This document shows, piece after piece, positions 1 to 64,000 of a stretch of 64,000 nt of DNA. Each line of letters begins with the position of its first letter. Within the stretch, counting starts at the first letter, position 1. The stretch is from an uncultured Acidobacteriota bacterium. Lineage in GTDB: Bacteria > Acidobacteriota > Thermoanaerobaculia > Multivoradales > UBA5704. The notes beneath the pieces are model-generated. The model had not been told where the DNA came from. It saw only the letters and a list, made by a program, of their open reading frames with translations, and did no database searches. A program made the translations under genes and the position numbers. Where the stretch lies: positions 160,001 through 224,000 of the forward strand of contig OY969474.1 in assembly GCA_963700145.1 (NCBI GenBank), read 5' to 3'.

Positions 1-1007
1 CGCGGCTCGCGCAACGCGTAGCTCTGAAAGCCGTGGATGCCGCCGCCGTGCTCCTCGAAGTGGTGGCCGCGCCAGTCGCTCACCCCCCAGCCGTAGCCGT
101 AGCCGGTGGTCTTGCCGTCAGTCAGCTTGGAGGACATCCAGGCGCGCGCCAGCAGCTCCTTCGGCAGGAGCTTGCCGCCGTCGAGCGCGGCGTTCCAGAG
201 CGCCAGGTCGTCCACCGTCGAGACCAGCGCCCCGGCGGCGTAGGGCTGGGTCATGCTGAGGTACGAGGCGTTCTCCCATCCGGAAGGCGTGCGCTGGTAG
301 CCCGCCACGCGCCCCGGGACGATCGGCGTGGTGTGCCCGTAGCCGGTGCGCTTCATGCCGAGCGGCGCGAAGATGCGGCTCCGCAGCAGCTCCTCGTAGC
401 TCTGCCCCGAGGCCTTCTCGAGCACCGCGCCGAGGAGGACGTAGCCGGAGTTGTTGTAGAGCCACCTCTCCCCCGGCGCGAAGTCCATCGGCTGGTCCTT
501 GAACAGCGCGACGAGCTGCTCCAGCGTCATGTCCTCGCGCCAGCGTGTCTGCCACTCCGGCAGCGACGTGTAGCTCTTGATCCCGGAGGTGTGGGTGAGG
601 AGGTGCTCGACGGTGATCTTCTTGCCGTGCGTCGGGAAGTCGGGGAGGAACTTGGTGATCTCGTCGTCGAGCGCCAGCTTCCCTTCCTGAACGAGGAGCA
701 GCGCCGCCACAGCGGTGAACTGCTTGGTCACCGAGCCGATGCGGAAGACCATCTCCGGCTCGATCGGCACGCCGAGCTCGACGTTGGCGAGCCCGTAGCC
801 CTCGCGCAGGACGACTTGGCCGTCGTCGACGACGATCACCGCCGCCCCCGGCTCCTGGGCCGAGTAGGCGCTGCGCAGGTAGGAATCGATGCGCTGCGCG
901 CGGTCGCCCTGCGCGGCGGGTGCGGCCGCCGGGGCTTGCGCGAACGAGGCGCCGGAGGCGAGGAGCAGGACGAGGGCGCCGGCGGCGCGAGTCCGGGGCC
1001 GGCTCAC
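1..1007 (-). CDS. Serine hydrolase, beta-lactamase/AmpC-like family (runs off the window edge)
   Basis: Manual minus-strand translation gives FRIGSVTKQFTA (SxxK), LLTHTSGI and YNNSGYVLLG. GTG start at 1007 overlaps the TGA of the upstream gene; signal-peptide-like N-terminus. Confidence 0.85.
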   Translation of the reverse strand, partial: MSRPRTRAAGALVLLLASGASFAQAPAAAPAAQGDRAQRIDSYLRSAYSAQEPGAAVIVVDDGQVVLREGYGLANVELGVPIEPEMVFRIGSVTKQFTAVAALLLVQEGKLALDDEITKFLPDFPTHGKKITVEHLLTHTSGIKSYTSLPEWQTRWREDMTLEQLVALFKDQPMDFAPGERWLYNNSGYVLLGAVLEKASGQSYEELLRSRIFAPLGMKRTGYGHTTPIVPGRVAGYQRTPSGWENASYLSMTQPYAAGALVSTVDDLALWNAALDGGKLLPKELLARAWMSSKLTDGKTTGYGYGWGVSDWRGHHFEEHGGGIHGFQSYALREP

Positions 1008-1555
1008 GACCGCGCCTCCCCGCCGTTCCACCCCATCCGTTCGCGCAGCGCGGTGATGTGGGCGACGTGGTGCCGCCCGTGCCAGGCGTAGACACCGAGG
1101 AGGTCGCCGATCGTCATCACCCCCCACTCCGGGTGCTTCCAGGTCCGGGCGAAGGCAGCCGGCGGCAGCGACCGCAGGCAGAGCACCCAGCGCTCGTGCA
1201 GGCTGTCGAGGAGGGCGAGCGAGACCGCGAGCGGCGCCGTCCGCGCCTCCGGCAGCTCCGCCCAGCGCGCCTCCTGGTAGGTGCGGATCGCCGGCTCCTC
1301 CTCGGTCAGCGCCAGCTTGCAGCGGACGTAGGCGTTGAGGTGGCTGTCGGGGAGGTGGTGGACCACCTGCCGCACCGTCCAGCCGCCAGGGCGGTAGGGG
1401 GTGTCGAGCTGCGCGTCGTCCAGCCCGGCGACGGCGGCGCGCACGTTCTCGGGCACGGCGGCGATCTCCTCGATCCAGCCGGCGCGGGTCTCGTCGGTCG
1501 TCTCCGCCGGCCGCCCGAAGCGGCCGATCGGGTAGCGCAGGTCGGGTTCGGACAT
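1004..1555 (-). CDS. yfiT: YfiT/BstA-like DinB-family thiol S-transferase / metal-dependent hydrolase
   Basis: DLRYPIG start, LDTPYRPGGWTVRQVVHHLPDSH, YAWHGRHHVAHI. Confidence 0.9.
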   Translation of the reverse strand: MSEPDLRYPIGRFGRPAETTDETRAGWIEEIAAVPENVRAAVAGLDDAQLDTPYRPGGWTVRQVVHHLPDSHLNAYVRCKLALTEEEPAIRTYQEARWAELPEARTAPLAVSLALLDSLHERWVLCLRSLPPAAFARTWKHPEWGVMTIGDLLGVYAWHGRHHVAHITALRERMGWNGGEARS

Positions 1556-1561
1556 CGGCTC

Positions 1562-2608
1562 TCAGCCTCCTTCCCAGTCCCAGAAGAGATCCTTGTTCGT
1601 CAGCTCCGGCTCCTCGACCGGCAGCTCCTCCGGCGCCAGCTCGCCGCGGATCGCGGCGAGCTGCTCCTCCAGGTCGCCGGTCTCGCGCTGCCAGTAGTCC
1701 TCGGTGCCGAAGTGCGGCCAGGCGGCGGGGAAGGCGGGGTCGTGCCAGCGGCGGGCGAGCCAGGCGGCGTAGTGGATGATCCGCATGCCGCGCAGCGGCT
1801 CGACGAGCACGAGGGTCGACCGGTCGAAGGCACGGAAGCGCTCGTAGCCTTCGAGGAAGCGCTCGCGCAGGCCGGCGGTCCAGCGGTCGCGGCCGGGGAG
1901 CGCGAGCCAGAGGTCCTGCACCGCCGGGCCCGCCGCCATGTCGTCGAAGTCGAGGAGGCGGAGCACGCCGTCGCGCAGCAGGACGTTGCCCAAGTGGAGG
2001 TCGGCGTGGATGCGGTGGACCGGGACGCCAGTGAGCGCCCGCTCGGCCAAGTCGGCGATGGCGTGCGCCGCCGCGAAGTAGCGGCCGGCGAGGCCGCGCG
2101 GCACGACGCCTTGGTCCTCCATCCAGGCGAGCTCCTGCCGCACGTAGACCCCCGGCTCCAGGCGGATGCGGTGCGGCGCCTCCCGCCGCGCGCCGACGTT
2201 GTGCATCCGCGCCACGATCATCCCCAGCCGCTCGGCGAGCGGCGCGTCCAGCTCGTCGGGGGCGCGGCCGCCGCGCCGGTCGGCGAGGCTGTACCAGATG
2301 TTCTCGATCCGCCGCAGGGTGCCGCCGCCGGGGAACTCGCGCATCGTGCAGACCGGCAGCTCCTCGGCGGCGAGGTCGTCGAGGAAGCGGTGCTCGTCGA
2401 GGATCTGCTCCTCGCTCCAGCGCTCCGGCCGGTAGAACTTGGCGACGACGCGCGAGCGGTCGGCCAGCTCCACCTCGTAGACCCGGTTCTCGAACGAGTT
2501 GAGCGGGTAGCAGACCGGGTTGACGGCGAGGCCGCCGGCCTCGACCGCGGAGAGCACCCGCTCGGGGGTCAGCGCTAAGAAGAGGTCAGTGGCGTCTTCG
2601 GCGGACAC
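1562..2608 (-). CDS. srkA: Ser/Thr stress kinase SrkA/RdoA (YihE), APH-like
   Basis: LNSFENRVY, VAKFYRPERWS, HADLHLGN, LDFDD, GPAVQDLW, WLARRWHDPAFP. Confidence 0.92.
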   Translation of the reverse strand: MSAEDATDLFLALTPERVLSAVEAGGLAVNPVCYPLNSFENRVYEVELADRSRVVAKFYRPERWSEEQILDEHRFLDDLAAEELPVCTMREFPGGGTLRRIENIWYSLADRRGGRAPDELDAPLAERLGMIVARMHNVGARREAPHRIRLEPGVYVRQELAWMEDQGVVPRGLAGRYFAAAHAIADLAERALTGVPVHRIHADLHLGNVLLRDGVLRLLDFDDMAAGPAVQDLWLALPGRDRWTAGLRERFLEGYERFRAFDRSTLVLVEPLRGMRIIHYAAWLARRWHDPAFPAAWPHFGTEDYWQRETGDLEEQLAAIRGELAPEELPVEEPELTNKDLFWDWEGG

Positions 2609-2629
2609 CCGCCGAATGTAGCAGAGCGA

Positions 2630-3379
2630 CTACAAGTGCCTGCGCACCCACCTCGCCTTCCGCATCCTTCGCTCGACCGTCCGCACCATGCGGCGGTAGG
2701 CGCGGCTGTCGCTGCCCGGGTGCCAGCTCCGCGGGCGGGGCAGGGCGGCGGCGAGCTGCGCCGCCTCGTGCTCGGTCAGGCTGCGCGCCGACTTGCCGAA
2801 CCAGTGGCGGCTGGCGGCCTCGGCGCCGTAGATCCCCGGACCCCACTCGACGACGTTGAGGTAGAGCTCGAGGATGCGCCGCTTCGACAGCTCGCGCTCG
2901 AGCTGGGCGGTGAGCAGCGCTTCCTTGACCTTGCGCAGCGGGTTGCGCGACGGCGAGAGCCAGAGGTTCTTGGCGAGCTGCTGGGTGATCGTCGAGGCGC
3001 CGCGCGGCACGGTCTTCTCTTCCAGCGCCTTGTCGAGCGCGGCGCGCAGCTCGCGGCGGGAGAAGCCGTCGTGGGAGAAGAACTCGATGTCCTCGGCGAC
3101 GACGACGGCGTGCTTCAGGTTGCGCGAGAGGCGCGAGCCGGGGACCCAGCGCCAGGAGACCTCGCGCTCCGGCCCCAGCCCGAGCCAGCCGCCGCGCCGC
3201 CAGCGCTCGATGAAGGCGGTCGTCTCCGGCGGCTCGCCGGCGAGCGCGTCCACGTCCGGCCAGGTGCCGATCTGCCAGCCCAGCCAGAGCGCACCGGCCG
3301 CGACCGCGATGCCGAAGAGGCGCGCGCACCCGCGCCGTTTCCGGCCCTCGCGCGGCGCCGCGTACGGGGGTGCGACCAT
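2630..3379 (-). CDS. mtgA: Monofunctional peptidoglycan transglycosylase (GT51)
   Basis: AEDIEFFSHDGF, RGASTITQQLAKNL, RKVKE, KRRILELYLN; N-terminal TM helix; start taken at ATG 3379. Confidence 0.9.
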   Translation of the reverse strand: MVAPPYAAPREGRKRRGCARLFGIAVAAGALWLGWQIGTWPDVDALAGEPPETTAFIERWRRGGWLGLGPEREVSWRWVPGSRLSRNLKHAVVVAEDIEFFSHDGFSRRELRAALDKALEEKTVPRGASTITQQLAKNLWLSPSRNPLRKVKEALLTAQLERELSKRRILELYLNVVEWGPGIYGAEAASRHWFGKSARSLTEHEAAQLAAALPRPRSWHPGSDSRAYRRMVRTVERRMRKARWVRRHL

Positions 3380-3414
3380 GAAGGCCGGCAGCTTAGCAGC
3401 GCCTCGCCGGGACT

Positions 3415-3453
3415 CCCTCCCCCGCGAACAGCGGGGGAGGGCCGGGGAGGGGG
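3415..3453. repeat. GC-rich REP-like hairpin CCCTCCCCCGC-gaaca-GCGGGGGAGGG followed by CCGGGGAGGGGG
   Basis: Perfect 11-bp stem (3415-3425 / 3431-3441) in the divergent intergenic region. Confidence 0.55.
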
Positions 3454-3551
3454 TATCGAAGTCAGTGCAGTAAGGTCGTTGACGCGACACCCTCCGCGCG
3501 ACCCGCAAGGTCCGTAGCCTCTTCAAGGTCGCCCGAGTTCATACTCCCGGT

Positions 3552-4574
3552 GTGCCGCCGATCACCGTCCCGCTCCACCTCCCCGAGCTGGCGCCCGGCG
3601 CCTGGCTCCAGGGGCCGGCGGTCTCGCTCGCCTTCGCGCGCGGCGCCGTGGTGCTGGTCGATTTCTGGGAGGCGACCTGCGTCAACTGCCTGCGCGCGCT
3701 GCCCTACACCGTCGCCTGGCACCGGCGCTACGGCGGGCGCGGGCTGGTCGTCGTCGGCGTCCACACGCCGGAGTTCGAGCTGACCAAGGACCCGGCGGTG
3801 GTGGCCGCCGTGGCCCGCGAGCTGGGGATCGAGTACCCGATCCTCCTCGACGACGACCGCCAGACCTGGAGCCGCTTCGCCAACCGCTACTGGCCCGCCA
3901 AGTACCTGGCCGACGCGCGCGGCTACCTGCGCTACGAGCACTTCGGCGAGGGAGCGTACGGCGGGACCGAGCGCTGGATCCAGACGCTGCTGCGCGAGGC
4001 CGGCGACACGGGGCCGTACCCCGAGCCGCTGGCGCCGCTCCGGCCGGAGGACGCGCCCGGCGCGGTCTGCCACCCGGCGACCCGCGAGCTCTACCTCGGC
4101 TACCACCGCGGGCGGCTGCTGGCGCCCGAAGGCTACCGCCCGGAGGAGGAGGTGCGGCACGCCGGCCGCCCGGAGCCGGCGCCGGAGGGGATGGCCTCGG
4201 CGCGCGGCCTCTGGCGCCACGAGGCCGAGTACCTGGAGGCGCGCGAGGCCGGGGCCGAGCTGGAGCTGCTGTTCGAGGCCGCCGGGGTGCAGGCGGTGGC
4301 GGGGCCGGCGGGAGAGCTGGAGGTGGAGCTGGACGGCGCGCCCGTGCCCGCCGCCTGGCGCGGCGAGGACGTCGTCGAGCGCGACGGCCGCACGGTGGCG
4401 GTCTGGGAGCGGCCGCGGATGATCCGCCTTCTCGCCGGCGCCCCCTTCGCCCGCCGACTCCTCCGCGTCCGCGCCCTTCGCCCCGGCGTGCGGCTCTACA
4501 CCTTCACCTTCACGAGCTGCCTGCTGCCGGAGGCGGAGAGCGGTCAGCTCCCGGCGGGCGTCAGCCGCCGGTAG
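3552..4574 (+). CDS. Redoxin/DipZ-like thioredoxin-fold protein
   Basis: VLVDFWEATCVNC (CxxC), VVGVHTPEF, NRYWPAKYL, HFGEG, plus a DipZ-type C-terminal domain. Confidence 0.85.
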   Translation: MPPITVPLHLPELAPGAWLQGPAVSLAFARGAVVLVDFWEATCVNCLRALPYTVAWHRRYGGRGLVVVGVHTPEFELTKDPAVVAAVARELGIEYPILLDDDRQTWSRFANRYWPAKYLADARGYLRYEHFGEGAYGGTERWIQTLLREAGDTGPYPEPLAPLRPEDAPGAVCHPATRELYLGYHRGRLLAPEGYRPEEEVRHAGRPEPAPEGMASARGLWRHEAEYLEAREAGAELELLFEAAGVQAVAGPAGELEVELDGAPVPAAWRGEDVVERDGRTVAVWERPRMIRLLAGAPFARRLLRVRALRPGVRLYTFTFTSCLLPEAESGQLPAGVSRR

Positions 4575-5146
4575 TCGTCCGGCGTGTCGACGTCGTCCAC
4601 GACGCCGGGGTCGTCGACCTCCACCTCCAATAGCGCCTCGGGATGGCGGTCGCGGAGCTGGCGGAGGCCGACGGCGGGGTCGAGGGTGGAGACCTCGGCG
4701 ACGAGCGACGGAGCGATGAGCAGCGGATGGCCCCGGCGGCCGCGGAAGACCGGCTCGACGAGCCCGGCGCCGCTCTCCGCCTGGCGGGCGAGGAGATGCG
4801 CGACGGTCTCGGGGCGCAGCGCCGGCAGGTCGGCGGGGCAGACCAGGAGGGGCCCGCGGCCGACGAGCCCCGCCGCGCCGCCGAAGGCCTCGATCCCGGC
4901 CAGCACGCTCCACAGCATGCCGCGCTCCGGCGCCGGGTTGAGGGTGAAGCCGATCCCCTCCTGCGCCGCCCACTCGCCGAGCCCCTTGTCGTCGGGGTCG
5001 ATGACGACGACCACCTCGTCGACGCCGCCGGCACGCAGGGCCGCCACCACGGCGCCGATCATCGTCTCCTCGCCGTAGGGGAGGAGGAGCTTCGGAAAGC
5101 CCATGCGGCGCGAGGCGCCGGCGGCGGGGAGGACGGCGACGGGCAT
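4544..5146 (-). CDS. mocA: MobA/MocA-like nucleotidyltransferase (likely Moco cytidylyltransferase)
   Basis: AAGASRRMGFPKLLL, PADLP, GRRGHP, DVDTPDDY; same strand as and near a xanthine-oxidase-family cluster. Confidence 0.75.
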   Translation of the reverse strand: MPVAVLPAAGASRRMGFPKLLLPYGEETMIGAVVAALRAGGVDEVVVVIDPDDKGLGEWAAQEGIGFTLNPAPERGMLWSVLAGIEAFGGAAGLVGRGPLLVCPADLPALRPETVAHLLARQAESGAGLVEPVFRGRRGHPLLIAPSLVAEVSTLDPAVGLRQLRDRHPEALLEVEVDDPGVVDDVDTPDDYRRLTPAGS

Positions 5147-5179
5147 GCGGCATTATGCTCCGCGGCGAGGAGCACCCGC

Positions 5180-6757
5180 ATGCCGTACCCGCCGCGCCGC
5201 CGCACCCTCCTCTCCGCGCTCGCCCTCTGCCTCGCCGCGCTGCCGTGCGCCGCCGCGGCGCTCGCGGTGCCGCCCCCGCCGGCCGACCGCGCCGACCGCT
5301 TCGGCGTCTACCACTGGGGCGCCGACTACTCGGCTTGGCCGGGCAGCCCCGACCGGCTCAACTGGGGTGCCGACCGCGTCGCGGCGCTGGGCAGCCGCAC
5401 GCTCCGCGTCTTCTTGGGCGGCAGCGAGTTCTACGACGTCAACCCCGAGCCGAACGCGCGCGACGACGGCTTCCTGCGCCGCGTCGCCGCCGCGCCGGCC
5501 TACCGCCGGCTCTTCCGCGACCCACGCTTCCGCACCTACCTGCTGACGGTCTACCCGTCGGGCGCGTTCGCCGTCTGGCGGGACGGCCTCGATCCGGCGG
5601 AGGCGGCGAGCGAGCGCGAGCAGGTCGCCCGCCTCGGCGCGGCGCTCCTCGCCGACCCGGCGCACGCCGGCAAGAGCTTCATCGTCCTCAACTGGGAGGG
5701 CGACCACGCGACCGCCGCGCTGGCCGCGGACGACCCGCTGTGGGACGACTTCGCCGCCTGGGTCGAGGCCCGCGCCGCCGGCGTGCGCGACGCGCGGGCG
5801 CGGGTACCGGGGAGCGCCGCGCGGCTCTACTCGGGGCTGGAGTTCAACTTCGTCGAGGAGCGGAGCGAGGCGGCGGGGCGCAACGTGCGTTGCGGCGAGG
5901 CGGGCACGCGCTGCGTCATCGACGCGGTGGCGCCGCGCGTGGCGGTGGACTACTACTCGTACTCGGCGTGGCAGAGCCTCAACGTCAAGCTCGCCGCGCC
6001 GCGGGCCAGCCTGCGCGAGCGGCTCGGCGCGGACCTCGCGTTCGCGTTGCGCGCGGTGCGGGCGCGGCGGCCGCAGGTGACGGCCGCCAACTTCATCCTC
6101 GGCGAGGTCGGCTTCGCCCGCTCGCTCTACGGCGAGTGCGCGGCGGCGCGCTACCTCGACGAGGCGCTGGCCGCGGCCGAGGCCGCCGGCGTCTCCTATG
6201 CCGTCGTCTGGCAGGCGCTCGACAACCGCTGGCGGGTGGAGGACGGCGCGACGCGCACGCTGACCAGCTGCGACGCGCCCGACTGGCTGCTCTACGGCCT
6301 CCACCGCGGCGACGACGGCGGCAGGACGCTCCTCGGCGCGACTTTCGCCGCCTTCCTCCGCGGCGGCGCGGCGGTGCTGCCCGCCCGCTGCCCGCGGATC
6401 GTCGCCGGCGGCGTCCAGAACCCGGCGGCGCTCGGCAGCGCGCGCTTCGCGCCGGGGAGCCCGCTCGCCGTCCTCGGCAGCGGCTTCTCGCCGGCCGGCA
6501 ACCGCGTTCAGGTCCTTCAGGCCCACGTCGTCGGCGACGACGTGCCCGACCCCAACGTGCGGCTGACGCTGGCGCCGGCCGCCGGCGGCGCGCCCTGGGC
6601 CGAGTCGCGGCGGCGCATCGAGACGGCGCTCCCGCGCGAGCCGCTCCACGACGGCTGCGCACTGGTCTGGGTCACCACCGCCGAGGGGATCGACTCCAAC
6701 GGCCGCCTGGTCTGGATCCGAGCGCCCGTGCAGCCGCAACCCGACAAGGGCAACTGA
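5180..6757 (+). CDS. Secreted hypothetical protein, possible glycoside-hydrolase-like barrel plus C-terminal Ig/IPT-like domain
   Basis: Signal peptide (RRRTLLSALALCLAA), typical codon usage, NWEGD and ILGEVG motifs, beta-rich C-terminus (VLGSGFSPAGNRV). Confidence 0.6.
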   Translation: MPYPPRRRTLLSALALCLAALPCAAAALAVPPPPADRADRFGVYHWGADYSAWPGSPDRLNWGADRVAALGSRTLRVFLGGSEFYDVNPEPNARDDGFLRRVAAAPAYRRLFRDPRFRTYLLTVYPSGAFAVWRDGLDPAEAASEREQVARLGAALLADPAHAGKSFIVLNWEGDHATAALAADDPLWDDFAAWVEARAAGVRDARARVPGSAARLYSGLEFNFVEERSEAAGRNVRCGEAGTRCVIDAVAPRVAVDYYSYSAWQSLNVKLAAPRASLRERLGADLAFALRAVRARRPQVTAANFILGEVGFARSLYGECAAARYLDEALAAAEAAGVSYAVVWQALDNRWRVEDGATRTLTSCDAPDWLLYGLHRGDDGGRTLLGATFAAFLRGGAAVLPARCPRIVAGGVQNPAALGSARFAPGSPLAVLGSGFSPAGNRVQVLQAHVVGDDVPDPNVRLTLAPAAGGAPWAESRRRIETALPREPLHDGCALVWVTTAEGIDSNGRLVWIRAPVQPQPDKGN

Positions 6758-6848
6758 CCCCCCGCCCAGATCCTTCGCTGCCGCTCAGGATGACGTGTAG
6801 CTGTCATCCTGAGCGAAGCGCAGCGCAGCGAAGTATCTGGGGGCAGGG
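6758..6848. repeat. REP/BIME-like element, copy 1
   Basis: CCCAGATCCTTCGC..GCTCAGGATGAC followed by its inverse GTCATCCTGAGC..GCGAAGTATCTGGG; lies between convergent genes. Confidence 0.85.
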
Positions 6849-6859
6849 AGCGCTGCAGG

Positions 6860-7903
6860 TCAGAGGATGGCCAGCGGGTGCTTGGGCGCCGGGCGCTCGA
6901 CCGGGAGACCGGCGGCTTCGCGCAGGGCGGCCTCGGCGTAGGCCTCGACCATCTTGACGCGCCACTGGGTCTGGAAGTCGGTGTTGTCCATCGGCGTCGC
7001 CGCCTGACGGGCGAGGCGCGCGGCTTCTGCGATCAGCTCCGGCGTCGGCCGCTCTCCGGTGAGGAGCGCCTCGGCCGCCGGCACCGCCAGCGGCTGCGAG
7101 GAGACGGCGCCGAGCACCAGGCGCGCGCGCTCGATCGTGCCGTCGGGCGCGGTCCAGAGCGCCGCGGCGGCGGAGAGCACCGCGAAGTCGATCGAGCCGC
7201 GGCGGCGCAGCTTCCAGAAGCTGCCGCGGCAGCGGGAGGCGTCCGCGTCCCCCGGCACCACGACCTCGGTCAGGATCTCGTCCGGCCGCTTCGCCAGGTA
7301 GTCGATGCCGTCGTCGCGGTAGAGCGCCGCGAGCGGCACCTCGCGCTCGCCGGCGGCCGAGACCAGCCGCACGCGCGCGCCGAGCGCCAGGAGCACCGGC
7401 GCCGAGTCCGAGGCCGCGTGCGCCCAGCAGCGCGGCGAGCTGGTCGCCACCCAGCAGATCTCCCCTTCCTCTTTCATGCAGAAGGCGATCGAGCGCCGCC
7501 AGTCCTCGGTCTGGTTGTAGTAGGTGCAGCGGGTGTCGACGCAGAGGTTGCCGCCGAGCGTCCCCATCTGGCGCAACGGCGGCGAGGAGATGGAGGCCAC
7601 GGCGCGCGCCAGCGCCGGCCAGCGCCCGCGCACCGCCGGATGGCGCGCCAGGTCGTCGAGGATCGTCGTCGCGCCGACCCGCAGCTCGCCGTTGGCGCGC
7701 ACGCCGGCCAAGTCCGGCACCCCCATCAGGCTCACCACCGTCGCCGCCTTCTGGTGGCGCCGCTTCATGTTTGGCCAGAGGTCGGTGCCGCCGGCCACCA
7801 AGCGCACCGGCTGCCCCTCGCCGGCCCCTTCGCCGGCGAGAAGCGCCGCCGCCTCGGCGAGGCTCTGCGGCCGCAGGAAGCGGAAGCGGGGGAGGCGGAG
7901 CAC
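6860..7903 (-). CDS. hcrB: 4-hydroxybenzoyl-CoA reductase-like beta (FAD + [4Fe-4S]) subunit
   Basis: AGGTDL and GTLGGNL FAD motifs; Cys insert RCTYYNQ..FCMK..ICW..RC typical of HcrB. Confidence 0.85.
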   Translation of the reverse strand: MLRLPRFRFLRPQSLAEAAALLAGEGAGEGQPVRLVAGGTDLWPNMKRRHQKAATVVSLMGVPDLAGVRANGELRVGATTILDDLARHPAVRGRWPALARAVASISSPPLRQMGTLGGNLCVDTRCTYYNQTEDWRRSIAFCMKEEGEICWVATSSPRCWAHAASDSAPVLLALGARVRLVSAAGEREVPLAALYRDDGIDYLAKRPDEILTEVVVPGDADASRCRGSFWKLRRRGSIDFAVLSAAAALWTAPDGTIERARLVLGAVSSQPLAVPAAEALLTGERPTPELIAEAARLARQAATPMDNTDFQTQWRVKMVEAYAEAALREAAGLPVERPAPKHPLAIL

Positions 7904-7916
7904 CGGAGGGGAGCGC

Positions 7917-10493
7917 CTAGCTCTTCCGCAGGTCTTCGACGCCGGTGGTCAGCGCGGCGAGCTTCTTGCGGCGCAGGGCCTCGTCGCGGTCGGTCATCGT
8001 GCCGGCGGCCGAGCGCATGCCGGAGCGCAGGCGGTCGCGGAAGTCGTTGATGGCGCGGCCGTCGCCGCCCTGCGCCGGCGTCGGCACCTGGAGCGTCTCG
8101 CCGAAGTCCACCTCCGGGAAGCCTGCCGGCCCGTAGCGCGGCGCCTGGCCGCGCGCCTTCGCGTCGAGCGCCTTCGCCACCATGTGCGGGTGGATCGGCA
8201 CCTGGTCGATGCGCACGCCGACCGCGTCCCAGATGGCGTTGGCCACCGCCGGCATGACCGGCAGCAGCGGCCCCTGGCCGACCTCCTTGGCGCCGTACGG
8301 GCCCTGCGGATCGGGGTCTTCGATCAGGTAGGTGGTGACCGGCGGCATGTCGAGGAAGGTGGGGCTCTTGTACTCCAGCAGCGACGGGTGCTTGTGGACG
8401 AGCGCCGCGGAGAGGTGGCGCGGCAGGCGGCGGAACGCCTGCTCCTCCATCATCGCCTCGCCGAGCCCCATGTAGACGCTCCCCTCGACCTGCCCCAGCG
8501 CCAGCACCGGGTTGATCGACTTGCCGACGTCGTGGGCGATCCAGACGTGCAGCGGCTGCCAAAGCCCGGTCGCCGGGTCCACCTCCACCTCGACGACCGC
8601 CGCGGTGTAGGAGTAGGCCGGCGAGGGACCGACGCCGGCGCCGCGGTAGCGCCCGGGCGAGCGCGGCGGCACGTAGCTGCCGGTCGTGCCGAGGGTGCCG
8701 AAGCGGGCCTCGGCCGCGATCACCGCCTCGGGGAAGCCGAGCCCGCGTTCCGGCTCCTCGGCGTCGAAGACCCGCCCCTCGGCGAACACCAGCCGTCCGG
8801 CCGGGACCTCCAGCTGCTCGGCCGCGGCCTCGGCGAGCAGCGCGCGCGCCCGCTCGGCGGCCTGGAGGGCGGCGTTGCCCACCATCAGCGTGACGCGCGA
8901 GGAGTAGCTGCCGAGGTCGACGGGGGTCAGGTCGGTGTCGCCGACGCAGAGGCGGATGTCGGCGAGCGGCACGCCCAGCACCTCGGCGACGACCGCCGCC
9001 AGCACCGAGTCCGAGCCCTGGCCGATCTCGGTCTCGCCGCAGAAGACGGCGACGGCGCCGGAGCGGTCGAGCTTGAGCTGCACGCCCGACTGCGGCATGT
9101 GGTTCCAGTAGATCGGCAGCCCGGCGCCGCAGAGGTAGGCGCCGCAGGCGAGGCCGAGCCCGCGCCCCTCGGGCAGCTTCGACCAGCGCTCGCGGAAGCC
9201 GCTCCCCGCGACGACCGCCTCCAGGCACTGGCGCAGCCCCAGCGAGCCGATGCGCAACCAGTTGGCGGTCGTGCTTCCCGGCTGCGCCAGCATGCCGAGC
9301 CGCAGGTCGGCCGGGTTCTTCCCCAAGGCCACCGCGATCTTGTCGAGGTGGACCTCGAAGCCGAAGCGCGGCTGCGGCGTGCCGTGCCCGCGCTTGGGGC
9401 CGCAGGGCGGCTTGTTGGTGAAGGTGCGGACGCCGTCGAAGCGGTAGGCCGGCAGCTCGTAGGTGACGGTCTGCAGCGCCCCGGTGTAGTAGGTCGAGGC
9501 CACGCCGTAGCTGCCGTAGGCGCCGCCGTCGAGGGCGGTCTCCAGGTGCTGGGCGGTGATCGCGCCGTCGCGCGTGACGCCGGTCTTGAGGCGCATCAAC
9601 ACCGGGTGGCGCCCGCGGTGGCAGTAGAAGACCTCCTCGCGGTCGAGCGTGATCTTGACCGGCCGCCCGAGCTTGAGCGCCATCTTGGCGGCCACGATCT
9701 CGTGGCTGAAGGGGTCGCTTTTGCCGCCGAAGCCGCCGCCGTTCGGGCAGGCGACGACGCGGATGCGCGCCGCCGGGATCTCCAGCACCTTGGCGAGCGC
9801 GCGGTGGACGTAGTGCGGCGTCTGTGTCGCCGAGTAGACGGTGACGCGGTCGTCGTCCTCGGGCACCGCCACCGCCGCGTGCTGCTCCATCGGCAGGTGG
9901 GTGTTGCCGTCGTAGAAGAGGACGTCCTCGAAGACCTCGTCGGCCGCCGCGAACCCGGCCTCCAGGTCGCCGAACTGCAGCGACACCCGCTTGTGGACGT
10001 TGCCGCCGTCGCCGTAGTCGTGGATGCGCGGCTCGGGGGTGGCGAGGGCTTCCTCGATCGAGGCGATGGTGGCGAGCGGCTCGTACTCGACGCGCACGGC
10101 GAGCGCCGCTTCCCAGGCGGCGTCCTCGGTCGCCGCCGCCACCGCCACCACCGGGTCGCCGACGAAGCGGACCCGCTCGGGGCAGAGGGCGTGCTCGTCC
10201 TGCGACACCGGCAGGATGCCGAAGGGGATGGGGAGGTCCTTGCCGGTGAGGAAGCCGAGCACACCGGGCACCTGCTCGGCGGCGGAGAGATCGATCGCTC
10301 CGATCCGCGCGTGCGGTACGGTGGAGCGGACCAGCCGCAGGAAGCACATGCGCGGGAAGAAGAGGTCGTCGGCGAACTTGGTGACGCCGGTCACCTTGGC
10401 GCGCCCGTCCACCCGGCGGAACGGCTTGCCGATGAGGGAGGGCTCGCGCTCGCGAGCGGGCTCCTCGGGCGGACGGCGGGCGGGCTCGGCCAT
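7917..10493 (-). CDS. hcrA: Xanthine-oxidase-family molybdopterin subunit, HcrA-like
   Basis: IGKPFRRVDGRAKVTG, GGGFGGK, RGHGTPQ, EIGQGS, GSYSSRVT, GQVEGS; start at ATG 10493. Confidence 0.85.
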   Translation of the reverse strand: MAEPARRPPEEPAREREPSLIGKPFRRVDGRAKVTGVTKFADDLFFPRMCFLRLVRSTVPHARIGAIDLSAAEQVPGVLGFLTGKDLPIPFGILPVSQDEHALCPERVRFVGDPVVAVAAATEDAAWEAALAVRVEYEPLATIASIEEALATPEPRIHDYGDGGNVHKRVSLQFGDLEAGFAAADEVFEDVLFYDGNTHLPMEQHAAVAVPEDDDRVTVYSATQTPHYVHRALAKVLEIPAARIRVVACPNGGGFGGKSDPFSHEIVAAKMALKLGRPVKITLDREEVFYCHRGRHPVLMRLKTGVTRDGAITAQHLETALDGGAYGSYGVASTYYTGALQTVTYELPAYRFDGVRTFTNKPPCGPKRGHGTPQPRFGFEVHLDKIAVALGKNPADLRLGMLAQPGSTTANWLRIGSLGLRQCLEAVVAGSGFRERWSKLPEGRGLGLACGAYLCGAGLPIYWNHMPQSGVQLKLDRSGAVAVFCGETEIGQGSDSVLAAVVAEVLGVPLADIRLCVGDTDLTPVDLGSYSSRVTLMVGNAALQAAERARALLAEAAAEQLEVPAGRLVFAEGRVFDAEEPERGLGFPEAVIAAEARFGTLGTTGSYVPPRSPGRYRGAGVGPSPAYSYTAAVVEVEVDPATGLWQPLHVWIAHDVGKSINPVLALGQVEGSVYMGLGEAMMEEQAFRRLPRHLSAALVHKHPSLLEYKSPTFLDMPPVTTYLIEDPDPQGPYGAKEVGQGPLLPVMPAVANAIWDAVGVRIDQVPIHPHMVAKALDAKARGQAPRYGPAGFPEVDFGETLQVPTPAQGGDGRAINDFRDRLRSGMRSAAGTMTDRDEALRRKKLAALTTGVEDLRKS

Positions 10494-10498
10494 CGCGC

Positions 10499-11218
10499 TC
10501 AGAAAGCCGCGGTGTCGAGGAAGTTGCGGTTCTGGGACGGCGGGTTGCGGTAGCTCTTGCTGACGCAGGGGATGGCGAGGAGCGGGTTGGTCGGGCACTG
10601 GGTGACGGTGACGGTGTGCTCGACGTTGCTCATGTTGGCGATGAACACCCAGTAGCGGCCGTTGACGGCGCGGCCGTCCAGCACCTTCAACGTCACCTCG
10701 ACGTTGCCGGGGCCGAAGAACCAGAAGGCGCCGGAGTCCGCGCCGAGCTGGATCGCGTGCCCCACCCCCGCGCTCTCGCCGACCTTCCACTCGGCGGTGG
10801 CGGTGAAGGCGCCGCCGTGAAAGGTGAGAGACAGATCCTCCTCCCGCACGGCGAAGCCGTCGGTCAGATGGAGCGTGCCGTCGATCCAGACCTCCACCGT
10901 GTAGCCGCCGGCCGGCAGGGGCTGCACGGTGAAGCTCTGCTTCCACTCTCCGGGAGGGCAGGGGAGGACGGTGACGATCTGGGCGCCGTCGAGCCGCACG
11001 GTCCGCCCGGCGACCACCGGCTCCGCGAAGTGCACGGGGCAGTCGATGGAAAAGCCCGAGACGGTGATGTCGATGCGCTCGGCGGTGCTCGGCAGGCGGT
11101 TGCCGAGGCTCAGCCAGAGCAGCTCGACGTGGTCGGCCGCGGCCGGCGCTGCCGCCAGGAAGACGACGAGGAGGGCGAGCGCCAGCCCGCGAAGCGGGAC
11201 GCGAGAGGTTTGTGGCAT
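10499..11218 (-). CDS. Secreted hypothetical protein inserted in the hcr operon
   Basis: ATG at 11218 overlaps the hcrC TGA; signal peptide; C-terminal DSGAFWFFGPGNVEVTLKVLDG..NGRYWVF..NV...DTAAF domain. Confidence 0.75.
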   Translation of the reverse strand: MPQTSRVPLRGLALALLVVFLAAAPAAADHVELLWLSLGNRLPSTAERIDITVSGFSIDCPVHFAEPVVAGRTVRLDGAQIVTVLPCPPGEWKQSFTVQPLPAGGYTVEVWIDGTLHLTDGFAVREEDLSLTFHGGAFTATAEWKVGESAGVGHAIQLGADSGAFWFFGPGNVEVTLKVLDGRAVNGRYWVFIANMSNVEHTVTVTQCPTNPLLAIPCVSKSYRNPPSQNRNFLDTAAF

Positions 11219-11763
11219 CACGGTGACTCCTTCCAGGCTTCGACTTGGTCGCCGTAGAACACCCGCTCGGGCGGCGTCCACTCCTCGCCGCGCAGCTGCG
11301 CCGCTCCCCACTCCACGGCCTCCAGGATCTTGTGGTAGCCGGTGCAGCGGCAGAGGTTGCCGGCCAGGGCCTCGCAGACCTCGTCGCGGCTCGGCCGCGG
11401 GTTCTCGTCGAGCAGTGCCTTGGCGACCATGAGGATGCCCGGCGTGCAGTAGCCGCACTGGGCGGCGCCGAGGTCGGCGAAGGCGGCCTGCAGGGGGTGG
11501 AGGTCGTTGCCGCGCTGCAGCCCCTCGACGGTCTCGATCGCCCGCCCCTCCAGCTCGGCGGCGAGGACGAGGCAGGAGAGGACCGGCCGGCCGTCCACCA
11601 GCACGGCGCAGGTGCCGCACTCGCCGAGCTCGCAGCCGTGCTTCGTCCCGGTCAGCCCGCACTCCTCGCGCAGCACCTCGAGGAGGGTGTGGTGGGTGGG
11701 GAAGACGATGGCGCGCTCCTCGCCGTTGACCCGCAGCCGCAGAGTGGTGAAGTCGGCGCTCAT
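11218..11763 (-). CDS. hcrC: [2Fe-2S]x2 small subunit, HcrC/CoxS-like
   Basis: GTKHGCELGECGTC, QCGYCTPG, GNLCRCTGY. Confidence 0.9.
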   Translation of the reverse strand: MSADFTTLRLRVNGEERAIVFPTHHTLLEVLREECGLTGTKHGCELGECGTCAVLVDGRPVLSCLVLAAELEGRAIETVEGLQRGNDLHPLQAAFADLGAAQCGYCTPGILMVAKALLDENPRPSRDEVCEALAGNLCRCTGYHKILEAVEWGAAQLRGEEWTPPERVFYGDQVEAWKESP

Positions 11764-11839
11764 CGCTTGCGGGCAGGGTGGCACCCGGGCGGCGGCAGTG
11801 TCAAGGCCGGGCACGGAGCTTGCGGGGACCGGCCGCCGC

Positions 11840-12614
11840 ATGGTGTACAGCACGAGGTCCCGTTGGGTGGCGGCAGCGGCGCTGCTGGCCTGCTGCGCCG
11901 CGGCGCCGCGCTCGCCGGCGCCCCCCGCGGCGGACGCGCTGCGCCAGGCGGTGATCGTCTGGCACCGCTGGGAGCGGCCGGCGCGGGCGGGGGAGATGGT
12001 GCTGGTCGATCCCGGCGGCCTTCTGGCCGGCGCGGCGGGAGCGCCGCTGGCGCGCCGGCTCTTCGTCGAGCGCGAGCGGGTGCACGAGCTGGCCGCCTTC
12101 GCCCGGCGCTGGCGCCCGTTCACCCTCCGCGCCGCCGACGGCGAGCTGCAGTTCCGCGGCCGGGGGCCGGCGGCGGCCGGCGCGGTGGAGAAGCGCATGG
12201 TGCGGGAGTGGGCCCGGATGGTGGCGGCGGAGACTCAGCCGGGGACGCGGGCGGGGGTTTTCGGGCTGGCCCTCGTCTGGCAGCGCGGCGACCCGCAGGA
12301 GCGGGGGGGCGAGGGCTGCGCCGAGCTCCAGGTCTGGCTCGCCGGCACGGCACGCACCGGCCTCTGCACGAGCGCGCCGGCGGGACGCGCGGTGCCGCCG
12401 CTGCGCCGGCCGCGCGCCGGCCTCGTCGAGCCGGCGCGGATGGCGGCCCTCTACCGCTGGATTGACGAGCTGGCGCCGCTCCAGCTCGCCGGCGCCGCGG
12501 AGGGGCGGGAGGGGCCGCCGGCGCGCCTCCTTCTCGCCGCCGCCGGCCGCCGCCCCGCCGGCGCCGCCGAGCGCCGCGCGGTGGAGGCCTTCGCCGCGGC
12601 GCTCCACGCCGAGC

Positions 12615-12637
<23 letters not shown>
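11840..12637 (+). CDS. Hypothetical exported/lipoprotein
   Basis: ATG at 11840, hydrophobic leader ending LLACC; fills the gap between hcrC and corA. Confidence 0.5.
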
Positions 12638-13682
<1,045 letters not shown>

Positions 13683-13746
13683 GGAGGCCTAGAGTGTAGC
13701 GTGGCATCGCCCTTGCTGCGGCGGGCGATGGAGGCGATTGCGGGCC

Positions 13747-16353
13747 ATGGCCGACGGCAGGACCTCTCGATTCGTCGCCCTTCCACTCGCGGCGCTGCTC
13801 GCGCTGGCGGCGGCCCCCGCCGCGGCCGGCGACGACGCGACCGACCTGGCGCGTGTGTCGCGCGACGGCGCGGAGCGCGAGCTGCCGGCCGCCTATCGCG
13901 CCTGGCTCGAAGAGGTCGAAGCGCTGATCACGGCACGCGAGCGCGCCGCCTTCCTCGACCTCGGCGGCGAGGTCGAGCGCCAGGCCTTCGTCCGCCGCTT
14001 CTGGCAGGTGCGCGACCCGCACGGCGCGACGGCCGCCAACGAGCTCGAGCAGCGCTGGACGAGGCGCGTGCCCGAAGCGCGCCGGCGGTGGGGGACGCTC
14101 GCCGACGAGCGCGCGCGGGTCTTCCTCCTCCAGGGCGAGCCGAGCGCGCGCTTCGAGTCGACCTGCCGGGGCGTCGAGACGCCGCGCTTCGAGATCTGGA
14201 TCTACGAGCCCGGCTTCCAGGTCCGCTACCGCACCGCCTTCCTCTTCGCCACGCCGGCGGCCGCTCCCGCCCGGCTCTGGCGGCCGGGCGGTGCCGTCGC
14301 CGGGCCGCCGGCCGACGCCGCGACCGCCTGCGGCGAGGGCCCGCGGCTGGCCGAGGAGGCGCGCTGGATCCGTCTGCTGGGGGCCGAGAACTACGGCGCG
14401 GTGCTCGAGCGGGCGCTCACCGGCCCACGGCCGCAGCCGGCCGACTGGGTGGCGACGTTCGTCCCCTTCAGCACCGACGTGCCCGCCGGCGCGCCGCGGC
14501 TGGAGGCCGAGCTGGGGGTCGATTTCCCCGCCCACGTGGAAGGCAAGACGGTGCTGCGCGGGCTGCTGGTCCTCAACGCGCTGGCGCCGGGGGATCGCGA
14601 GCTGCTGCTGACCGGCGAGGTGCTGCGCGGCACCGAGCCGCTCGACGCCTTCCGCTACCGCTTCGTGGTGCAGGCCGGCGTCGCGCGCGACGAGCCGGTG
14701 CCGCTCGCCTTCGAGCGCTTCGTGCCGGGCGGTCCTTGCCGGGTGGTGGTGCGGCTGGAGGACCTGGAGGCCGGCGCCTACTTCCGCGACGAGCAGGAGG
14801 TCGAGGTGCCGGGGCCCGGTGCGGCGGGGCCGATGCGGCAGGAGGAGATCGAGACGCCGGTCCAGGTGGCCGCCGGCGCGGTCGCGGCGCCGGGAACGGT
14901 CGCACTGGCGGCGAACGCCGCCCCTCACGGCGAGTCCGCCCGCCCCTCGCCGGTCGCGGCGCAGCTCGCCCGGCTCTACGACGAGGTCGCGGATGGCCCC
15001 GGCGCCGGCAGCCCGACCGTGCGGCTCCAGGTGCCCGCCGGCCTCCTCTCCGGACCGGTGCGGATCGCGGCCCGGGTCGACGGCGGGCCGGTCGAGCGTG
15101 TCGATTTCCTCCTCGACGGCCGTCTCGTGGTGAGCCGCACGCGGGCACCCTATGAGGTGCGCCTCGACCTCGGGCCGGTGCCGCGGCCGCAGCGGCTGGG
15201 GGCTGAGGCAGTGGCGGCGGGGGGCGATGTCGTGGCGCGCGACGAGGTCGTCCTCAACGACGGCGGCCAGCGCTTCCGGGTGCGCCTCGTCGAGCCGCGC
15301 GGCGGCCGCACGGCCGGGCGCAGCCTGCACGCCCGCGCCGAGGTCGAGCCGCCGGCGGGACGCAGCGTCGAGCGGGTGGAGTTCTACCTCGACGAGACCC
15401 GCGTCGCGACCCTCTACCAGCCGCCGTACCGGCAGCCGATCGCCCTGCCGCGCGCCGGCGCCACCACCTACGTGCGCGCCGTCGCTCACCTCGCCGACGG
15501 CAGCGCCGCCGAGGACCTGGTGATGCTCAACCTGCCCGAGCGCGGCGTCGGCGAAGCGATCGACGTCCGCATGGTGGAGCTCTACGCGACGGTGACCGAC
15601 CGCGCCGGGCATCCGGTCGAGGGGGTGGAGCCGGAGCGCTTCCGGGTCGTCGAAGACGGCGTCCGCCAGAGCCTGCGGCGCGTCGAGCGGGTGGCCGACA
15701 CGCCGATCCGGGCGGCGGTCCTGATCGACAACTCCGGCTCGATGCGCCGGCACATGCCGGCGGTGCGCGCCGCTGCGCTCCAGTTCCTGCGCCAGACGTT
15801 GCGTCCGCAGGACGAGGCGGCGGTCATCACCTTCAACCGCGCGCCGCGGGTGGCGGTGGGGCTCACCTCCGACCTGGCGACGCTGGCCGAGGGGCTGACC
15901 GGCCTGGTGGCCGAGGACCGCACCGCCCTCTACGACAGCCTGGTCTACACCCTCCACTACCTGGCGGGCGCCAAGGGGCAGCGGACGGTGCTGCTGCTCT
16001 CCGACGGCCTGGACAAGGGGAGCCGCTTCCGCTTCGAGCAGGCGCTCGAGAGCGCCCGCCGCGCCGGGATCGCCATCTACGCCGTCGGCCTCGACCTGGC
16101 GCCCGCCGAGGCGGCGGCCGCGAAGGAGACGCTGTCGCGCCTCGCCGCCGAGACCGGCGGCCGCAGCTTCTTCATTGCCGGCACCGAGGCGCTGCCGGGG
16201 GTCTACCGCGAGATCGAGCGCGAGCTGCGCGCCCAGTACCGCATCGCCTACCAGTCCAGCAACGGCAGCGTCGAGGACCGCTTCCGCCTGGTGCAGGTCC
16301 AGGTCGGCGGCCCCGGCCTCGAAGCGCGGACGATCAGCGGCTACTACCCGTAG
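13747..16353 (+). CDS. Secreted GWxTD-domain + Ig-like + VWA protein
   Basis: YRAWLEEVEALIT..FWQVRDP..ERARVFLLQGEP (GWxTD-type); MIDAS DNSGSM, TALYDS, LLSDG; signal peptide. Confidence 0.85.
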   Translation: MADGRTSRFVALPLAALLALAAAPAAAGDDATDLARVSRDGAERELPAAYRAWLEEVEALITARERAAFLDLGGEVERQAFVRRFWQVRDPHGATAANELEQRWTRRVPEARRRWGTLADERARVFLLQGEPSARFESTCRGVETPRFEIWIYEPGFQVRYRTAFLFATPAAAPARLWRPGGAVAGPPADAATACGEGPRLAEEARWIRLLGAENYGAVLERALTGPRPQPADWVATFVPFSTDVPAGAPRLEAELGVDFPAHVEGKTVLRGLLVLNALAPGDRELLLTGEVLRGTEPLDAFRYRFVVQAGVARDEPVPLAFERFVPGGPCRVVVRLEDLEAGAYFRDEQEVEVPGPGAAGPMRQEEIETPVQVAAGAVAAPGTVALAANAAPHGESARPSPVAAQLARLYDEVADGPGAGSPTVRLQVPAGLLSGPVRIAARVDGGPVERVDFLLDGRLVVSRTRAPYEVRLDLGPVPRPQRLGAEAVAAGGDVVARDEVVLNDGGQRFRVRLVEPRGGRTAGRSLHARAEVEPPAGRSVERVEFYLDETRVATLYQPPYRQPIALPRAGATTYVRAVAHLADGSAAEDLVMLNLPERGVGEAIDVRMVELYATVTDRAGHPVEGVEPERFRVVEDGVRQSLRRVERVADTPIRAAVLIDNSGSMRRHMPAVRAAALQFLRQTLRPQDEAAVITFNRAPRVAVGLTSDLATLAEGLTGLVAEDRTALYDSLVYTLHYLAGAKGQRTVLLLSDGLDKGSRFRFEQALESARRAGIAIYAVGLDLAPAEAAAAKETLSRLAAETGGRSFFIAGTEALPGVYREIERELRAQYRIAYQSSNGSVEDRFRLVQVQVGGPGLEARTISGYYP

Positions 16354-16359
16354 CCCGCC

Positions 16360-16764
16360 TCACCCGACGTGCACGACGAGCCGCCGGGGGCCGCTCCGGC
16401 GGCGGTGCTCCCAGAGATAGATCCCCTGCCAGGTGCCGAGGGCGAGCTCGCCGGCGAGGACCGGGATCGAGAGAGAGGAAGAGGTCAGCGCGGCGCGGAT
16501 GTGCGAGGGCATGTCGTCGGGGCCTTCGGCGGTGTGGGTGTAGAGCGGGTCGTCCTCGGGCACGAGGCGCGCGAGCCAGCTCTCGAGGTCGCGCTTCGCC
16601 GACGGATCGGCGTTCTCCTGGATCGTCAGGCTGGCCGAGGTGTGCTGGAGGAAGACGGTGCAGAGCCCCTCCTCGACGCCGCTCTCCCGCACCAGCTCCG
16701 CGATCTCGCGGGTGATCTCGTGCAGCCCCGGGCCGCGCACCTCGATCGCCAGTTTCTTGACCAT
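16360..16764 (-). CDS. yjbQ: YjbQ/UPF0047 family protein
   Basis: HTSASLTIQENADP, EGPDDMPSHI, LGTWQGIYLWEH. Confidence 0.92.
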   Translation of the reverse strand: MVKKLAIEVRGPGLHEITREIAELVRESGVEEGLCTVFLQHTSASLTIQENADPSAKRDLESWLARLVPEDDPLYTHTAEGPDDMPSHIRAALTSSSLSIPVLAGELALGTWQGIYLWEHRRRSGPRRLVVHVG

Positions 16765-16776
16765 GAGCCGCGCATC

Positions 16777-18255
16777 TTATTCTTCGAGAGGGGGCTCGCG
16801 GTGGGCGTGCGACTGGGCGCTGCCGGCGGGGAAGGTGAAGGCCACCACGAACAGGAGCCCGGCGATCACCGCCATCGCCAGGTAGATCGCCTGCAGCCCG
16901 CCGAGCAGGGCACCGCTCGTCGCGGCGAGGACCGGCGGCGCCAGCGCCGCCCGCCGCGCCGGCTGGAGCAGCGCCTCGACCTGCTCAGCTACACCCGCGT
17001 TCTCAAGACGCACTTGCATCAGCATCCCCAGCGCCGCCACCGCCACCGCGCCCCCGATCAGGCGGAAGAACTGCGTCGAGCTGGTCGCCACCCCGCGCCG
17101 CGTCCAGGGCACCGCGCTCTGCACGCCGACGAAGTAGGGAATCGACTGAAACCCCATCCCCAGGCCGATCGTCAGCATGATCGCCGCGATCCAGAGCCGC
17201 GGCGTCTCGGCGTCGATGCCGGCGAGCGCGGCGCAGGCGGCGAGCACCAGCGCCGCGCCGGCGAGGACCAGCGGACGGTAGGAGAGGCGGAGGAGGAGCC
17301 GTCCCGAGATCGTCGAGGCGATCGGCCAGCCGATGAGCACCGGCGTCAGGATGGTGCCGGCGTCCACCGCGGTGCCGCCGAGGACGCCCTGGGCGAAGAG
17401 CGGCACGTAGGCGGTCAACGACAGCAGCAGGGCGCCGATCAGGACGTTGCCGACGCTCGCCACCGCGATCAGCCGGATCTTGAACAGCTCGAGCGGCAGC
17501 ATCGGCTCGGGCGCGCGTCGCTCCTGGCGCAGGAAGAGCAGCAGCCCGGCCCCGGCGGCGGCGACGAAGGCGAAGGTGCGCGGATCGACGAGGCCCCAGA
17601 GGGTCACCCCTTCGGTCAGCGCGAAGAGGAGCGAGGTGATCGCCAGCGTCAGGATCCCCGTCCCCAGGAGGTCGAGCGGGTGCTCGCGGCGCGGTGGCTC
17701 CTCCTCGAGGTAGCGGGCAAGGATCCAGGCCGAGGCGAGGCCGAAGGGCACGTTGACGAAGAAGATCCAGCGCCAGGAAAGGGCGTCGGTGATGAGGCCG
17801 CCCAGGAGCGGGCCGGCGAGGCTGGCGAGCGCCCAGACGCCGGAGAACAGGCCCTGCACGCGGCCGCGCTCCTCCAGCGTGTAGACGTCGCCGATGACGG
17901 TGGCGGCGACCGGCGTGACGCCGCCGGCGCCCAGCCCCTGGATGGCGCGGAAGAGGACGAGCTGCGTGAAGGAGCCGGCGATGCCGCAGAGCATCGAGCC
18001 CACCAGGAAGAGGGCCATCGACGCCTGGTAGACCGGCCGCCGGCCGTAGAGGTCGGCGAGCTTGCCGTAGAGCGGCACGACGATCGTCGAAGCCAGCAGG
18101 TAGGCCGAGAAGACCCAGCTGTAGCGGCCGACGCCGCCGAGCTCGCCGACCGCCGTCGGCACCGCCGCGGCGACGGCGGTCGCCTCCAGCGCCGAGAGGA
18201 ACATCCCGAGCATCAGCGCGGAGGTGACGAGCCGGCGCGGGCGACCGGGCAGCAT
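16777..18255 (-). CDS. MFS DHA2 (14-TM) drug/H+ antiporter
   Basis: YGKLADLYGRR, RAIQGLGAGG, GPLLGG, WRWIFFVNVPFG. Confidence 0.92.
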   Translation of the reverse strand: MLPGRPRRLVTSALMLGMFLSALEATAVAAAVPTAVGELGGVGRYSWVFSAYLLASTIVVPLYGKLADLYGRRPVYQASMALFLVGSMLCGIAGSFTQLVLFRAIQGLGAGGVTPVAATVIGDVYTLEERGRVQGLFSGVWALASLAGPLLGGLITDALSWRWIFFVNVPFGLASAWILARYLEEEPPRREHPLDLLGTGILTLAITSLLFALTEGVTLWGLVDPRTFAFVAAAGAGLLLFLRQERRAPEPMLPLELFKIRLIAVASVGNVLIGALLLSLTAYVPLFAQGVLGGTAVDAGTILTPVLIGWPIASTISGRLLLRLSYRPLVLAGAALVLAACAALAGIDAETPRLWIAAIMLTIGLGMGFQSIPYFVGVQSAVPWTRRGVATSSTQFFRLIGGAVAVAALGMLMQVRLENAGVAEQVEALLQPARRAALAPPVLAATSGALLGGLQAIYLAMAVIAGLLFVVAFTFPAGSAQSHAHREPPLEE

Positions 18256-18346
18256 GGCGCGCGATCCTACCGTGCGAAGACGCCGGGAACGCTGGTTGCA
18301 TTACCGCCCCGGCGGAGTCACAGAAGTACGCGGAGCACATGAATTT

Positions 18347-20038
18347 ATGGCCCTCTCGCTGCGGCCGGAGCACCTGAAGCGCTACAAGGACGTCGCCGCC
18401 CTGCTGGTCAAGCACGGGCGGGGCGACCTCGCCACCTTCATGGCCGCCGCCGACCTCGAGCTGGCCGACGAGGGGCCGGCCGGTGCCACGACCGACTGCG
18501 GGCCCGAGCAGCTCGCCCGCGATCTGGAGGCGCTCGGCCCGTCGTTCATCAAGCTGGGGCAGCTCCTCTCGACCCGCTCCGACCTCCTGCCGCCCGCCTA
18601 CCTCGAAGCGCTCGCCCGCCTCCAGGACCGCGTCGAGCCGTTCTCCTTCGCCGAGGTCGAGGAGATCGTCACGCAGGAGCTGGGCGTCCGCATGTCGAAG
18701 GCCTTCGCCGAGTTCGAGTCGGTGCCCGACGCCGCCGCCTCGCTCGGCCAGGTGCACCGCGCGCGGCTGCGCGACGGGCGCGAGGTGGCGGTCAAGGTGC
18801 AGCGTCCGGGGATCCGCAAGGTGATCCTCGAGGACCTCGAAGCCTTCGCCGAGATCGCCGGCTTCCTCGACAAGCACACCGACGCCGGGCGGCGCTACGC
18901 CTTCCAGGACATGCTCGACCAGTTCCGCAAGAGCCTCTTGCGCGAGCTCGACTACCGGCGCGAGGCACTCAACCTGAAGACCCTGGGGAAGAACCTCGAA
19001 GACTACCCGCGGCTCGTGGTGCCGCAGCCGGTCGACGACTACACCACCTCGCGTGTCTTGACGATGGACTACGTGCGCGGCACGAAGGTCACAGAGCTCT
19101 CGCCGCTCGCCCGGCAGGAGCCGGACTTCGACGGCCGGGCGCTCGCCGAGGACCTCTGCCGCGCCTACCTCGACCAGATCCTGGTGGACGGCTTCTTCCA
19201 CGCCGACCCGCACCCCGGCAACGTCATGGTCACCGAGGACCACCGGCTGGCGCTGATCGACCTCGGCATGGTGTCGCGCATCGAGCCGCGGACTCAGGAG
19301 CAGCTGCTGAAGCTGGTCCTGGCGGTGTCCGACGGCCGCGGCCACGACGCGGCGCGCATCGCCATGCAGATCGGCACCATCCTCGACGACTTCGACGAGG
19401 ACCGCTACCTGCGCAACGTCGGCGAGGTGGTGGCCGGCTACCAGGACCTGGGGCCGCAGCGGGCGAACGTGGGGCGGACGGTGCTCGGGCTGTCGCGCCA
19501 GGCGGCCGAGAACGGGGTGCGGCCGGCACCGGAGCTGACGCTGCTGGGCAAGGCGTTGCTCCATCTCGACGAGGTGGCGCGGACGCTGGAGCCGAAGCTC
19601 GATCCCAACGAGATCGTGCGCCGCTACAGCGACACGCTGCTGCGCAAACAGATGCTGCGGCAGCTGTCGCCGGCGGCGATCTTCTCCTCGGCGCTCGAGA
19701 TGCAGGAGCTGGTGCGGCAGCTGCCGCAGCGGGTCAACGCGCTGCTCGACAACCTGGCGCACAACCGCGTGTCGGTCAAGGTGGACGCCTTCGACGAGTC
19801 CCGCCTGATGGACAACCTGCAGAAGATCGCCAACCGCATCGCCCTCGGGCTGGTGCTGGCGGCGCTGATCGTCGGCGCGGCGCTGATGATGCAGGTGCGC
19901 ACCCGCTTCACCCTCTTCGGCTACCCGGGTCTCGCCATCCTCCTCTTCCTCCTCGCCGCCGCCTGCGGCTTCGGGCTCGCGCTCACCATCTTCCTCAACG
20001 ACGACTGGCGCGTCTGGCGCAACCGTCGGTCGCGCTAG
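18347..20038 (+). CDS. ABC1/AarF/UbiB atypical kinase
   Basis: LGPSFIKLGQ, AASLGQVH, VAVKVQRP, FFHADPHPGN, IDLGMV; C-terminal TM helices. Confidence 0.92.
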   Translation: MALSLRPEHLKRYKDVAALLVKHGRGDLATFMAAADLELADEGPAGATTDCGPEQLARDLEALGPSFIKLGQLLSTRSDLLPPAYLEALARLQDRVEPFSFAEVEEIVTQELGVRMSKAFAEFESVPDAAASLGQVHRARLRDGREVAVKVQRPGIRKVILEDLEAFAEIAGFLDKHTDAGRRYAFQDMLDQFRKSLLRELDYRREALNLKTLGKNLEDYPRLVVPQPVDDYTTSRVLTMDYVRGTKVTELSPLARQEPDFDGRALAEDLCRAYLDQILVDGFFHADPHPGNVMVTEDHRLALIDLGMVSRIEPRTQEQLLKLVLAVSDGRGHDAARIAMQIGTILDDFDEDRYLRNVGEVVAGYQDLGPQRANVGRTVLGLSRQAAENGVRPAPELTLLGKALLHLDEVARTLEPKLDPNEIVRRYSDTLLRKQMLRQLSPAAIFSSALEMQELVRQLPQRVNALLDNLAHNRVSVKVDAFDESRLMDNLQKIANRIALGLVLAALIVGAALMMQVRTRFTLFGYPGLAILLFLLAAACGFGLALTIFLNDDWRVWRNRRSR

Positions 20039-20280
20039 CCCCCGCCCACCGCGCTGCGGCGGCCGTTCCGGTGTGGGGTCCCGCAGGCTCTCCTCCGCGC
20101 CGGGCGCTCCTTGGTGTCCGCGCTGCGCGTGCTGGTACAGAGGGGCGTTGCCGGCAAACACGGTGATGGCTCCGGCGCCTCGCACGGTGGACTGCGAGGG
20201 GGAGCGGACGGAGCGCCCGGCGCTCCAGAGACCTGCGGGCCCTAGAACCGGCGGTGGAGCCCCTGCTCATGTTGGCCCCT

Positions 20281-20387
20281 TTGTCATCCCGAGCGTGAGC
20301 GAGGGATCTGGGGGCAGGGTGGCGCGAAGACTCACCGGCATCGCGCCGCCCCCCGCCCAGATCCTTCGCTCACGCTCAGGATGACAA
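20281..20387. repeat. REP/BIME-like element, copy 2 (arms in the opposite order)
   Basis: TTGTCATCCCGAGCGTGAGCGAGGGATCTGGG ... CCCAGATCCTTCGCTCACGCTCAGGATGACAA. Confidence 0.85.
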
Positions 20388-20640
20388 GGAGAGTTCCCTC
20401 TCCTCAGATGGACGTCACTTCAGAGTGTCGAGTCATGGCGCCGCGTGATGTGCCGGGCCAGAGGCCCGCGAAGCGGTGCGTTCCGGTGAGGGGGCCACCG
20501 TGCGCTAGCGGCGAAGCCGGCGCCCGCTAACCAGCCACCCACTTTCCCAACCAGGACCCGCGCAGCGGGCGCGCCTCTTCGCGGGCCGGTTGGCCCGGCA
20601 TCTCACGCGGCACTATCCGTCCCGCGCGGAACAGTCCGCC

Positions 20641-20649
20641 TGCTACAAT
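20641..20649 (+). promoter_or_regulatory. Putative extended -10 promoter (TGcTACAAT) for the GNAT/boxB-like/ProDH operon
   Basis: Consensus-like TGnTACAAT about 45 nt upstream of ATG 20695. Confidence 0.45.
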
Positions 20650-20694
20650 CCGCCCGGCCTCGCCGCCCCGGGTGGGGCCGCTCCCGAGGCCTGA

Positions 20695-21171
20695 ATGACC
20701 GAGACCCCGTCGGCGACTCCGATCCGCATCCGTCCGCTCGACGAGCTGGACATCGGCGCCATCGTCGGCATCGACGAGCGGATCGGCGGGCGCTACCGGC
20801 CGGAAGTCTGGGAGCGGCGGATCGGTTACTACATCCGGCGGGACCCCGAGGCCTCGCAGGTGGCCGAGGCGGAGGGCAAGGTGGTCGGCTTCATGCTCGG
20901 CGAGGTGCGGTCGGGGGAGTTCGGGCTTGAAGAGCCGACCGGCTGGATCGAGGTCCTGGGGGTCGATCCCGCCTATCGCAGCCAAGCGATCGGCCGCCGG
21001 CTCGCCGAGGCGATCCTGGGGCACTTCCGCAAGCAGGGGGCGACCACCGTGCGCACCCTGGTGGACGAGGGGATGGAAGAGATCGCCCGCTTCTTCGCCT
21101 CGCTGGGCTTCGAGCCGGCGCCCCTTCGCCCCTTCGTCAAGCACCTGGAGTCGTGGAGATCTGAGCGATGA
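20695..21171 (+). CDS. GNAT N-acetyltransferase
   Basis: KVVGFMLG, LGVDPAYRSQAIGRRL, FFASLGF. Confidence 0.88.
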   Translation: MTETPSATPIRIRPLDELDIGAIVGIDERIGGRYRPEVWERRIGYYIRRDPEASQVAEAEGKVVGFMLGEVRSGEFGLEEPTGWIEVLGVDPAYRSQAIGRRLAEAILGHFRKQGATTVRTLVDEGMEEIARFFASLGFEPAPLRPFVKHLESWRSER

Positions 21172-22499
21172 GCGTCCGCACCGCGAGCCTGCCCAAGACC
21201 TTCCACGACGCCGTCGTGCGCTGGCAAGAGACCTACCTGCCCGACTACGACTTGCTGCTCGAGAACTGGGACCGCTTCTTCCCCAACGAGCCCCGCTTCG
21301 AGCTCTGCGCCTTCCGCGAGCTCGGCATGTGCAGCGAGGTCGAGTGCGGCGACATGAAAGGGCAGCCGAAGCCGACGCGCGCCGCCGATTTGCTTCCGGA
21401 GCAGGCCCACCACCTCTTCGGCGCCATCCGCGCCCAGGCCTCGACCGAGTTCGGCTCCATCCAGCAGCACCGGCTGACCCTGGCCCGCGCGCAGGAGGAG
21501 GAGGAGCAGTTCTGGATCCTGCGCATGATGGCCGAGGAGCTGCGCCACGGCTACCAGATGCTCCACCTCCTCGTCGAAGACGACTGGAGCTCGGTCACCG
21601 AGGAGTCGCGCGCCGACGTCGTCGAGGGGATCCTGGCGATGACCACCGGCTCGCACATCCTCGGCGCCTTCAACATCGACTTCGACTCCTTCGTCGACAG
21701 CGTCGTCTTCTGCGCCCTGATCGACCGGGTGGGGAAGTACCAGCTCGCGATGCAGCGCATCAGCGCCTACAAGCCGATGGCCGAGAGCATGCCGCAGATG
21801 CTGCGCGAGGAGGCCTTCCACCTCGCCGCCGGCGTCGTGCCGATGCGCCGCTGGGTGACCAAGGCGGCCAAGGGCGAGGTCTACATCACGATGGAGGCGC
21901 TGCAGAAGGCGGTCAACAAGTGGCTGCCGCGCGCCCTCGAGATGTTCGGCGACGAGCGCGGCGGCGGCACCAACGTGCGCTACGGCTTGAAGCCGATGAA
22001 GAACGCCGAGGCGCAGCGGCAGTACTACGAGGAGGTCGAGAAGCTCCTCCGCGACCTCAACATGCGCTACGTGCGGGCGCGGGTCGAGAAGCTTTCGCTA
22101 GTCGAGGCCGAGCGGCTCCTCGACCGCATCGTCGAGAGCGGCGAGGCCGTGGACGGCGTCGGCCCCGAGGAGCTGCTGCGCCTGCCGCACGCGGACTTCT
22201 TCCGCCGCCGCGGCGTCCCCGCCTTCCAGATGGTCGGCTGGGCAGGCGAGCGCTTCACCGACGTCGCCGAGTACGCCCGCCACCTGCGCGCCCACCTGCC
22301 GGAGTCCTACTTGGCCGGGGTGGACTTCAAGGACTACTTCGACGCCTTGACCAAGATCGCGCAGGGCGAGCTGACCGTCGACCAGGCTACCCGCCAGACC
22401 CCCGAGCTGCGGCGCGTCGCCGGCGCCTGCCCCTGCTCGAAGGGGGTGCGCTGGGTGATCGAGGAGCCCGCCGCCGAGCCGGCGGCCGCCCCGGCGTAG
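21168..22499 (+). CDS. BoxB/PaaA-like ferritin-fold diiron aryl-CoA epoxidase subunit
   Basis: QASTEFGSIQQ, EELRH, DRVGKYQL and MLREEAFH match the BoxB-type diiron motif pattern. Confidence 0.75.
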   Translation: MSVRTASLPKTFHDAVVRWQETYLPDYDLLLENWDRFFPNEPRFELCAFRELGMCSEVECGDMKGQPKPTRAADLLPEQAHHLFGAIRAQASTEFGSIQQHRLTLARAQEEEEQFWILRMMAEELRHGYQMLHLLVEDDWSSVTEESRADVVEGILAMTTGSHILGAFNIDFDSFVDSVVFCALIDRVGKYQLAMQRISAYKPMAESMPQMLREEAFHLAAGVVPMRRWVTKAAKGEVYITMEALQKAVNKWLPRALEMFGDERGGGTNVRYGLKPMKNAEAQRQYYEEVEKLLRDLNMRYVRARVEKLSLVEAERLLDRIVESGEAVDGVGPEELLRLPHADFFRRRGVPAFQMVGWAGERFTDVAEYARHLRAHLPESYLAGVDFKDYFDALTKIAQGELTVDQATRQTPELRRVAGACPCSKGVRWVIEEPAAEPAAAPA

Positions 22500-22520
22500 C
22501 CCCGCGCGCTCCAGCCCGCG

Positions 22521-23426
22521 ATGAGCTTCTTCAACCGCCTCCTGGTCGGGACCTTGCCTCTGGTCCCCAAGGCCGTGGTGCGCAAGGTCGCCTCGCGCTA
22601 CGTCGCCGGCGAGACGCTGGAAGACGCCCTGCGCGTCGTCCGCGACTTGAACGGCCAGGGCGCGATGGCGACGATCGACCTCCTCGGCGAGGAGGTTGCG
22701 GAGCGGGAGAAGGCCCTCGCCGCGGTCGAGGAGTACCGGCGCGTCTTCGCCGCCATCGAGCGCGAGGGGCTCGACTCCAACGTCTCGATCAAGCTCACCT
22801 TGCTCGGGCTCAAGATCGACGAGGCCTTCTGCCGCGACAACGTGGCGACGATCGCCGAGGCCGCCCGCGACTGCGGCGGCAACTTCGTGCGCATCGACAT
22901 GGAGGACTCGAGCTGCACCGATGCCACGCTGCGCATCTACCGCGACCTCCACGACCGCTACGGTAACCTCGGCGTCGTCCTCCAGGCCTACATGCGCCGC
23001 ACCTTGACGGACATCGAGGAGCTGCCGGCGGACGGCGCCTCCGTCCGGCTGTGCAAGGGGATCTACGTCGAGCCGCGCGAGATCGCCTGGAAGGGCTACG
23101 AGACCGTGCGCCACAACTTCGTCCAGGCGCTCGAGAAGCTGATCGCGCGCGGCGTCTATCCGGCGGTCGCCACCCACGACGAGTTCCTGACCTGCGCCGC
23201 CGCCGCCCTCGTCGACCGCCACGGCCTGCCGCGCGAGGGCTACGAGTTCCAGATGCTCCTGGGGGTCGACGAGCAGCTCCGCCGCATCCTCATCGCCGGC
23301 GGCCACCGGCTGCGGGTCTACGTCCCCTACGGCCGCGACTGGCACCCGTACTCCATGCGCCGCCTGCGCGAGAACCCGGAGGTCGCCCGGCACGTGCTGC
23401 GGGCCTTCCTGCGCGGGGGCTCCTGA
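22521..23426 (+). CDS. Monofunctional proline dehydrogenase
   Basis: RYVAGE, VRIDMED, VRLCKGIY, ATHD, EFQMLLG, YVPYG..YSMRRLRENP. Confidence 0.92.
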   Translation: MSFFNRLLVGTLPLVPKAVVRKVASRYVAGETLEDALRVVRDLNGQGAMATIDLLGEEVAEREKALAAVEEYRRVFAAIEREGLDSNVSIKLTLLGLKIDEAFCRDNVATIAEAARDCGGNFVRIDMEDSSCTDATLRIYRDLHDRYGNLGVVLQAYMRRTLTDIEELPADGASVRLCKGIYVEPREIAWKGYETVRHNFVQALEKLIARGVYPAVATHDEFLTCAAAALVDRHGLPREGYEFQMLLGVDEQLRRILIAGGHRLRVYVPYGRDWHPYSMRRLRENPEVARHVLRAFLRGGS

Positions 23427-23501
23427 GCCGCGTCAGGCCGCCGGCAAGCCGGCCCCGGCCGGTCCGTGTACAATCCGCCTAACTTTCGCAGCACCAGGAC
23501 G

Positions 23502-24533
23502 ATGGCGGACAGCGAAGACTTCGAGTCGACCGAGGAAAGACTCCTCTCCCGGGACACGGACGGGATCGACATCTCGTCCTATCAGGAGGGGAGCGGCCAG
23601 ACCCAGACCTACAACGCGCTGACGCGGGAGCGGCCGAGCGGCCCGCAGGGCGCGCGGGTCGAAGCCAACGTCATCCTCATCGCCCATCCGGAGAGCCGGC
23701 GGCTCGGCTCGCGCTACCGCGTCTCCCCCGGCGCCACCCTCGCGATCGGCCGCTCGGGCGCGGTGGCGATCACCCTCCCCGAGGTCATGTCCCTGTCGCG
23801 CCGCCACGCCCGCCTGCGCTACATGGGGCCGCTCGTCACGCTCGAGGACCTGGGGAGCACCAACGGCACCTACGTCAACGGCCGCCTCATCGACGGGCGG
23901 GCGGTGCTCAAGAGCGGCGACCGCTTCCAGACCGCGGCCGTCCACTTCAAGTTTCTCCACGAGAAGGACGTCGAGACCGCCTACCACGAGGCGATCTACG
24001 ATCTCGTGGCGCGCGACGGCCTGACCGAGATCTGGAACAAGCGCAAGTACGACGAGGAGATCCAGCGCGAGTTCGCGCGCGCCGTGCGCCACGGGCGGCC
24101 GCTGTCGCTCATCCTCTTCGACCTCGACGACTTCAAGCGGGTCAACGACGGCCACGGCCACCTGTGCGGCGACTTCCTGCTCAAGCACGTGGCGGGGCTG
24201 GCCCGCGAGATGGTGCGGCCCGAGCAGGTGCTGGCGCGGGTCGGCGGGGACGAGTTCGCGATCCTGGCGCCGGAGACCACGGCGCAGGGGGCGGCGATCC
24301 TGGCCACCAAGCTGTGCGACCGCATCCGCGTCCTCGACTACCGCTACGGCGACCTGCAGATCCCGGTGTCCTGCTCCTTCGGCGTGGCGGAGCTCGGCCC
24401 CGGGATGGTGCACGCCGAGAGCCTGTACGAGGCCGCCGACCGCGCCCTCCTCCAGGTCAAGCGCGAGGGGCGGGACCGCGTGGGTGTGGCCGAGGAGGCG
24501 GGGCCGGCCAAGGTCCCCGCAGCGGCCCCGTAG
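23502..24533 (+). CDS. FHA-domain diguanylate cyclase
   Basis: FHA motifs IGR, SRRHA, DLGSTNGT; GGDEF domain DGLT..N, DLDDFKRVND..GH..GD, RVGGDEF. Confidence 0.92.
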   Translation: MADSEDFESTEERLLSRDTDGIDISSYQEGSGQTQTYNALTRERPSGPQGARVEANVILIAHPESRRLGSRYRVSPGATLAIGRSGAVAITLPEVMSLSRRHARLRYMGPLVTLEDLGSTNGTYVNGRLIDGRAVLKSGDRFQTAAVHFKFLHEKDVETAYHEAIYDLVARDGLTEIWNKRKYDEEIQREFARAVRHGRPLSLILFDLDDFKRVNDGHGHLCGDFLLKHVAGLAREMVRPEQVLARVGGDEFAILAPETTAQGAAILATKLCDRIRVLDYRYGDLQIPVSCSFGVAELGPGMVHAESLYEAADRALLQVKREGRDRVGVAEEAGPAKVPAAAP

Positions 24534-24557
24534 CGCCCGGCCTACGTGCCGGGCGTT

Positions 24558-26567
24558 CTAGTTACCTCCCGGCGTCGCCGGCGCCGCCACCCGCGGCGTC
24601 AGCAGGTGCCGCTCCATGAACTCGAAGACCACCGCCTGCAGGTAGTCCACGTTCGGCTTCTTGGCGAAGCCGTGCCCCTCGTTCTTGCCGACGACGTACC
24701 AGACGGCGGCGCCGTTGGCCTCGACCGCCTTGACGATCTCCTCCGACTCCGAGAGCGGCACGCGCGGGTCGTTGGCGCCCTGCGCCACGACCAGCGGGCG
24801 GCGGATCTTGGCCGCCTGGCGGCGCGGCGAGATGCGCTCGAAGAAGGCGCGCATCTCCGGCAGCCGCTCGTCGCCGTACTCCGCCCGCCGCAGGTCGCGC
24901 CGGTACTCCTGGGTGTTCTCGAGGAAGGTGGTGAAGTCGCTGATCCCCACCGACTCCGAGGCGCAGCAGAGCCGGTCTCCGTAGTGGACGAGGCTGGCGA
25001 GCACCATGTAGCCGCCGTAGGAGCCGCCCATGACCATGACGCGCGAGGCGTCGAGGTCGGGCTGCGTGGCGACCCAGTCGAGGAGAGCGCCGATGTCCTT
25101 GACCGAGTCCTCCCGCTTCATCGCGTTGTCGAGGCCGCCGTAGGTCTTGCCGTAACCCGTCGAGCCGCGGACGTTCGGCAGGATCAGGACGATCCCCTTC
25201 TCGTCGACGAGGTAGTTGTTGGCGCCCTGGAAGCCGGGGCGGCTCTGCCCCTCGGGGCCGCCGTGGATGTTGATCAGCACCGGCCGCGGGCCGGGGAAGC
25301 GCTCCGCGGCGGGGCGGTAGACCCAGGCCGGGATGGTCCGCCGCGTTCCCGGCGCCGTCTCGTCGAAGGTGGGGAAGCGGACCAGCTCGGGCACCGCGAA
25401 GCGGGAGGCGTCGAGGCCGCCGACCTCGCTCTCGGTCCAGCGGTCGAGCCGGCGCGCCTCCGGGTCGTAGCTGTAGACGTCGGAGGGGGAGCGCGCCCAG
25501 GAGAGGCGGAAGGCGACCTCGCGGCTGTCCGGCCGGAAGGCGAGGCTGTCGGCCACCCCTTGCGGCAGGTCCGGGGCGGGCAGCTCGCGGCCGGTCGCGG
25601 TCTCGAGCAGGTGGAGCTTGCCGAACCCCTCCTCGTTGGTGAAGTAGGCGATGAGGCTGCCGTCGTCCGCGACGTCGAAGCCCTCGACGTCCCAGGGATG
25701 ATCGCCGGAGAGCACCGTGTGCTCGCCGGTCGCGGGATCCAGCCGCACCAGGCGGTGGAACTCCGAGTCGCGGTCGGTCGTGGTGTAGACCGCGCGGCCG
25801 TCCGGCGTCCAGAGGCTGTCGAAGTAGGCGAGCTTCGCGCCCTCCGGGCGCGGCGTCAGCGCCTGGAGCGCGCCGCTCGCCACGTCGACCGCGTGCAGGT
25901 AGCTCTCGTGCACGGAGACGAACCGGCCGATCAGGAGGCGCCGGTCGTCCGGGCTCCAGTCGAGGATGCTCCAGTCCCCCTCCAGCTCGGCCACCCGCCG
26001 CTCGGCGCCGCTCGCCGCGTCCCAGACGTAGAGGTCCATGTCGCGGCCGTTGCGCGCGTTGCCGGTGTAGGCGAGCAGGCGGCCGTCGTGCGACCACTCG
26101 GCCCCCTGGTGGCGGTGCACGCCGTCGGTGATGCGCCGGGTGCGCGCCGCGGCGCGGTCGAGGAGGTAGAGCTGGAAGTTCTCGGCGCCGCCCTTGTCCA
26201 TCGAATAGACGAGTTGCTCCGGGTGCCCCGGGCGGTAGCCGCCGGCGAGGATGCGCTCGGGCTCGAAGGTGAGCTGCGTGCGCGCCCCGAGAGGCATCTT
26301 CAGCTCGTGGAGCTGGTTGGTCTCGGCGAAGCGGGTGGTGACGAGGAGGCGCCGCTCGGTCGGATGCCAGTCCTGGAGCGTCGCCGAGCGGCTGTTCTGG
26401 TACGGCCGCATGGCGTCGAGCGTGCTCTTGGGGATCGGCGGCACGTTCTTGACGACGATCGCCTCCGGCACCGGGATCGGCTCCGGCGTGGCGGTGGCTG
26501 CGGGCTCGGCGGCGGCGAGGGGAAGAGGCGCCGCGAGGAGCAGCGCGGCCAGGAGAGTGCGGGTCAT
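24558..26567 (-). CDS. Secreted S9 prolyl oligopeptidase-family peptidase
   Basis: HGGPE, PNVRGSTGYG, GGSYGG nucleophile, NDPRVP, EGHGF; N-terminal propeller. Confidence 0.93.
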   Translation of the reverse strand: MTRTLLAALLLAAPLPLAAAEPAATATPEPIPVPEAIVVKNVPPIPKSTLDAMRPYQNSRSATLQDWHPTERRLLVTTRFAETNQLHELKMPLGARTQLTFEPERILAGGYRPGHPEQLVYSMDKGGAENFQLYLLDRAAARTRRITDGVHRHQGAEWSHDGRLLAYTGNARNGRDMDLYVWDAASGAERRVAELEGDWSILDWSPDDRRLLIGRFVSVHESYLHAVDVASGALQALTPRPEGAKLAYFDSLWTPDGRAVYTTTDRDSEFHRLVRLDPATGEHTVLSGDHPWDVEGFDVADDGSLIAYFTNEEGFGKLHLLETATGRELPAPDLPQGVADSLAFRPDSREVAFRLSWARSPSDVYSYDPEARRLDRWTESEVGGLDASRFAVPELVRFPTFDETAPGTRRTIPAWVYRPAAERFPGPRPVLINIHGGPEGQSRPGFQGANNYLVDEKGIVLILPNVRGSTGYGKTYGGLDNAMKREDSVKDIGALLDWVATQPDLDASRVMVMGGSYGGYMVLASLVHYGDRLCCASESVGISDFTTFLENTQEYRRDLRRAEYGDERLPEMRAFFERISPRRQAAKIRRPLVVAQGANDPRVPLSESEEIVKAVEANGAAVWYVVGKNEGHGFAKKPNVDYLQAVVFEFMERHLLTPRVAAPATPGGN

Positions 26568-26738
26568 CGGAGTCCTCCGGATGGTTCGCTTCGGAACGGG
26601 CGTTGGAGCATACACCGCGCTGGCGGCACGCCGCGAAGCCCTGCGCCTGAACCGCGAAATTCGCCGCGCCTGTCCGTCCCTTCCTGCGAACGCGACAGCT
26701 GGCCCTACTGGCCGGCCTCCTCGTGCAGGGGGATTCCC

Positions 26739-28649
26739 ATGAGCGAACAGGGTTCTCGCGCCGCCACTCTTCTCGCAGTCCTTCTCCTGCTGCTTACGAC
26801 AGGGGCGCGCGCAATGCCCCCTCCGCGCGACGGTGGGGAACTCCCGGAGGCCTACCTGGAGAGGGTCGAAGAGGACCCCAGGGCGTTCACCTTCAGCCGT
26901 GCCTTGCTCGGCCAGGTGCAGAGGATCCGGAACAACCGGGCGCGCGCGGCCATCGGGGCGCTCGCCGCCGAAGACATTGATGCAGTCGGCGGCATCGCGG
27001 TTGAAGGGGAGCGTTCCATCCCCGTCCTACCGGTGAAGTTCGGCAACACCGGACAGGATCCTTATGCCGCGGCCGCGCTGCAGCGGCAGCTCTTCGACGG
27101 TCCCTCCGCCACGGGGACGATGACCGACTACTACCGCGAGGTCTCTTATGGGCTGCTCACCGTGACAGGCACCGTCCGCCCGTGGGCGACCCTGGCACGC
27201 GACGACACGTTCTACGAGGGCGCCGACTTCCGCGGGACTGGCGGGGTCATGAAGCCCTGTAACGGTATGTGCCGCGGCGCTGCCACTGGGGACCTCCTGA
27301 AAGAGGCGCTCACGGCCAACGATACCGACCTGGATTTCGGACAGTTCGACAACGACGGGCCGGACGGCGTTCCCAACTCAGGCGACGACAACGGCTTCGT
27401 GGACTTCGTCGCCTTCGTCCATCCGGAAGCCGGGGGCGAATGCGAGGAAGCGGCGAGCGTCCGGAACATCTGGTCTCACCGCTGGGTCTACAGCGCTTGG
27501 AAGGGGCAGGCCTTCGTCACCGGTGATAGGAAGCACGGAGGCGGCTTCATCCGTGTGGACGATTACGTGATCACGCCCGCCGTGGCCTGCGATCAGACGA
27601 CGATGATTCAGATCGGCGTCTTCGCGCACGAGTTCGGCCATGCCTTCGGGCTCCCCGACCTGTACGACACGGACCGCGAGAACGGCGAGTCCGAGGGCGT
27701 CGGGCACTGGTGTCTGATGGGGGCCGGCGCGTGGGGAGGGGATGGCAAGCATCCCGAGCGTCCCGCTCACCTGTCGGCGTGGGCCAAGAGCTTCCTCGGC
27801 TGGATCTTCCCCCATCCCGTGAGGGTCGGCGAGGAGTTCAGACCGGCCGAGATCCCGGCGATCGAGACGGCGCGTCTCGCCTTCAAGATCCCGATCTCGC
27901 CGAGCCAGTACTACCTCGTTGAAAACCGGCAACGGCAGGGCTTCGACGAACACCTCACCGGCAGCGGTCTGCTGATCTGGAAGATAAACGACAGCGCCGT
28001 CACCGCGGGCCTCCTCGGCAACAGCGTGAACGCCGACGAGACCAACAAGGGAGTCGGCCTCGAGCAGGCTGACGGCCTCGACGAGCTCGACGGCGTTGGC
28101 AATCGCGGGGACGACGGGGATGTCTTCGCGGGGAGCACCCGCAACACGCGGTTTCAAAACAGCTCGCGGCCCCGGAGCTTCGGCCGGACCGCCGTCTGCG
28201 ATGTCGGCGCCGCCGGGCCGGTCATGACGGCTCACCTCCTAACCGGCACGGGCACTTGTCCGGACACGCCGCAGGCCGCCCCCGCGGCCGCGGCGCCGGC
28301 AACGGTCGAGCCTACTCAGCCCGCAGAGCACGTTTCCATCTCGGATATGGCGGCGACGCCGGAGAGATATCTCAACCAGAGCGTTCGCCTGACCGGCACC
28401 CTCGTGAATCTGGGGACCAATCTATTCACCGACCGTCGCATCGTTCTCCGGGACGCCGCAGGGACCACGATCGAAGTGGAGCCGTGGCTCCCCTTGGAAA
28501 GCCCGCCGGGGGGCCGGGCCGGGCCGGCGACGCTCGCCAACTATCTCGGCAAGAAGGTCGAGATCCTCGGCGAGCTCGAACGAAAGACGGTCGACGGCCA
28601 AACCCTCGTGCTCGAGGTGACGGAGGCCGAGGTGGTACCGCCGTCGTAG
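26739..28649 (+). CDS. M6 family (immune inhibitor A-like) metalloprotease with an extra C-terminal domain
   Basis: YYREVSYG, IWSHRW, GVFAHEFGHAFGLPDLYD, WCLMGAG, YYLVENRQ; signal peptide. Confidence 0.9.
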   Translation: MSEQGSRAATLLAVLLLLLTTGARAMPPPRDGGELPEAYLERVEEDPRAFTFSRALLGQVQRIRNNRARAAIGALAAEDIDAVGGIAVEGERSIPVLPVKFGNTGQDPYAAAALQRQLFDGPSATGTMTDYYREVSYGLLTVTGTVRPWATLARDDTFYEGADFRGTGGVMKPCNGMCRGAATGDLLKEALTANDTDLDFGQFDNDGPDGVPNSGDDNGFVDFVAFVHPEAGGECEEAASVRNIWSHRWVYSAWKGQAFVTGDRKHGGGFIRVDDYVITPAVACDQTTMIQIGVFAHEFGHAFGLPDLYDTDRENGESEGVGHWCLMGAGAWGGDGKHPERPAHLSAWAKSFLGWIFPHPVRVGEEFRPAEIPAIETARLAFKIPISPSQYYLVENRQRQGFDEHLTGSGLLIWKINDSAVTAGLLGNSVNADETNKGVGLEQADGLDELDGVGNRGDDGDVFAGSTRNTRFQNSSRPRSFGRTAVCDVGAAGPVMTAHLLTGTGTCPDTPQAAPAAAAPATVEPTQPAEHVSISDMAATPERYLNQSVRLTGTLVNLGTNLFTDRRIVLRDAAGTTIEVEPWLPLESPPGGRAGPATLANYLGKKVEILGELERKTVDGQTLVLEVTEAEVVPPS

Positions 28650-28752
28650 CCGCGCGAGCGACTCCGCTCGCCGTCGAAGTCTTGGGGGCTGCTCTCTCGT
28701 CGCGAGGTTCGTCGTCTGGGCCTTCCGGACCCTTGGGTACAATCCCCTCGAG

Positions 28753-30467
28753 ATGCTCCGCGAGCTGCACGTCAAGAACCTGGCCGTGCTGGCGGAGGCG
28801 CGGGTGGAGCTCGCGGCGGGGCTCAACGTGCTCTCGGGGGAGACCGGGGCGGGGAAGTCGATCGTCGTGGATTCCTTGGCGCTGCTGGCCGGGGCGCGGG
28901 CTTCGCTCGACCTGATCCGCACCGGCGCCGAGAGCCTCTGGCTCGCCGGGGTGTTCGCGCCGGAGGGCGCCGGCTGGCGCGAGCTGCTGGAGGCCGCCGG
29001 GCTCGACGCCGAGGGAGACGAGGTGCTGGTCCGCCGCGAGATCGCCCGCGGCGGCAAGAGCCGCGTCTTCGTCAACGACCAGCCGACGACGCTCCGCCTC
29101 CTCGCCGACCTCGCGCCCTACCTCCTCCGCATCCACGGCCAGCGTGACGAGCTGGGCCTCACCACGCCCGACCTGCAGCGCGAGTGGCTCGACCGCAGCG
29201 GCGGCGAGGCGGCGGTGCCGCTGCTCGGCCGCGTCGCCGACGCCTGGGCGCGCCACGCCCGCCTCGCCGAGCGCCTCGCCGGCCTCGAAGGGGACGAGCG
29301 CGCCCGCCGCGAGCGGCTCGACCTCCTCCGCTTCCAGGCCGGCGAGATCGACACCGCGCGCCCGGTTGGCGGCGAGGAGAACGACCTGCGCGCCGAGCGC
29401 GACCTGCTGCGCCACGCCGAGGCGATCGCCCGCGGCCTCGGCGGCTCGCTCGCCCTGCTCTTCGAGGAGGAGGGGTCGGCGGTGGACCGCGTCGCCCGCG
29501 CTCACGCCCTCCTCCAGGAGATCGCCGCCTGGGACCGCGAGGCCGGCCCCTGGGCGGCCGAGCTCGACGAGCTGCGGGCGCGGCTCGCCGAGGTCGCCCA
29601 CGGCGTCGCCCGGCGGCTCGACGGCCTGGAGGCCGACCCGGCGCGCCTCGACGCCGTCGAGGAGCGCCTGGCCGTCCTCGAGCGCCTGTTCAAGAAGCAC
29701 GGCGGCTCCTCGGCGGCGCTCCTCGCCCGGCGGCGGGAGATCGAGACCGAGCTCGCCGAGCTGACCGGCGACGAGGCGGGGCGGGAGGAGCTGGCGGCGC
29801 GGGCGGCGGCGACGCTCGCCGAGTACCGCGAGGCGGCGCTCGCCCTCTCGGCGGCGCGCGCGACGTGGGGGAAGGCGCTGGCGGAGCGCATGCGGGCCGA
29901 GCTGGCGGACCTCGGGCTCGGCAAGGCGCGCCTGGCCGTCCGGCTCGAGCGGCGCCGGCGTGCCGACAGTCCCCTCGTCCTCGACGGCGAGCCGGTCGAG
30001 ATGGGCGCCGAGGGCGTGGACCAGGTGGTCTTCACCTTCGCCCCCAACCCCGGCGAGGAGCCGCGCCCACTCGCCCGGATCGCCTCGGGGGGGAGCTCGC
30101 CCGCCTCTACCTCGCCCTGCAGCTCGCCGCCCGGGTGGACGCCGAGGAGGCGCGCCCGACCCTGGTTTTCGACGAGGTGGACGCCGGGATCGGCGGCGCC
30201 GAGGCGGCGGCCTTGGGCCGCAAACTGCAGCGGCTGGCGCGCGGCGGGCAGATCCTGGCGGTGACCCATCTGCCCCAGGTCGCCAGCCACGCCGACACCC
30301 ACTTCCGGGTGGCCAAGCGGGTCGAGCGCGGGCGGACGCACGTGGCGGTCGAGCCGCTCGACCGCACGGCGCGGGTCGAGGAGGTGGCGCGGATGCTCGC
30401 CGGCAGCGAGGTCACCCGCCTTTCGCTGTCGCACGCCCGCGAGCTGATCGCCGCGGCGGCGCGATGA
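28753..30467 (+). CDS. recN: DNA repair protein RecN, frameshifted at the G7 run 30087-30093
   Basis: LSGETGAGKS and IHGQ in the first frame; SGGE-LAR, FDEVDAGIGG and VTHLPQVA continue in another frame. Confidence 0.9.
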
Positions 30468-31102
30468 CGGCGCCGCCGGCCTTCTGGCGCTGGGGGGACC
30501 CGGTCGCCCCTCTCGCCGCCCTCCTCGCCCGCGGCGGCCTCCTCGCCGTCCCTACCGAGTCGAGCTACGCCCTGGCCGCCGACCCGCGCAATGCGGCGGG
30601 GGTCGCCGCGGTTTACAGAGTGAAGGGGCGAGACGCGGGCAAGCCGCTGCCGGTGGTGGTGGCGGGGCCCGAGCAGCTCGCCAGCTTGGGGATCGACCCC
30701 GGGCTCCCTATACTGGACGCCCTCGCCGCGCTCTGGCCGGCGCCGCTCACCGTGGCGCTGCCGCTCACCCGGCCGCTGCCCGCGGCGGCGGGGGAGGCGA
30801 CGCTGGCGGTGCGGGTTCCGGCCCACGCCGGCCTGCGGCGCCTGCTCGCCGCGCTGGGGACGCCGCTGACGGCGACCAGCGCCAACAGGAGCGGCGGGCC
30901 GCCGCTGCTCGAGCCGCACGACGCGGCCGAGCTGCTGGCGGGTGAGGACGCTGTGGTGGTGGACGGCGGTTGTCTCCCCGGAGGGGCGCCGTCGACGCTC
31001 GTGGAGCTCGGCCCCGCCGGCCTCCGCGTGCTGCGTGAAGGGGCCTTCCCGGTCGAGCGCCTGCGCGCCCGGCTCGGCGAGGCGCAAATGGACTCTCGCT
31101 GA
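30464..31102 (+). CDS. tsaC: L-threonylcarbamoyladenylate synthase (TsaC/YrdC)
   Basis: PTESSYAL, YRVKGR..KPL, AVRVP, TATSANRSG, PST; ATGA overlap with recN. Confidence 0.88.
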   Translation: MTAPPAFWRWGDPVAPLAALLARGGLLAVPTESSYALAADPRNAAGVAAVYRVKGRDAGKPLPVVVAGPEQLASLGIDPGLPILDALAALWPAPLTVALPLTRPLPAAAGEATLAVRVPAHAGLRRLLAALGTPLTATSANRSGGPPLLEPHDAAELLAGEDAVVVDGGCLPGGAPSTLVELGPAGLRVLREGAFPVERLRARLGEAQMDSR

Positions 31103-31115
31103 CCGAGGAAGCACG

Positions 31116-33071
31116 ATGAACCGCCGCTCGCTCCCAGCCCCTCTCCTCGCCCTCGCCCTGCTCGCGGCCGTCGCCGCGCCCGCCGCCGCGGCACCGCCCG
31201 CGCCGGCCCCGGCCGCCGCCGCCACCATCCCGATCGACGAGGTCCACGTCGGCCAGAAGGGCTACGGCCTCTCGGTCTTCACCGGCGGCCAAGTGGAGCG
31301 CTTCGAGGTCGAGGTGCTGGGCGTGCTTCGCAACCTCACCCCGGACACCAGCTACATCCTGGCGCGGCTCACCGGCCACGGGCTGGAGAAGCACGGCGTC
31401 ATCGCCGGCATGAGCGGCAGCCCGGTCTTCCTCGACGGCCGGCTGGCCGGCGCGGTGGCGTTCGGCTGGCCGTTCTCGAACGACGCGGTCGGGGGCATCA
31501 CGCCGATCGCCGACATGCGCCGGCTCAACAGCCTGGCGTCTTCGGCGGCCACACCCGCCGCGAGCCCGCCCTTGCCGCCGGTGGCGCTCGCCGACCTGCT
31601 CGGCGCCAAGCTCCCCGCCGGATTGCTCGAGCGCGAGCTGGCGCGCCTGCGGCCGCCGGTCGCCGCGGGCGGCGTGTCGAGCGTCCAGTGGTCCGCCGCC
31701 GGCTTCGGCGAGCTGTCCCAGGGGCTCCTGCGGCAGGCGCTCGGGCCGGTCTTCTCGGCCGGCGCGGCGCCCGGCGGCACCGGTACGGCACTCCCCGGCG
31801 CCGCCCCCGCCACCCTTGCGCCCGGCGCCGCGGTCGGCGCCGTGCTGATCGACGGCGACCTCAAGTTCGCGGCCACCGGCACGGTCACCGACGTCGAGGG
31901 CGACCAGGTCATCGCGTTCGGTCACCCCCTCCTCGGCCTGGGCCCGATCTCGCTGCCGATGGCGAGCTCGGAGATCGTCACCGTCATCTCGAACCAGTAC
32001 AGCTCGTTCAAGATCGCCAACCTCGGCGTGCCGATCGGCGCCTTCGAGCAGGACCGCTCGGCCGGCATCCAGGGGCGGCTCGGTGCCACGGCGCCGATGA
32101 TCCCGCTGACCCTGCGCGTCGGCGGCGCCGAGAAGTCGCGCACCTTCCACATGCGCCTGGCGGAGGTGCCGCAGTTCACGCCGCTTCTTCTCGCCACCTC
32201 CGCGCTCGGCGGGCTCGAGGCGGCGACGTACATCGGCGGCGCCCACGGCCTCGATTTGACGGCCCGCTTCCGGCTCTCCGGCGGGCGCCAGCTCGCGCTG
32301 CGCCAGAGCTTCGCTGGCGACGGCGCGGCGCTGCAGAGCGCCACCTTCCTGCTGGCGGTCGCCGCCTACCTGCTGCAGAACCCGCTCGAGCGGGTGGCCG
32401 TCGAGGAGATCGAGGTGGACCTCGGGCAGCAGGACGAGCCGCGCTCGGCCCAGCTCGTCGGCGCCCACGCCGAGCGCACCGTCGTGCGGCCGGGCGAGCG
32501 GGTGGCCCTCAACGTCGACCTCGTCCCCTACCGCGGCGCGCCCTTCCGCCGCACCTTCCAGCTCGACCTGCCGCAGGACCTGCCGGCCGGCCGCTACTCG
32601 CTCCTGGTCGGCGACGGCACCAGCGTCGACGCCGCCCGCTTCGCCATCGAGCCGGTCGAGCCGGTGACCTTCGCGCAGGCGCTCGACCTCCTCGGCTCGC
32701 TCCACTCCCGCCGCGACATCGTGGCGCTCGGCGTCTTCGGCGGCCAGGGGCTGGCGATCGCCGGCGAGGTGCTGCCGCGCCTCCCGGCCTCCGTGCGCTC
32801 GCTCTGGGCCGGGACGCCCACCGGCGGCGCCGTGCCGCTCAAGCTCGCCGTCGCGCAGCAGCACCTGGAGCCCGTGGACCTGCCGGTCGAAGGGTTGGTG
32901 CGGGTGGACCTGGAGGTGCGCCGCCGTGAGCCGCAGGCCGCGGCCGAAGCGCAGCCGGACGCGGCGGGCGCCGTGGGCGAGGAGGCGGCGCCGGGCGAGA
33001 AGCCGGCCGCTGCACCGCCGCCGCCGGCCGGCAAGGCCGGTAAGGCGAAGCCGGGAGGGAAAGGACGATGA
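31116..33071 (+). CDS. SpoIVB peptidase S55-domain secreted protein
   Basis: GVIAGMSGSPV..GRLAGAV, TGTVT, AFGHP. Confidence 0.88.
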   Translation: MNRRSLPAPLLALALLAAVAAPAAAAPPAPAPAAAATIPIDEVHVGQKGYGLSVFTGGQVERFEVEVLGVLRNLTPDTSYILARLTGHGLEKHGVIAGMSGSPVFLDGRLAGAVAFGWPFSNDAVGGITPIADMRRLNSLASSAATPAASPPLPPVALADLLGAKLPAGLLERELARLRPPVAAGGVSSVQWSAAGFGELSQGLLRQALGPVFSAGAAPGGTGTALPGAAPATLAPGAAVGAVLIDGDLKFAATGTVTDVEGDQVIAFGHPLLGLGPISLPMASSEIVTVISNQYSSFKIANLGVPIGAFEQDRSAGIQGRLGATAPMIPLTLRVGGAEKSRTFHMRLAEVPQFTPLLLATSALGGLEAATYIGGAHGLDLTARFRLSGGRQLALRQSFAGDGAALQSATFLLAVAAYLLQNPLERVAVEEIEVDLGQQDEPRSAQLVGAHAERTVVRPGERVALNVDLVPYRGAPFRRTFQLDLPQDLPAGRYSLLVGDGTSVDAARFAIEPVEPVTFAQALDLLGSLHSRRDIVALGVFGGQGLAIAGEVLPRLPASVRSLWAGTPTGGAVPLKLAVAQQHLEPVDLPVEGLVRVDLEVRRREPQAAAEAQPDAAGAVGEEAAPGEKPAAAPPPPAGKAGKAKPGGKGR

Positions 33072-35302
33072 GGGTCGAGACCCGCACCGCCGCCCTCCTC
33101 CTCGCCGCCGCCCTGGCCGCCGCGCCGCTCGCGGCCAGCGAGGTGCGCGTCTTCCAGACCCAGACCCAGGCCGGCTTCCTCGCCGGCACGCTCGAAGGCC
33201 TCTCGGTCGATCCGCTGGGCCGGCTCGAGCTGGCGCACCGCGCCGAGCGGCTGACCGCCCTCGGCGAGCCCTTCCTCCTCTCGGCGGCCCGCCACCCCGA
33301 GGGTTGGGTCGTCGGCACCGGCAACGCCGGCAAGGTCTTCCTGGTCGGCGCGAAGGGGGAGGTCCGCGAGCTCTTCGCCGCCGCCGAGCCCGAGGTCTTC
33401 GCCGTCTGGGCCGACCCCGACGGCACCGTCTTCGCCGGCACCTCGCCGGGTGGCAAGGTCTACCGCATCCCGGGGAAGCCCGAGGGCGCCAAGGGGGAGC
33501 TCTACTTCGCCAGCGGCGAGACCTACGTCTGGGCGCTCGCCCGCTCGACCGACGGCGCCCTCCTCGTCGCCACCGGCACGCAGGGGAAGCTCTTCCGCGT
33601 CACCGGCCCGGAGAAGGGCGAGCTCCTCCACGACAGCGACGACACCCACGTCCGCACCCTCGAGCCGCTGCCGGGCGGCGCGCTCCTCGCCGGCACGGCG
33701 GGCGAGGGGCTGGTGCTCCGCCTCGACGCGCCGAGCTCGCGGGCGGCGCAGGTCCGCACCCTGCACGACGCGACGCAGCCCGAGGTCGTGGCCCTGGCCG
33801 CCGCGCCGGACGGCACGATCTACGCCGCCCTCGTCGCCTCCGAGGCGAGCCTGGTCGATCCCTCGCGCACGGCGGCGGCACCTATGCCAAGCGATGCGCC
33901 CGTCGCCGGCTCGCCCGAGGCGCAGAACCAGGCGGCGGTGATCGTCGCGGAAGGCGAGGCGGCCGCGGCCGCTCTCGGCATGCGCCGGCCCGACGACAAG
34001 GGGCCGCGCAGCGAGCTGGTGCGCATCTCGCCCGCCGGCCTGGTCGAGAGCGTCTGGGAGTTCCGCGACGAGACGGTCTACGACCTCTCCTGGCAGGCGG
34101 ACCGCCTGTGGGTGGCGACCGGGCTCGAAGGCAAGCTCTTCAGCTTCGACGGCAGCCAGATGCTGCTCGAGAAGGACGTCGACGAGCGGCAGGTGGTGGC
34201 GCTGGCCGGCGGCGCACCGGGCGACCCGGGGCCGGCCTTCGCCACGACCAACGCCGCGGCCTTCTACCGGCTGACCGCCGCCACCGAGAAGACCGGCACC
34301 TACACCAGCGCCGCGCTCGACGCCGGCCAGATCGCCCGCTTCGGCAGCTTCCGCTGGCGCGGCGAGGCGCCGGCGGGGAGCGGCGTCCGCTTCTCCTTCC
34401 GCAGCGGCGTCTCCTCCGAGCCCGATCGCACCTGGTCGCCGTGGAGCGAGGCGCGGGAGGGGAAGGAAGTGACGCTCGCCGGCGTGCCCGCGGGGCGCTA
34501 CGTCCAGTGGCGGGCGGAGCTCCGCGCCGCCGAGAGCGCCTCGCCCCGCCTCTACGGCGTCGAGCTCTCCTACCGCCAGGAGAACCTCAGCCCCAAGATC
34601 GACACGCTGAGCGCGCTCGATCCCGGGCAGATCCTCGTGCCTTCGAACTTCAACCCCTCGAACCAGGTCTTCGAGCCCGCGCACCCCAACCGCGAGGGGA
34701 TCTTCACCACGCTGGAAGAGGCCGACCAGGGCGAAGACGGACGCCTCAAGCCGCTGTGGAAGAAGGGCTTCCGGTCGCTGCGCTGGCGCGCCGCCGACCC
34801 CAACGGCGACGAGCTGCTCTACGAGCTCTCCTTCCGCCCGGTGGACGCGAGCGGCGCGACGGGCGACGGCGGCTGGCTGCCGGTGGTGAAGGAGCTCGAC
34901 GAGGACTGGTACAGCTTCGACGCCACGGTCCTGCCCGACGGCGTCTACCGTTTCCGCCTGGTCGCCTCCGACCGGTCGAGCAACGAGCCCGACGAGGCGA
35001 AAACGGCCGAGCGGCTCTCGGAGCCGGTGGTCGTCGACCACACCGCTCCCCGGCTCGGCACGGTGACGCACGGCAGGAGCCTGCTGGTCGCCGTCGCCGA
35101 CGAGCTGTCGCCGCTGCGCGAGGCGGTGTGGAGCGCCGACGCCGGCGAGTGGAAGCCGGCCGAGCCGGAGGACGGCCTCCTCGACGGCCGCAGCGAGACG
35201 CTCCACCTGGACGTGCCGGCCGGCAGCCGCCTGGTCCTCCTGCGGGTGACCGACGCCGCGTACAATGTCGTGACCTTCGACCTCTCGCGCGAGACACGAT
35301 GA
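33068..35302 (+). CDS. Secreted beta-propeller protein with C-terminal Ig-like domains
   Basis: Repeated GT..GKV(Y/F)R blades; DPNGD, LPDGVYRFRLVASD; ATGA coupled to the S55 gene. Confidence 0.75.
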   Translation: MRVETRTAALLLAAALAAAPLAASEVRVFQTQTQAGFLAGTLEGLSVDPLGRLELAHRAERLTALGEPFLLSAARHPEGWVVGTGNAGKVFLVGAKGEVRELFAAAEPEVFAVWADPDGTVFAGTSPGGKVYRIPGKPEGAKGELYFASGETYVWALARSTDGALLVATGTQGKLFRVTGPEKGELLHDSDDTHVRTLEPLPGGALLAGTAGEGLVLRLDAPSSRAAQVRTLHDATQPEVVALAAAPDGTIYAALVASEASLVDPSRTAAAPMPSDAPVAGSPEAQNQAAVIVAEGEAAAAALGMRRPDDKGPRSELVRISPAGLVESVWEFRDETVYDLSWQADRLWVATGLEGKLFSFDGSQMLLEKDVDERQVVALAGGAPGDPGPAFATTNAAAFYRLTAATEKTGTYTSAALDAGQIARFGSFRWRGEAPAGSGVRFSFRSGVSSEPDRTWSPWSEAREGKEVTLAGVPAGRYVQWRAELRAAESASPRLYGVELSYRQENLSPKIDTLSALDPGQILVPSNFNPSNQVFEPAHPNREGIFTTLEEADQGEDGRLKPLWKKGFRSLRWRAADPNGDELLYELSFRPVDASGATGDGGWLPVVKELDEDWYSFDATVLPDGVYRFRLVASDRSSNEPDEAKTAERLSEPVVVDHTAPRLGTVTHGRSLLVAVADELSPLREAVWSADAGEWKPAEPEDGLLDGRSETLHLDVPAGSRLVLLRVTDAAYNVVTFDLSRETR

Positions 35303-35829
35303 ACCGGACCGTCGCGGTCTATCCGGGGTCGTTCGACCCCGTCCACAACGGACACCTCGACGTCATCGACCGCTGCCGCCCGCTCTTCGGCGAGGTGGTG
35401 GTGGCGGTGCTCGCCAACGAGGAGAAGCAGCCCTGCTTCTCGGTCGAGGAGCGGCTGGAGATGCTGCGCGAGCTCCTCGCCGAACGCCCCGGCTGCCGCG
35501 TCGAGAGCTTCTCCGGCCTGCTCGTCGACTTCATGGACCGGCTGGGCGCGCGCTGCGTGGTGCGCGGCCTGCGCGCCGTCTCCGACTTCGAGTACGAGTT
35601 CCAGATGGCGCTGATGAACCGGCGGCTCAACCCGCGGGTCGAGACCGTGTTCATGATGCCGCACGAGGACTACAGCTACCTCTCCAGCCGGCTGGTCAAG
35701 GAGGTCTTCCGCCTCGGCGGCGACCTGACCGGTCTGGTGCCGCAGCCGGTGCTCGACCGGCTCGGCCGGCGCCTGGGCGCGGGCGCCGCCGCCGCCGCGC
35801 CGCGCCGTGCCGCCGAGCCCGCGCGTTGA
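35299..35829 (+). CDS. coaD: Phosphopantetheine adenylyltransferase
   Basis: AVYPGSFDPVHNGHLD, RGLRAVSDFEYE, LSSRLVKE. Confidence 0.96.
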   Translation: MNRTVAVYPGSFDPVHNGHLDVIDRCRPLFGEVVVAVLANEEKQPCFSVEERLEMLRELLAERPGCRVESFSGLLVDFMDRLGARCVVRGLRAVSDFEYEFQMALMNRRLNPRVETVFMMPHEDYSYLSSRLVKEVFRLGGDLTGLVPQPVLDRLGRRLGAGAAAAAPRRAAEPAR

Positions 35830-36896
35830 CCTCGCCCCTCGACACCTTCCTCTTCCGCATGCCGAAGGTGGAGCTGCACGTCCACCTCGAAGGGTCGATG
35901 CGGCCGGCGACGCTGCTGGCGCTGGCGCGCCGGCACAACATCGAGCTGCCGGCGCGCGACGAGGCGGGCCTCCAGCGCTGGTTCCGCTTCCGCAGCTTCG
36001 AGCACTTCGTCGACGTCTACCTCACCTGCTCGCAGGCGCTCGTCGACGCCGAGGACTTCCGCCTCCTCACCCTCGACTTCATGGCCGAGATGGCGCGGCA
36101 GAACGTCCTCTACGCCGAGGCCCACTTCACGATCGGCACCCACCTGGCGAACGGCCGCGACGGCGAGGAGCTGCGGCAGGCGCTGGCCGAGGCGGTGGCG
36201 GAGGGGGAGCGGCAGCACTACGTGCGGCTGCGGCTGGTCACCGACATCGTGCGCAACGTGCCGCAGATGGCCGACCACACGCTGGAGTGGGCGCTGTCGG
36301 GGAAGGGCGATCTGGTCGCGGCGCTCGGGCTCTCGGGGTTCGAGGCCGTCTTCCCCAGCCACCCCTTCCGCGAGCACTTCGAGTACGCGGCGCGCCAGGG
36401 GCTCCACCGCGTGGCGCACGCCGGCGAGCACGCCGGGCCGGGCTCGGTGCGGGCGGCGCTGGAGGTCTGCCAGGCCGAGCGCATCGGCCACGGCGTCCGG
36501 TCGGTCGAGGACCCGGAGCTGGTCGCCGAGCTGGCGCGGCGCGCCGTGCCGCTGGAGATCTGCCCGAGCTCGAACGTGCGTCTCGGGGTGGTGCCCGACC
36601 TGCCGAGCCACCCCTTCGATCGCCTCTACCGCGGCGGCGTGCCGGTCACCGTCAACTCCGACGACCCGCCCTTCTTTGACACCACGCTGACCGACGAGTA
36701 CCGCCGCCTCCAGCAGGCCTTCGGCTACGGCCCGGCCGACCTCGCCGGCTTCTCGCTGACCGCGCTACGCCACTGCTTCCTGCCGGACGCCGAGAAGGCC
36801 GCCCTCGAGGAGGAGTTCCTGCGCCAGTTCGACCGTCTGGGACGGAAGCTCCTGGGCGAGCCGGTGCTACCCGCCGCGGCGGCCGCCGCGGGCTAG
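35826..36896 (+). CDS. add: Adenosine/adenine deaminase
   Basis: PKVELHVHLEGS, AHAGE, RIGHG, CPSSN, NSDDP. Confidence 0.92.
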   Translation: MTSPLDTFLFRMPKVELHVHLEGSMRPATLLALARRHNIELPARDEAGLQRWFRFRSFEHFVDVYLTCSQALVDAEDFRLLTLDFMAEMARQNVLYAEAHFTIGTHLANGRDGEELRQALAEAVAEGERQHYVRLRLVTDIVRNVPQMADHTLEWALSGKGDLVAALGLSGFEAVFPSHPFREHFEYAARQGLHRVAHAGEHAGPGSVRAALEVCQAERIGHGVRSVEDPELVAELARRAVPLEICPSSNVRLGVVPDLPSHPFDRLYRGGVPVTVNSDDPPFFDTTLTDEYRRLQQAFGYGPADLAGFSLTALRHCFLPDAEKAALEEEFLRQFDRLGRKLLGEPVLPAAAAAAG

Positions 36897-37234
36897 GCGC
36901 TCTGCCGGCACCAGGGGCAGTCCGACTCGGCCTCCACCTGGTCCGACGCGGAGTCGATCTCCGTGCCGCTGACCGTGCTCGACGGCGCCTCCTGGGCCGC
37001 CAGGATGCCGATGTCCTCGAACTTCGTCCGCAGCATCGCTCCTTCCGACCCGCCCCACACCTGCAGCGGCGTCGGCTCGACCGGGTCGCCGTTCTCGTCC
37101 TTGCCCGGCGTGACGATCCACAGGAAATAACGACTGGTGAGCGCGAGCACCGCGCTCAGGTCGAGCGTCTTGCCCGCGGCCCCGGTGGCGACCGAGGCGG
37201 TGAGGCTCGAAAGGACTTCGATCTGTGTCGGCAT
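36893..37234 (-). CDS. Orphan 113-aa acidic protein with a C-terminal CPWC
   Basis: Clear AAGGAG RBS 5 nt before ATG; AT-rich upstream region. Confidence 0.65.
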   Translation of the reverse strand: MPTQIEVLSSLTASVATGAAGKTLDLSAVLALTSRYFLWIVTPGKDENGDPVEPTPLQVWGGSEGAMLRTKFEDIGILAAQEAPSSTVSGTEIDSASDQVEAESDCPWCRQSA

Positions 37235-37360
37235 GGCATCTCCTTATTAGGATTCTTTCCTGCGTAGAACAGTGACGAACGGCGAGCAAAAAAACCTCAT
37301 TTCCGATGATACGCTCCAGCCCCGCCTGAACAAACTCCCGCACTCCAAGGAGGGCTCGGC

Positions 37361-37921
37361 ATGATCCCGATCCTGGACCTCTGGTTGCCCATCGTGGTCG
37401 CCGCGGTGCTGGTCTTCGTGGTGAGCTCGATCCTGCACATGGCGCTCACCTACCACCGCCGCGACTACAAGCAGCTACCCAACGAGGGCGAGACGCTGGA
37501 GGGGCTGCGGCGCGGCGGCATCCCGCCCGGCTTCTACTTCTTCCCCTACGCGGCGGGCGCCAAGGAGATGGGCACGCCCGAGATGCAGGAGAAGTACCGG
37601 CAGGGCCCGATCGGGATCCTGATCGCGCGCCCGGCCGGGGCGCCGACGATGGGCAAGCACCTCGCGCTCTGGTTCGGCTACTGCCTGCTGGTGGGCATCT
37701 TCGTCGCCTACCTCGCCGGCCGCACCCTGCCGGCGGGCCTCGAGTACCTGGAGGTCTTCCGCTTCGCCGGCACCGTCGCCTTCCTGGCCTACGGCCTCGG
37801 CAGCATCGTCAACTCGATCTGGATGGGGGTGCCGTGGGGGAACACCCTGCGGGCGCTCATCGACGGGCTGATCTACGCTCTCCTCACCGCGGGCGTCTTC
37901 GGCTGGCTCTGGCCGAATTGA
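37361..37921 (+). CDS. Hypothetical membrane protein (about 4 TM)
   Basis: AAGGAGG RBS; hydrophobic segments; ends GWLWP. Confidence 0.75.
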   Translation: MIPILDLWLPIVVAAVLVFVVSSILHMALTYHRRDYKQLPNEGETLEGLRRGGIPPGFYFFPYAAGAKEMGTPEMQEKYRQGPIGILIARPAGAPTMGKHLALWFGYCLLVGIFVAYLAGRTLPAGLEYLEVFRFAGTVAFLAYGLGSIVNSIWMGVPWGNTLRALIDGLIYALLTAGVFGWLWPN

Positions 37922-37984
37922 CGGCGGCGGGACGCGCCGGGGCGTGTTTGCCCCGCCCCGGCCGCGCGTGAGAACCTAGCGGCC

Positions 37985-40690
<2,706 letters not shown>

Positions 40691-40783
40691 TCGCTCTCAA
40701 CTCTCGCTCAAGTCCCGCCGGGGCGCCGGCACGCCGCTGGCTAGGGTTTTTCGCGTCTAGCTCCGCGACGAGCCCCCGCCGGC

Positions 40784-41521
40784 ATGCTCAACTTCCTGCG
40801 CCGCATCCCCCTCTTCAGCGACCTCGAGGAGGTCGATCTCGCGCGGGTCCTCTCGGTCGCCCGCCTCGAGCGCTACGAAGCCGGCGAGCTCCTCTTCCGC
40901 GAAGGGGAGCCGGTGGACGCCCTCTACTTGGTGCGCGAGGGGACGGTGACCGTCTTCCGCGACGCCCCCGGCAAGCCGCAGCAGGTCCTGGCGCGCCTCC
41001 GCGAGGGCGGCTTCTTCGGCGAGATGGGCCTGCTCGAGCGGGTGCGCCGCGTCGCCTCCGCCCGTACCTCCTCCCCGACCACGCTCCTGCGCATCGACAA
41101 GGACGACCTCCTCTGCCTGCTGGCCGACAATCCGCCGCTCGAGCTGCGGCTGCGCAACGAGGTGATCCGCCGCCACGGACAGAACGTCACGGCGTCGCTG
41201 GGGGTGAAGCGGCAGGAGGACGTGCGCATCCGGCTGGGCATCGAGATCGAGGCCGTCCTGCCGGACGGTGCGCGGCTGCCGCTGCGGCTCGAGAACCTCT
41301 CGGCCGGCGGCCTCGGCGTCACCGGCGCGCCGGAGGCCTGGCGGCCGGAGACGCCGGTGCGCTTCGGCTTGGCGCCGCCCGGAGAGCCCGCGATCCTCGC
41401 GGTGAACGGAACGGTCTCCTGGCGCGAAGGTGAGCAGGCCGGGATCGCCTTCGCCGCCCCGTCGCAGCAGCTCACCGAGAAGGTCCACCGCGCCCTCCGC
41501 CGCCTGCTGGCGCAGGGCTGA
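40784..41521 (+). CDS. cNMP-binding + PilZ-like domain protein
   Basis: LFREGE..LYLV..G, GFFGEMGLL, R.ASAR; C-terminal RQEDVR / ENLSAGG. Confidence 0.8.
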   Translation: MLNFLRRIPLFSDLEEVDLARVLSVARLERYEAGELLFREGEPVDALYLVREGTVTVFRDAPGKPQQVLARLREGGFFGEMGLLERVRRVASARTSSPTTLLRIDKDDLLCLLADNPPLELRLRNEVIRRHGQNVTASLGVKRQEDVRIRLGIEIEAVLPDGARLPLRLENLSAGGLGVTGAPEAWRPETPVRFGLAPPGEPAILAVNGTVSWREGEQAGIAFAAPSQQLTEKVHRALRRLLAQG

Positions 41522-41530
41522 GGGGACTGT

Positions 41531-42286
41531 CTAGGCGACGCCCAGGATCCAGCCTTCGAGGAGAGCGCGCTCCTTCTCGTCGGGGGAGAGCGCCGGCGTG
41601 AAGTAGGGGCGGAGGAGGTCGAGCAGGTCGCGCTCCTGGAGCCAGGCGCAGATGGCGTAGGCGTCGTGCGCCTCGCGCTTCAATTCCTGATTCGGGTAGC
41701 GGTGGCGCAGGCGCGCCGGGCGCACCTCGGCGACGAGCGAGCGCCCCTCCGGCACCTCCCAGCCGTCGAAGGGCCAGAAGTGGACGCGGTCGCCGGCGCG
41801 CCGGAGGTAGTCGAGCCAGGGGAGCCCGGCGTGCGTCGCCTTGGCGCGGCTGTCGAGCGTGTCGAAGCGGAAGACGCCGGTGGGGAAGGCGCTCCAGCGG
41901 CCGGTCAGGCGGTGCTCGTCGGGGTCGCCGGAGCGCGGGTTGCCGGGGAGGAGCTCCCGCACCGTCGACTCGTGGGTCGGCCAGTGCCCCTCGAAGTCGG
42001 CCAGGAACTCCTCCCAGCTCTTGAGGTTGTGGCGGTCCATGTAGCTCTGCGGGAAGGAGAAGGCGTGGTCGAGCCCGACCGCGACCGGCCCCTCCTCGCG
42101 GATCTTCCAGAGCAGCCACTCCGCCAGCTCGCGCCGGCTCCAGCGGCCGCCCGCGTCGTCGTGGTTGAGCTCGTGGTACGGCTCGTGGTCCTCGCGGGCG
42201 GCGAAGACCTGGATCTCGCGCAGGCGGTCGCCCGGGTCCTTGCGCCCCGAGTAGCGGATGCCGATGTACTGCCCGAAGCCGGCCAT
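41531..42286 (-). CDS. DUF429-like (RNase H-fold) hypothetical protein
   Basis: YIGIRYSG, GLDHAFSFP, HFWPFDG, AEVRP, HDAYA, EGWILG. Confidence 0.6.
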   Translation of the reverse strand: MAGFGQYIGIRYSGRKDPGDRLREIQVFAAREDHEPYHELNHDDAGGRWSRRELAEWLLWKIREEGPVAVGLDHAFSFPQSYMDRHNLKSWEEFLADFEGHWPTHESTVRELLPGNPRSGDPDEHRLTGRWSAFPTGVFRFDTLDSRAKATHAGLPWLDYLRRAGDRVHFWPFDGWEVPEGRSLVAEVRPARLRHRYPNQELKREAHDAYAICAWLQERDLLDLLRPYFTPALSPDEKERALLEGWILGVA

Positions 42287-42364
42287 GACTGCGGCGATGC
42301 TATCAGCGGGCGCCGCGCCGCCCGGCGCGCGTAGAATCCGCGCGCACCTTCCCAAGGAGCCCGC

Positions 42365-44842
42365 ATGCGCCGATCGCTGCACCTGCTGCCGCTCGCCCTG
42401 CTGCTCGCCGCCGCGCCGCACCGCGCCGCCGCCAACGGCCCGACCGCCGCGCCGGAGTACGACCTCGTCGTCCGCGGCGGCACGATCTACAACGGCCTCG
42501 GCGGCGAGCCCTACGCCGGCGACGTCGCGGTGCAAGGCGACCGCATCGCCGCGGTCGGGCCGCTGCCGGCCGGCGCGAAGGGGAAGCTCGAGGTGGACGC
42601 CCGCGGCCTCGCCGTCGCCCCGGGCTTCATCAACATGCTCTCCTGGGCGACCGAGTCGCTGCTGGTCGACGGCCGCGGCCAGAGCGACATCCGCCAGGGG
42701 GTGACGCTGGAGGTCATGGGCGAGGGCGGCTCGATGGGGCCGCTCAACGCGGCGATGAAGAAGGAGGGGCTCGAGCAGATGGGCGACCTCAAGTACGAGA
42801 TCGCCTGGACGACCCTCGGCGAGTACCTCGAGCACCTGGAGCGGCGCGGCGTCTCACCGAACGTCGCCTCCTTCGTCGGCGCGACCACCGTGCGCGTCCA
42901 CGAGCTGGCCTACGAGGACCGGCCGCCGACGGCCGAGGAGCTGGCGCGCATGCAGGAGCTGGTGCGCCGGGCGATGGAGGAGGGGGCGCTGGGGGTCGGC
43001 AGCTCGCTCATCTACGCCCCCGCCTTCTACGCCTCGACCGACGAGCTGGTGGCGCTCGCCGAGGTCGCCGGCCGCCACGGCGGCATCTACATCTCGCACA
43101 TGCGGAGCGAGGCCAACCGCCTGCTCGAAGCGCTCGACGAGCTGATCGCGATCGCCCGCCGGGCGCAGCTCCCGGCCGAGATCTACCACTTGAAGGCCGC
43201 TGGCAAGCCCAACTGGGGCAAGCTCGACGGCGTGGTCAAAAAGGTCGAGGAGGCGCGCGCCGCCGGCCTCGCCATCACCGCCGACATGTACACCTACACC
43301 GCCGGGGCGACCGGCCTCGACGCGGCGATGCCGCCGTGGGTGCAGGAGGGCGGGCTCCAGGCCTGGATCGGGCGCCTCAAGGACCCGGCGACGCGCGAGC
43401 GGGTGGCGCGCGAGATGGCGGCGCCGACCGATGAGTGGGAGAACTTCTACGTCGCCGCCGGCCCGGAGCAGATGCTCCTCGTCTCCTTCCGCAACGAGGC
43501 GCTCAAGCCGCTGACCGGCAAGACCCTCGCCGAGGTGGCGAAGCTGCGCGGCAAGTCGCCGCAGGAGACGGCGATGGACCTCGTCATCGAGGACGACAGC
43601 CGCGTCGGCACGGTCTACTTCCTGATGTCCGAGGAGAACGTGCGGCGGCAGATCCGCGACCTCCCCTGGCTGAGCTTCGGCTCGGACGAGGCGGCGCCGG
43701 CCAACGAAGGCGTGTTCCTGAAGTCCCGCAATCACCCGCGCGCCTACGGCAACTTCGCGCGCCTCCTCGGCCGCTACGTGCGCGACGAGAAGCTCCTGCC
43801 GCTCCAGGAGGCGATCCGGCGGCTGACCTCGCTGCCGGCCACGAACCTGAAGCTCCGCGACCGCGGCACGCTGGCGCCCGGCTTCTACGCCGACCTCGTG
43901 GTCTTCGACCCGGCGAAGATCCAGGACCACGCCACCTTCGAGGACCCCCACCACTACGCCACCGGCGTGCGCGACGTCTGGGTCAACGGCGTCGCCGTGC
44001 TGCGCGGCGGCGAGCACACCGGCGCCACACCCGGGCGGGTGGTGCGCGGGCCGGGGTGGACAGGGTGGAAGGCGGTGGAGGAGGGGCTCCTCGCCGACCC
44101 CGACGCCCTCATCGGCCACGCGCGGCGCGCCGCCTACATGGGGCGCTACGAGCAGGCGATCGACCTCTACGGCCGCGGCGCCGAGCGCCACCCGCGCGAC
44201 CCGCGCTTCCTCCGCCACCGCGGCCACCGCTACATCACCCTGCGCCGCTTCGCCGACGCCGAGGCCGACCTGGCGCGCGCCGCGCAGCTCGCCGAGACCC
44301 GCCCGATCGAGGTCGAGCCGGACGGGATGCCCAACCCGCGCAACGTCCCGACCAGCACCCTGCAGGACAACATCTGGTACCACCTCGGGCTGGCGCGCTA
44401 CCTCCAGGGCGACTTCGCGGGGGCGCAGTCGGCCTTCCGCACCGGGCTCGGGGTGGCGACGAACGACGACATGCGGGTGGCGACCACCTACTGGCTCTGG
44501 AACACCTCGCGGCGGCTGGGCCTCGAGGACGACGCCCGCGCGCTGCTCGACCCCATCCGCGCCGACCTGCCGGTCATCGAGAACCACGCCTACCATCGCC
44601 TCCTGCTGCTGTTCAAGGGCGAGGCGACGCCCGACGCGCTCCTCGCCGAGGCGCGGCAGGGGGGCGAGCTGGACGGGGCGACGGTCGGCTACGGCGTCGG
44701 CAACTGGCACTTCGTCCAGGGCCGGCGCGACGAGGCGGCGCGCGTCTGGCGCGAGGTCGTGGCCGGCGGCCCGCGGGCGGCCTTCGGGTTCATTGCCGCC
44801 GAGGCCGAGCTGGCGCGGCTCGCGGAGGAGAAGGCACGATAG
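42365..44842 (+). CDS. N-acyl-D-amino-acid deacylase fused to a C-terminal TPR region
   Basis: YDLVVRGG, SHMRSE, HPRAYGNF, ADLVVFDP, TPGRVVRGPG, then about 250 aa of TPR-like helices. Confidence 0.85.
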   Translation: MRRSLHLLPLALLLAAAPHRAAANGPTAAPEYDLVVRGGTIYNGLGGEPYAGDVAVQGDRIAAVGPLPAGAKGKLEVDARGLAVAPGFINMLSWATESLLVDGRGQSDIRQGVTLEVMGEGGSMGPLNAAMKKEGLEQMGDLKYEIAWTTLGEYLEHLERRGVSPNVASFVGATTVRVHELAYEDRPPTAEELARMQELVRRAMEEGALGVGSSLIYAPAFYASTDELVALAEVAGRHGGIYISHMRSEANRLLEALDELIAIARRAQLPAEIYHLKAAGKPNWGKLDGVVKKVEEARAAGLAITADMYTYTAGATGLDAAMPPWVQEGGLQAWIGRLKDPATRERVAREMAAPTDEWENFYVAAGPEQMLLVSFRNEALKPLTGKTLAEVAKLRGKSPQETAMDLVIEDDSRVGTVYFLMSEENVRRQIRDLPWLSFGSDEAAPANEGVFLKSRNHPRAYGNFARLLGRYVRDEKLLPLQEAIRRLTSLPATNLKLRDRGTLAPGFYADLVVFDPAKIQDHATFEDPHHYATGVRDVWVNGVAVLRGGEHTGATPGRVVRGPGWTGWKAVEEGLLADPDALIGHARRAAYMGRYEQAIDLYGRGAERHPRDPRFLRHRGHRYITLRRFADAEADLARAAQLAETRPIEVEPDGMPNPRNVPTSTLQDNIWYHLGLARYLQGDFAGAQSAFRTGLGVATNDDMRVATTYWLWNTSRRLGLEDDARALLDPIRADLPVIENHAYHRLLLLFKGEATPDALLAEARQGGELDGATVGYGVGNWHFVQGRRDEAARVWREVVAGGPRAAFGFIAAEAELARLAEEKAR

Positions 44843-44853
44843 CGGCACCGGCG

Positions 44854-45405
44854 GTGGGCCTCTATCCGCGTGTCCTCGGCCCGGCGTGGGAGACGCTGGA
44901 CGAGGCGGTGCGGCGCATGCACACCGCCGGCGCGGGCAGTGCGGTGCGGGGGCTCTTCCGGGTGTGGCGCGGTCCCGGTCTCCCGGCGCGGGCGATCTGC
45001 CGGCTCGGGCGGCTGCCGCCGCCGGGTGAAGCGGTCGAGACCCGCCTCGTGGTCACCGGGGACGGCGAGCGGGAGATCTGGACGAGGAGCTTCGCCGGCC
45101 GGCCGCTGGTCAGCGACGAGCTCGCGGGCGGCGACGGGGTGCTTGTCGAGAGGGTGCCGCCGATCGAGCTGCAATTCCGGCTGGAGGCGCAGGCAGGCGC
45201 GCTCCACTTCCGGCAGGTGGGGGCGGCGCTGCGCTTCGCCGGCCTCCGCGTCCCCCTGCCGGCTTTCCTCGCGCCGCAGGCGACGGCGCGTGAGACGCCC
45301 GCCGGCGGCGGCGCTATCCGCGTGGAAGTGGCGGTGCGCGCGCCGCTGCTCGGACCGATCTTCGGCTACGAAGGGACTGTCGAGCTCACCAAGGGAACGC
45401 CATGA
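44854..45405 (+). CDS. DUF4166-like protein (start uncertain)
   Basis: LYPRVLG..W..L...VRRMH, EIWTRSF, P..G..FGYEG. Confidence 0.7.
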   Translation: MGLYPRVLGPAWETLDEAVRRMHTAGAGSAVRGLFRVWRGPGLPARAICRLGRLPPPGEAVETRLVVTGDGEREIWTRSFAGRPLVSDELAGGDGVLVERVPPIELQFRLEAQAGALHFRQVGAALRFAGLRVPLPAFLAPQATARETPAGGGAIRVEVAVRAPLLGPIFGYEGTVELTKGTP

Positions 45406-45986
45406 GGACCGCGCTCTGGATGCTGGCGCTGCAAGGAGTGATCGGGGCCTTCGACACCGTCTACTACCACGAGTGGCGGGCGCGGCTGCCGGCGCGCGGC
45501 CGGGCGATGGCCGCCGAGCTGCACCTGCACGCCGCGCGCGACGTCTTCTACGCCGTGCTCTTCGGCACGCTCCCCTGGATCGCCTGGCAGGGGCTCTGGG
45601 TCGCGGCGCTCGTCGGCGTCCTCGTGACCGAGATCGTGCTCACCCTCTGGGACTTCGTCGTCGAGTCGTTCGTGCGCAAGCCGCTCGGCGACGTCTACCC
45701 CGGCGAGCGCGTCACCCACGCCGTCATGGGCATCCTCTACGGCGGCATGCTCGCCTACCTGCTGCCGACGCTCCGCGCCTGGTGGCGGCTCCCCACCGCG
45801 CTGGTCTTCGCGCCGGCGGACGTCCCGGCGCTCCTGCGCTGGGCGCTCACCGCCATGGCCGCCGGCGTCTTCCTCTCCGGGATGCGCGACCTCTACGCCG
45901 CCTCCGGCGCGCCGCGCGGCGGCTGGCCCTGGCCGGCCGTCGCCGCTACCCCTCCGCCGCCAGCCGCGCCAGCGGCTCGCCGCTGA
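45402..45986 (+). CDS. Hypothetical membrane protein
   Basis: QGVIGAFDTVYYHE, LHAAR, EIVLTLWDF, ERVTH; ATGA coupled to the DUF4166-like gene. Confidence 0.75.
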   Translation: MRTALWMLALQGVIGAFDTVYYHEWRARLPARGRAMAAELHLHAARDVFYAVLFGTLPWIAWQGLWVAALVGVLVTEIVLTLWDFVVESFVRKPLGDVYPGERVTHAVMGILYGGMLAYLLPTLRAWWRLPTALVFAPADVPALLRWALTAMAAGVFLSGMRDLYAASGAPRGGWPWPAVAATPPPPAAPAARR

Positions 45987-46431
45987 GGCGGAAGACGATC
46001 CACTCGTCCATCGCCCGCGCCTCCAGGCCCTTGTAGAAGCGGATCGCCGTCTCGTTCCAGTCGAGCACCGCCCACTCCAGCCGGCCGCAGCCGCGCTCCA
46101 CCGCCAGGCGGGCGAGGTGGACGAGGAGCGCCCGGCCGACGCCCTTGCCGCGCGCCTCGGGGCGGACGTAGAGGTCCTCGAGGTAGATCCCCGGCTGCGC
46201 CAGGAAGGTGGAGTAGTTGGGGAAGAAGAGCGCGAAGCCGAGCGGCTCGTCGCCCTCGTAGGCAAGCACCACCTCCGCGCAGGGCCGCGGGCCGAAGAGC
46301 GTGCGGCGGAGCTTCTCCTCGGTCGCCGTCACCGCGTCGAGGAGGCGCTCGTACTCGGCCAGCTCGCGGATGAAGCGGTGGACGAGCGGCAGGTCCGCCT
46401 CGACGGCGGGGACGATACGGAGGTCGGGCAT
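45946..46431 (-). CDS. GNAT acetyltransferase, SSAT/diamine acetyltransferase-like
   Basis: IRELAEYER, NYSTF..GIYLEDLYVRP..RGKG, VLDWNETAIRFY. Confidence 0.92.
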   Translation of the reverse strand: MPDLRIVPAVEADLPLVHRFIRELAEYERLLDAVTATEEKLRRTLFGPRPCAEVVLAYEGDEPLGFALFFPNYSTFLAQPGIYLEDLYVRPEARGKGVGRALLVHLARLAVERGCGRLEWAVLDWNETAIRFYKGLEARAMDEWIVFRLSGEPLARLAAEG

Positions 46432-46446
46432 CGATTGGATCGGCGC

Positions 46447-47268
46447 TTACGCGACGATGCGACGATATCGCGCCTCGACGACCGAGTAGACGCCGAAGGC
46501 GATGAGCCCGAGCGCCACGAGGCCGAGGAGCGCCGGGCCGTAGGGCTGCCGTTCCAGCGCCTCCAGCGCGCCGCCGAAGCCGTGCGCCCGCGAAGGGTCG
46601 TAGCGCAGCGCCGCCTGCACCAGGAAGAGGCCGACGAGGCAGAAGACGGAGCCGCGGGCGGCGATGCCGAAGCGGCCGGCGCGCACCGTCCAGCGCTGCT
46701 CGGCCGGGCTCATCTCGGCGAGGCGGAGGTAACGCTTGAAGGTCTGCCGGACGGCGCGGTAGAGCTGGACGATGCCGCCGATCAGGACCCCGATCCCGAC
46801 CGCCGCCAGCAGCCACCGCCCGAAGGGCCAGGCGAGGAGCGTCGCCGACCAGCTCCGCGCCTGCTGGTCGCCGCTGCTGCTCGCGGCGGCCTCGTCGATG
46901 CGCCCCTGCATGGCCGCCCACGCCGCGGCGCAGGCGAGCGCCCCGTAACCGAGGCCGCCGCCGAAACGCGCGGCGCGCTTGCGCAGGCCGACGAGATCGC
47001 GCCCCAGCCGCGCCGGGTCGAAGATCGCCTCGACGAAGCGCCACGTGGCGTAGCCGGCGATGCCGGCGACGATCAGCCAGAGGAGCAGCCGGCTGAACTG
47101 GCCGGCCTCGGCGACCGCCCCTTTGGGGCCGGTCGTCTCGCCGCCGATCCCCAGCGCCTCCTGCAGCGCCAGGACGCCGATCAGGACGTAGACGACGCCG
47201 CGCGCGACGTGCCCGAAGCGCGCCCAGCGCTCGATCCAGGCGCGGACCTCCGCGGTTTCGATCTCCAT
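46447..47268 (-). CDS. DUF1206 membrane protein
   Basis: ARFGHVARGVVY, GRFGIAARG, GGALEAL..QPYG, ARYRR. Confidence 0.85.
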   Translation of the reverse strand: MEIETAEVRAWIERWARFGHVARGVVYVLIGVLALQEALGIGGETTGPKGAVAEAGQFSRLLLWLIVAGIAGYATWRFVEAIFDPARLGRDLVGLRKRAARFGGGLGYGALACAAAWAAMQGRIDEAAASSSGDQQARSWSATLLAWPFGRWLLAAVGIGVLIGGIVQLYRAVRQTFKRYLRLAEMSPAEQRWTVRAGRFGIAARGSVFCLVGLFLVQAALRYDPSRAHGFGGALEALERQPYGPALLGLVALGLIAFGVYSVVEARYRRIVA

Positions 47269-47293
47269 GCGGCCGGGCAGAGCACATTGCATG

Positions 47294-47383
47294 CCCGCCC
47301 ACCCAGATCCTTCGCTACGCTGCGCTCCGCTCAGGATGACATGCCATCGTCATCCTGAGCGCAGCGAAGGATCTGGGGGCGGG
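47294..47383. repeat. REP/BIME-like element, copy 3
   Basis: CCCAGATCCTTCGC..GCTCAGGATGAC ... GTCATCCTGAGCGCAGCGAAGGATCTGGG. Confidence 0.85.
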
Positions 47384-47445
47384 AATGACGGATCGCGGGT
47401 GGACGGCGCCGCAGTGCTGGTGTACCGTCCTCCGACCCTCGCCGT

Positions 47446-49635
47446 ATGTCCATCCCCGCAACAAGTCCCCGTTGGGTGGTATTGAAGCTCGGCGCCGCCG
47501 CCTTCTCGACGCCGGAGCGCCGCCGCGCGGCGGCGGCGGTCGCGCGCGAGCGGCGCGCCGAAGGCCTGCGCCCGGTCGTCGTGCTGCCCGAGGGAACGCG
47601 CGCGGACGACGCCGCGGAGGTCGCCCCCGAAGCGCTCCCGACCGAAGGCTCCGACCTTCTCGCCGCCCGCCTCGCCACCGCGCTCGGCGCCGTCCGCTGC
47701 GAGGTCTGGGGCGAGGCGCCCGGCTTCTTTACCGCCGACCCCGCGCTCCTCCCCTCGGCGCGCCTGCTGCGGGCCCTCGACTACGAGGAGGCGCAGGAGC
47801 TGGCGGCGGCCTCGGCGGCGCCGCTCGTCCATCCCGGCGCGCTGCCGGTCCTCGCCCGCGCCGGCGTGCCGCTCCACGCGCGGTCGATCGACCAGCCGGC
47901 GCTGCCGGGGACGGTCGTCTCGGCCGCCTCGCCCGCCGCCGACCCGCAGGTCAAGGCGATCGCCGTCCGGCGCGGCATCACGCTGGTCTCGATGGAGACC
48001 GCCGGCATGTGGCGCGAGGTCGGCTTCCTGGCCGACGTCTTCGCCCGCTTCGCCCGCCACGGCGTCTCGGTGGACGCCGTCTCCTCCTCGGAGACCAACG
48101 TCACCGTCTCGCTCGATTCCTCCGGCGGCGCCCTCGACGCCGCCGCGCTCGACGCCCTCCTCGACGACCTGCGCCGCCGCTGCGAGGCGCGGGCGATCGG
48201 CCCCGCCGCGGCGCTCTCGCTCGTCGGCCGCGGCATCCGCGCCATCCTCCACGAGCTGGCGCCGGTGCTGGAGCTGTTCGCCGAGCTGAAGGTCCACCTC
48301 CTCAGCCAGTCGGCCAGCGACTTGAACCTCACCGTCGTCGTGGACGAGGAGGAAGCCGAGCGGCTGGCCCGGGACCTCCACGGCCTCCTCTTCCAGCACA
48401 CGACCGAGGGCGCCCTCTTCGGCCCCACCTGGGAGGAGCTGCACACCCGGCGCCGCGGGCGCGGCGGGCGCGCCGCGACCGGCCGCGAGATCGCCGGCGC
48501 CGCCGCCCCCTGGTGGGCGGAGCGCCGCGCGGAGCTCCTCGCCCTCGCCGCCGAGCGCGGGCCGCTCTACGTCTACAACTCTGCGGGATTGGAGGCGGCG
48601 GCGCGCTCGCTCCTGGCGCTCCGCGCCGTCGATCGCGTCTTCTACGCCGTCAAGGCGAACTGCCACGCCGGCGTCCTCGCCCTCTTCGCGCGGCTGGGGC
48701 TCGGCTTCGAGTGCGTCTCGGCGGCCGAGCTGGAGCACGTCCGCGCCGTCGTGCCCGGGCTCGACCCCGGGCGTCTCCTCTTCACCCCCAACTTCGCGCG
48801 CCGCGAGGAGTACGAGCAGGCGCTCGGGGCGGGCGTGCGGGTGACGGTCGACAACCTCCACCCACTGGCCGCCTGGCCCGAGCTGTTCGCCGGGCGCGAG
48901 CTCCTCCTGCGCCTCGACCCCGGGCGCGGCCGCGGCCACCACGCCCACGTCCGCACCGCCGGCGCGCAGTCGAAGTTCGGCTTGTCGCAAGGCGAGCTGG
49001 GCCGCTTGGCGCCGCTCCTGGCGCGGACCGGCGCCCGCGTCGTCGGCCTCCACGCCCACGCCGGCAGCGGCATCCGCGCCGCCGAGGCCTGGGAGGAGAC
49101 CGCCGCCTTCCTCGCCGCGGCGGCGGCACGCTTCCCGGAGCTGCGCGCGCTCGACGTCGGCGGCGGCCTCGGCGTGCCGGAGAAGCCCGGCCAGCGGCCG
49201 CTCGACTTGGCCGCGTTCGACGCCGGCCTCGGGCGCGTCAAGGCGGCGAACCCGAACCTGGAGCTGTGGATCGAGCCGGGCCGCTACCTCGTGGCCGGCG
49301 CCGGCGTCCTCCTGGCGCGCGTGGCGCAGGTCAAGAAGAAGGGCGGGGTCGTCTGGGTCGGCCTCGAGACCGGCATGAACTCGCTCATCCGGCCGGCGCT
49401 CTACGGCGCCTACCACCCGATCGTCAACCTCACGCGCCTCGACGAGCCGGCGACCTTGACCGCCCACGTCGTCGGGCCCATCTGCGAGACCGGCGACGTG
49501 CTCGGCCGCGCCCGCCGCCTGGCGCCGGCGGCCGAAGGCGACGTCTTCCTCATCGCCAACGCCGGCGCCTACGGCCGCGTGATGAGCTCGCGCTACAACC
49601 TCAGGGAGCCGGCGGGGGAGTGGCTGCTGGCGTGA
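47446..49635 (+). CDS. lysA: Aspartokinase-ACT / diaminopimelate decarboxylase fusion with a degenerate kinase domain
   Basis: C-terminal YAVKAN (PLP Lys), SKFG, HAGSG, DVGGG, EPGRY, GPICETGD, AGAYG; ACT domains GFLADVF..VD.VSSSETN. Confidence 0.88.
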   Translation: MSIPATSPRWVVLKLGAAAFSTPERRRAAAAVARERRAEGLRPVVVLPEGTRADDAAEVAPEALPTEGSDLLAARLATALGAVRCEVWGEAPGFFTADPALLPSARLLRALDYEEAQELAAASAAPLVHPGALPVLARAGVPLHARSIDQPALPGTVVSAASPAADPQVKAIAVRRGITLVSMETAGMWREVGFLADVFARFARHGVSVDAVSSSETNVTVSLDSSGGALDAAALDALLDDLRRRCEARAIGPAAALSLVGRGIRAILHELAPVLELFAELKVHLLSQSASDLNLTVVVDEEEAERLARDLHGLLFQHTTEGALFGPTWEELHTRRRGRGGRAATGREIAGAAAPWWAERRAELLALAAERGPLYVYNSAGLEAAARSLLALRAVDRVFYAVKANCHAGVLALFARLGLGFECVSAAELEHVRAVVPGLDPGRLLFTPNFARREEYEQALGAGVRVTVDNLHPLAAWPELFAGRELLLRLDPGRGRGHHAHVRTAGAQSKFGLSQGELGRLAPLLARTGARVVGLHAHAGSGIRAAEAWEETAAFLAAAAARFPELRALDVGGGLGVPEKPGQRPLDLAAFDAGLGRVKAANPNLELWIEPGRYLVAGAGVLLARVAQVKKKGGVVWVGLETGMNSLIRPALYGAYHPIVNLTRLDEPATLTAHVVGPICETGDVLGRARRLAPAAEGDVFLIANAGAYGRVMSSRYNLREPAGEWLLA

Positions 49636-51454
49636 GCCAGGGCGCCTCGGCGATCTTCTCGCAGGCGAAGCGGTAGCCGAACTCGACGATGTCCTCCAGC
49701 CGCTCCATGTCGAACATGTCGAAGGGGTCCATCGGCAGGTCGAGGTAGAGGTCCACCTCGCGCTTCGCCTGCTTGGCGTAGACGTCGCTGGCCAGCAGCG
49801 CCGCGCGCATGATGAGGTTGAGGATGTTGGGGAAGGGACGGGGCTTGCCGGCGCGGCGCATGCGGTTGCTCAGGTACTGCCAGGGGGTCGGCGGGTCCTC
49901 CCAGCTCGGGTCGGCGCGCAGGTCGACGGCGGCCGAGACGTCGGAGGCGATGATCCGCCCCGGCGCGAAGCGGCGCATGACGTCGGTCGGCAGGTTGTTG
50001 AGCACGCCGCCGTCGACCAGGAGGTCGCCGTCGCGGTCGACCACCGGCGGCGTGATGCCCGGGATCGTGATGCTCGCCGAGAGCGCGCGGCGGATCGGCC
50101 CGTCGCGGTGGACCTTCACCTCGGTGCGGGTGATGTTGGTCGAGACGCAGAAGAAGGGGAGCCAGAGGTCCTCGATCCGGCCGCCGGCGAACATCATGTC
50201 GAGCATCACCTCGGCCTTCACCTTCGAGAGCAGCGAGACGACCGGCAGGGTGTAGACCTTGTGCGGCGCCATCTCGACCCAGCCGCGGCGGTTCAAGTCC
50301 ACCATCTCCTGCCAGCCGCAGCCGCGGGCGTACTGCGCCGCGATGATCGCCCCCATGCTGGCGCCGCCGATGCGGTCGATCGGCACGCCGGCCTCCTCCA
50401 GCGCGCGCAGGACGCCGATGTGCGCGAAGCCGCGCGCGCCGCCGCCGCCGAGGACGACGCCGATCGACTGGCCGCTCGCCAGGCGCGCCAGGCGCTCGAG
50501 GTCGGCGGCGCGGCCGCGGCGCAGGTGGTGGTGGGCGTCGAAGGGGTAGAGCGCCAGCCAGCCGGCCGTGGCGCGAGGCCGGTCCGCCGACCCGGGGTGG
50601 AGGAGGACCAGCTCCTCGCGGCTCTTGCCGAGAGCGGCGGGCACGAGGACGCCGGCGAGCGCGCCCAGCCCCGGCTCGGCGCCGGCGTCGGCGACGACCA
50701 GCACGCGGTCGGCCTGGCGCAGGCAGCGGCGCGTCCAGGGGGTGGCGGCGGCGTCGCCCAGGTAGACGACGTAGCGGTGCGTGGCTTCCTGCTCGGCGAG
50801 CCAGGCGGTGACCCGGCCGTGGAGCGGGCTGCCGTCGGGGCTGTCGGCGGCGCCGGCGCCGAAGCGGTCGTCGATGGCGGCGGCGCTGGCCACCAGCGCC
50901 GAGCTGGTGCGGGCGAGCGCGGCGTGGAGCCCCGCCGCCAGGTCGGCCATCGGCAGACCCGGAGTGATCGCAACGAGTGTCAAGGAGAGCGGCGCCGCCG
51001 GCAGCTCGCCGACGGCCGGTGCGGGGTCGAGCCACTCGGCGAGGAGCCCGGCCAGCGAGCGCAGCACCGCCGCGTGCCGCTGCAGGATCCCCTCGAAGCG
51101 GTCACGCGAGAGGCGCACCAGGACGGTGTCGCGGAGCGTGCGGACAGTGGCGGTGCGCGGCCGGTCGGTCAGGACGGCGAGCTCGCCGACCGTCTCCCCC
51201 CGCCCCGCCTCCCGCAGCACGACCTCCTCGCCGCTCGGCAGCGTGCGCACAACCGCCAGCCGCCCGCTCGCCACCAGGTATAGGTAGTCGCCGACGTCCC
51301 CCTGCGCGCACACCGTCTCCCCGCCGCCGACGACCCACCATTCCAGCTCCGCCCCGATCTCGTCGAGCACCTCGTCCGGCAGCCCCTTGAAGAGGCGCGC
51401 TGCGCCAAGCAGCGCCCGGACCTCCGGCGCGGACGGGGGAGGGATGGCGGCCAT
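49601..51454 (-). CDS. cNMP-regulated patatin-like phospholipase (NTE type)
   Basis: cNMP domain (VGELAVL..PRTATV), GGGGARG, GASMG, DGG. Confidence 0.92.
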   Translation of the reverse strand: MAAIPPPSAPEVRALLGAARLFKGLPDEVLDEIGAELEWWVVGGGETVCAQGDVGDYLYLVASGRLAVVRTLPSGEEVVLREAGRGETVGELAVLTDRPRTATVRTLRDTVLVRLSRDRFEGILQRHAAVLRSLAGLLAEWLDPAPAVGELPAAPLSLTLVAITPGLPMADLAAGLHAALARTSSALVASAAAIDDRFGAGAADSPDGSPLHGRVTAWLAEQEATHRYVVYLGDAAATPWTRRCLRQADRVLVVADAGAEPGLGALAGVLVPAALGKSREELVLLHPGSADRPRATAGWLALYPFDAHHHLRRGRAADLERLARLASGQSIGVVLGGGGARGFAHIGVLRALEEAGVPIDRIGGASMGAIIAAQYARGCGWQEMVDLNRRGWVEMAPHKVYTLPVVSLLSKVKAEVMLDMMFAGGRIEDLWLPFFCVSTNITRTEVKVHRDGPIRRALSASITIPGITPPVVDRDGDLLVDGGVLNNLPTDVMRRFAPGRIIASDVSAAVDLRADPSWEDPPTPWQYLSNRMRRAGKPRPFPNILNLIMRAALLASDVYAKQAKREVDLYLDLPMDPFDMFDMERLEDIVEFGYRFACEKIAEAPWLTPAATPPPAP

Positions 51455-51516
51455 GGGGCCATGAAGTCTAGCAGCGGACGGAGACGTGTGGGTACAATGT
51501 GCTTCCAGGAGGCGCC

Positions 51517-51759
51517 ATGAAGACGCGACTGATCAGCATCGGCAACTCGCGGGGGGTCCGGCTGCCCAAACCACTCATCGAGGAGGCTGGTCTTTCCGAT
51601 GAGGTTGAGATCCGCGTCCGCGCCGGGGCGATCGTGATCGCCGCGGCCACGCAGCCGCGTGCCGGGTGGGCCGAGGCGGCGCAACGGCTGAGCACCCGAG
51701 GTGAGGAGGAGGTTCTCGAAGCGCCTACCCGCTTCGACGAGGAGGAGTGGGAGTGGTAG
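51517..51759 (+). CDS. mazE: AbrB/MazE-type antitoxin
   Basis: IGNSRGVRLPK; acidic end FDEEEWEW; AGGAGG RBS; TACAAT upstream. Confidence 0.88.
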   Translation: MKTRLISIGNSRGVRLPKPLIEEAGLSDEVEIRVRAGAIVIAAATQPRAGWAEAAQRLSTRGEEEVLEAPTRFDEEEWEW

Positions 51760-52085
51760 CCGCAGGTCCCCGGCGCGGCGAGGTCTATCTCATCGATCTG
51801 AACCCGACGCGCGGCGGCGAGATCCGGAAAGTGCGCCCGTGCCTCGTCGTCTCGCCCGAGGAGCTCAATGCCCACCTCCGCACCGTGATCGTCGCGCCGC
51901 TGACGACTGGCAGCCACGCCTACCCGTTCCGTGTGCCGTGTCGCTTCGCCGGCAAGGCCGGGCACGTCGTGCTGGATCAGGTGCGGGCGGTCGATCGGGA
52001 ACGGCTGTTGCGCCGCCTCGGACGCCTCGCGCCCGCCACCGCGCGGCGGGTGCTCGGCGTCCTGCAGGAGATGTTCGCGCTGTAG
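51747..52085 (+). CDS. mazF: PemK/MazF mRNA interferase toxin
   Basis: RRGEVYLIDLNP.RG.EIRK.RPCLVVS, VAPLT, LDQVRAVD. Confidence 0.92.
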   Translation: MGVVAAGPRRGEVYLIDLNPTRGGEIRKVRPCLVVSPEELNAHLRTVIVAPLTTGSHAYPFRVPCRFAGKAGHVVLDQVRAVDRERLLRRLGRLAPATARRVLGVLQEMFAL

Positions 52086-52105
52086 CCCGCAGAGTGCTTC
52101 CGGAT

Positions 52106-53854
52106 TCAAGTCTCCCGCAACCCGCGGAAGGCCTCAGGCACCAGCTCGAGGTCGCTCGCTTCCTGGACGGCGAGGGCGATCTGGAACTCCAGGGTCTCGC
52201 GCGGCACCGGGTTGCGCCAGGCGGTGAGCTGGCGCTCGAGGGTCTCGAGGGGGCCGGTCGCCTCGGTCTTGCACGCGCGGTAGGTCTTGAAGGCCAGGGT
52301 CTCCGCCGCCGCCGGCGTCAGCAGCTCCGGGATCTTGGCCTCCAGGCGCGCGAAGGCGTCCTTCTCGATCGCCACCCCGTATCGCTTGCACAAGGCCCGG
52401 ATCAGGTGGAAGCCCTCCTCGGCGCTCGTCGTCGGGAAGAGCGGGATCTTCAAGTCGATCCGCCCGGGACGCTTCAAGTCGATCTCGATCAGGTCCGGCC
52501 GGCTCGAAGCCAGGATCCAGATCACCCGCCCGCGGCTCTCCGAGTTGCTCATCTCCTGGGCGATCATCGAGTAGACGCGGCCCGAGAGCCCGGAGTCCCC
52601 GACGCCCGACTCGCGCTTGCCGAGCGTCTGGTCGGCCTCGTCGATGAAGACGAAGCAGCGGCCGAGCGCGCGCAGCAGGCGGAAGATCTTCTCCAGGTTC
52701 CCCTCGGTCGTCCCCACCCACTTGTCGCGGAAGTTCTTGATCTTGACCACCGGCACCCCCGCCTCGCCGGCCAGGCACTCGGCGAGGTAGGTCTTGCCGG
52801 TCCCCACCGGCCCGCAGAGGAGATACCCGCGCGGCAGCGCCTTCAGCTCGTTGCGCCGCCAGAGCGCCAGGTCCTGCCGCAGCCAGGCCTTGAGCTTCTC
52901 CTGGCCGTAGAGGTCGTCGAAGGTGAGGCGCGAGGAGACGAACTCGATCAGCCCGGCGAGCTCGGTCTCGACCATCTGCTTCTTGAGCTCGACCAGGTCG
53001 GGCGGGCGGAGCGGCTCGCGCCGGTACTCCTTGACCTTGAGCAGGCTCTCGATCGCGGCGAGCGACGCCCCGGCCAGCTCGCGCGCCACGTTCGGCAGGT
53101 CGCCGCGCAGCTCGGCGAGCGCCGTGGGACAGCTCGGCGCGATCAGCTCGAGCGCCGCCTCGATCTCCGCCGGCTCGGGCAGCGGCACCTTGACCGCCGG
53201 CGCGCGGGGGTTGGTGGCGAGGAGCGGGTGGAGGTCGTTGAAGCTCTCGGTGACCAGGAACGACACCAGCGGGTGGCGGGTCAGCAGCTCCTCGCTCGAC
53301 CAGTCGCGCACCAGGAGCGCCAGGGCGTGGACGTCCTGGCCGGCGCCCTCGGCCGGCACCACCAGGTGCGCCGCCTTGACCACCACCGCCACGTGCTGCG
53401 CCGGCTGGCCGATGCGCGCGAGGTTGGCGCAGTAGCGGAAGTAGCGGCCGACGGTCTCCAGCGCCGGCCGCGGCGCGCGCGGGAACTCCTGCCCCTCCTG
53501 GAAGCCCGGCCAGCGGGTGTAGAGCTCGCCGCCCTTCTCGACCCGCAGACCGCTGCCGAGGTCGTAGGAGAAGACGACGTCGAAGCGCGGCACCAGGCGG
53601 CGGAGGAAGAAGTCGATGAGGCCGCCGAGGCGGACGGGCGGGGGCGGGGTTGGCGAGGCCGGATCCGCGGGCTCGGCGCCGGCGGCGCCGGCGGCCGGAG
53701 GCGGCGGCCCCGCCGGCAGGAGCAGCCGGTCGTTGACGTTGCCGTGGACGATGAACTGGCTCGCGGCGTTCGACTCGTAGAGCTCGACGAGCTGCGCCGC
53801 CCAGGCGGGACCGCCCCTCGCCGTGCGCGGAGGCGGGGCTGCCGTGGTGCTCAC
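52106..53854 (-). CDS. Classical-clade AAA ATPase with an N-terminal degenerate AAA-like domain
   Basis: Walker A GPVGTGKT, pore loop KWVG, Walker B VFIDEAD, SRH ASSRPDLIE..LKRPGRID. Confidence 0.9.
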   Translation of the reverse strand: MSTTAAPPPRTARGGPAWAAQLVELYESNAASQFIVHGNVNDRLLLPAGPPPPAAGAAGAEPADPASPTPPPPVRLGGLIDFFLRRLVPRFDVVFSYDLGSGLRVEKGGELYTRWPGFQEGQEFPRAPRPALETVGRYFRYCANLARIGQPAQHVAVVVKAAHLVVPAEGAGQDVHALALLVRDWSSEELLTRHPLVSFLVTESFNDLHPLLATNPRAPAVKVPLPEPAEIEAALELIAPSCPTALAELRGDLPNVARELAGASLAAIESLLKVKEYRREPLRPPDLVELKKQMVETELAGLIEFVSSRLTFDDLYGQEKLKAWLRQDLALWRRNELKALPRGYLLCGPVGTGKTYLAECLAGEAGVPVVKIKNFRDKWVGTTEGNLEKIFRLLRALGRCFVFIDEADQTLGKRESGVGDSGLSGRVYSMIAQEMSNSESRGRVIWILASSRPDLIEIDLKRPGRIDLKIPLFPTTSAEEGFHLIRALCKRYGVAIEKDAFARLEAKIPELLTPAAAETLAFKTYRACKTEATGPLETLERQLTAWRNPVPRETLEFQIALAVQEASDLELVPEAFRGLRET

Positions 53855-54609
53855 GCCTGCTGCGCTTCCGGTCCCATGGTCTTGGCCGGGGCCTCGGTGG
53901 CGGCCGGCTCGGCCTCGCCGGGGAGGGGCTCGAGCGCGATCCCCTCGCGCGCCGCGAACTCGGCCAGCGCTTGCTCGGCGAGCGCGTTCTGCTCGGCGCC
54001 CTTCAAGTCGATCTGCGAAGTGTCCATCGAGTCCTTGGCCACCCGCGCCCGCCCGGCCGCCTTCTCCCGCTCCTCCTCGACCATCGTGTGCAGCCGGTCG
54101 AGCGTGTCGCCCGAGCCGCCGATCGTCGAGATCATGCCGCTCGCCATCTCGGTCAGCTCGGCCATCGCGCGCTTGACCTTCAGGTCGTCGAGGCTGTGCT
54201 TGAGCATCTCGATCTTGGTGCGCGCCGCGTTGACCGCCACGTCGCGGGCCTTGAGCAGGCTCTTGTAGGTCTCCTCGGCGGCGGCGAGCTGCGTGCGGTT
54301 CTCCTGGAGCTGCCGCTCGATCGTCTGCAGGCGCAGGGCGTACTGGCCGGCGACCTCGCGGTTGCCGGCCTTCAGGTTGGCGCTCGCCTTGGCGCGCAGG
54401 TCGCGCTGCTCGATCTCCAGGCGCTTGACCTGGGTCATCAGCCGCTCGCAGAGCCCGGCGTGGGCGGCGAGCCCCTGGTTGTACTCGGCGATCTGCTTCC
54501 GCAGGTTCTCCTTCTCGGCCTCGAGCAGCGCCTCGGGGTTGCGCTTCTCGAGCCCGCTCACGAAGAGCGACAGGAACCCGCGGATCAGGTTGGCGATGCG
54601 TTGGAACAT
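53851..54609 (-). CDS. pspA: PspA/IM30 (bacterial ESCRT-III-like) protein
   Basis: Amphipathic N-helix MFQRIANLIRGFLSLF, NPEALLE, long coiled coils, A..AL, 252 aa. Confidence 0.82.
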   Translation of the reverse strand: MFQRIANLIRGFLSLFVSGLEKRNPEALLEAEKENLRKQIAEYNQGLAAHAGLCERLMTQVKRLEIEQRDLRAKASANLKAGNREVAGQYALRLQTIERQLQENRTQLAAAEETYKSLLKARDVAVNAARTKIEMLKHSLDDLKVKRAMAELTEMASGMISTIGGSGDTLDRLHTMVEEEREKAAGRARVAKDSMDTSQIDLKGAEQNALAEQALAEFAAREGIALEPLPGEAEPAATEAPAKTMGPEAQQA

Positions 54610-54663
54610 GGCGACCTCCCGGATGAGCGCGGGGATCTTACCGTAGCGGGCGGCGGGGCGCGG

Positions 54664-55113
54664 CTATGACGCCTTGGAGCCGAGGCGGCCGGGCGGCCGA
54701 TCGTCCAGCTCGTCGTCCAGGTCCGCCGCCCGCTTGGCGCCGCGCCCCTCCTTCGCATGCATCTCGGAGAGGGCGCTCTGGAGGTTCGTGAACGAGCGCT
54801 GGAGGACGCGGAGGAGCTCGTCGAAGCTGGGATCGCGCGGCTGGGCAGGAAGGGGCGCCGGCGGCGCCGCCGGGGCCGCGCCGTAGACCTCGGCGAAGAA
54901 CTCGGCCGGCCGCACGCCAAGGACGTCGAGGAGCCTGAGCACGTGCTCGAAGCGCAGCTTGACCGAGCCGCGCAGCACCTGCCGCAGGTAGTCGCGGCCC
55001 ATCCCCGACCGCTCTTCCACTTCCTTGTAGGTCAGGCCGGCTTCCCGGATCTTCCGCTTCAGCCCCTCGGCGACCTTGCGGACCTCGTCCTCGGAGCGGT
55101 CCTCGATCGTCAT
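54664..55113 (-). CDS. XRE-family helix-turn-helix regulator
   Basis: LKRKIREAGLTYKEVEERSGMGRDYLRQVLRG..LRFEHV..LLDVLGV.PAEFF. Confidence 0.85.
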   Translation of the reverse strand: MTIEDRSEDEVRKVAEGLKRKIREAGLTYKEVEERSGMGRDYLRQVLRGSVKLRFEHVLRLLDVLGVRPAEFFAEVYGAAPAAPPAPLPAQPRDPSFDELLRVLQRSFTNLQSALSEMHAKEGRGAKRAADLDDELDDRPPGRLGSKAS

Positions 55114-55177
55114 GCCGGACTGGAGTTTAACGCAACCCTGGCGTTGTGATTTTATCCGCACAGGGTTCCTTGATGGG

Positions 55178-55207
55178 TTGACTGCCATCCTCGTATGGCC
55201 GTAAAGT
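55178..55207 (+). promoter_or_regulatory. Putative sigma70 promoter TTGACT-N18-TAAAGT facing the repeat array
   Basis: -35 at 55178-55183 and -10 at 55202-55207 in an AT-richer divergent intergenic region. Confidence 0.55.
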
Positions 55208-55263
55208 CACCGCATGAGGCTGAATTCTCTCCGAATGCGGAGGACTTCCCTCCGCACCTCCTC

Positions 55264-55578
55264 GGGAAGCTTCCCGCCCGGCGCCGGAAGCTTCCGGACC
55301 GCCTCCGGAAGCTTCCCGTCCGGGTCCGGAGGCTTCCGGACCGCCTCCGGAAGCTTCCCGGCGAGGTGCGGAAGCTTCCCGTCGAGGTGCGGAAGCTTCC
55401 GGTTCACCTCCGGAAGCTTCCCGTCCACGTCCGGAAGCTTCCGCTCCAGGTCCGGAAGCTTCCCGACCGCCTCCGGAAGCTTCCCGGCCGGGTCCGGAAG
55501 CTTCCCCTCCACCCCCGGAAGCTTCCGGACCGCCCGCGGAGGCTTCCCGGGCCGGTCCGGAAGCCTCCCGACCCCCTC
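55264..55578. repeat. Tandem array of 15 x 21-bp units: CGGAAGCTTCCS + 9 variable nt
   Basis: Counted directly; exact 21-bp period; palindromic core GGAAGCTTCC with single mismatches in units 4, 14 and 15. Confidence 0.95.
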
Positions 55579-55623
55579 CATCCCGCCGGCCCGCCGGCCG
55601 GCACTTACCATAGGAGACGCCCC

Positions 55624-56001
55624 ATGCCCGAGACGTCGATCGCAGACAAGGTCACCCGTTGGAGGAGCCTGGCCGACGCCATGCAGAGCCGGATCGTGGA
55701 GTACCCCCAACTCGCGGAGGAGCACGCCGAGCTGGCGGCGGAGGTCGCGAAGATGGAAGCGCTGATCGTCACCGAGGACGCCTTCACCGCCCGCCTCCGC
55801 GACACCTTCGCCAAGCGCCGCGAGACCGAGATCCGCTGCCTGGACATGGCCGCCCGCTGCACCACCGGCCTCCAGAGCCACTACGGCAAGCGCAGCCAGG
55901 AGCTCCGCCACTTCGGCATCGGCCCCTTGCTGCCCCGCCGCAAGCGGAAGGAGGAGGAGCAGAAGAAGGCGGAGCAGGAGAAGGCGCAGAAGAGCGCGTA
56001 G
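55624..56001 (+). CDS. Small coiled-coil hypothetical protein (125 aa) with a HYGKRSQELRHFGI motif and a basic tail
   Basis: AGGAG RBS 7 nt before ATG 55624; heptad pattern; in frame with the RKLP reading of the array. Confidence 0.8.
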   Translation: MPETSIADKVTRWRSLADAMQSRIVEYPQLAEEHAELAAEVAKMEALIVTEDAFTARLRDTFAKRRETEIRCLDMAARCTTGLQSHYGKRSQELRHFGIGPLLPRRKRKEEEQKKAEQEKAQKSA

Positions 56002-56076
56002 GACGGCTGTGCCGCCTGCCGGGATGGATCAACTTCAGCCCGCGGGCCGCTTCGTACTGGTTGTCCGGTCTTTTCG

Positions 56077-56119
56077 ACCGCCTTGCCGAGCAGGTGCTCG
56101 AGCAAGGCGGTTCTTCTTT
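56077..56119 (+). terminator. Probable intrinsic terminator
   Basis: ACCGCCTTGC-CGAGC..GCTCG-A-GCAAGGCGGT stem followed by TCTTCTTT. Confidence 0.6.
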
Positions 56120-56122
56120 GAG

Positions 56123-56848
56123 TCAGGCAGGGCCGAGGGCTTCATCCAATTTGTACATCAGGAGGCTAGCAACGAAGAGCAAGTGAAGGCCGCGTAGGGC
56201 ATTGATCTCCACATTCGCATGAGCCTTCGGGTTTCTGATGCCAGTCATCGCCCCAGCGAAGATCTGCATGTAGCCCTTCTGCTCGTCTCTACCTGAATCG
56301 CCGCCGAGGTCAGCTAGTGTAATGACAGGGTTGGTTATTGAAAATGCACGGTTCATCAGGTCGGCTCCGTCGAACTCTTGCTTAGTCCTTGTCTTAACGG
56401 CTGCCTTGACCCGAGCGTTGACTTCCTTTAACGCTGCCTCGACGGCATCGGCGTAATGAGCAGCGGAGAATCGCGGTTCTGCGATTTCAGCGATCCGCGG
56501 ATGCATGAGATCCCACAAGCCCTCTGCCTCAGAGGGGGTCGGAGCAGGTATGGTGATCTCCTCTTGAAGCGTTGCTATGAGATTAGGTGACTGCTGGTAC
56601 TTCGGGCAGTCTACCGGACATTTCGGCCACGAATAACTGCTAGGAGCCGAGCGTGCTGTCCGGTCTAGGGGTACGTTGCGAGCAGGTATCCGCTTTGCCC
56701 AGTCCTCGACACAGTTCGGATAGAAAGCGCGAAGGTGCCCCTTCTCCACGCGGAGGGAACAACAATCTTTGACTTGCCCGCTCGCGAACAAGCGTAGCAG
56801 GTGTCCGACTACCTCGCCCTTCGACCAGATATCGATCTTGGCAGACAT
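56123..56848 (-). CDS. TIGR02391/Ymh-family protein with a Cys-rich N-terminal domain
   Basis: LMHPRI, YADAVEAA.K.V, DGADLM..AFS, EQKG...FAGA..GIRNPKAH; markedly lower GC. Confidence 0.85.
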   Translation of the reverse strand: MSAKIDIWSKGEVVGHLLRLFASGQVKDCCSLRVEKGHLRAFYPNCVEDWAKRIPARNVPLDRTARSAPSSYSWPKCPVDCPKYQQSPNLIATLQEEITIPAPTPSEAEGLWDLMHPRIAEIAEPRFSAAHYADAVEAALKEVNARVKAAVKTRTKQEFDGADLMNRAFSITNPVITLADLGGDSGRDEQKGYMQIFAGAMTGIRNPKAHANVEINALRGLHLLFVASLLMYKLDEALGPA

Positions 56849-56952
56849 AATGCGTCGCTCTAGCAGCCCTGATGGTTAACGTCACGTACCCTGAAACCGA
56901 CCAAGTCGATGCCACGTCGCCTTGATCGGCACGAGTGCTGCGCCGCCTGCCT

Positions 56953-57510
56953 CTACGCGAAGATCTCGGCGAGCGGGATCGAGAGCCCCGGCAGGAGAGG
57001 CGTGGCGAGGACGTCCACACCCTCGACCGAGAGCTCCGCTACGAGGACGAGACCTTCGCCGGTACGGCGGTACACCCTGACGGTCTCGAATACCGGGTCG
57101 GCGAGCCAATACTCCCTCACGCCGAAGCGGTCGTAGAGCTCGAGCTTCCGCTTCTCGTCCATCTTTCGCGTGGAGTCGGAGAGGACCTCGATCACCAGGT
57201 CGGGGGCGCCCTGAACGTTACGCGCAGTGAGGAGCTCCGACCGGTCCTGCGAGACGAAGAGGAGGTCCGGCTCGACGAAGTTTGACGGCGTGAAGACGAC
57301 ATCGCACGGCGCGAGGTAGACCTTGCCGATCGAACGGGTGCGCAGGAAGTGGCGCAGGAGGTAGTGGAAGTTGCCGACAATCCACTGGTGTTTGAGGCTC
57401 GGCGCCGGCGACACGTAGTGTTCCCCGTCGATCAGCTCGTGGCGGAGGCCGTCGTCGGGGAGGGCCAGGAGATCCTCGTAGGTGAGCTGGCGATGGGCGG
57501 TGCGTGCCAT
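56953..57510 (-). CDS. Uma2 family endonuclease (copy 1)
   Basis: LPDDGLRHELIDG, EPDLLFV, GAPDLVIEVLS, KLELY..FGVREYWLADP. Confidence 0.93.
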   Translation of the reverse strand: MARTAHRQLTYEDLLALPDDGLRHELIDGEHYVSPAPSLKHQWIVGNFHYLLRHFLRTRSIGKVYLAPCDVVFTPSNFVEPDLLFVSQDRSELLTARNVQGAPDLVIEVLSDSTRKMDEKRKLELYDRFGVREYWLADPVFETVRVYRRTGEGLVLVAELSVEGVDVLATPLLPGLSIPLAEIFA

Positions 57511-57537
57511 GAATCCGTCCTCAGTGACCCGCTGAAT

Positions 57538-57729
57538 CTAGCACCCGCCGCCGCGCCTGCGGCCCCGGCCCCGTGCGGCCTCACCAGTAAGACGGAAAAC
57601 AGCCGGCGAGTCGTGCATGCGGCGGGCGTACTTGTTTGGCCGAGCCCGGCTGAAGTCGTACTCCGGGAGGATCTCGTCGTACTCGACTTGGTCCTCAGCG
57701 CTTTCCTTCTTTGGCGGTTCCTGACTCAT
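57538..57729 (-). pseudogene. Truncated BrnA-like antitoxin remnant
   Basis: DEILPEYDFSRARPNKYARR resembles the N-terminus of BrnA-like antitoxins; the sequence then switches into the duplicated Uma2 upstream region. Confidence 0.5.
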
Positions 57730-57754
57730 GCCTACGCGAAGATTCTGGCCGGAC

Positions 57755-58312
57755 CTACCAGAAAATCTCGGCGACAGGAATCTCGAGGTCCGGCAGCAGC
57801 GGCGTGGTGAGGACGTCGCCGGATTCGGCGGAAAGCTCCGCGACGGGGCGCAGGGCGCCGTCAATGCGGCGGAAGACCTCGATCGTTTCGAACGAGGGCT
57901 CGACCAGCCAGTACTCGCGTACACCCATGCGGTCGTAGAGCTGATGCTTGACGCCTTGGTCGCGCTTGCGGGTTGAGGGCGAGAGGATTTCCACGACCAG
58001 GTCGGGCGCGCCTTGGACGTTCGCCTCGGTCAAGACGTTCAGGCGCTCGCGCGAGACGAAGAGGAGGTCGGGCTCGACGACGTCCGAGGGCGAAAACACG
58101 ACATCGTACGGCGCAATGAACAAACGTCCCAGGTCGTGGCGCTTGGCAAACGAGGCAATGGCGGCCGTGAGGTTCACCACCACTGCCTGGTGCTTTGTGT
58201 TCGGCGCCGGCGTCACGTAGTGCTCCCCGTCGATCAGCTCGTGGCGGAGGCCGTCGTCGGGGAGGGCCAGGAGGTCCTCGTAGGTGAGCCTGCGATGAGC
58301 CGTGCGTGCCAT
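57755..58312 (-). CDS. Uma2 family endonuclease (copy 2)
   Basis: Same motifs as copy 1; near-identical first 30 codons. Confidence 0.93.
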   Translation of the reverse strand: MARTAHRRLTYEDLLALPDDGLRHELIDGEHYVTPAPNTKHQAVVVNLTAAIASFAKRHDLGRLFIAPYDVVFSPSDVVEPDLLFVSRERLNVLTEANVQGAPDLVVEILSPSTRKRDQGVKHQLYDRMGVREYWLVEPSFETIEVFRRIDGALRPVAELSAESGDVLTTPLLPDLEIPVAEIFW

Positions 58313-58417
58313 GGACTGTCCTCGTGACCAGCTTACCCTAGCGACCGCCGGCGCTTCCTCCGCACTCGATAAGACGGAAAGTGAGGAGGAATTCGTGCAA
58401 TGCGCGCCGCCAAGGGC

Positions 58418-58973
58418 CTACGCGAAGATCCTGGCCAGCGGGATCTCGAGGCCTGGGAGCAGGGGCGTGGTGAGCAGATCGCCAGCCGCGGCGGAGAGCT
58501 CGGCGACCTTAGTGAAGACGAGGTCGGCCCAGCGGTAGACCTTGACGGCGTCCAAGACCGGGTCGACGATCCAGTACTCCCTAACGCCGAAGCGCTCGTA
58601 GAGCTGCAGCTTGACGACCTCGTCCATCCGGCGCGTCGTGTCCGAGACGATCTCGACCAGCAGGTCGGGCATGCCCTGCGCGTTGTCCTCGGTGAAGATG
58701 TTCGAGCGCTTTGCTGACGTAGAGAAGGTCTGGCTCGACGACGTCGATAGGCGAGAGCACGACGTCGAAGCGAGCAAAGAGGACTTCTCCGAGCCGGTGC
58801 TCCTTCAGAAAAGTGCCCAGCTCGACAGCGATGTTCATCGAAATTGTTTGGTGCTTGAGGTTCGGTGAAGTCCAGATGTGGTGCTCCCCTTCGATCAGCT
58901 CGTGACGCTTGCCGTCGTCGGGTAGTTTCTGGAGATCGCGCCACGTAACCTGGAGATGAGCTGGGAGGGCCAT
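58418..58973 (-). pseudogene. Uma2 family endonuclease (copy 3), frameshifted near 58708
   Basis: MALPAH..LPDDGKRHELIEG..EPDLLYVSK in one frame; RSNIFTEDNAQGMPDLLVEIVS..GVREYW in another. Confidence 0.85.
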
Positions 58974-59050
58974 GGCGATGTCGATTTCGGCCATTCTAAC
59001 CCTTTGCCCGCCACCCGCTTGCGGGAGTCGGCCGGGTAGAGAGGGCCGGA

Positions 59051-60292
59051 TCAGCGGGAAGCGGGAGGATTGGCCGGCAGCAACTCGAGCCCGTCGCGGA
59101 GCACGCGGTCGTAGCGGTCCCAGAGGCCGCCGGTTTCGGGGGGGCGGAAGTTGACGGTGATCGTGACCAGCTCGCGGCGGTTGTTCGGCAGGTAGTAGAC
59201 CAGGCGCCGTGGGGAGGCGGCGGGGCCCTGTAGGGCGCGGCGGCCGCGGAGGCCGGAGGTTGTGACCCAGCCGGTCTCCTCGACGACGGTGTGGAGCCGG
59301 CGGTCGTGCTGCAGCCGGTCGGCGACCTCTTGGTCGAAGGTGCGGCCCGCCGGGATCGCGGCGACGCGGACGTCGATCGCCGCCTCGGGCGCGGCGATCG
59401 TCGCCCACGTGGTGTCGGCGCGCTCGACCGTCCAGCCGGGGGGCAGGTGGAGGCGGACGCCGGCACGTTTGAAGGCAATCGCCTTGCCTCCTGCCAGCTT
59501 CTCCGGCGGCGCCGCGGCCGCCGCGGTGTCGCCGCGCGGCGGCAGCAGCGGCCGCAGCTTCTGCATGCCCAGCACCCACTCGACCGGGCTCTGGGCGACG
59601 CCGAGCGGCGGGAAGGCGCGCATGCCAAAGCACGCCAGACGCCCGGCGAGGTCCGGGCGCTCGCGCCAGCCCTCGTCGCCGAGGACGTACCAGCGCAGCT
59701 CCCCGGTGCGCAGGGAGGGCACGAGGTAGGGTGTCTCCTCCTCGTTCTCGGCGTCGTTGCAGTCGATGCGCTCTTCGACGACGCCGAGGTCGAGGCGGCC
59801 GTCGCAGTCGACGTCGCCGAGCTGGAAGCGGTGATACCAGGCGGAGAAGCAGCCGTCGACGCGCACGCGGCCCTTGGTCTCGCCGAGGTCGAGCCCGAGG
59901 AGCAGGCGCTTGGCGGCGGGGTCGTGGATGAGGAAGAGGTCGCGGCCGGCCGCGGCCATCGCCGAGCCTTCGCTGGCGATCGTGTACGACGAGAGGTGGA
60001 GCCCGACGCGCCCGTCGCCGAGTAGGAAGGCGGTGACCGGGCGCCCCCACTCGAGCGAGCTGACGTAGGTGTTCTCCTCCTCGGCGAGCGCCGCCGCCGG
60101 CTTGAGCCAGGCGCGCGGCACGGCCAGCGGCTCGCGCCCGGCGCCGGCGAGCGCGGCAAGCCGATACCCCGCCGCGTCCTCGATCAGCTCCCAGCTCTCG
60201 CCGTCGAAGCCGCTCCAGAGGTCGGCGGGGGGCTGGGCGAGGAGCGGGCCCGCGGCAAGCGCCATGAGGACCACGTAGCGGGACGAAACCAT
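59051..60292 (-). CDS. Secreted hypothetical protein (GDVDCDGRLD Ca-binding-like motif)
   Basis: Signal peptide; starts 4 nt downstream of the pilT stop; typical codon usage. Confidence 0.65.
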   Translation of the reverse strand: MVSSRYVVLMALAAGPLLAQPPADLWSGFDGESWELIEDAAGYRLAALAGAGREPLAVPRAWLKPAAALAEEENTYVSSLEWGRPVTAFLLGDGRVGLHLSSYTIASEGSAMAAAGRDLFLIHDPAAKRLLLGLDLGETKGRVRVDGCFSAWYHRFQLGDVDCDGRLDLGVVEERIDCNDAENEEETPYLVPSLRTGELRWYVLGDEGWRERPDLAGRLACFGMRAFPPLGVAQSPVEWVLGMQKLRPLLPPRGDTAAAAAPPEKLAGGKAIAFKRAGVRLHLPPGWTVERADTTWATIAAPEAAIDVRVAAIPAGRTFDQEVADRLQHDRRLHTVVEETGWVTTSGLRGRRALQGPAASPRRLVYYLPNNRRELVTITVNFRPPETGGLWDRYDRVLRDGLELLPANPPASR

Positions 60293-60296
60293 GCGC

Positions 60297-61361
60297 TCAC
60301 GCCTCCGGCAGCAGCGCCTCGAAGCGCTGCTTCTGGGCGGCTTTCATATAGGCGTCGCGCGGGGTGATTCGTTTCGCTTCGACCAGGGCCATCAGGGCGT
60401 CGTCCATGAGCTGCATGCCGAGGGCCTTGCCGCCCTGGATGATCGACTGGATCATCGGCGTGTTCCCCTCGCGGATGACGTTCGGCAGGCCGGGGGTCTT
60501 GAGCAGGATCTCGTGCGCCGCCACCCGGCCGGCGCCGTCGGCGGTCTTGAGGAGGAGCTGCGAGACGACCGCGGCGAGCGACTCCGAGAGGGTCGTCCGC
60601 ACCTGCGGCTGCTCCGGCGCGGGGAAGGCGTCGATCAGCCGGTCGATGGTGTTGGCGGCGCCGTTGGTGTGGAGAGTGCCGAAGACCAGCGCGCCGGTCT
60701 CGGCGGCGGTGACGGCGAGGGCGATCGTCTCGAGGTCGCGCATCTCGCCGACCAGGACGACGTCGGCGTCCTGGCGCATGGCGGCGCGCAGCGCGGCGCC
60801 GAAGCTCTCGGTGTCCACCCCGACCTCGCGCTGCGAGACGACGCAGCGCTTGTTGGCGTGCACGAACTCGACGGGGTCCTCGATCGTCACTACGTGCTTG
60901 GGGTAGGTCTCGTTGATGCGGTCGAGGATCGCGGCCAGGGTCGTGGACTTGCCCGAGCCGGTGGGGCCGGTGACCAGCACCAGCCCCTGGCGCAGGTGGG
61001 CGAGCCCCTCGATCGAGCGCGGCAGGCCGAGCTGGTCGAACGGCACGATCGTCTCGGGGATCAGGCGGAAGACGGCGGCGGCGCCGTTTTCCTGGCGCAG
61101 GAAGTTGGCGCGGAAGCGCGCCACGCCGTCGAGGCCGTAGGCGAAGTCGAGGTCGCCGGCGCGCTCGTACTCGGCCCACTGCGCGTCGGTGGCGATCTCG
61201 CGCAGCAGGGCGCGGACGGCGGCGTCCGGCAGCACCTCCCAGCCGGGCACCGGCGCCAGGGCGCCGTGGATGCGCACGCGCGGCTCGCGCTCGGCGGCGA
61301 GGTGGAGGTCGGAGCCGCCGCCCTCCTTGAGGTGCCGGAAGAGATCGTCGAGGCGCGCCAT
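60297..61361 (-). CDS. pilT: Type IV pilus retraction ATPase PilT-family
   Basis: SDLHL, VTGPTGSGKSTT, TIEDPVE, QREVG, VGEMRD, AETG, GTLHT, GMQLMD. Confidence 0.93.
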   Translation of the reverse strand: MARLDDLFRHLKEGGGSDLHLAAEREPRVRIHGALAPVPGWEVLPDAAVRALLREIATDAQWAEYERAGDLDFAYGLDGVARFRANFLRQENGAAAVFRLIPETIVPFDQLGLPRSIEGLAHLRQGLVLVTGPTGSGKSTTLAAILDRINETYPKHVVTIEDPVEFVHANKRCVVSQREVGVDTESFGAALRAAMRQDADVVLVGEMRDLETIALAVTAAETGALVFGTLHTNGAANTIDRLIDAFPAPEQPQVRTTLSESLAAVVSQLLLKTADGAGRVAAHEILLKTPGLPNVIREGNTPMIQSIIQGGKALGMQLMDDALMALVEAKRITPRDAYMKAAQKQRFEALLPEA

Positions 61362-61383
61362 GCGGAGACCTATGAGTCCTTTT

Positions 61384-61472
61384 CCCCCCGCCCAGATCCT
61401 TCGCTTCGCTCAGGATGACAACCTTCACCGTCATCCTGAGCGGAGCGAAGCGAAGCGAAGGATCTGGGGGAA
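61384..61472. repeat. REP/BIME-like element, copy 4
   Basis: CCCAGATCCTTCGCTTCGCTCAGGATGAC ... GTCATCCTGAGCG..GCGAAGGATCTGGG between the two pilT genes. Confidence 0.85.
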
Positions 61473-61482
61473 GGAAGCCTTG

Positions 61483-62862
61483 TCATGTGGCAGTCCCCAT
61501 GAACCGCGCCGGCTCCTCGGCGTGCCGCAGCGCCTCCTCGCGCGCCACCGTGCCGGTGCGGACCAGCTCGGCGAGCGAGGTGTCGAGGAGTGTCATGCCG
61601 TGCGCCGCGCCGGTCTGGAGCACGGAGCGGATCTGGAAGGTCTTGCTCTCGCGGATCAGGTTGGCGACGGCCTTGGTGTTGACCAGCACCTCCAGCGCCG
61701 GCACCCGCCCGGCGCCGTCGGCGCGGCGGAGAAGGCGCTGCGAGACGACGGCGCGCAGCGACTCCGAGACCATGGTGCGGATCTGCGACTGCTGCTCCGG
61801 CGGGAAGACGCCGACCAGGCGGTTGACGGTGCGCACGGCGTTGTTGGTGTGCAGGGTGGCGAAGACCAGGTGGCCGGTCTCGGCGGCGGTGAGGGCGAGC
61901 GAGATGGTCTCGAGGTCGCGCAGCTCGCCGATCACCAGCACGTCCGGGTCCTCGCGCAGGGCGGCGCGCAGGGCGCGGGCGAAGGAGCCGGTGTCGCGCC
62001 CGACCTGGCGCTGGTTGACCAGGCAGCGCAGCGACGGGTGGACGACCTCGATCGGGTCCTCGATCGTGATGATGTGGTCGCGCCGCTCCTCGTTGACGAT
62101 GTGCACGAGGGCCGCCATGGTCGCCGACTTGCCGCAGCCGGCCGGGCCGGTGAAGAGCACGATCCCCTGGTGGTAGTTGGCGAAGCGGGCGAGGGTGCGC
62201 GGCAGGCCGAGCGCGTCGAGGGTCGGCGGCGCGGCCGGGATGGCGCGGAAGACCGCGTCGAGGCCGCGCTGCTGGCGGTAGACGTTGCCGCGGAAGCGGC
62301 CGACGCCGGCGAGGGTGTAGGCCAGGTCCACTTGGCCGCCGGCGGCGAGCTGGGCGCGCTGCTCCTCGTCGAGGGCGCCGGCGGCCAGCCGCTCGGCCTC
62401 GGCGGGCGCGAGCGGCGGCGCGCCGTCCAGGGGCTCGAGCGCGCCGTCGATGCGGAGCTGGATCGGCGCGCCGGCGTGGAGGTGGACGTCGCTCGCGCCG
62501 CGCGCCACGGCGTGCGCGAGGAGGGCGTCGAGCGAGGCGCCGGCGGCGACGGCAGGCGCGGCCGGGGCGGCGGGTGCGGCGGCGGCGGATGGCTCCGCGC
62601 CGGCGGGGGAGGGCGCCGCCGCGCCCGGTGCCGGGGTCTGCGTCTGCGCCTGCTGCTTCGCCAGCAGCTCGCGCTGGGCGGCGAGGAGGCGCTCGAGGTC
62701 GCGCTCGGAGAGGCTCCCCTGGGCGATGAGGATCTCGCCCAGCCGGCGCGTGCCCCCCTCCTCGACCTGGAGGCGCGCCGCGCGCTCGAGCTGCTCGCGG
62801 GTGACCAGCTTGTAGTGCAGCGCGAGGCGGCCGAGAAGCGGCGTGTCCGACGGCAGCGCCAT
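61483..62862 (-). CDS. pilT: PilT-family ATPase with an N-terminal MshEN-like domain
   Basis: GPAGCGKS, TIEDPIE, LREDPD, AETGHLVFATLHT; N-terminal LLGRLAL..QLERA..Q / RLGEILIAQG..DLERLLAAQ. Confidence 0.9.
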   Translation of the reverse strand: MALPSDTPLLGRLALHYKLVTREQLERAARLQVEEGGTRRLGEILIAQGSLSERDLERLLAAQRELLAKQQAQTQTPAPGAAAPSPAGAEPSAAAAPAAPAAPAVAAGASLDALLAHAVARGASDVHLHAGAPIQLRIDGALEPLDGAPPLAPAEAERLAAGALDEEQRAQLAAGGQVDLAYTLAGVGRFRGNVYRQQRGLDAVFRAIPAAPPTLDALGLPRTLARFANYHQGIVLFTGPAGCGKSATMAALVHIVNEERRDHIITIEDPIEVVHPSLRCLVNQRQVGRDTGSFARALRAALREDPDVLVIGELRDLETISLALTAAETGHLVFATLHTNNAVRTVNRLVGVFPPEQQSQIRTMVSESLRAVVSQRLLRRADGAGRVPALEVLVNTKAVANLIRESKTFQIRSVLQTGAAHGMTLLDTSLAELVRTGTVAREEALRHAEEPARFMGTAT

Positions 62863-62882
62863 ATTCGGTAGTCTAGCGGGCC

Positions 62883-64000
62883 GTGCGCAACCTCCTCGCC
62901 GGGCTCCTGCTGCTGGCGCTGGTCCTCGCCCTGGTCGTGGTCCGCTACCGGGAGCCCGCGCCGCGCGGGGCGGAGGCGCCGGCGGCGGAGTTCTCGGCGG
63001 CACGCGCCGGCGCCCTGCTGCGCGAGATCGCCGGGCCGGAAGTGCCGCACCCGGTGGGGACGGCCGAGAACGCGCGGGTGCGGGCGCGGGTGGCGGCGGT
63101 CCTGGCGCGGTTGGGCTACTCCGTCGAGGAGCAGGACGCGGTCGGCTGCCACCCGGCCGGGCAGTGCGCGCGGGTGCGGAACCTGATCGCCCGCCTCCCC
63201 GGCCGCGAGCCGGATGGCACCCTCCTCCTCGCCACCCACTACGACTCGGTCGCCGCCGGCCCCGGCGTCGGCGACGACCTGGTCGGCGTCGCCGCCCTGC
63301 TCGAGACGGCGCGCGCGCTGCGCGCCGGCCGCCTGCCGCGGCACACCATCGTCTTCCTGATCGACGACGGCGAGGAGGCCGGCTTGCTCGGCGCCCACGC
63401 CTTCATGGCGCGGCACCCGCTGGCGCGGGAGGTGGACTTCGTCGTCAACGTCGAAGCGCGCGGCACCTCCGGCCCGAGCCTCATGTTCGAGACCGACCGC
63501 GACAACGCCTGGGCGGTCGGCCGCTTCGCGCGCGCGGCGCCGCGGCCGCTCACCAGCTCGCTCTTCTCGACCATCTACGAGCGGATGCCGAACGACACCG
63601 ACTTCACGGTGTTCAAGGCCGCCGGGCTGCGCGGCCTCAACTTTGCCTTCATCGGCCGACCGGCGCACTACCACACGCAGCTCGACAACCTCGCCAACAC
63701 GTCGGCCGGGAGCCTGCAGCACCACGGCGAGAACCTCCTCGCCGCCGCCCGCGCGCTGGCCGACGGCGACCTCGCGCGGGCGCCGCGCGGCGCCGCGGTC
63801 TTCTTCGACGTCCTCGGCTGGTTCGTGGTGCGCTGGCCGGCCGGCTGGACAATACCGCTCGCGCTCCTGGCGCTGGCGCTCCTCGGCGTGACGGCGGTGC
63901 GTCTCGACCGGCGCGGCCGGCTGCCGCGAGCGCGCGTCGCCCTCGGCCTGCTGGCGGCGCCGGCGATGACGCTCGCTGCCGCCGTCGCGGGGGTGCTCCT
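62883..64000 (+). CDS. M28 family metallopeptidase with C-terminal TM region (runs off the window edge)
   Basis: Manual translation gives FSAARA, PHPVG, NLIARLPG, HYDSV..GPG.GDD, DGEEAGLLGA, NVEARG, PNDTDF, YHT. Confidence 0.9.
   Translation, partial: MRNLLAGLLLLALVLALVVVRYREPAPRGAEAPAAEFSAARAGALLREIAGPEVPHPVGTAENARVRARVAAVLARLGYSVEEQDAVGCHPAGQCARVRNLIARLPGREPDGTLLLATHYDSVAAGPGVGDDLVGVAALLETARALRAGRLPRHTIVFLIDDGEEAGLLGAHAFMARHPLAREVDFVVNVEARGTSGPSLMFETDRDNAWAVGRFARAAPRPLTSSLFSTIYERMPNDTDFTVFKAAGLRGLNFAFIGRPAHYHTQLDNLANTSAGSLQHHGENLLAAARALADGDLARAPRGAAVFFDVLGWFVVRWPAGWTIPLALLALALLGVTAVRLDRRGRLPRARVALGLLAAPAMTLAAAVAGVL

Follow-up and report, generated by a model that had tools for sequence, protein, structure and literature searches.

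Private 21-bp repeat arrays precede genes of an uncharacterised small helical protein family in Thermoanaerobaculia

Iterons and the units of pSK41 parC are spaced 20-22 bp apart, and in ParR-parC systems ParR binds via a ribbon-helix-helix (RHH) fold. Mycobacterial MIRUs, with units of 46-100 bp, are dispersed tandem repeats in intergenic or intercistronic positions whose unit number varies among strains. Other repeats are tied to one particular protein. StbA of R388 (stbDR/stbS) is a small protein that binds tandem repeats and acts as an autorepressor (10.1101/2022.04.29.490116), and KfrA of RA3 is an alpha-helical, oligomerising protein with five 9-bp repeats at its own promoter (PMC7783346). 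Published work describes REPs and REPINs as dispersed families of short palindromic intergenic sequences, each tied to a cognate RAYT gene (PMC3116915, PMC8266576, PMC3686654), and ToxIN, CptIN and TenpIN as a promoter, tandem repeats and a protein gene, with the repeat private to its protein (PMC8860590, PMC12283969). Here we describe an array from the genome of an uncultured Thermoanaerobaculia bacterium (G000) that is one instance of a family-wide module combining a 20-22-bp repeat with a gene for a small protein, p125.

The window analysed is a stretch of 64,000 nucleotides. An XRE-family HTH regulator gene on its minus strand (54664..55188; HTH_3 E 2.8e-9 and HTH_31 E 1.1e-8 in Pfam), for which the ATG at 55113 may be the true start, is oriented divergently from the array and the p125 gene. 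The plus strand carries a sigma-70-like promoter, TTGACT-18-TAAAGT, upstream of the array (55178..55207); it is the sole promoter-like match within 54900-56300, where shuffles lead one to expect 0.1, and is also kept at the orthologous loci of genomes G004 and G003. If used, it would have the array transcribed in a leader of ~400 nt. Close to the predicted transcript start, a plus-strand stem-loop (GCGGAGG/CCTCCGC, 55236..55256) folds at -14.9 kcal/mol (z -4.45) and has a similar counterpart in G004 and G003. The array follows, 15 x 21 bp of non-coding DNA without assigned strand (55264..55578, from TRF and core spacing), and then a plus-strand linker (55579..55623) comprising the ribosome-binding site (RBS) GGAG at 55613-55616 and, in the fold of 55576-55626, a GC-rich hairpin at ~55585-55602. 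No U-tract follows this hairpin, and no terminator was found between array and gene. The linker is kept at four orthologous loci, differing in length by 1 nt in G003, and one metagenome contig has a 1-nt deletion at position 55608.

The p125 gene itself (55624..56001, plus strand) runs from the ATG at 55624 to a stop at 56001 and encodes 125 aa. Downstream lies an intrinsic terminator (56076..56120, plus strand) of 16 pairs with one bulged base followed by TTCTTCTTT; its hairpin (about 56076-56112) folds at -29.9 kcal/mol (z -5.82), the T-run was read from the sequence, and a simple scanner overlooked it because the loop is long. The initial annotation had proposed a compact unit made of a leftward XRE regulator, this promoter, the 5' hairpin, the array, a helical 125-aa protein with its own RBS and a terminator, and every one of these elements is present where it was placed. 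Together, promoter, array, small helical gene and terminator form one compact unit that appears to be new. Family scans of the neighbouring genes identified XRE, PspA, an AAA ATPase of the Cdc48/FtsH type, Hypoth_Ymh and Uma2; neither a ParM/ParA-type NTPase gene adjoining p125 nor a cas match was found among the neighbours scanned.

TRF delimits the array at 55261-55573 (period 21, 14.9 copies, 76% matches, score 267) and detects a higher-order period of 63 bp (score 372). Fifteen cores with at most one mismatch to GGAAGCTTCC span window positions 55265-55568 (215265-215568 in the genome) and all 14 spacings are exactly 21 bp, bearing out the earlier claim of 15 exactly phased units free of indels. 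Each unit consists of a constant dyad, C-GGAAG followed by CTTCC-S, whose complementarity is 0.86-1.00 at the five innermost pairs, and a spacer of 9-11 bp. The 5.46-Mb genome contains 87 copies of the exact core, where composition predicts 4.7, and 77 of the 87 fall inside 13 arrays; a two-core pattern has 109 matches against 0 for the reversed control. Orthologous arrays in G004, G003 and G002 contain 15-17 units with the core kept and the spacers diverged, and two related strains have one additional whole 21-bp unit each. A CRISPR assignment was rejected, as the units measure 21 bp in total and their 9-11-bp spacers resemble one another, whereas CRISPRs have repeats of at least 23 nt and unique spacers. 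An Rfam scan of 54000-57000 gave only chance matches to miRNA models, the best at 25 bits versus thresholds of 62-100.

Array and p125 gene are linked across genera. Among 51 p125-family genes from G000-G004, G012, G023 and G288 (7-8 genomes), 37 have a tandem array directly upstream (periodic identity at least 0.58), with a period of 21 in 33, 20 in 3 and 22 in 1, while 14 are without an upstream array by the measure used. Raising the identity threshold to 0.6 leaves 33 of 49, compared with 2.1% of 1500 random G000 genes. The co-occurrence of arrays with homologs of 55624-56001, which the initial annotation had suggested examining, is strongly upheld. That annotation had also anticipated a neutral minisatellite if homologous loci lacked an array; instead, the loci in G002, G003 and G004 all carry one. 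The pairing is found ~16 times in G000, with arrays 7-25 units long, and p125 is the sole recurrent gene family downstream of the 124 intergenic arrays of that genome (14 arrays), the other two downstream gene clusters having two members each. The G288 copy, which is distant and AT-rich, has 8 or more 21-bp units with a AAACGTTT dyad ahead of an RBS and of a gene with the p125-family motif YGKRS..L.DFG. The dyads are weak in some arrays (p15, p16 and G012:C8).

Some features first taken as integral to the module proved local. The constant element is the period of 20-22 bp and not GGAAGCTTCC; cores differ among paralogs. The XRE gene abuts the array at only 2 of 16 G000 loci, those of the window and p8; it lies ~1.4 kb off at operon-type copies and is absent at others, with XRE paralogs occurring within ~4 kb of 7 of 12 p125 paralogs. 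Operon-type p125 copies have an intercistronic array, and their gene context names no system because the neighbouring genes (260, 133, 137, 82, 256 and 204 aa) have no Pfam or PHROG match. Among the top-ranked matches in the openly accessible full-text literature, we found no description of such arrays, of their pairing with p125 or of the p125 family.

The p125 family comprises 1045 clusters at 50% identity and is uncharacterised. Six close homologs are 123-125 aa long, RBS and start codon are aligned across 12 of 12 paralogs examined, and the one named homolog agrees with the assignment to Thermoanaerobaculia made in the initial annotation. The AF2 model of p125 is all-helical (pLDDT 85.5), with helices at residues 6-21, 28-87 and 92-97, no strand, and no recognisable HTH or RHH; a single short helix precedes the long central one, no HTH family matches, and the tail is basic and of low confidence. 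Searches of Pfam, NCBIfam and PHROG (E up to 0.1) gave nothing except a sub-threshold DUF465, with no transposase, recombinase, RHH or nuclease family match. Comparison of a p125 profile with PDB sequences produced only coiled-coil noise (best GCN4, E 0.03), Foldseek found nothing in the PDB at E up to 0.001, VIA-align wide gave generic helical matches (best Z 7.3) that are uninformative for helical models, and the ESM Atlas returned only unnamed Acidobacteriota clusters. Over 121 family members only M1 and the structural residues P28, G88, L94, G98 and P101 are nearly invariant, with no conserved residues of catalytic type; an alignment of 16 sequences shows conservation of R57 (nearly invariant), R59 and R65. 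A HEPN-like Rx4-6H motif, seen by eye in some paralogs, was dropped because conservation of its R and H does not extend to the whole family. Modelled as a homodimer, p125 scores 0.64 (best control 0.00); 20 of 30 proteins solved as one-chain pairs reached this mark, as did 1 of 23 solved as single chains. Contacts are at least 98% the same between runs, the partner has a pLDDT of at least 88, and the modelled homodimer is antiparallel, its dyad falling at residues 57-58.

Each p125 paralog has its own core family, the 12 first-found paralogs all differing in core, usually with dyad symmetry. The GAAGCTTC core is common to p1 and p9 at only 27% identity. Orthologs keep their core, as seen for p1 in four genomes and for p2, p3 and p4 in two each. 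Four unrelated cores accompany the close paralogs p5, p6, p7 and G003:C381, although their conserved helices, the Arg-rich stretch included, are nearly identical; any reading of the sequence by p125 would then have to depend on a small number of variable residues, such as those of the N-terminal arm, or else the reader is another molecule. In modules with 79-93% identical DNA, 4 of the 6 pairs compared lose alignment at the array, between about -300 and -25 with the start codon as reference; alignment continues into or across the array for p2/p4, which have related cores, and for p2/p7. Of the collinear segments, that of p125 shows the lowest similarity in 4 of 5 pairs, if the XRE segment of p5/p6 is set aside. 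Flanked by conserved DNA, the array itself is a cassette that has been swapped.

Arrays also occur away from p125 genes. Period 21 is dominant among the tandem repeats of G000, where ~110 orphan intergenic arrays have the same cores as the p125-linked ones, most families consisting of one p125-linked member and 2-14 orphans. The CGCCGCCGTCCGAAAGGCGA family is without a p125 gene in G000 and precedes one in G004. Orphans lie between co-directional (53), convergent (32) and divergent (28) genes. In the GGATGTATCC family, four orphans match the entire p6 intergenic element unit by unit at 80-87% identity, over a region from ~-381 to between -72 and +51, with a near-constant left boundary (-375 to -381) and a variable right one. 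Orphans of the window's own family share the array only, without flanks. Orphan 1967610 is present in G000 and G004 and absent at the same site in G001, G002 and G003, and G004 has a much shorter version of array 2324409. In two alignments inspected by eye, orphan boundaries showed neither target-site duplications nor terminal inverted repeats. A small ORF family following arrays 2945985 and 5033286 proved not to resemble p125 (hhalign probability 0.3) and is an IS3-type OrfA. Several sister-genome contigs end inside arrays; period-21 arrays break short-read assemblies.

Two of the three models in the initial annotation survive, one a phased DNA platform and the other an RNA precursor or structured leader, and we lean to the former, mainly because mismatches within the dyads show no bias of G-U over A-C. 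On the sense strand of 34 arrays, 75 mismatches are of the G-U type and 71 of the A-C type (p 0.80), in a test of modest power whose first pass on 11 arrays gave 30 versus 17. Also counted for a DNA-level role were the clustering of the period at 21 irrespective of sequence, the short half-sites of the conserved dyads (4-6 bp, separated by 0-2 bp) and the spread of orphans over every type of intergenic region. The helical phasing, the lack of strand bias among orphans and the modelled symmetric dimer are compatible with a DNA platform and do not discriminate; the absence of a recognisable DNA-binding fold in p125 counts against it. Also unfavourable to p125 as the reader are the unrelated cores of its close paralogs, the core common to p1 and p9, the small number of nearly invariant positions, the weak dyads of some arrays and the 14 genes without an array. 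With its place downstream of the promoter, the array is no better explained as an operator than as an RNA leader. A transcribed array might indeed form a string of hairpins that is bound or processed by p125 or acts in cis, whether as a type III toxin-antitoxin-like system, an RNA sponge or a control on mRNA stability or translation, a reading we regard as doubtful though substantial. The order of promoter, repeats and gene matches the ToxIN layout, promoter-like sites occur upstream of the array at 4 of 16 loci (the window, p8, p15 and p16) and between array and ATG at none of the 16, and the fold of the leader reaches -270 kcal/mol (z -13.4), neighbouring cores forming stems of 10-12 bp. Intercistronic arrays in operon-type copies and the conserved hairpin before the RBS point the same way; a cognate RNA-protein pair would call for orthogonality of the arrays once duplication has occurred, and type III antitoxin RNAs likewise have a fixed unit length within a family. 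Against RNA stand the missing G-U excess, orphans that are oriented without bias with respect to the genes beside them (9 same, 13 opposite) and in 28 cases lie between divergent genes, a p125 family with no ToxN/AbiQ-like or other nuclease match and no conserved catalytic residues, and a hairpin before the RBS that has no U-tract, in a region with no Rfam family match.

That the arrays are selfish or neutral, minisatellites or MITE-like elements for which the site before p125 is tolerated or preferred and which p125 does not bind, or else mobilises in the manner of a REPIN-RAYT pair, is in our view unlikely. The orphans, the match of GGATGTATCC orphans to the whole p6 element, the filled and empty states of site 1967610, the shortened array 2324409, the strain-variable unit number and, as in REP/RAYT systems, the pairing of one gene with its own repeat family all fit it. 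Neutral insertion is nevertheless disfavoured because the link to p125 survives complete sequence turnover, across genera and also in a distant family. Cores are kept while spacers diverge in orthologs down to 69% protein identity, and the preserved cores, period and dyad therefore indicate selection on the units; nor do the array-only orphans of the window family, the lack of visible target-site duplications or terminal inverted repeats and the absence of a transposase or recombinase match favour mobility. Very improbable is an operator field for the divergent XRE repressor instead of p125. Palindromic sites of 10-14 bp are the usual HTH operators and XRE abuts the array here and at p8, yet the array keeps its place immediately before p125, XRE is ~1.4 kb off or missing at most paralogs, and the p2 and p5 modules are 85% identical across the XRE region with unrelated arrays. 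The third model of the initial annotation, a repeat peptide, is hardly credible and was rejected. It would take the form of heptads RKLPxxx in the N-terminal part of a 268-aa protein (55195-56001) or of (G/R)KLPExV on the minus strand, and in G000, G004 and G002 the RKLP frame stays open and in register with p125, with variation at the third base of the P codon. This openness is uninformative because none of the three plus frames is closed in any of the four orthologs; G003 is 1 nt out of phase, one strain has the 1-nt linker deletion, a sister array has stops in all six frames, and 4 of 37 periods are 20 or 22. Moreover, every paralog has its own RBS and start at p125 M1, close homologs end at 123-125 aa, the ATG at 55195 lies inside the promoter, and the minus-strand ORF overlaps p125 antisense.

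The linkage across genera, the private cores and their retention in orthologs, the exchange of arrays between paralogs, the change of unit number by whole units and the homodimer model lead us tentatively to favour the view that each array is the cognate platform of its p125 dimer, more likely in the form of phased double-stranded DNA than of RNA. We infer that p125 would bind the array, and bind it as DNA, with autoregulation or marking of the locus as the outcome. One two-fold-symmetric antiparallel dimer would occupy each usually dyad-symmetric unit, and the spacing of 21 bp, ~two helical turns, would set the dimers on one DNA face, for which we propose cooperative assembly of 7-25 dimers. 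A nucleoprotein stretch between promoter and RBS could then serve as an autoregulatory roadblock or titration site, and the same p125 may also bind its family's orphan arrays at other chromosomal sites. On duplication, a copy would acquire a different array family, and we propose that such exchange yields ~16 pairs free of cross-talk, after the fashion of plasmid incompatibility or immunity determinants. It is possible, if more speculative, that Thermoanaerobaculia of this bacterial family operate ~16 orthogonal pairs per genome, in which a coiled coil of a new nucleic-acid-recognition fold class and its private arrays in more than 100 intergenic regions constitute an addressing or pairing system or a REPIN/RAYT-like symbiosis, with cassette swapping as a safeguard against cross-talk.

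Period-21 arrays are dominant and occupy more than 100 intergenic regions, and are therefore likely to matter for regulation, chromosome organisation or plasticity in a lineage of widespread, little-studied soil bacteria. Should p125 bind them, its 1045 clusters would represent a new, unannotated nucleic-acid-binding family and a natural set of orthogonal protein-site pairs, and its close paralogs, whose sites are unrelated, would be a compact setting in which to follow the rewiring of recognition specificity. Should the arrays be selfish, they would be a new kind of bacterial minisatellite or MITE with a linked non-enzymatic gene, which bears on how REP-like repeats persist.

How, then, does the module compare with described systems? 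MIRUs share the dispersed tandem arrangement and are not known to have a linked protein family or a signature of dyad plus helical phase. REP/RAYT systems are alike in that a repeat family is tied to one gene and several orthogonal pairs coexist in a genome; RAYTs, however, are HUH/Y1 transposases flanked by REPs, whereas p125 has no transposase match and its array lies on one side only. REPs, which have a GTAG/CGTC head, form hairpins of 20-40 nt singly or in pairs, unlike strictly phased 21-bp arrays. Type III toxin-antitoxin loci have repeats between promoter and gene, as in the window and in the same order at p8, p15 and p16, but their toxin is an endoribonuclease, a family that p125 does not match, and their repeats are ~34-45 nt in few copies. 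Their scheme includes no orphan arrays, of which ~110 occur here; in addition, no terminator was found between array and gene here, and the dyads show no wobble signal. ParR, ParG and omega combine an RHH fold with a ParM/ParA NTPase, whereas the p125 model is all-helical and no such gene adjoins it. StbA and KfrA resemble the module in having tandem short repeats directly before a small protein gene, private specificity and no NTPase partner. Their products are oligomerising, partly coiled-coil autorepressors. They bind through an N-terminal HTH, which is not recognisable in the p125 model, and in comparison the arrays described here are longer (7-25 units), chromosomal and wholly downstream of the promoter, and occur in ~16 orthogonal versions per genome together with ~110 orphan copies.

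The locus in the window has the layout described in the initial annotation, and all of its parts were found. An XRE-type helix-turn-helix gene on the minus strand (54664-55188; HTH_3, E 2.8e-9) lies to the left of a period-21 tandem array (55261-55573, 14.9 copies by TRF). Between them are the sole promoter-like match in the region, TTGACT-18-TAAAGT (55178-55207), and a stable stem-loop (55236-55256). To the right follow a conserved linker with a GC hairpin, a GGAG (55613-55616), the p125 open reading frame of 125 aa opening with ATG at 55624, and a strong terminator (hairpin of -29.9 kcal/mol plus a T-run). The claimed phasing is equally exact, as the 15 cores, found by allowing one mismatch to GGAAGCTTCC, give fourteen successive spacings of precisely 21 bp in genome coordinates. 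The core is far commoner in the genome (5.46 Mb, 71.5% G+C) than chance allows, with 87 exact occurrences against 4.7 expected, 77 of them inside 13 arrays, and 0 matches to a reversed control pattern. A CATGAGG following the -10 element (55214-55222) also occurs in the leader of p9, a p125 paralog (G000:C1, about 1445700) whose protein is 27% identical to the window's copy (p1), and could represent a conserved leader motif or start of the transcript.

Left of the XRE gene is a minus-strand two-gene operon (52106-54609), with overlapping stop and start, encoding an AAA ATPase of 582 aa (PF00004, E 9.8e-25; Cdc48/FtsH-like by NCBIfam) and a PspA/IM30 protein of 252 aa (E 7.1e-11). Right of the terminator are a Hypoth_Ymh/TIGR02391 gene (56123-56848) and a tandem pair of Uma2 genes (56953-57510 and 57755-58312), all on the minus strand. 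Contigs of related soil strains cease to match at 56001-56007, just past the p125 stop, so 56002-58312 looks strain-specific.

The finding proved larger than could be seen from one locus; the module recurs across the genome and its relatives. Paralogs of p125 number 11 by tblastn, 14 by profile search and 16 with two divergent copies adjoining arrays. Scanning 800 nt upstream of the first 12 copies with TRF revealed tandem repeats with a period of 20 or 21 ahead of essentially every one, ending 20-120 nt short of the start codon. Cores differ from array to array and are mostly dyad-symmetric (for example GGAGATCGATCTCC, GGAGGA-TGTT-TCCTCC, GAGATCTATCTC, GGTATC-N7-GATACC, GGATGTATCC, CCGTTAC-G-GTAACGG and GGAAAGCTTTCC). 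When four genomes of the genus, two more genera of the family and one distantly related member of the phylum were included, the expected co-occurrence with p125 homologs was borne out: 37 of 51 family genes have an upstream array (period 21 in 33, 20 in three and 22 in one), and 14 have none by the measure used. A slightly different threshold gives 33 of 49; among 1500 random genes of the window's genome the rate is 2.1%, and those hits are mostly period-21 or period-20 arrays themselves. In the distant, AT-rich genome (G288), at least eight units of ACGATTAAAACGTTTAAATGG are followed by an RBS and a gene with the family motif YGKRS..L.DFG. The architecture therefore outlasts complete turnover of its sequence. 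The only gene family recurring downstream of arrays is p125. A GAAGCTTC three-core pattern is found in all four genomes of the genus set (8-88 hits), in one other genus (10 hits) and singly in four further genomes of the family, with none in 16 genomes from the order's other families. Of 301 genomes sampled across the phylum, only three yielded the protein family, which nevertheless comprises 1045 clusters at 50% identity in a large metagenomic library.

The array is non-coding. A repeat peptide had been one of the initial proposals, and the CGG-AAG-CTT-CCN frame (RKLPxxx) is indeed open, continuing into p125 as a 268-aa ORF; however, this carries no weight, since no stop interrupts any of the three plus frames in the four orthologous arrays. 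One extra linker base puts the G003 ortholog array out of phase with p125, a related strain's contig lacks one base at 55608, all six frames of a sister array (genome 1501892-1502185) contain stops, and 4 of 37 family arrays have a period of 20 or 22. The ATG at 55195 falls within the promoter, the six close homologs are 123-125 aa long, and an RBS and start codon aligned to M1 of p125 are present in all 12 paralogs first examined. We therefore reject translation of the array, to which we assign a very small residual probability.

p125 has no family hit in Pfam, NCBIfam or PHROG, no solved relative by sequence and no informative neighbour in structure searches; the ESM Atlas returned only unnamed Acidobacteriota clusters. 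The AF2 model (pLDDT 85.5) is all-helical, with a 60-residue helix (28-87) between short ones (6-21 and 92-97) and a low-confidence tail that is basic or rich in proline. The stretch ARLRE..R.R has, in a 16-sequence alignment, an invariant R59 and R65 and a nearly invariant R57. Across 121 diverse members only M1, P28, G88, L94, G98 and P101 are nearly invariant, and p125 therefore lacks an enzyme-like signature. A homodimer is predicted with a score of 0.64, a measure of the model's confidence rather than a measurement, against 0.00 for the best control; among proteins of solved structure, 20 of 30 that are pairs of one chain attained this value, as did 1 of 23 that are single chains. Runs agreed in at least 98% of contacts with partner pLDDT of at least 88, placing the long helices antiparallel with residues 57-58 at the two-fold axis. 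Such a symmetric body would suit a dyad-symmetric ligand.

Orthologous arrays keep their cores. GGAAGCTTCC is retained at p1 in the window's genome (G000) and in G004, G003 and G002, even where protein identity falls to 69%, while the spacers have largely diverged, and the cores of p2, p3 and p4 orthologs are likewise retained. Among close paralogs, the DNA on both sides of the array is 79-93% identical and the alignment breaks at the array (about -300 to -25, counted from the ATG) in four of six module pairs, so that the array behaves, in these alignments, as a swapped cassette within a conserved frame; in p2/p4, which have related cores, and p2/p7 it enters or crosses the array. The least similar collinear segment is p125 in four of five informative pairs, leaving aside the XRE segment of p5/p6. 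Unit number also varies, the window's array being longer by exactly one 21-bp unit in two related soil strains.

Arrays are widely dispersed. Period 21 dominates the genome's tandem repeats (114 TRF rows with at least four copies), followed by its multiple 42 (33 rows), any other period of at least 10 having at most 21 rows. Merging gave 141 loci, comprising 14 inside strong ORFs, 14 linked to p125 by our own gene calls and 113 orphans between co-directional (53), convergent (32) or divergent (28) genes. Single-linkage clustering of unit consensuses at 76% identity, a rough criterion, yielded families mostly of one p125-linked member and 2-14 orphans. The window's family comprises the p1 array and those at 1581836, 1967610, 2324409 and 5033286, joined by 1468972 and 5034824 on alignment or core pattern, with homology limited to the array itself. 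Array 1967610 is common to G000 and G004 and absent at the same site in G001, G002 and G003; array 2324409 was recovered in G003 and G001 and, as a much shorter version, in G004, but not in G002. One family lacking a p125 gene in G000 precedes one in G004. In the GGATGTATCC family, four orphans match the whole p6 intergenic element unit for unit (80-87% identity) with left ends at nearly the same place (-375 to -381) and varying right ends, and one is a decayed module keeping the first ~50 nt of a p125 gene; thus at least some orphans were copied from a master element and did not expand independently. Array counts in draft genomes are lower bounds because 21-bp repeats break short-read assemblies, and several contigs of G001 and G004 start or end inside arrays (e.g. 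G001:C10, G001:C277 and G004:C9). An IS3-type OrfA (HTH_Tnp_1, E 2.3e-10) directly follows two arrays of different families (G000:C1:5033548-5033868 and 2946190-2946510) with two 195-nt flanks 100% identical, and the arrays may be insertion targets of this element. Separate period-42 repeats with GTAG (AACCGCGTAGGTAGAGGACCGCG...; G000:C1:32886, 409618, 1365071 and 1929398) look REP-like and distinct from the 21-bp arrays.

In operon-type copies the array is intercistronic. At L050 (G000:C1:3383000-3396000) and sister modules, a 260-aa gene, a 133-aa ORF (4061-4462) that overlaps the 3' end of that gene in a different frame, the array and p125 are followed by genes of 137, 82, 256 and 204 aa, the common set having no Pfam or PHROG match. 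A divergent XRE gene is found upstream, as is a TPR protein of 430-440 aa, and the L050 module has a DDE transposase and an HD-CE/HATPase protein nearby.

We lean modestly towards the array acting at the DNA rather than the RNA level. An RNA-level role is favoured by these intercistronic arrays, by promoter-like sites upstream of the array at p1, p8, p15 and p16 and between array and gene at none of 16 loci, and by the very strong predicted fold of the window's leader, which follows from pairing of neighbouring self-complementary cores. On the DNA side, the period holds near two helical turns irrespective of sequence, symmetry is conserved as short half-sites like those of operators, and orphans are indifferent to the direction of neighbouring genes (9 in the same orientation as co-directional neighbours, 13 opposite). 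Sense-strand dyad mismatches likewise have no excess of G-U over A-C (75 vs 71 in 34 arrays, p 0.80; 30 vs 17 in an earlier pass on 11 arrays).

As to what reads the array, we tentatively propose, at not quite an even chance, that it is the cognate platform of its p125 dimer. p125 is its sole constant neighbour, and the near one-to-one pairing with array families, together with array swapping after duplication, looks like cognate specificity. What speaks most strongly against it is the similarity of the most conserved helices in p5, p6, p7 and G003:C381, which occupy short branches yet have four unrelated cores; if p125 reads sequence, a few variable residues must do it, the most variable stretches being N-terminal 2-13 and positions 17-52. 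Otherwise p125 would recognise shape and phase, and the array families would go back to master copies. We consider an RNA-level version that involves no DNA binding rather unlikely, and a selfish or neutral repeat slightly less probable again. The XRE gene of the proposed compact unit does stand beside the window's array, but such adjacency occurs at only two loci in all, and the p2 and p5 modules have XRE-region DNA 85% identical with unrelated arrays, making an operator field of this regulator a very improbable reading.

We found no description of these arrays or of the p125 family in the full-text literature, subscription journals excepted. Iterons and parC/ParR are plasmid repeat-binding systems analogous to the proposed platform. 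The closest functional analogues are the plasmid single-protein repeat binders StbA, acting with stbDR/stbS repeats (10.1101/2022.04.29.490116), and KfrA, whose own promoter has five 9-bp repeats (PMC7783346); the closest in genome-wide pattern are REP/REPIN elements with RAYT genes (PMC3116915, PMC8266576, PMC3686654), and in gene layout type III toxin-antitoxin systems (PMC8860590, PMC12283969). Set against StbA and KfrA, p125 gave no helix-turn-helix family hit, with a single short helix ahead of the long one in the AF2 model, and unlike ParR it has no ribbon-helix-helix; it has no HUH transposase match, in contrast to RAYT, and no ToxN-type nuclease match, in contrast to type III toxin-antitoxin systems, and the NTPase partner of partition systems is absent at p125 modules. 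By family search and AF2 model, p125 thus matches the defining protein of none of the known systems compared, and we rate the array with its p125 gene as a module new in kind, whose mechanism is directly testable.
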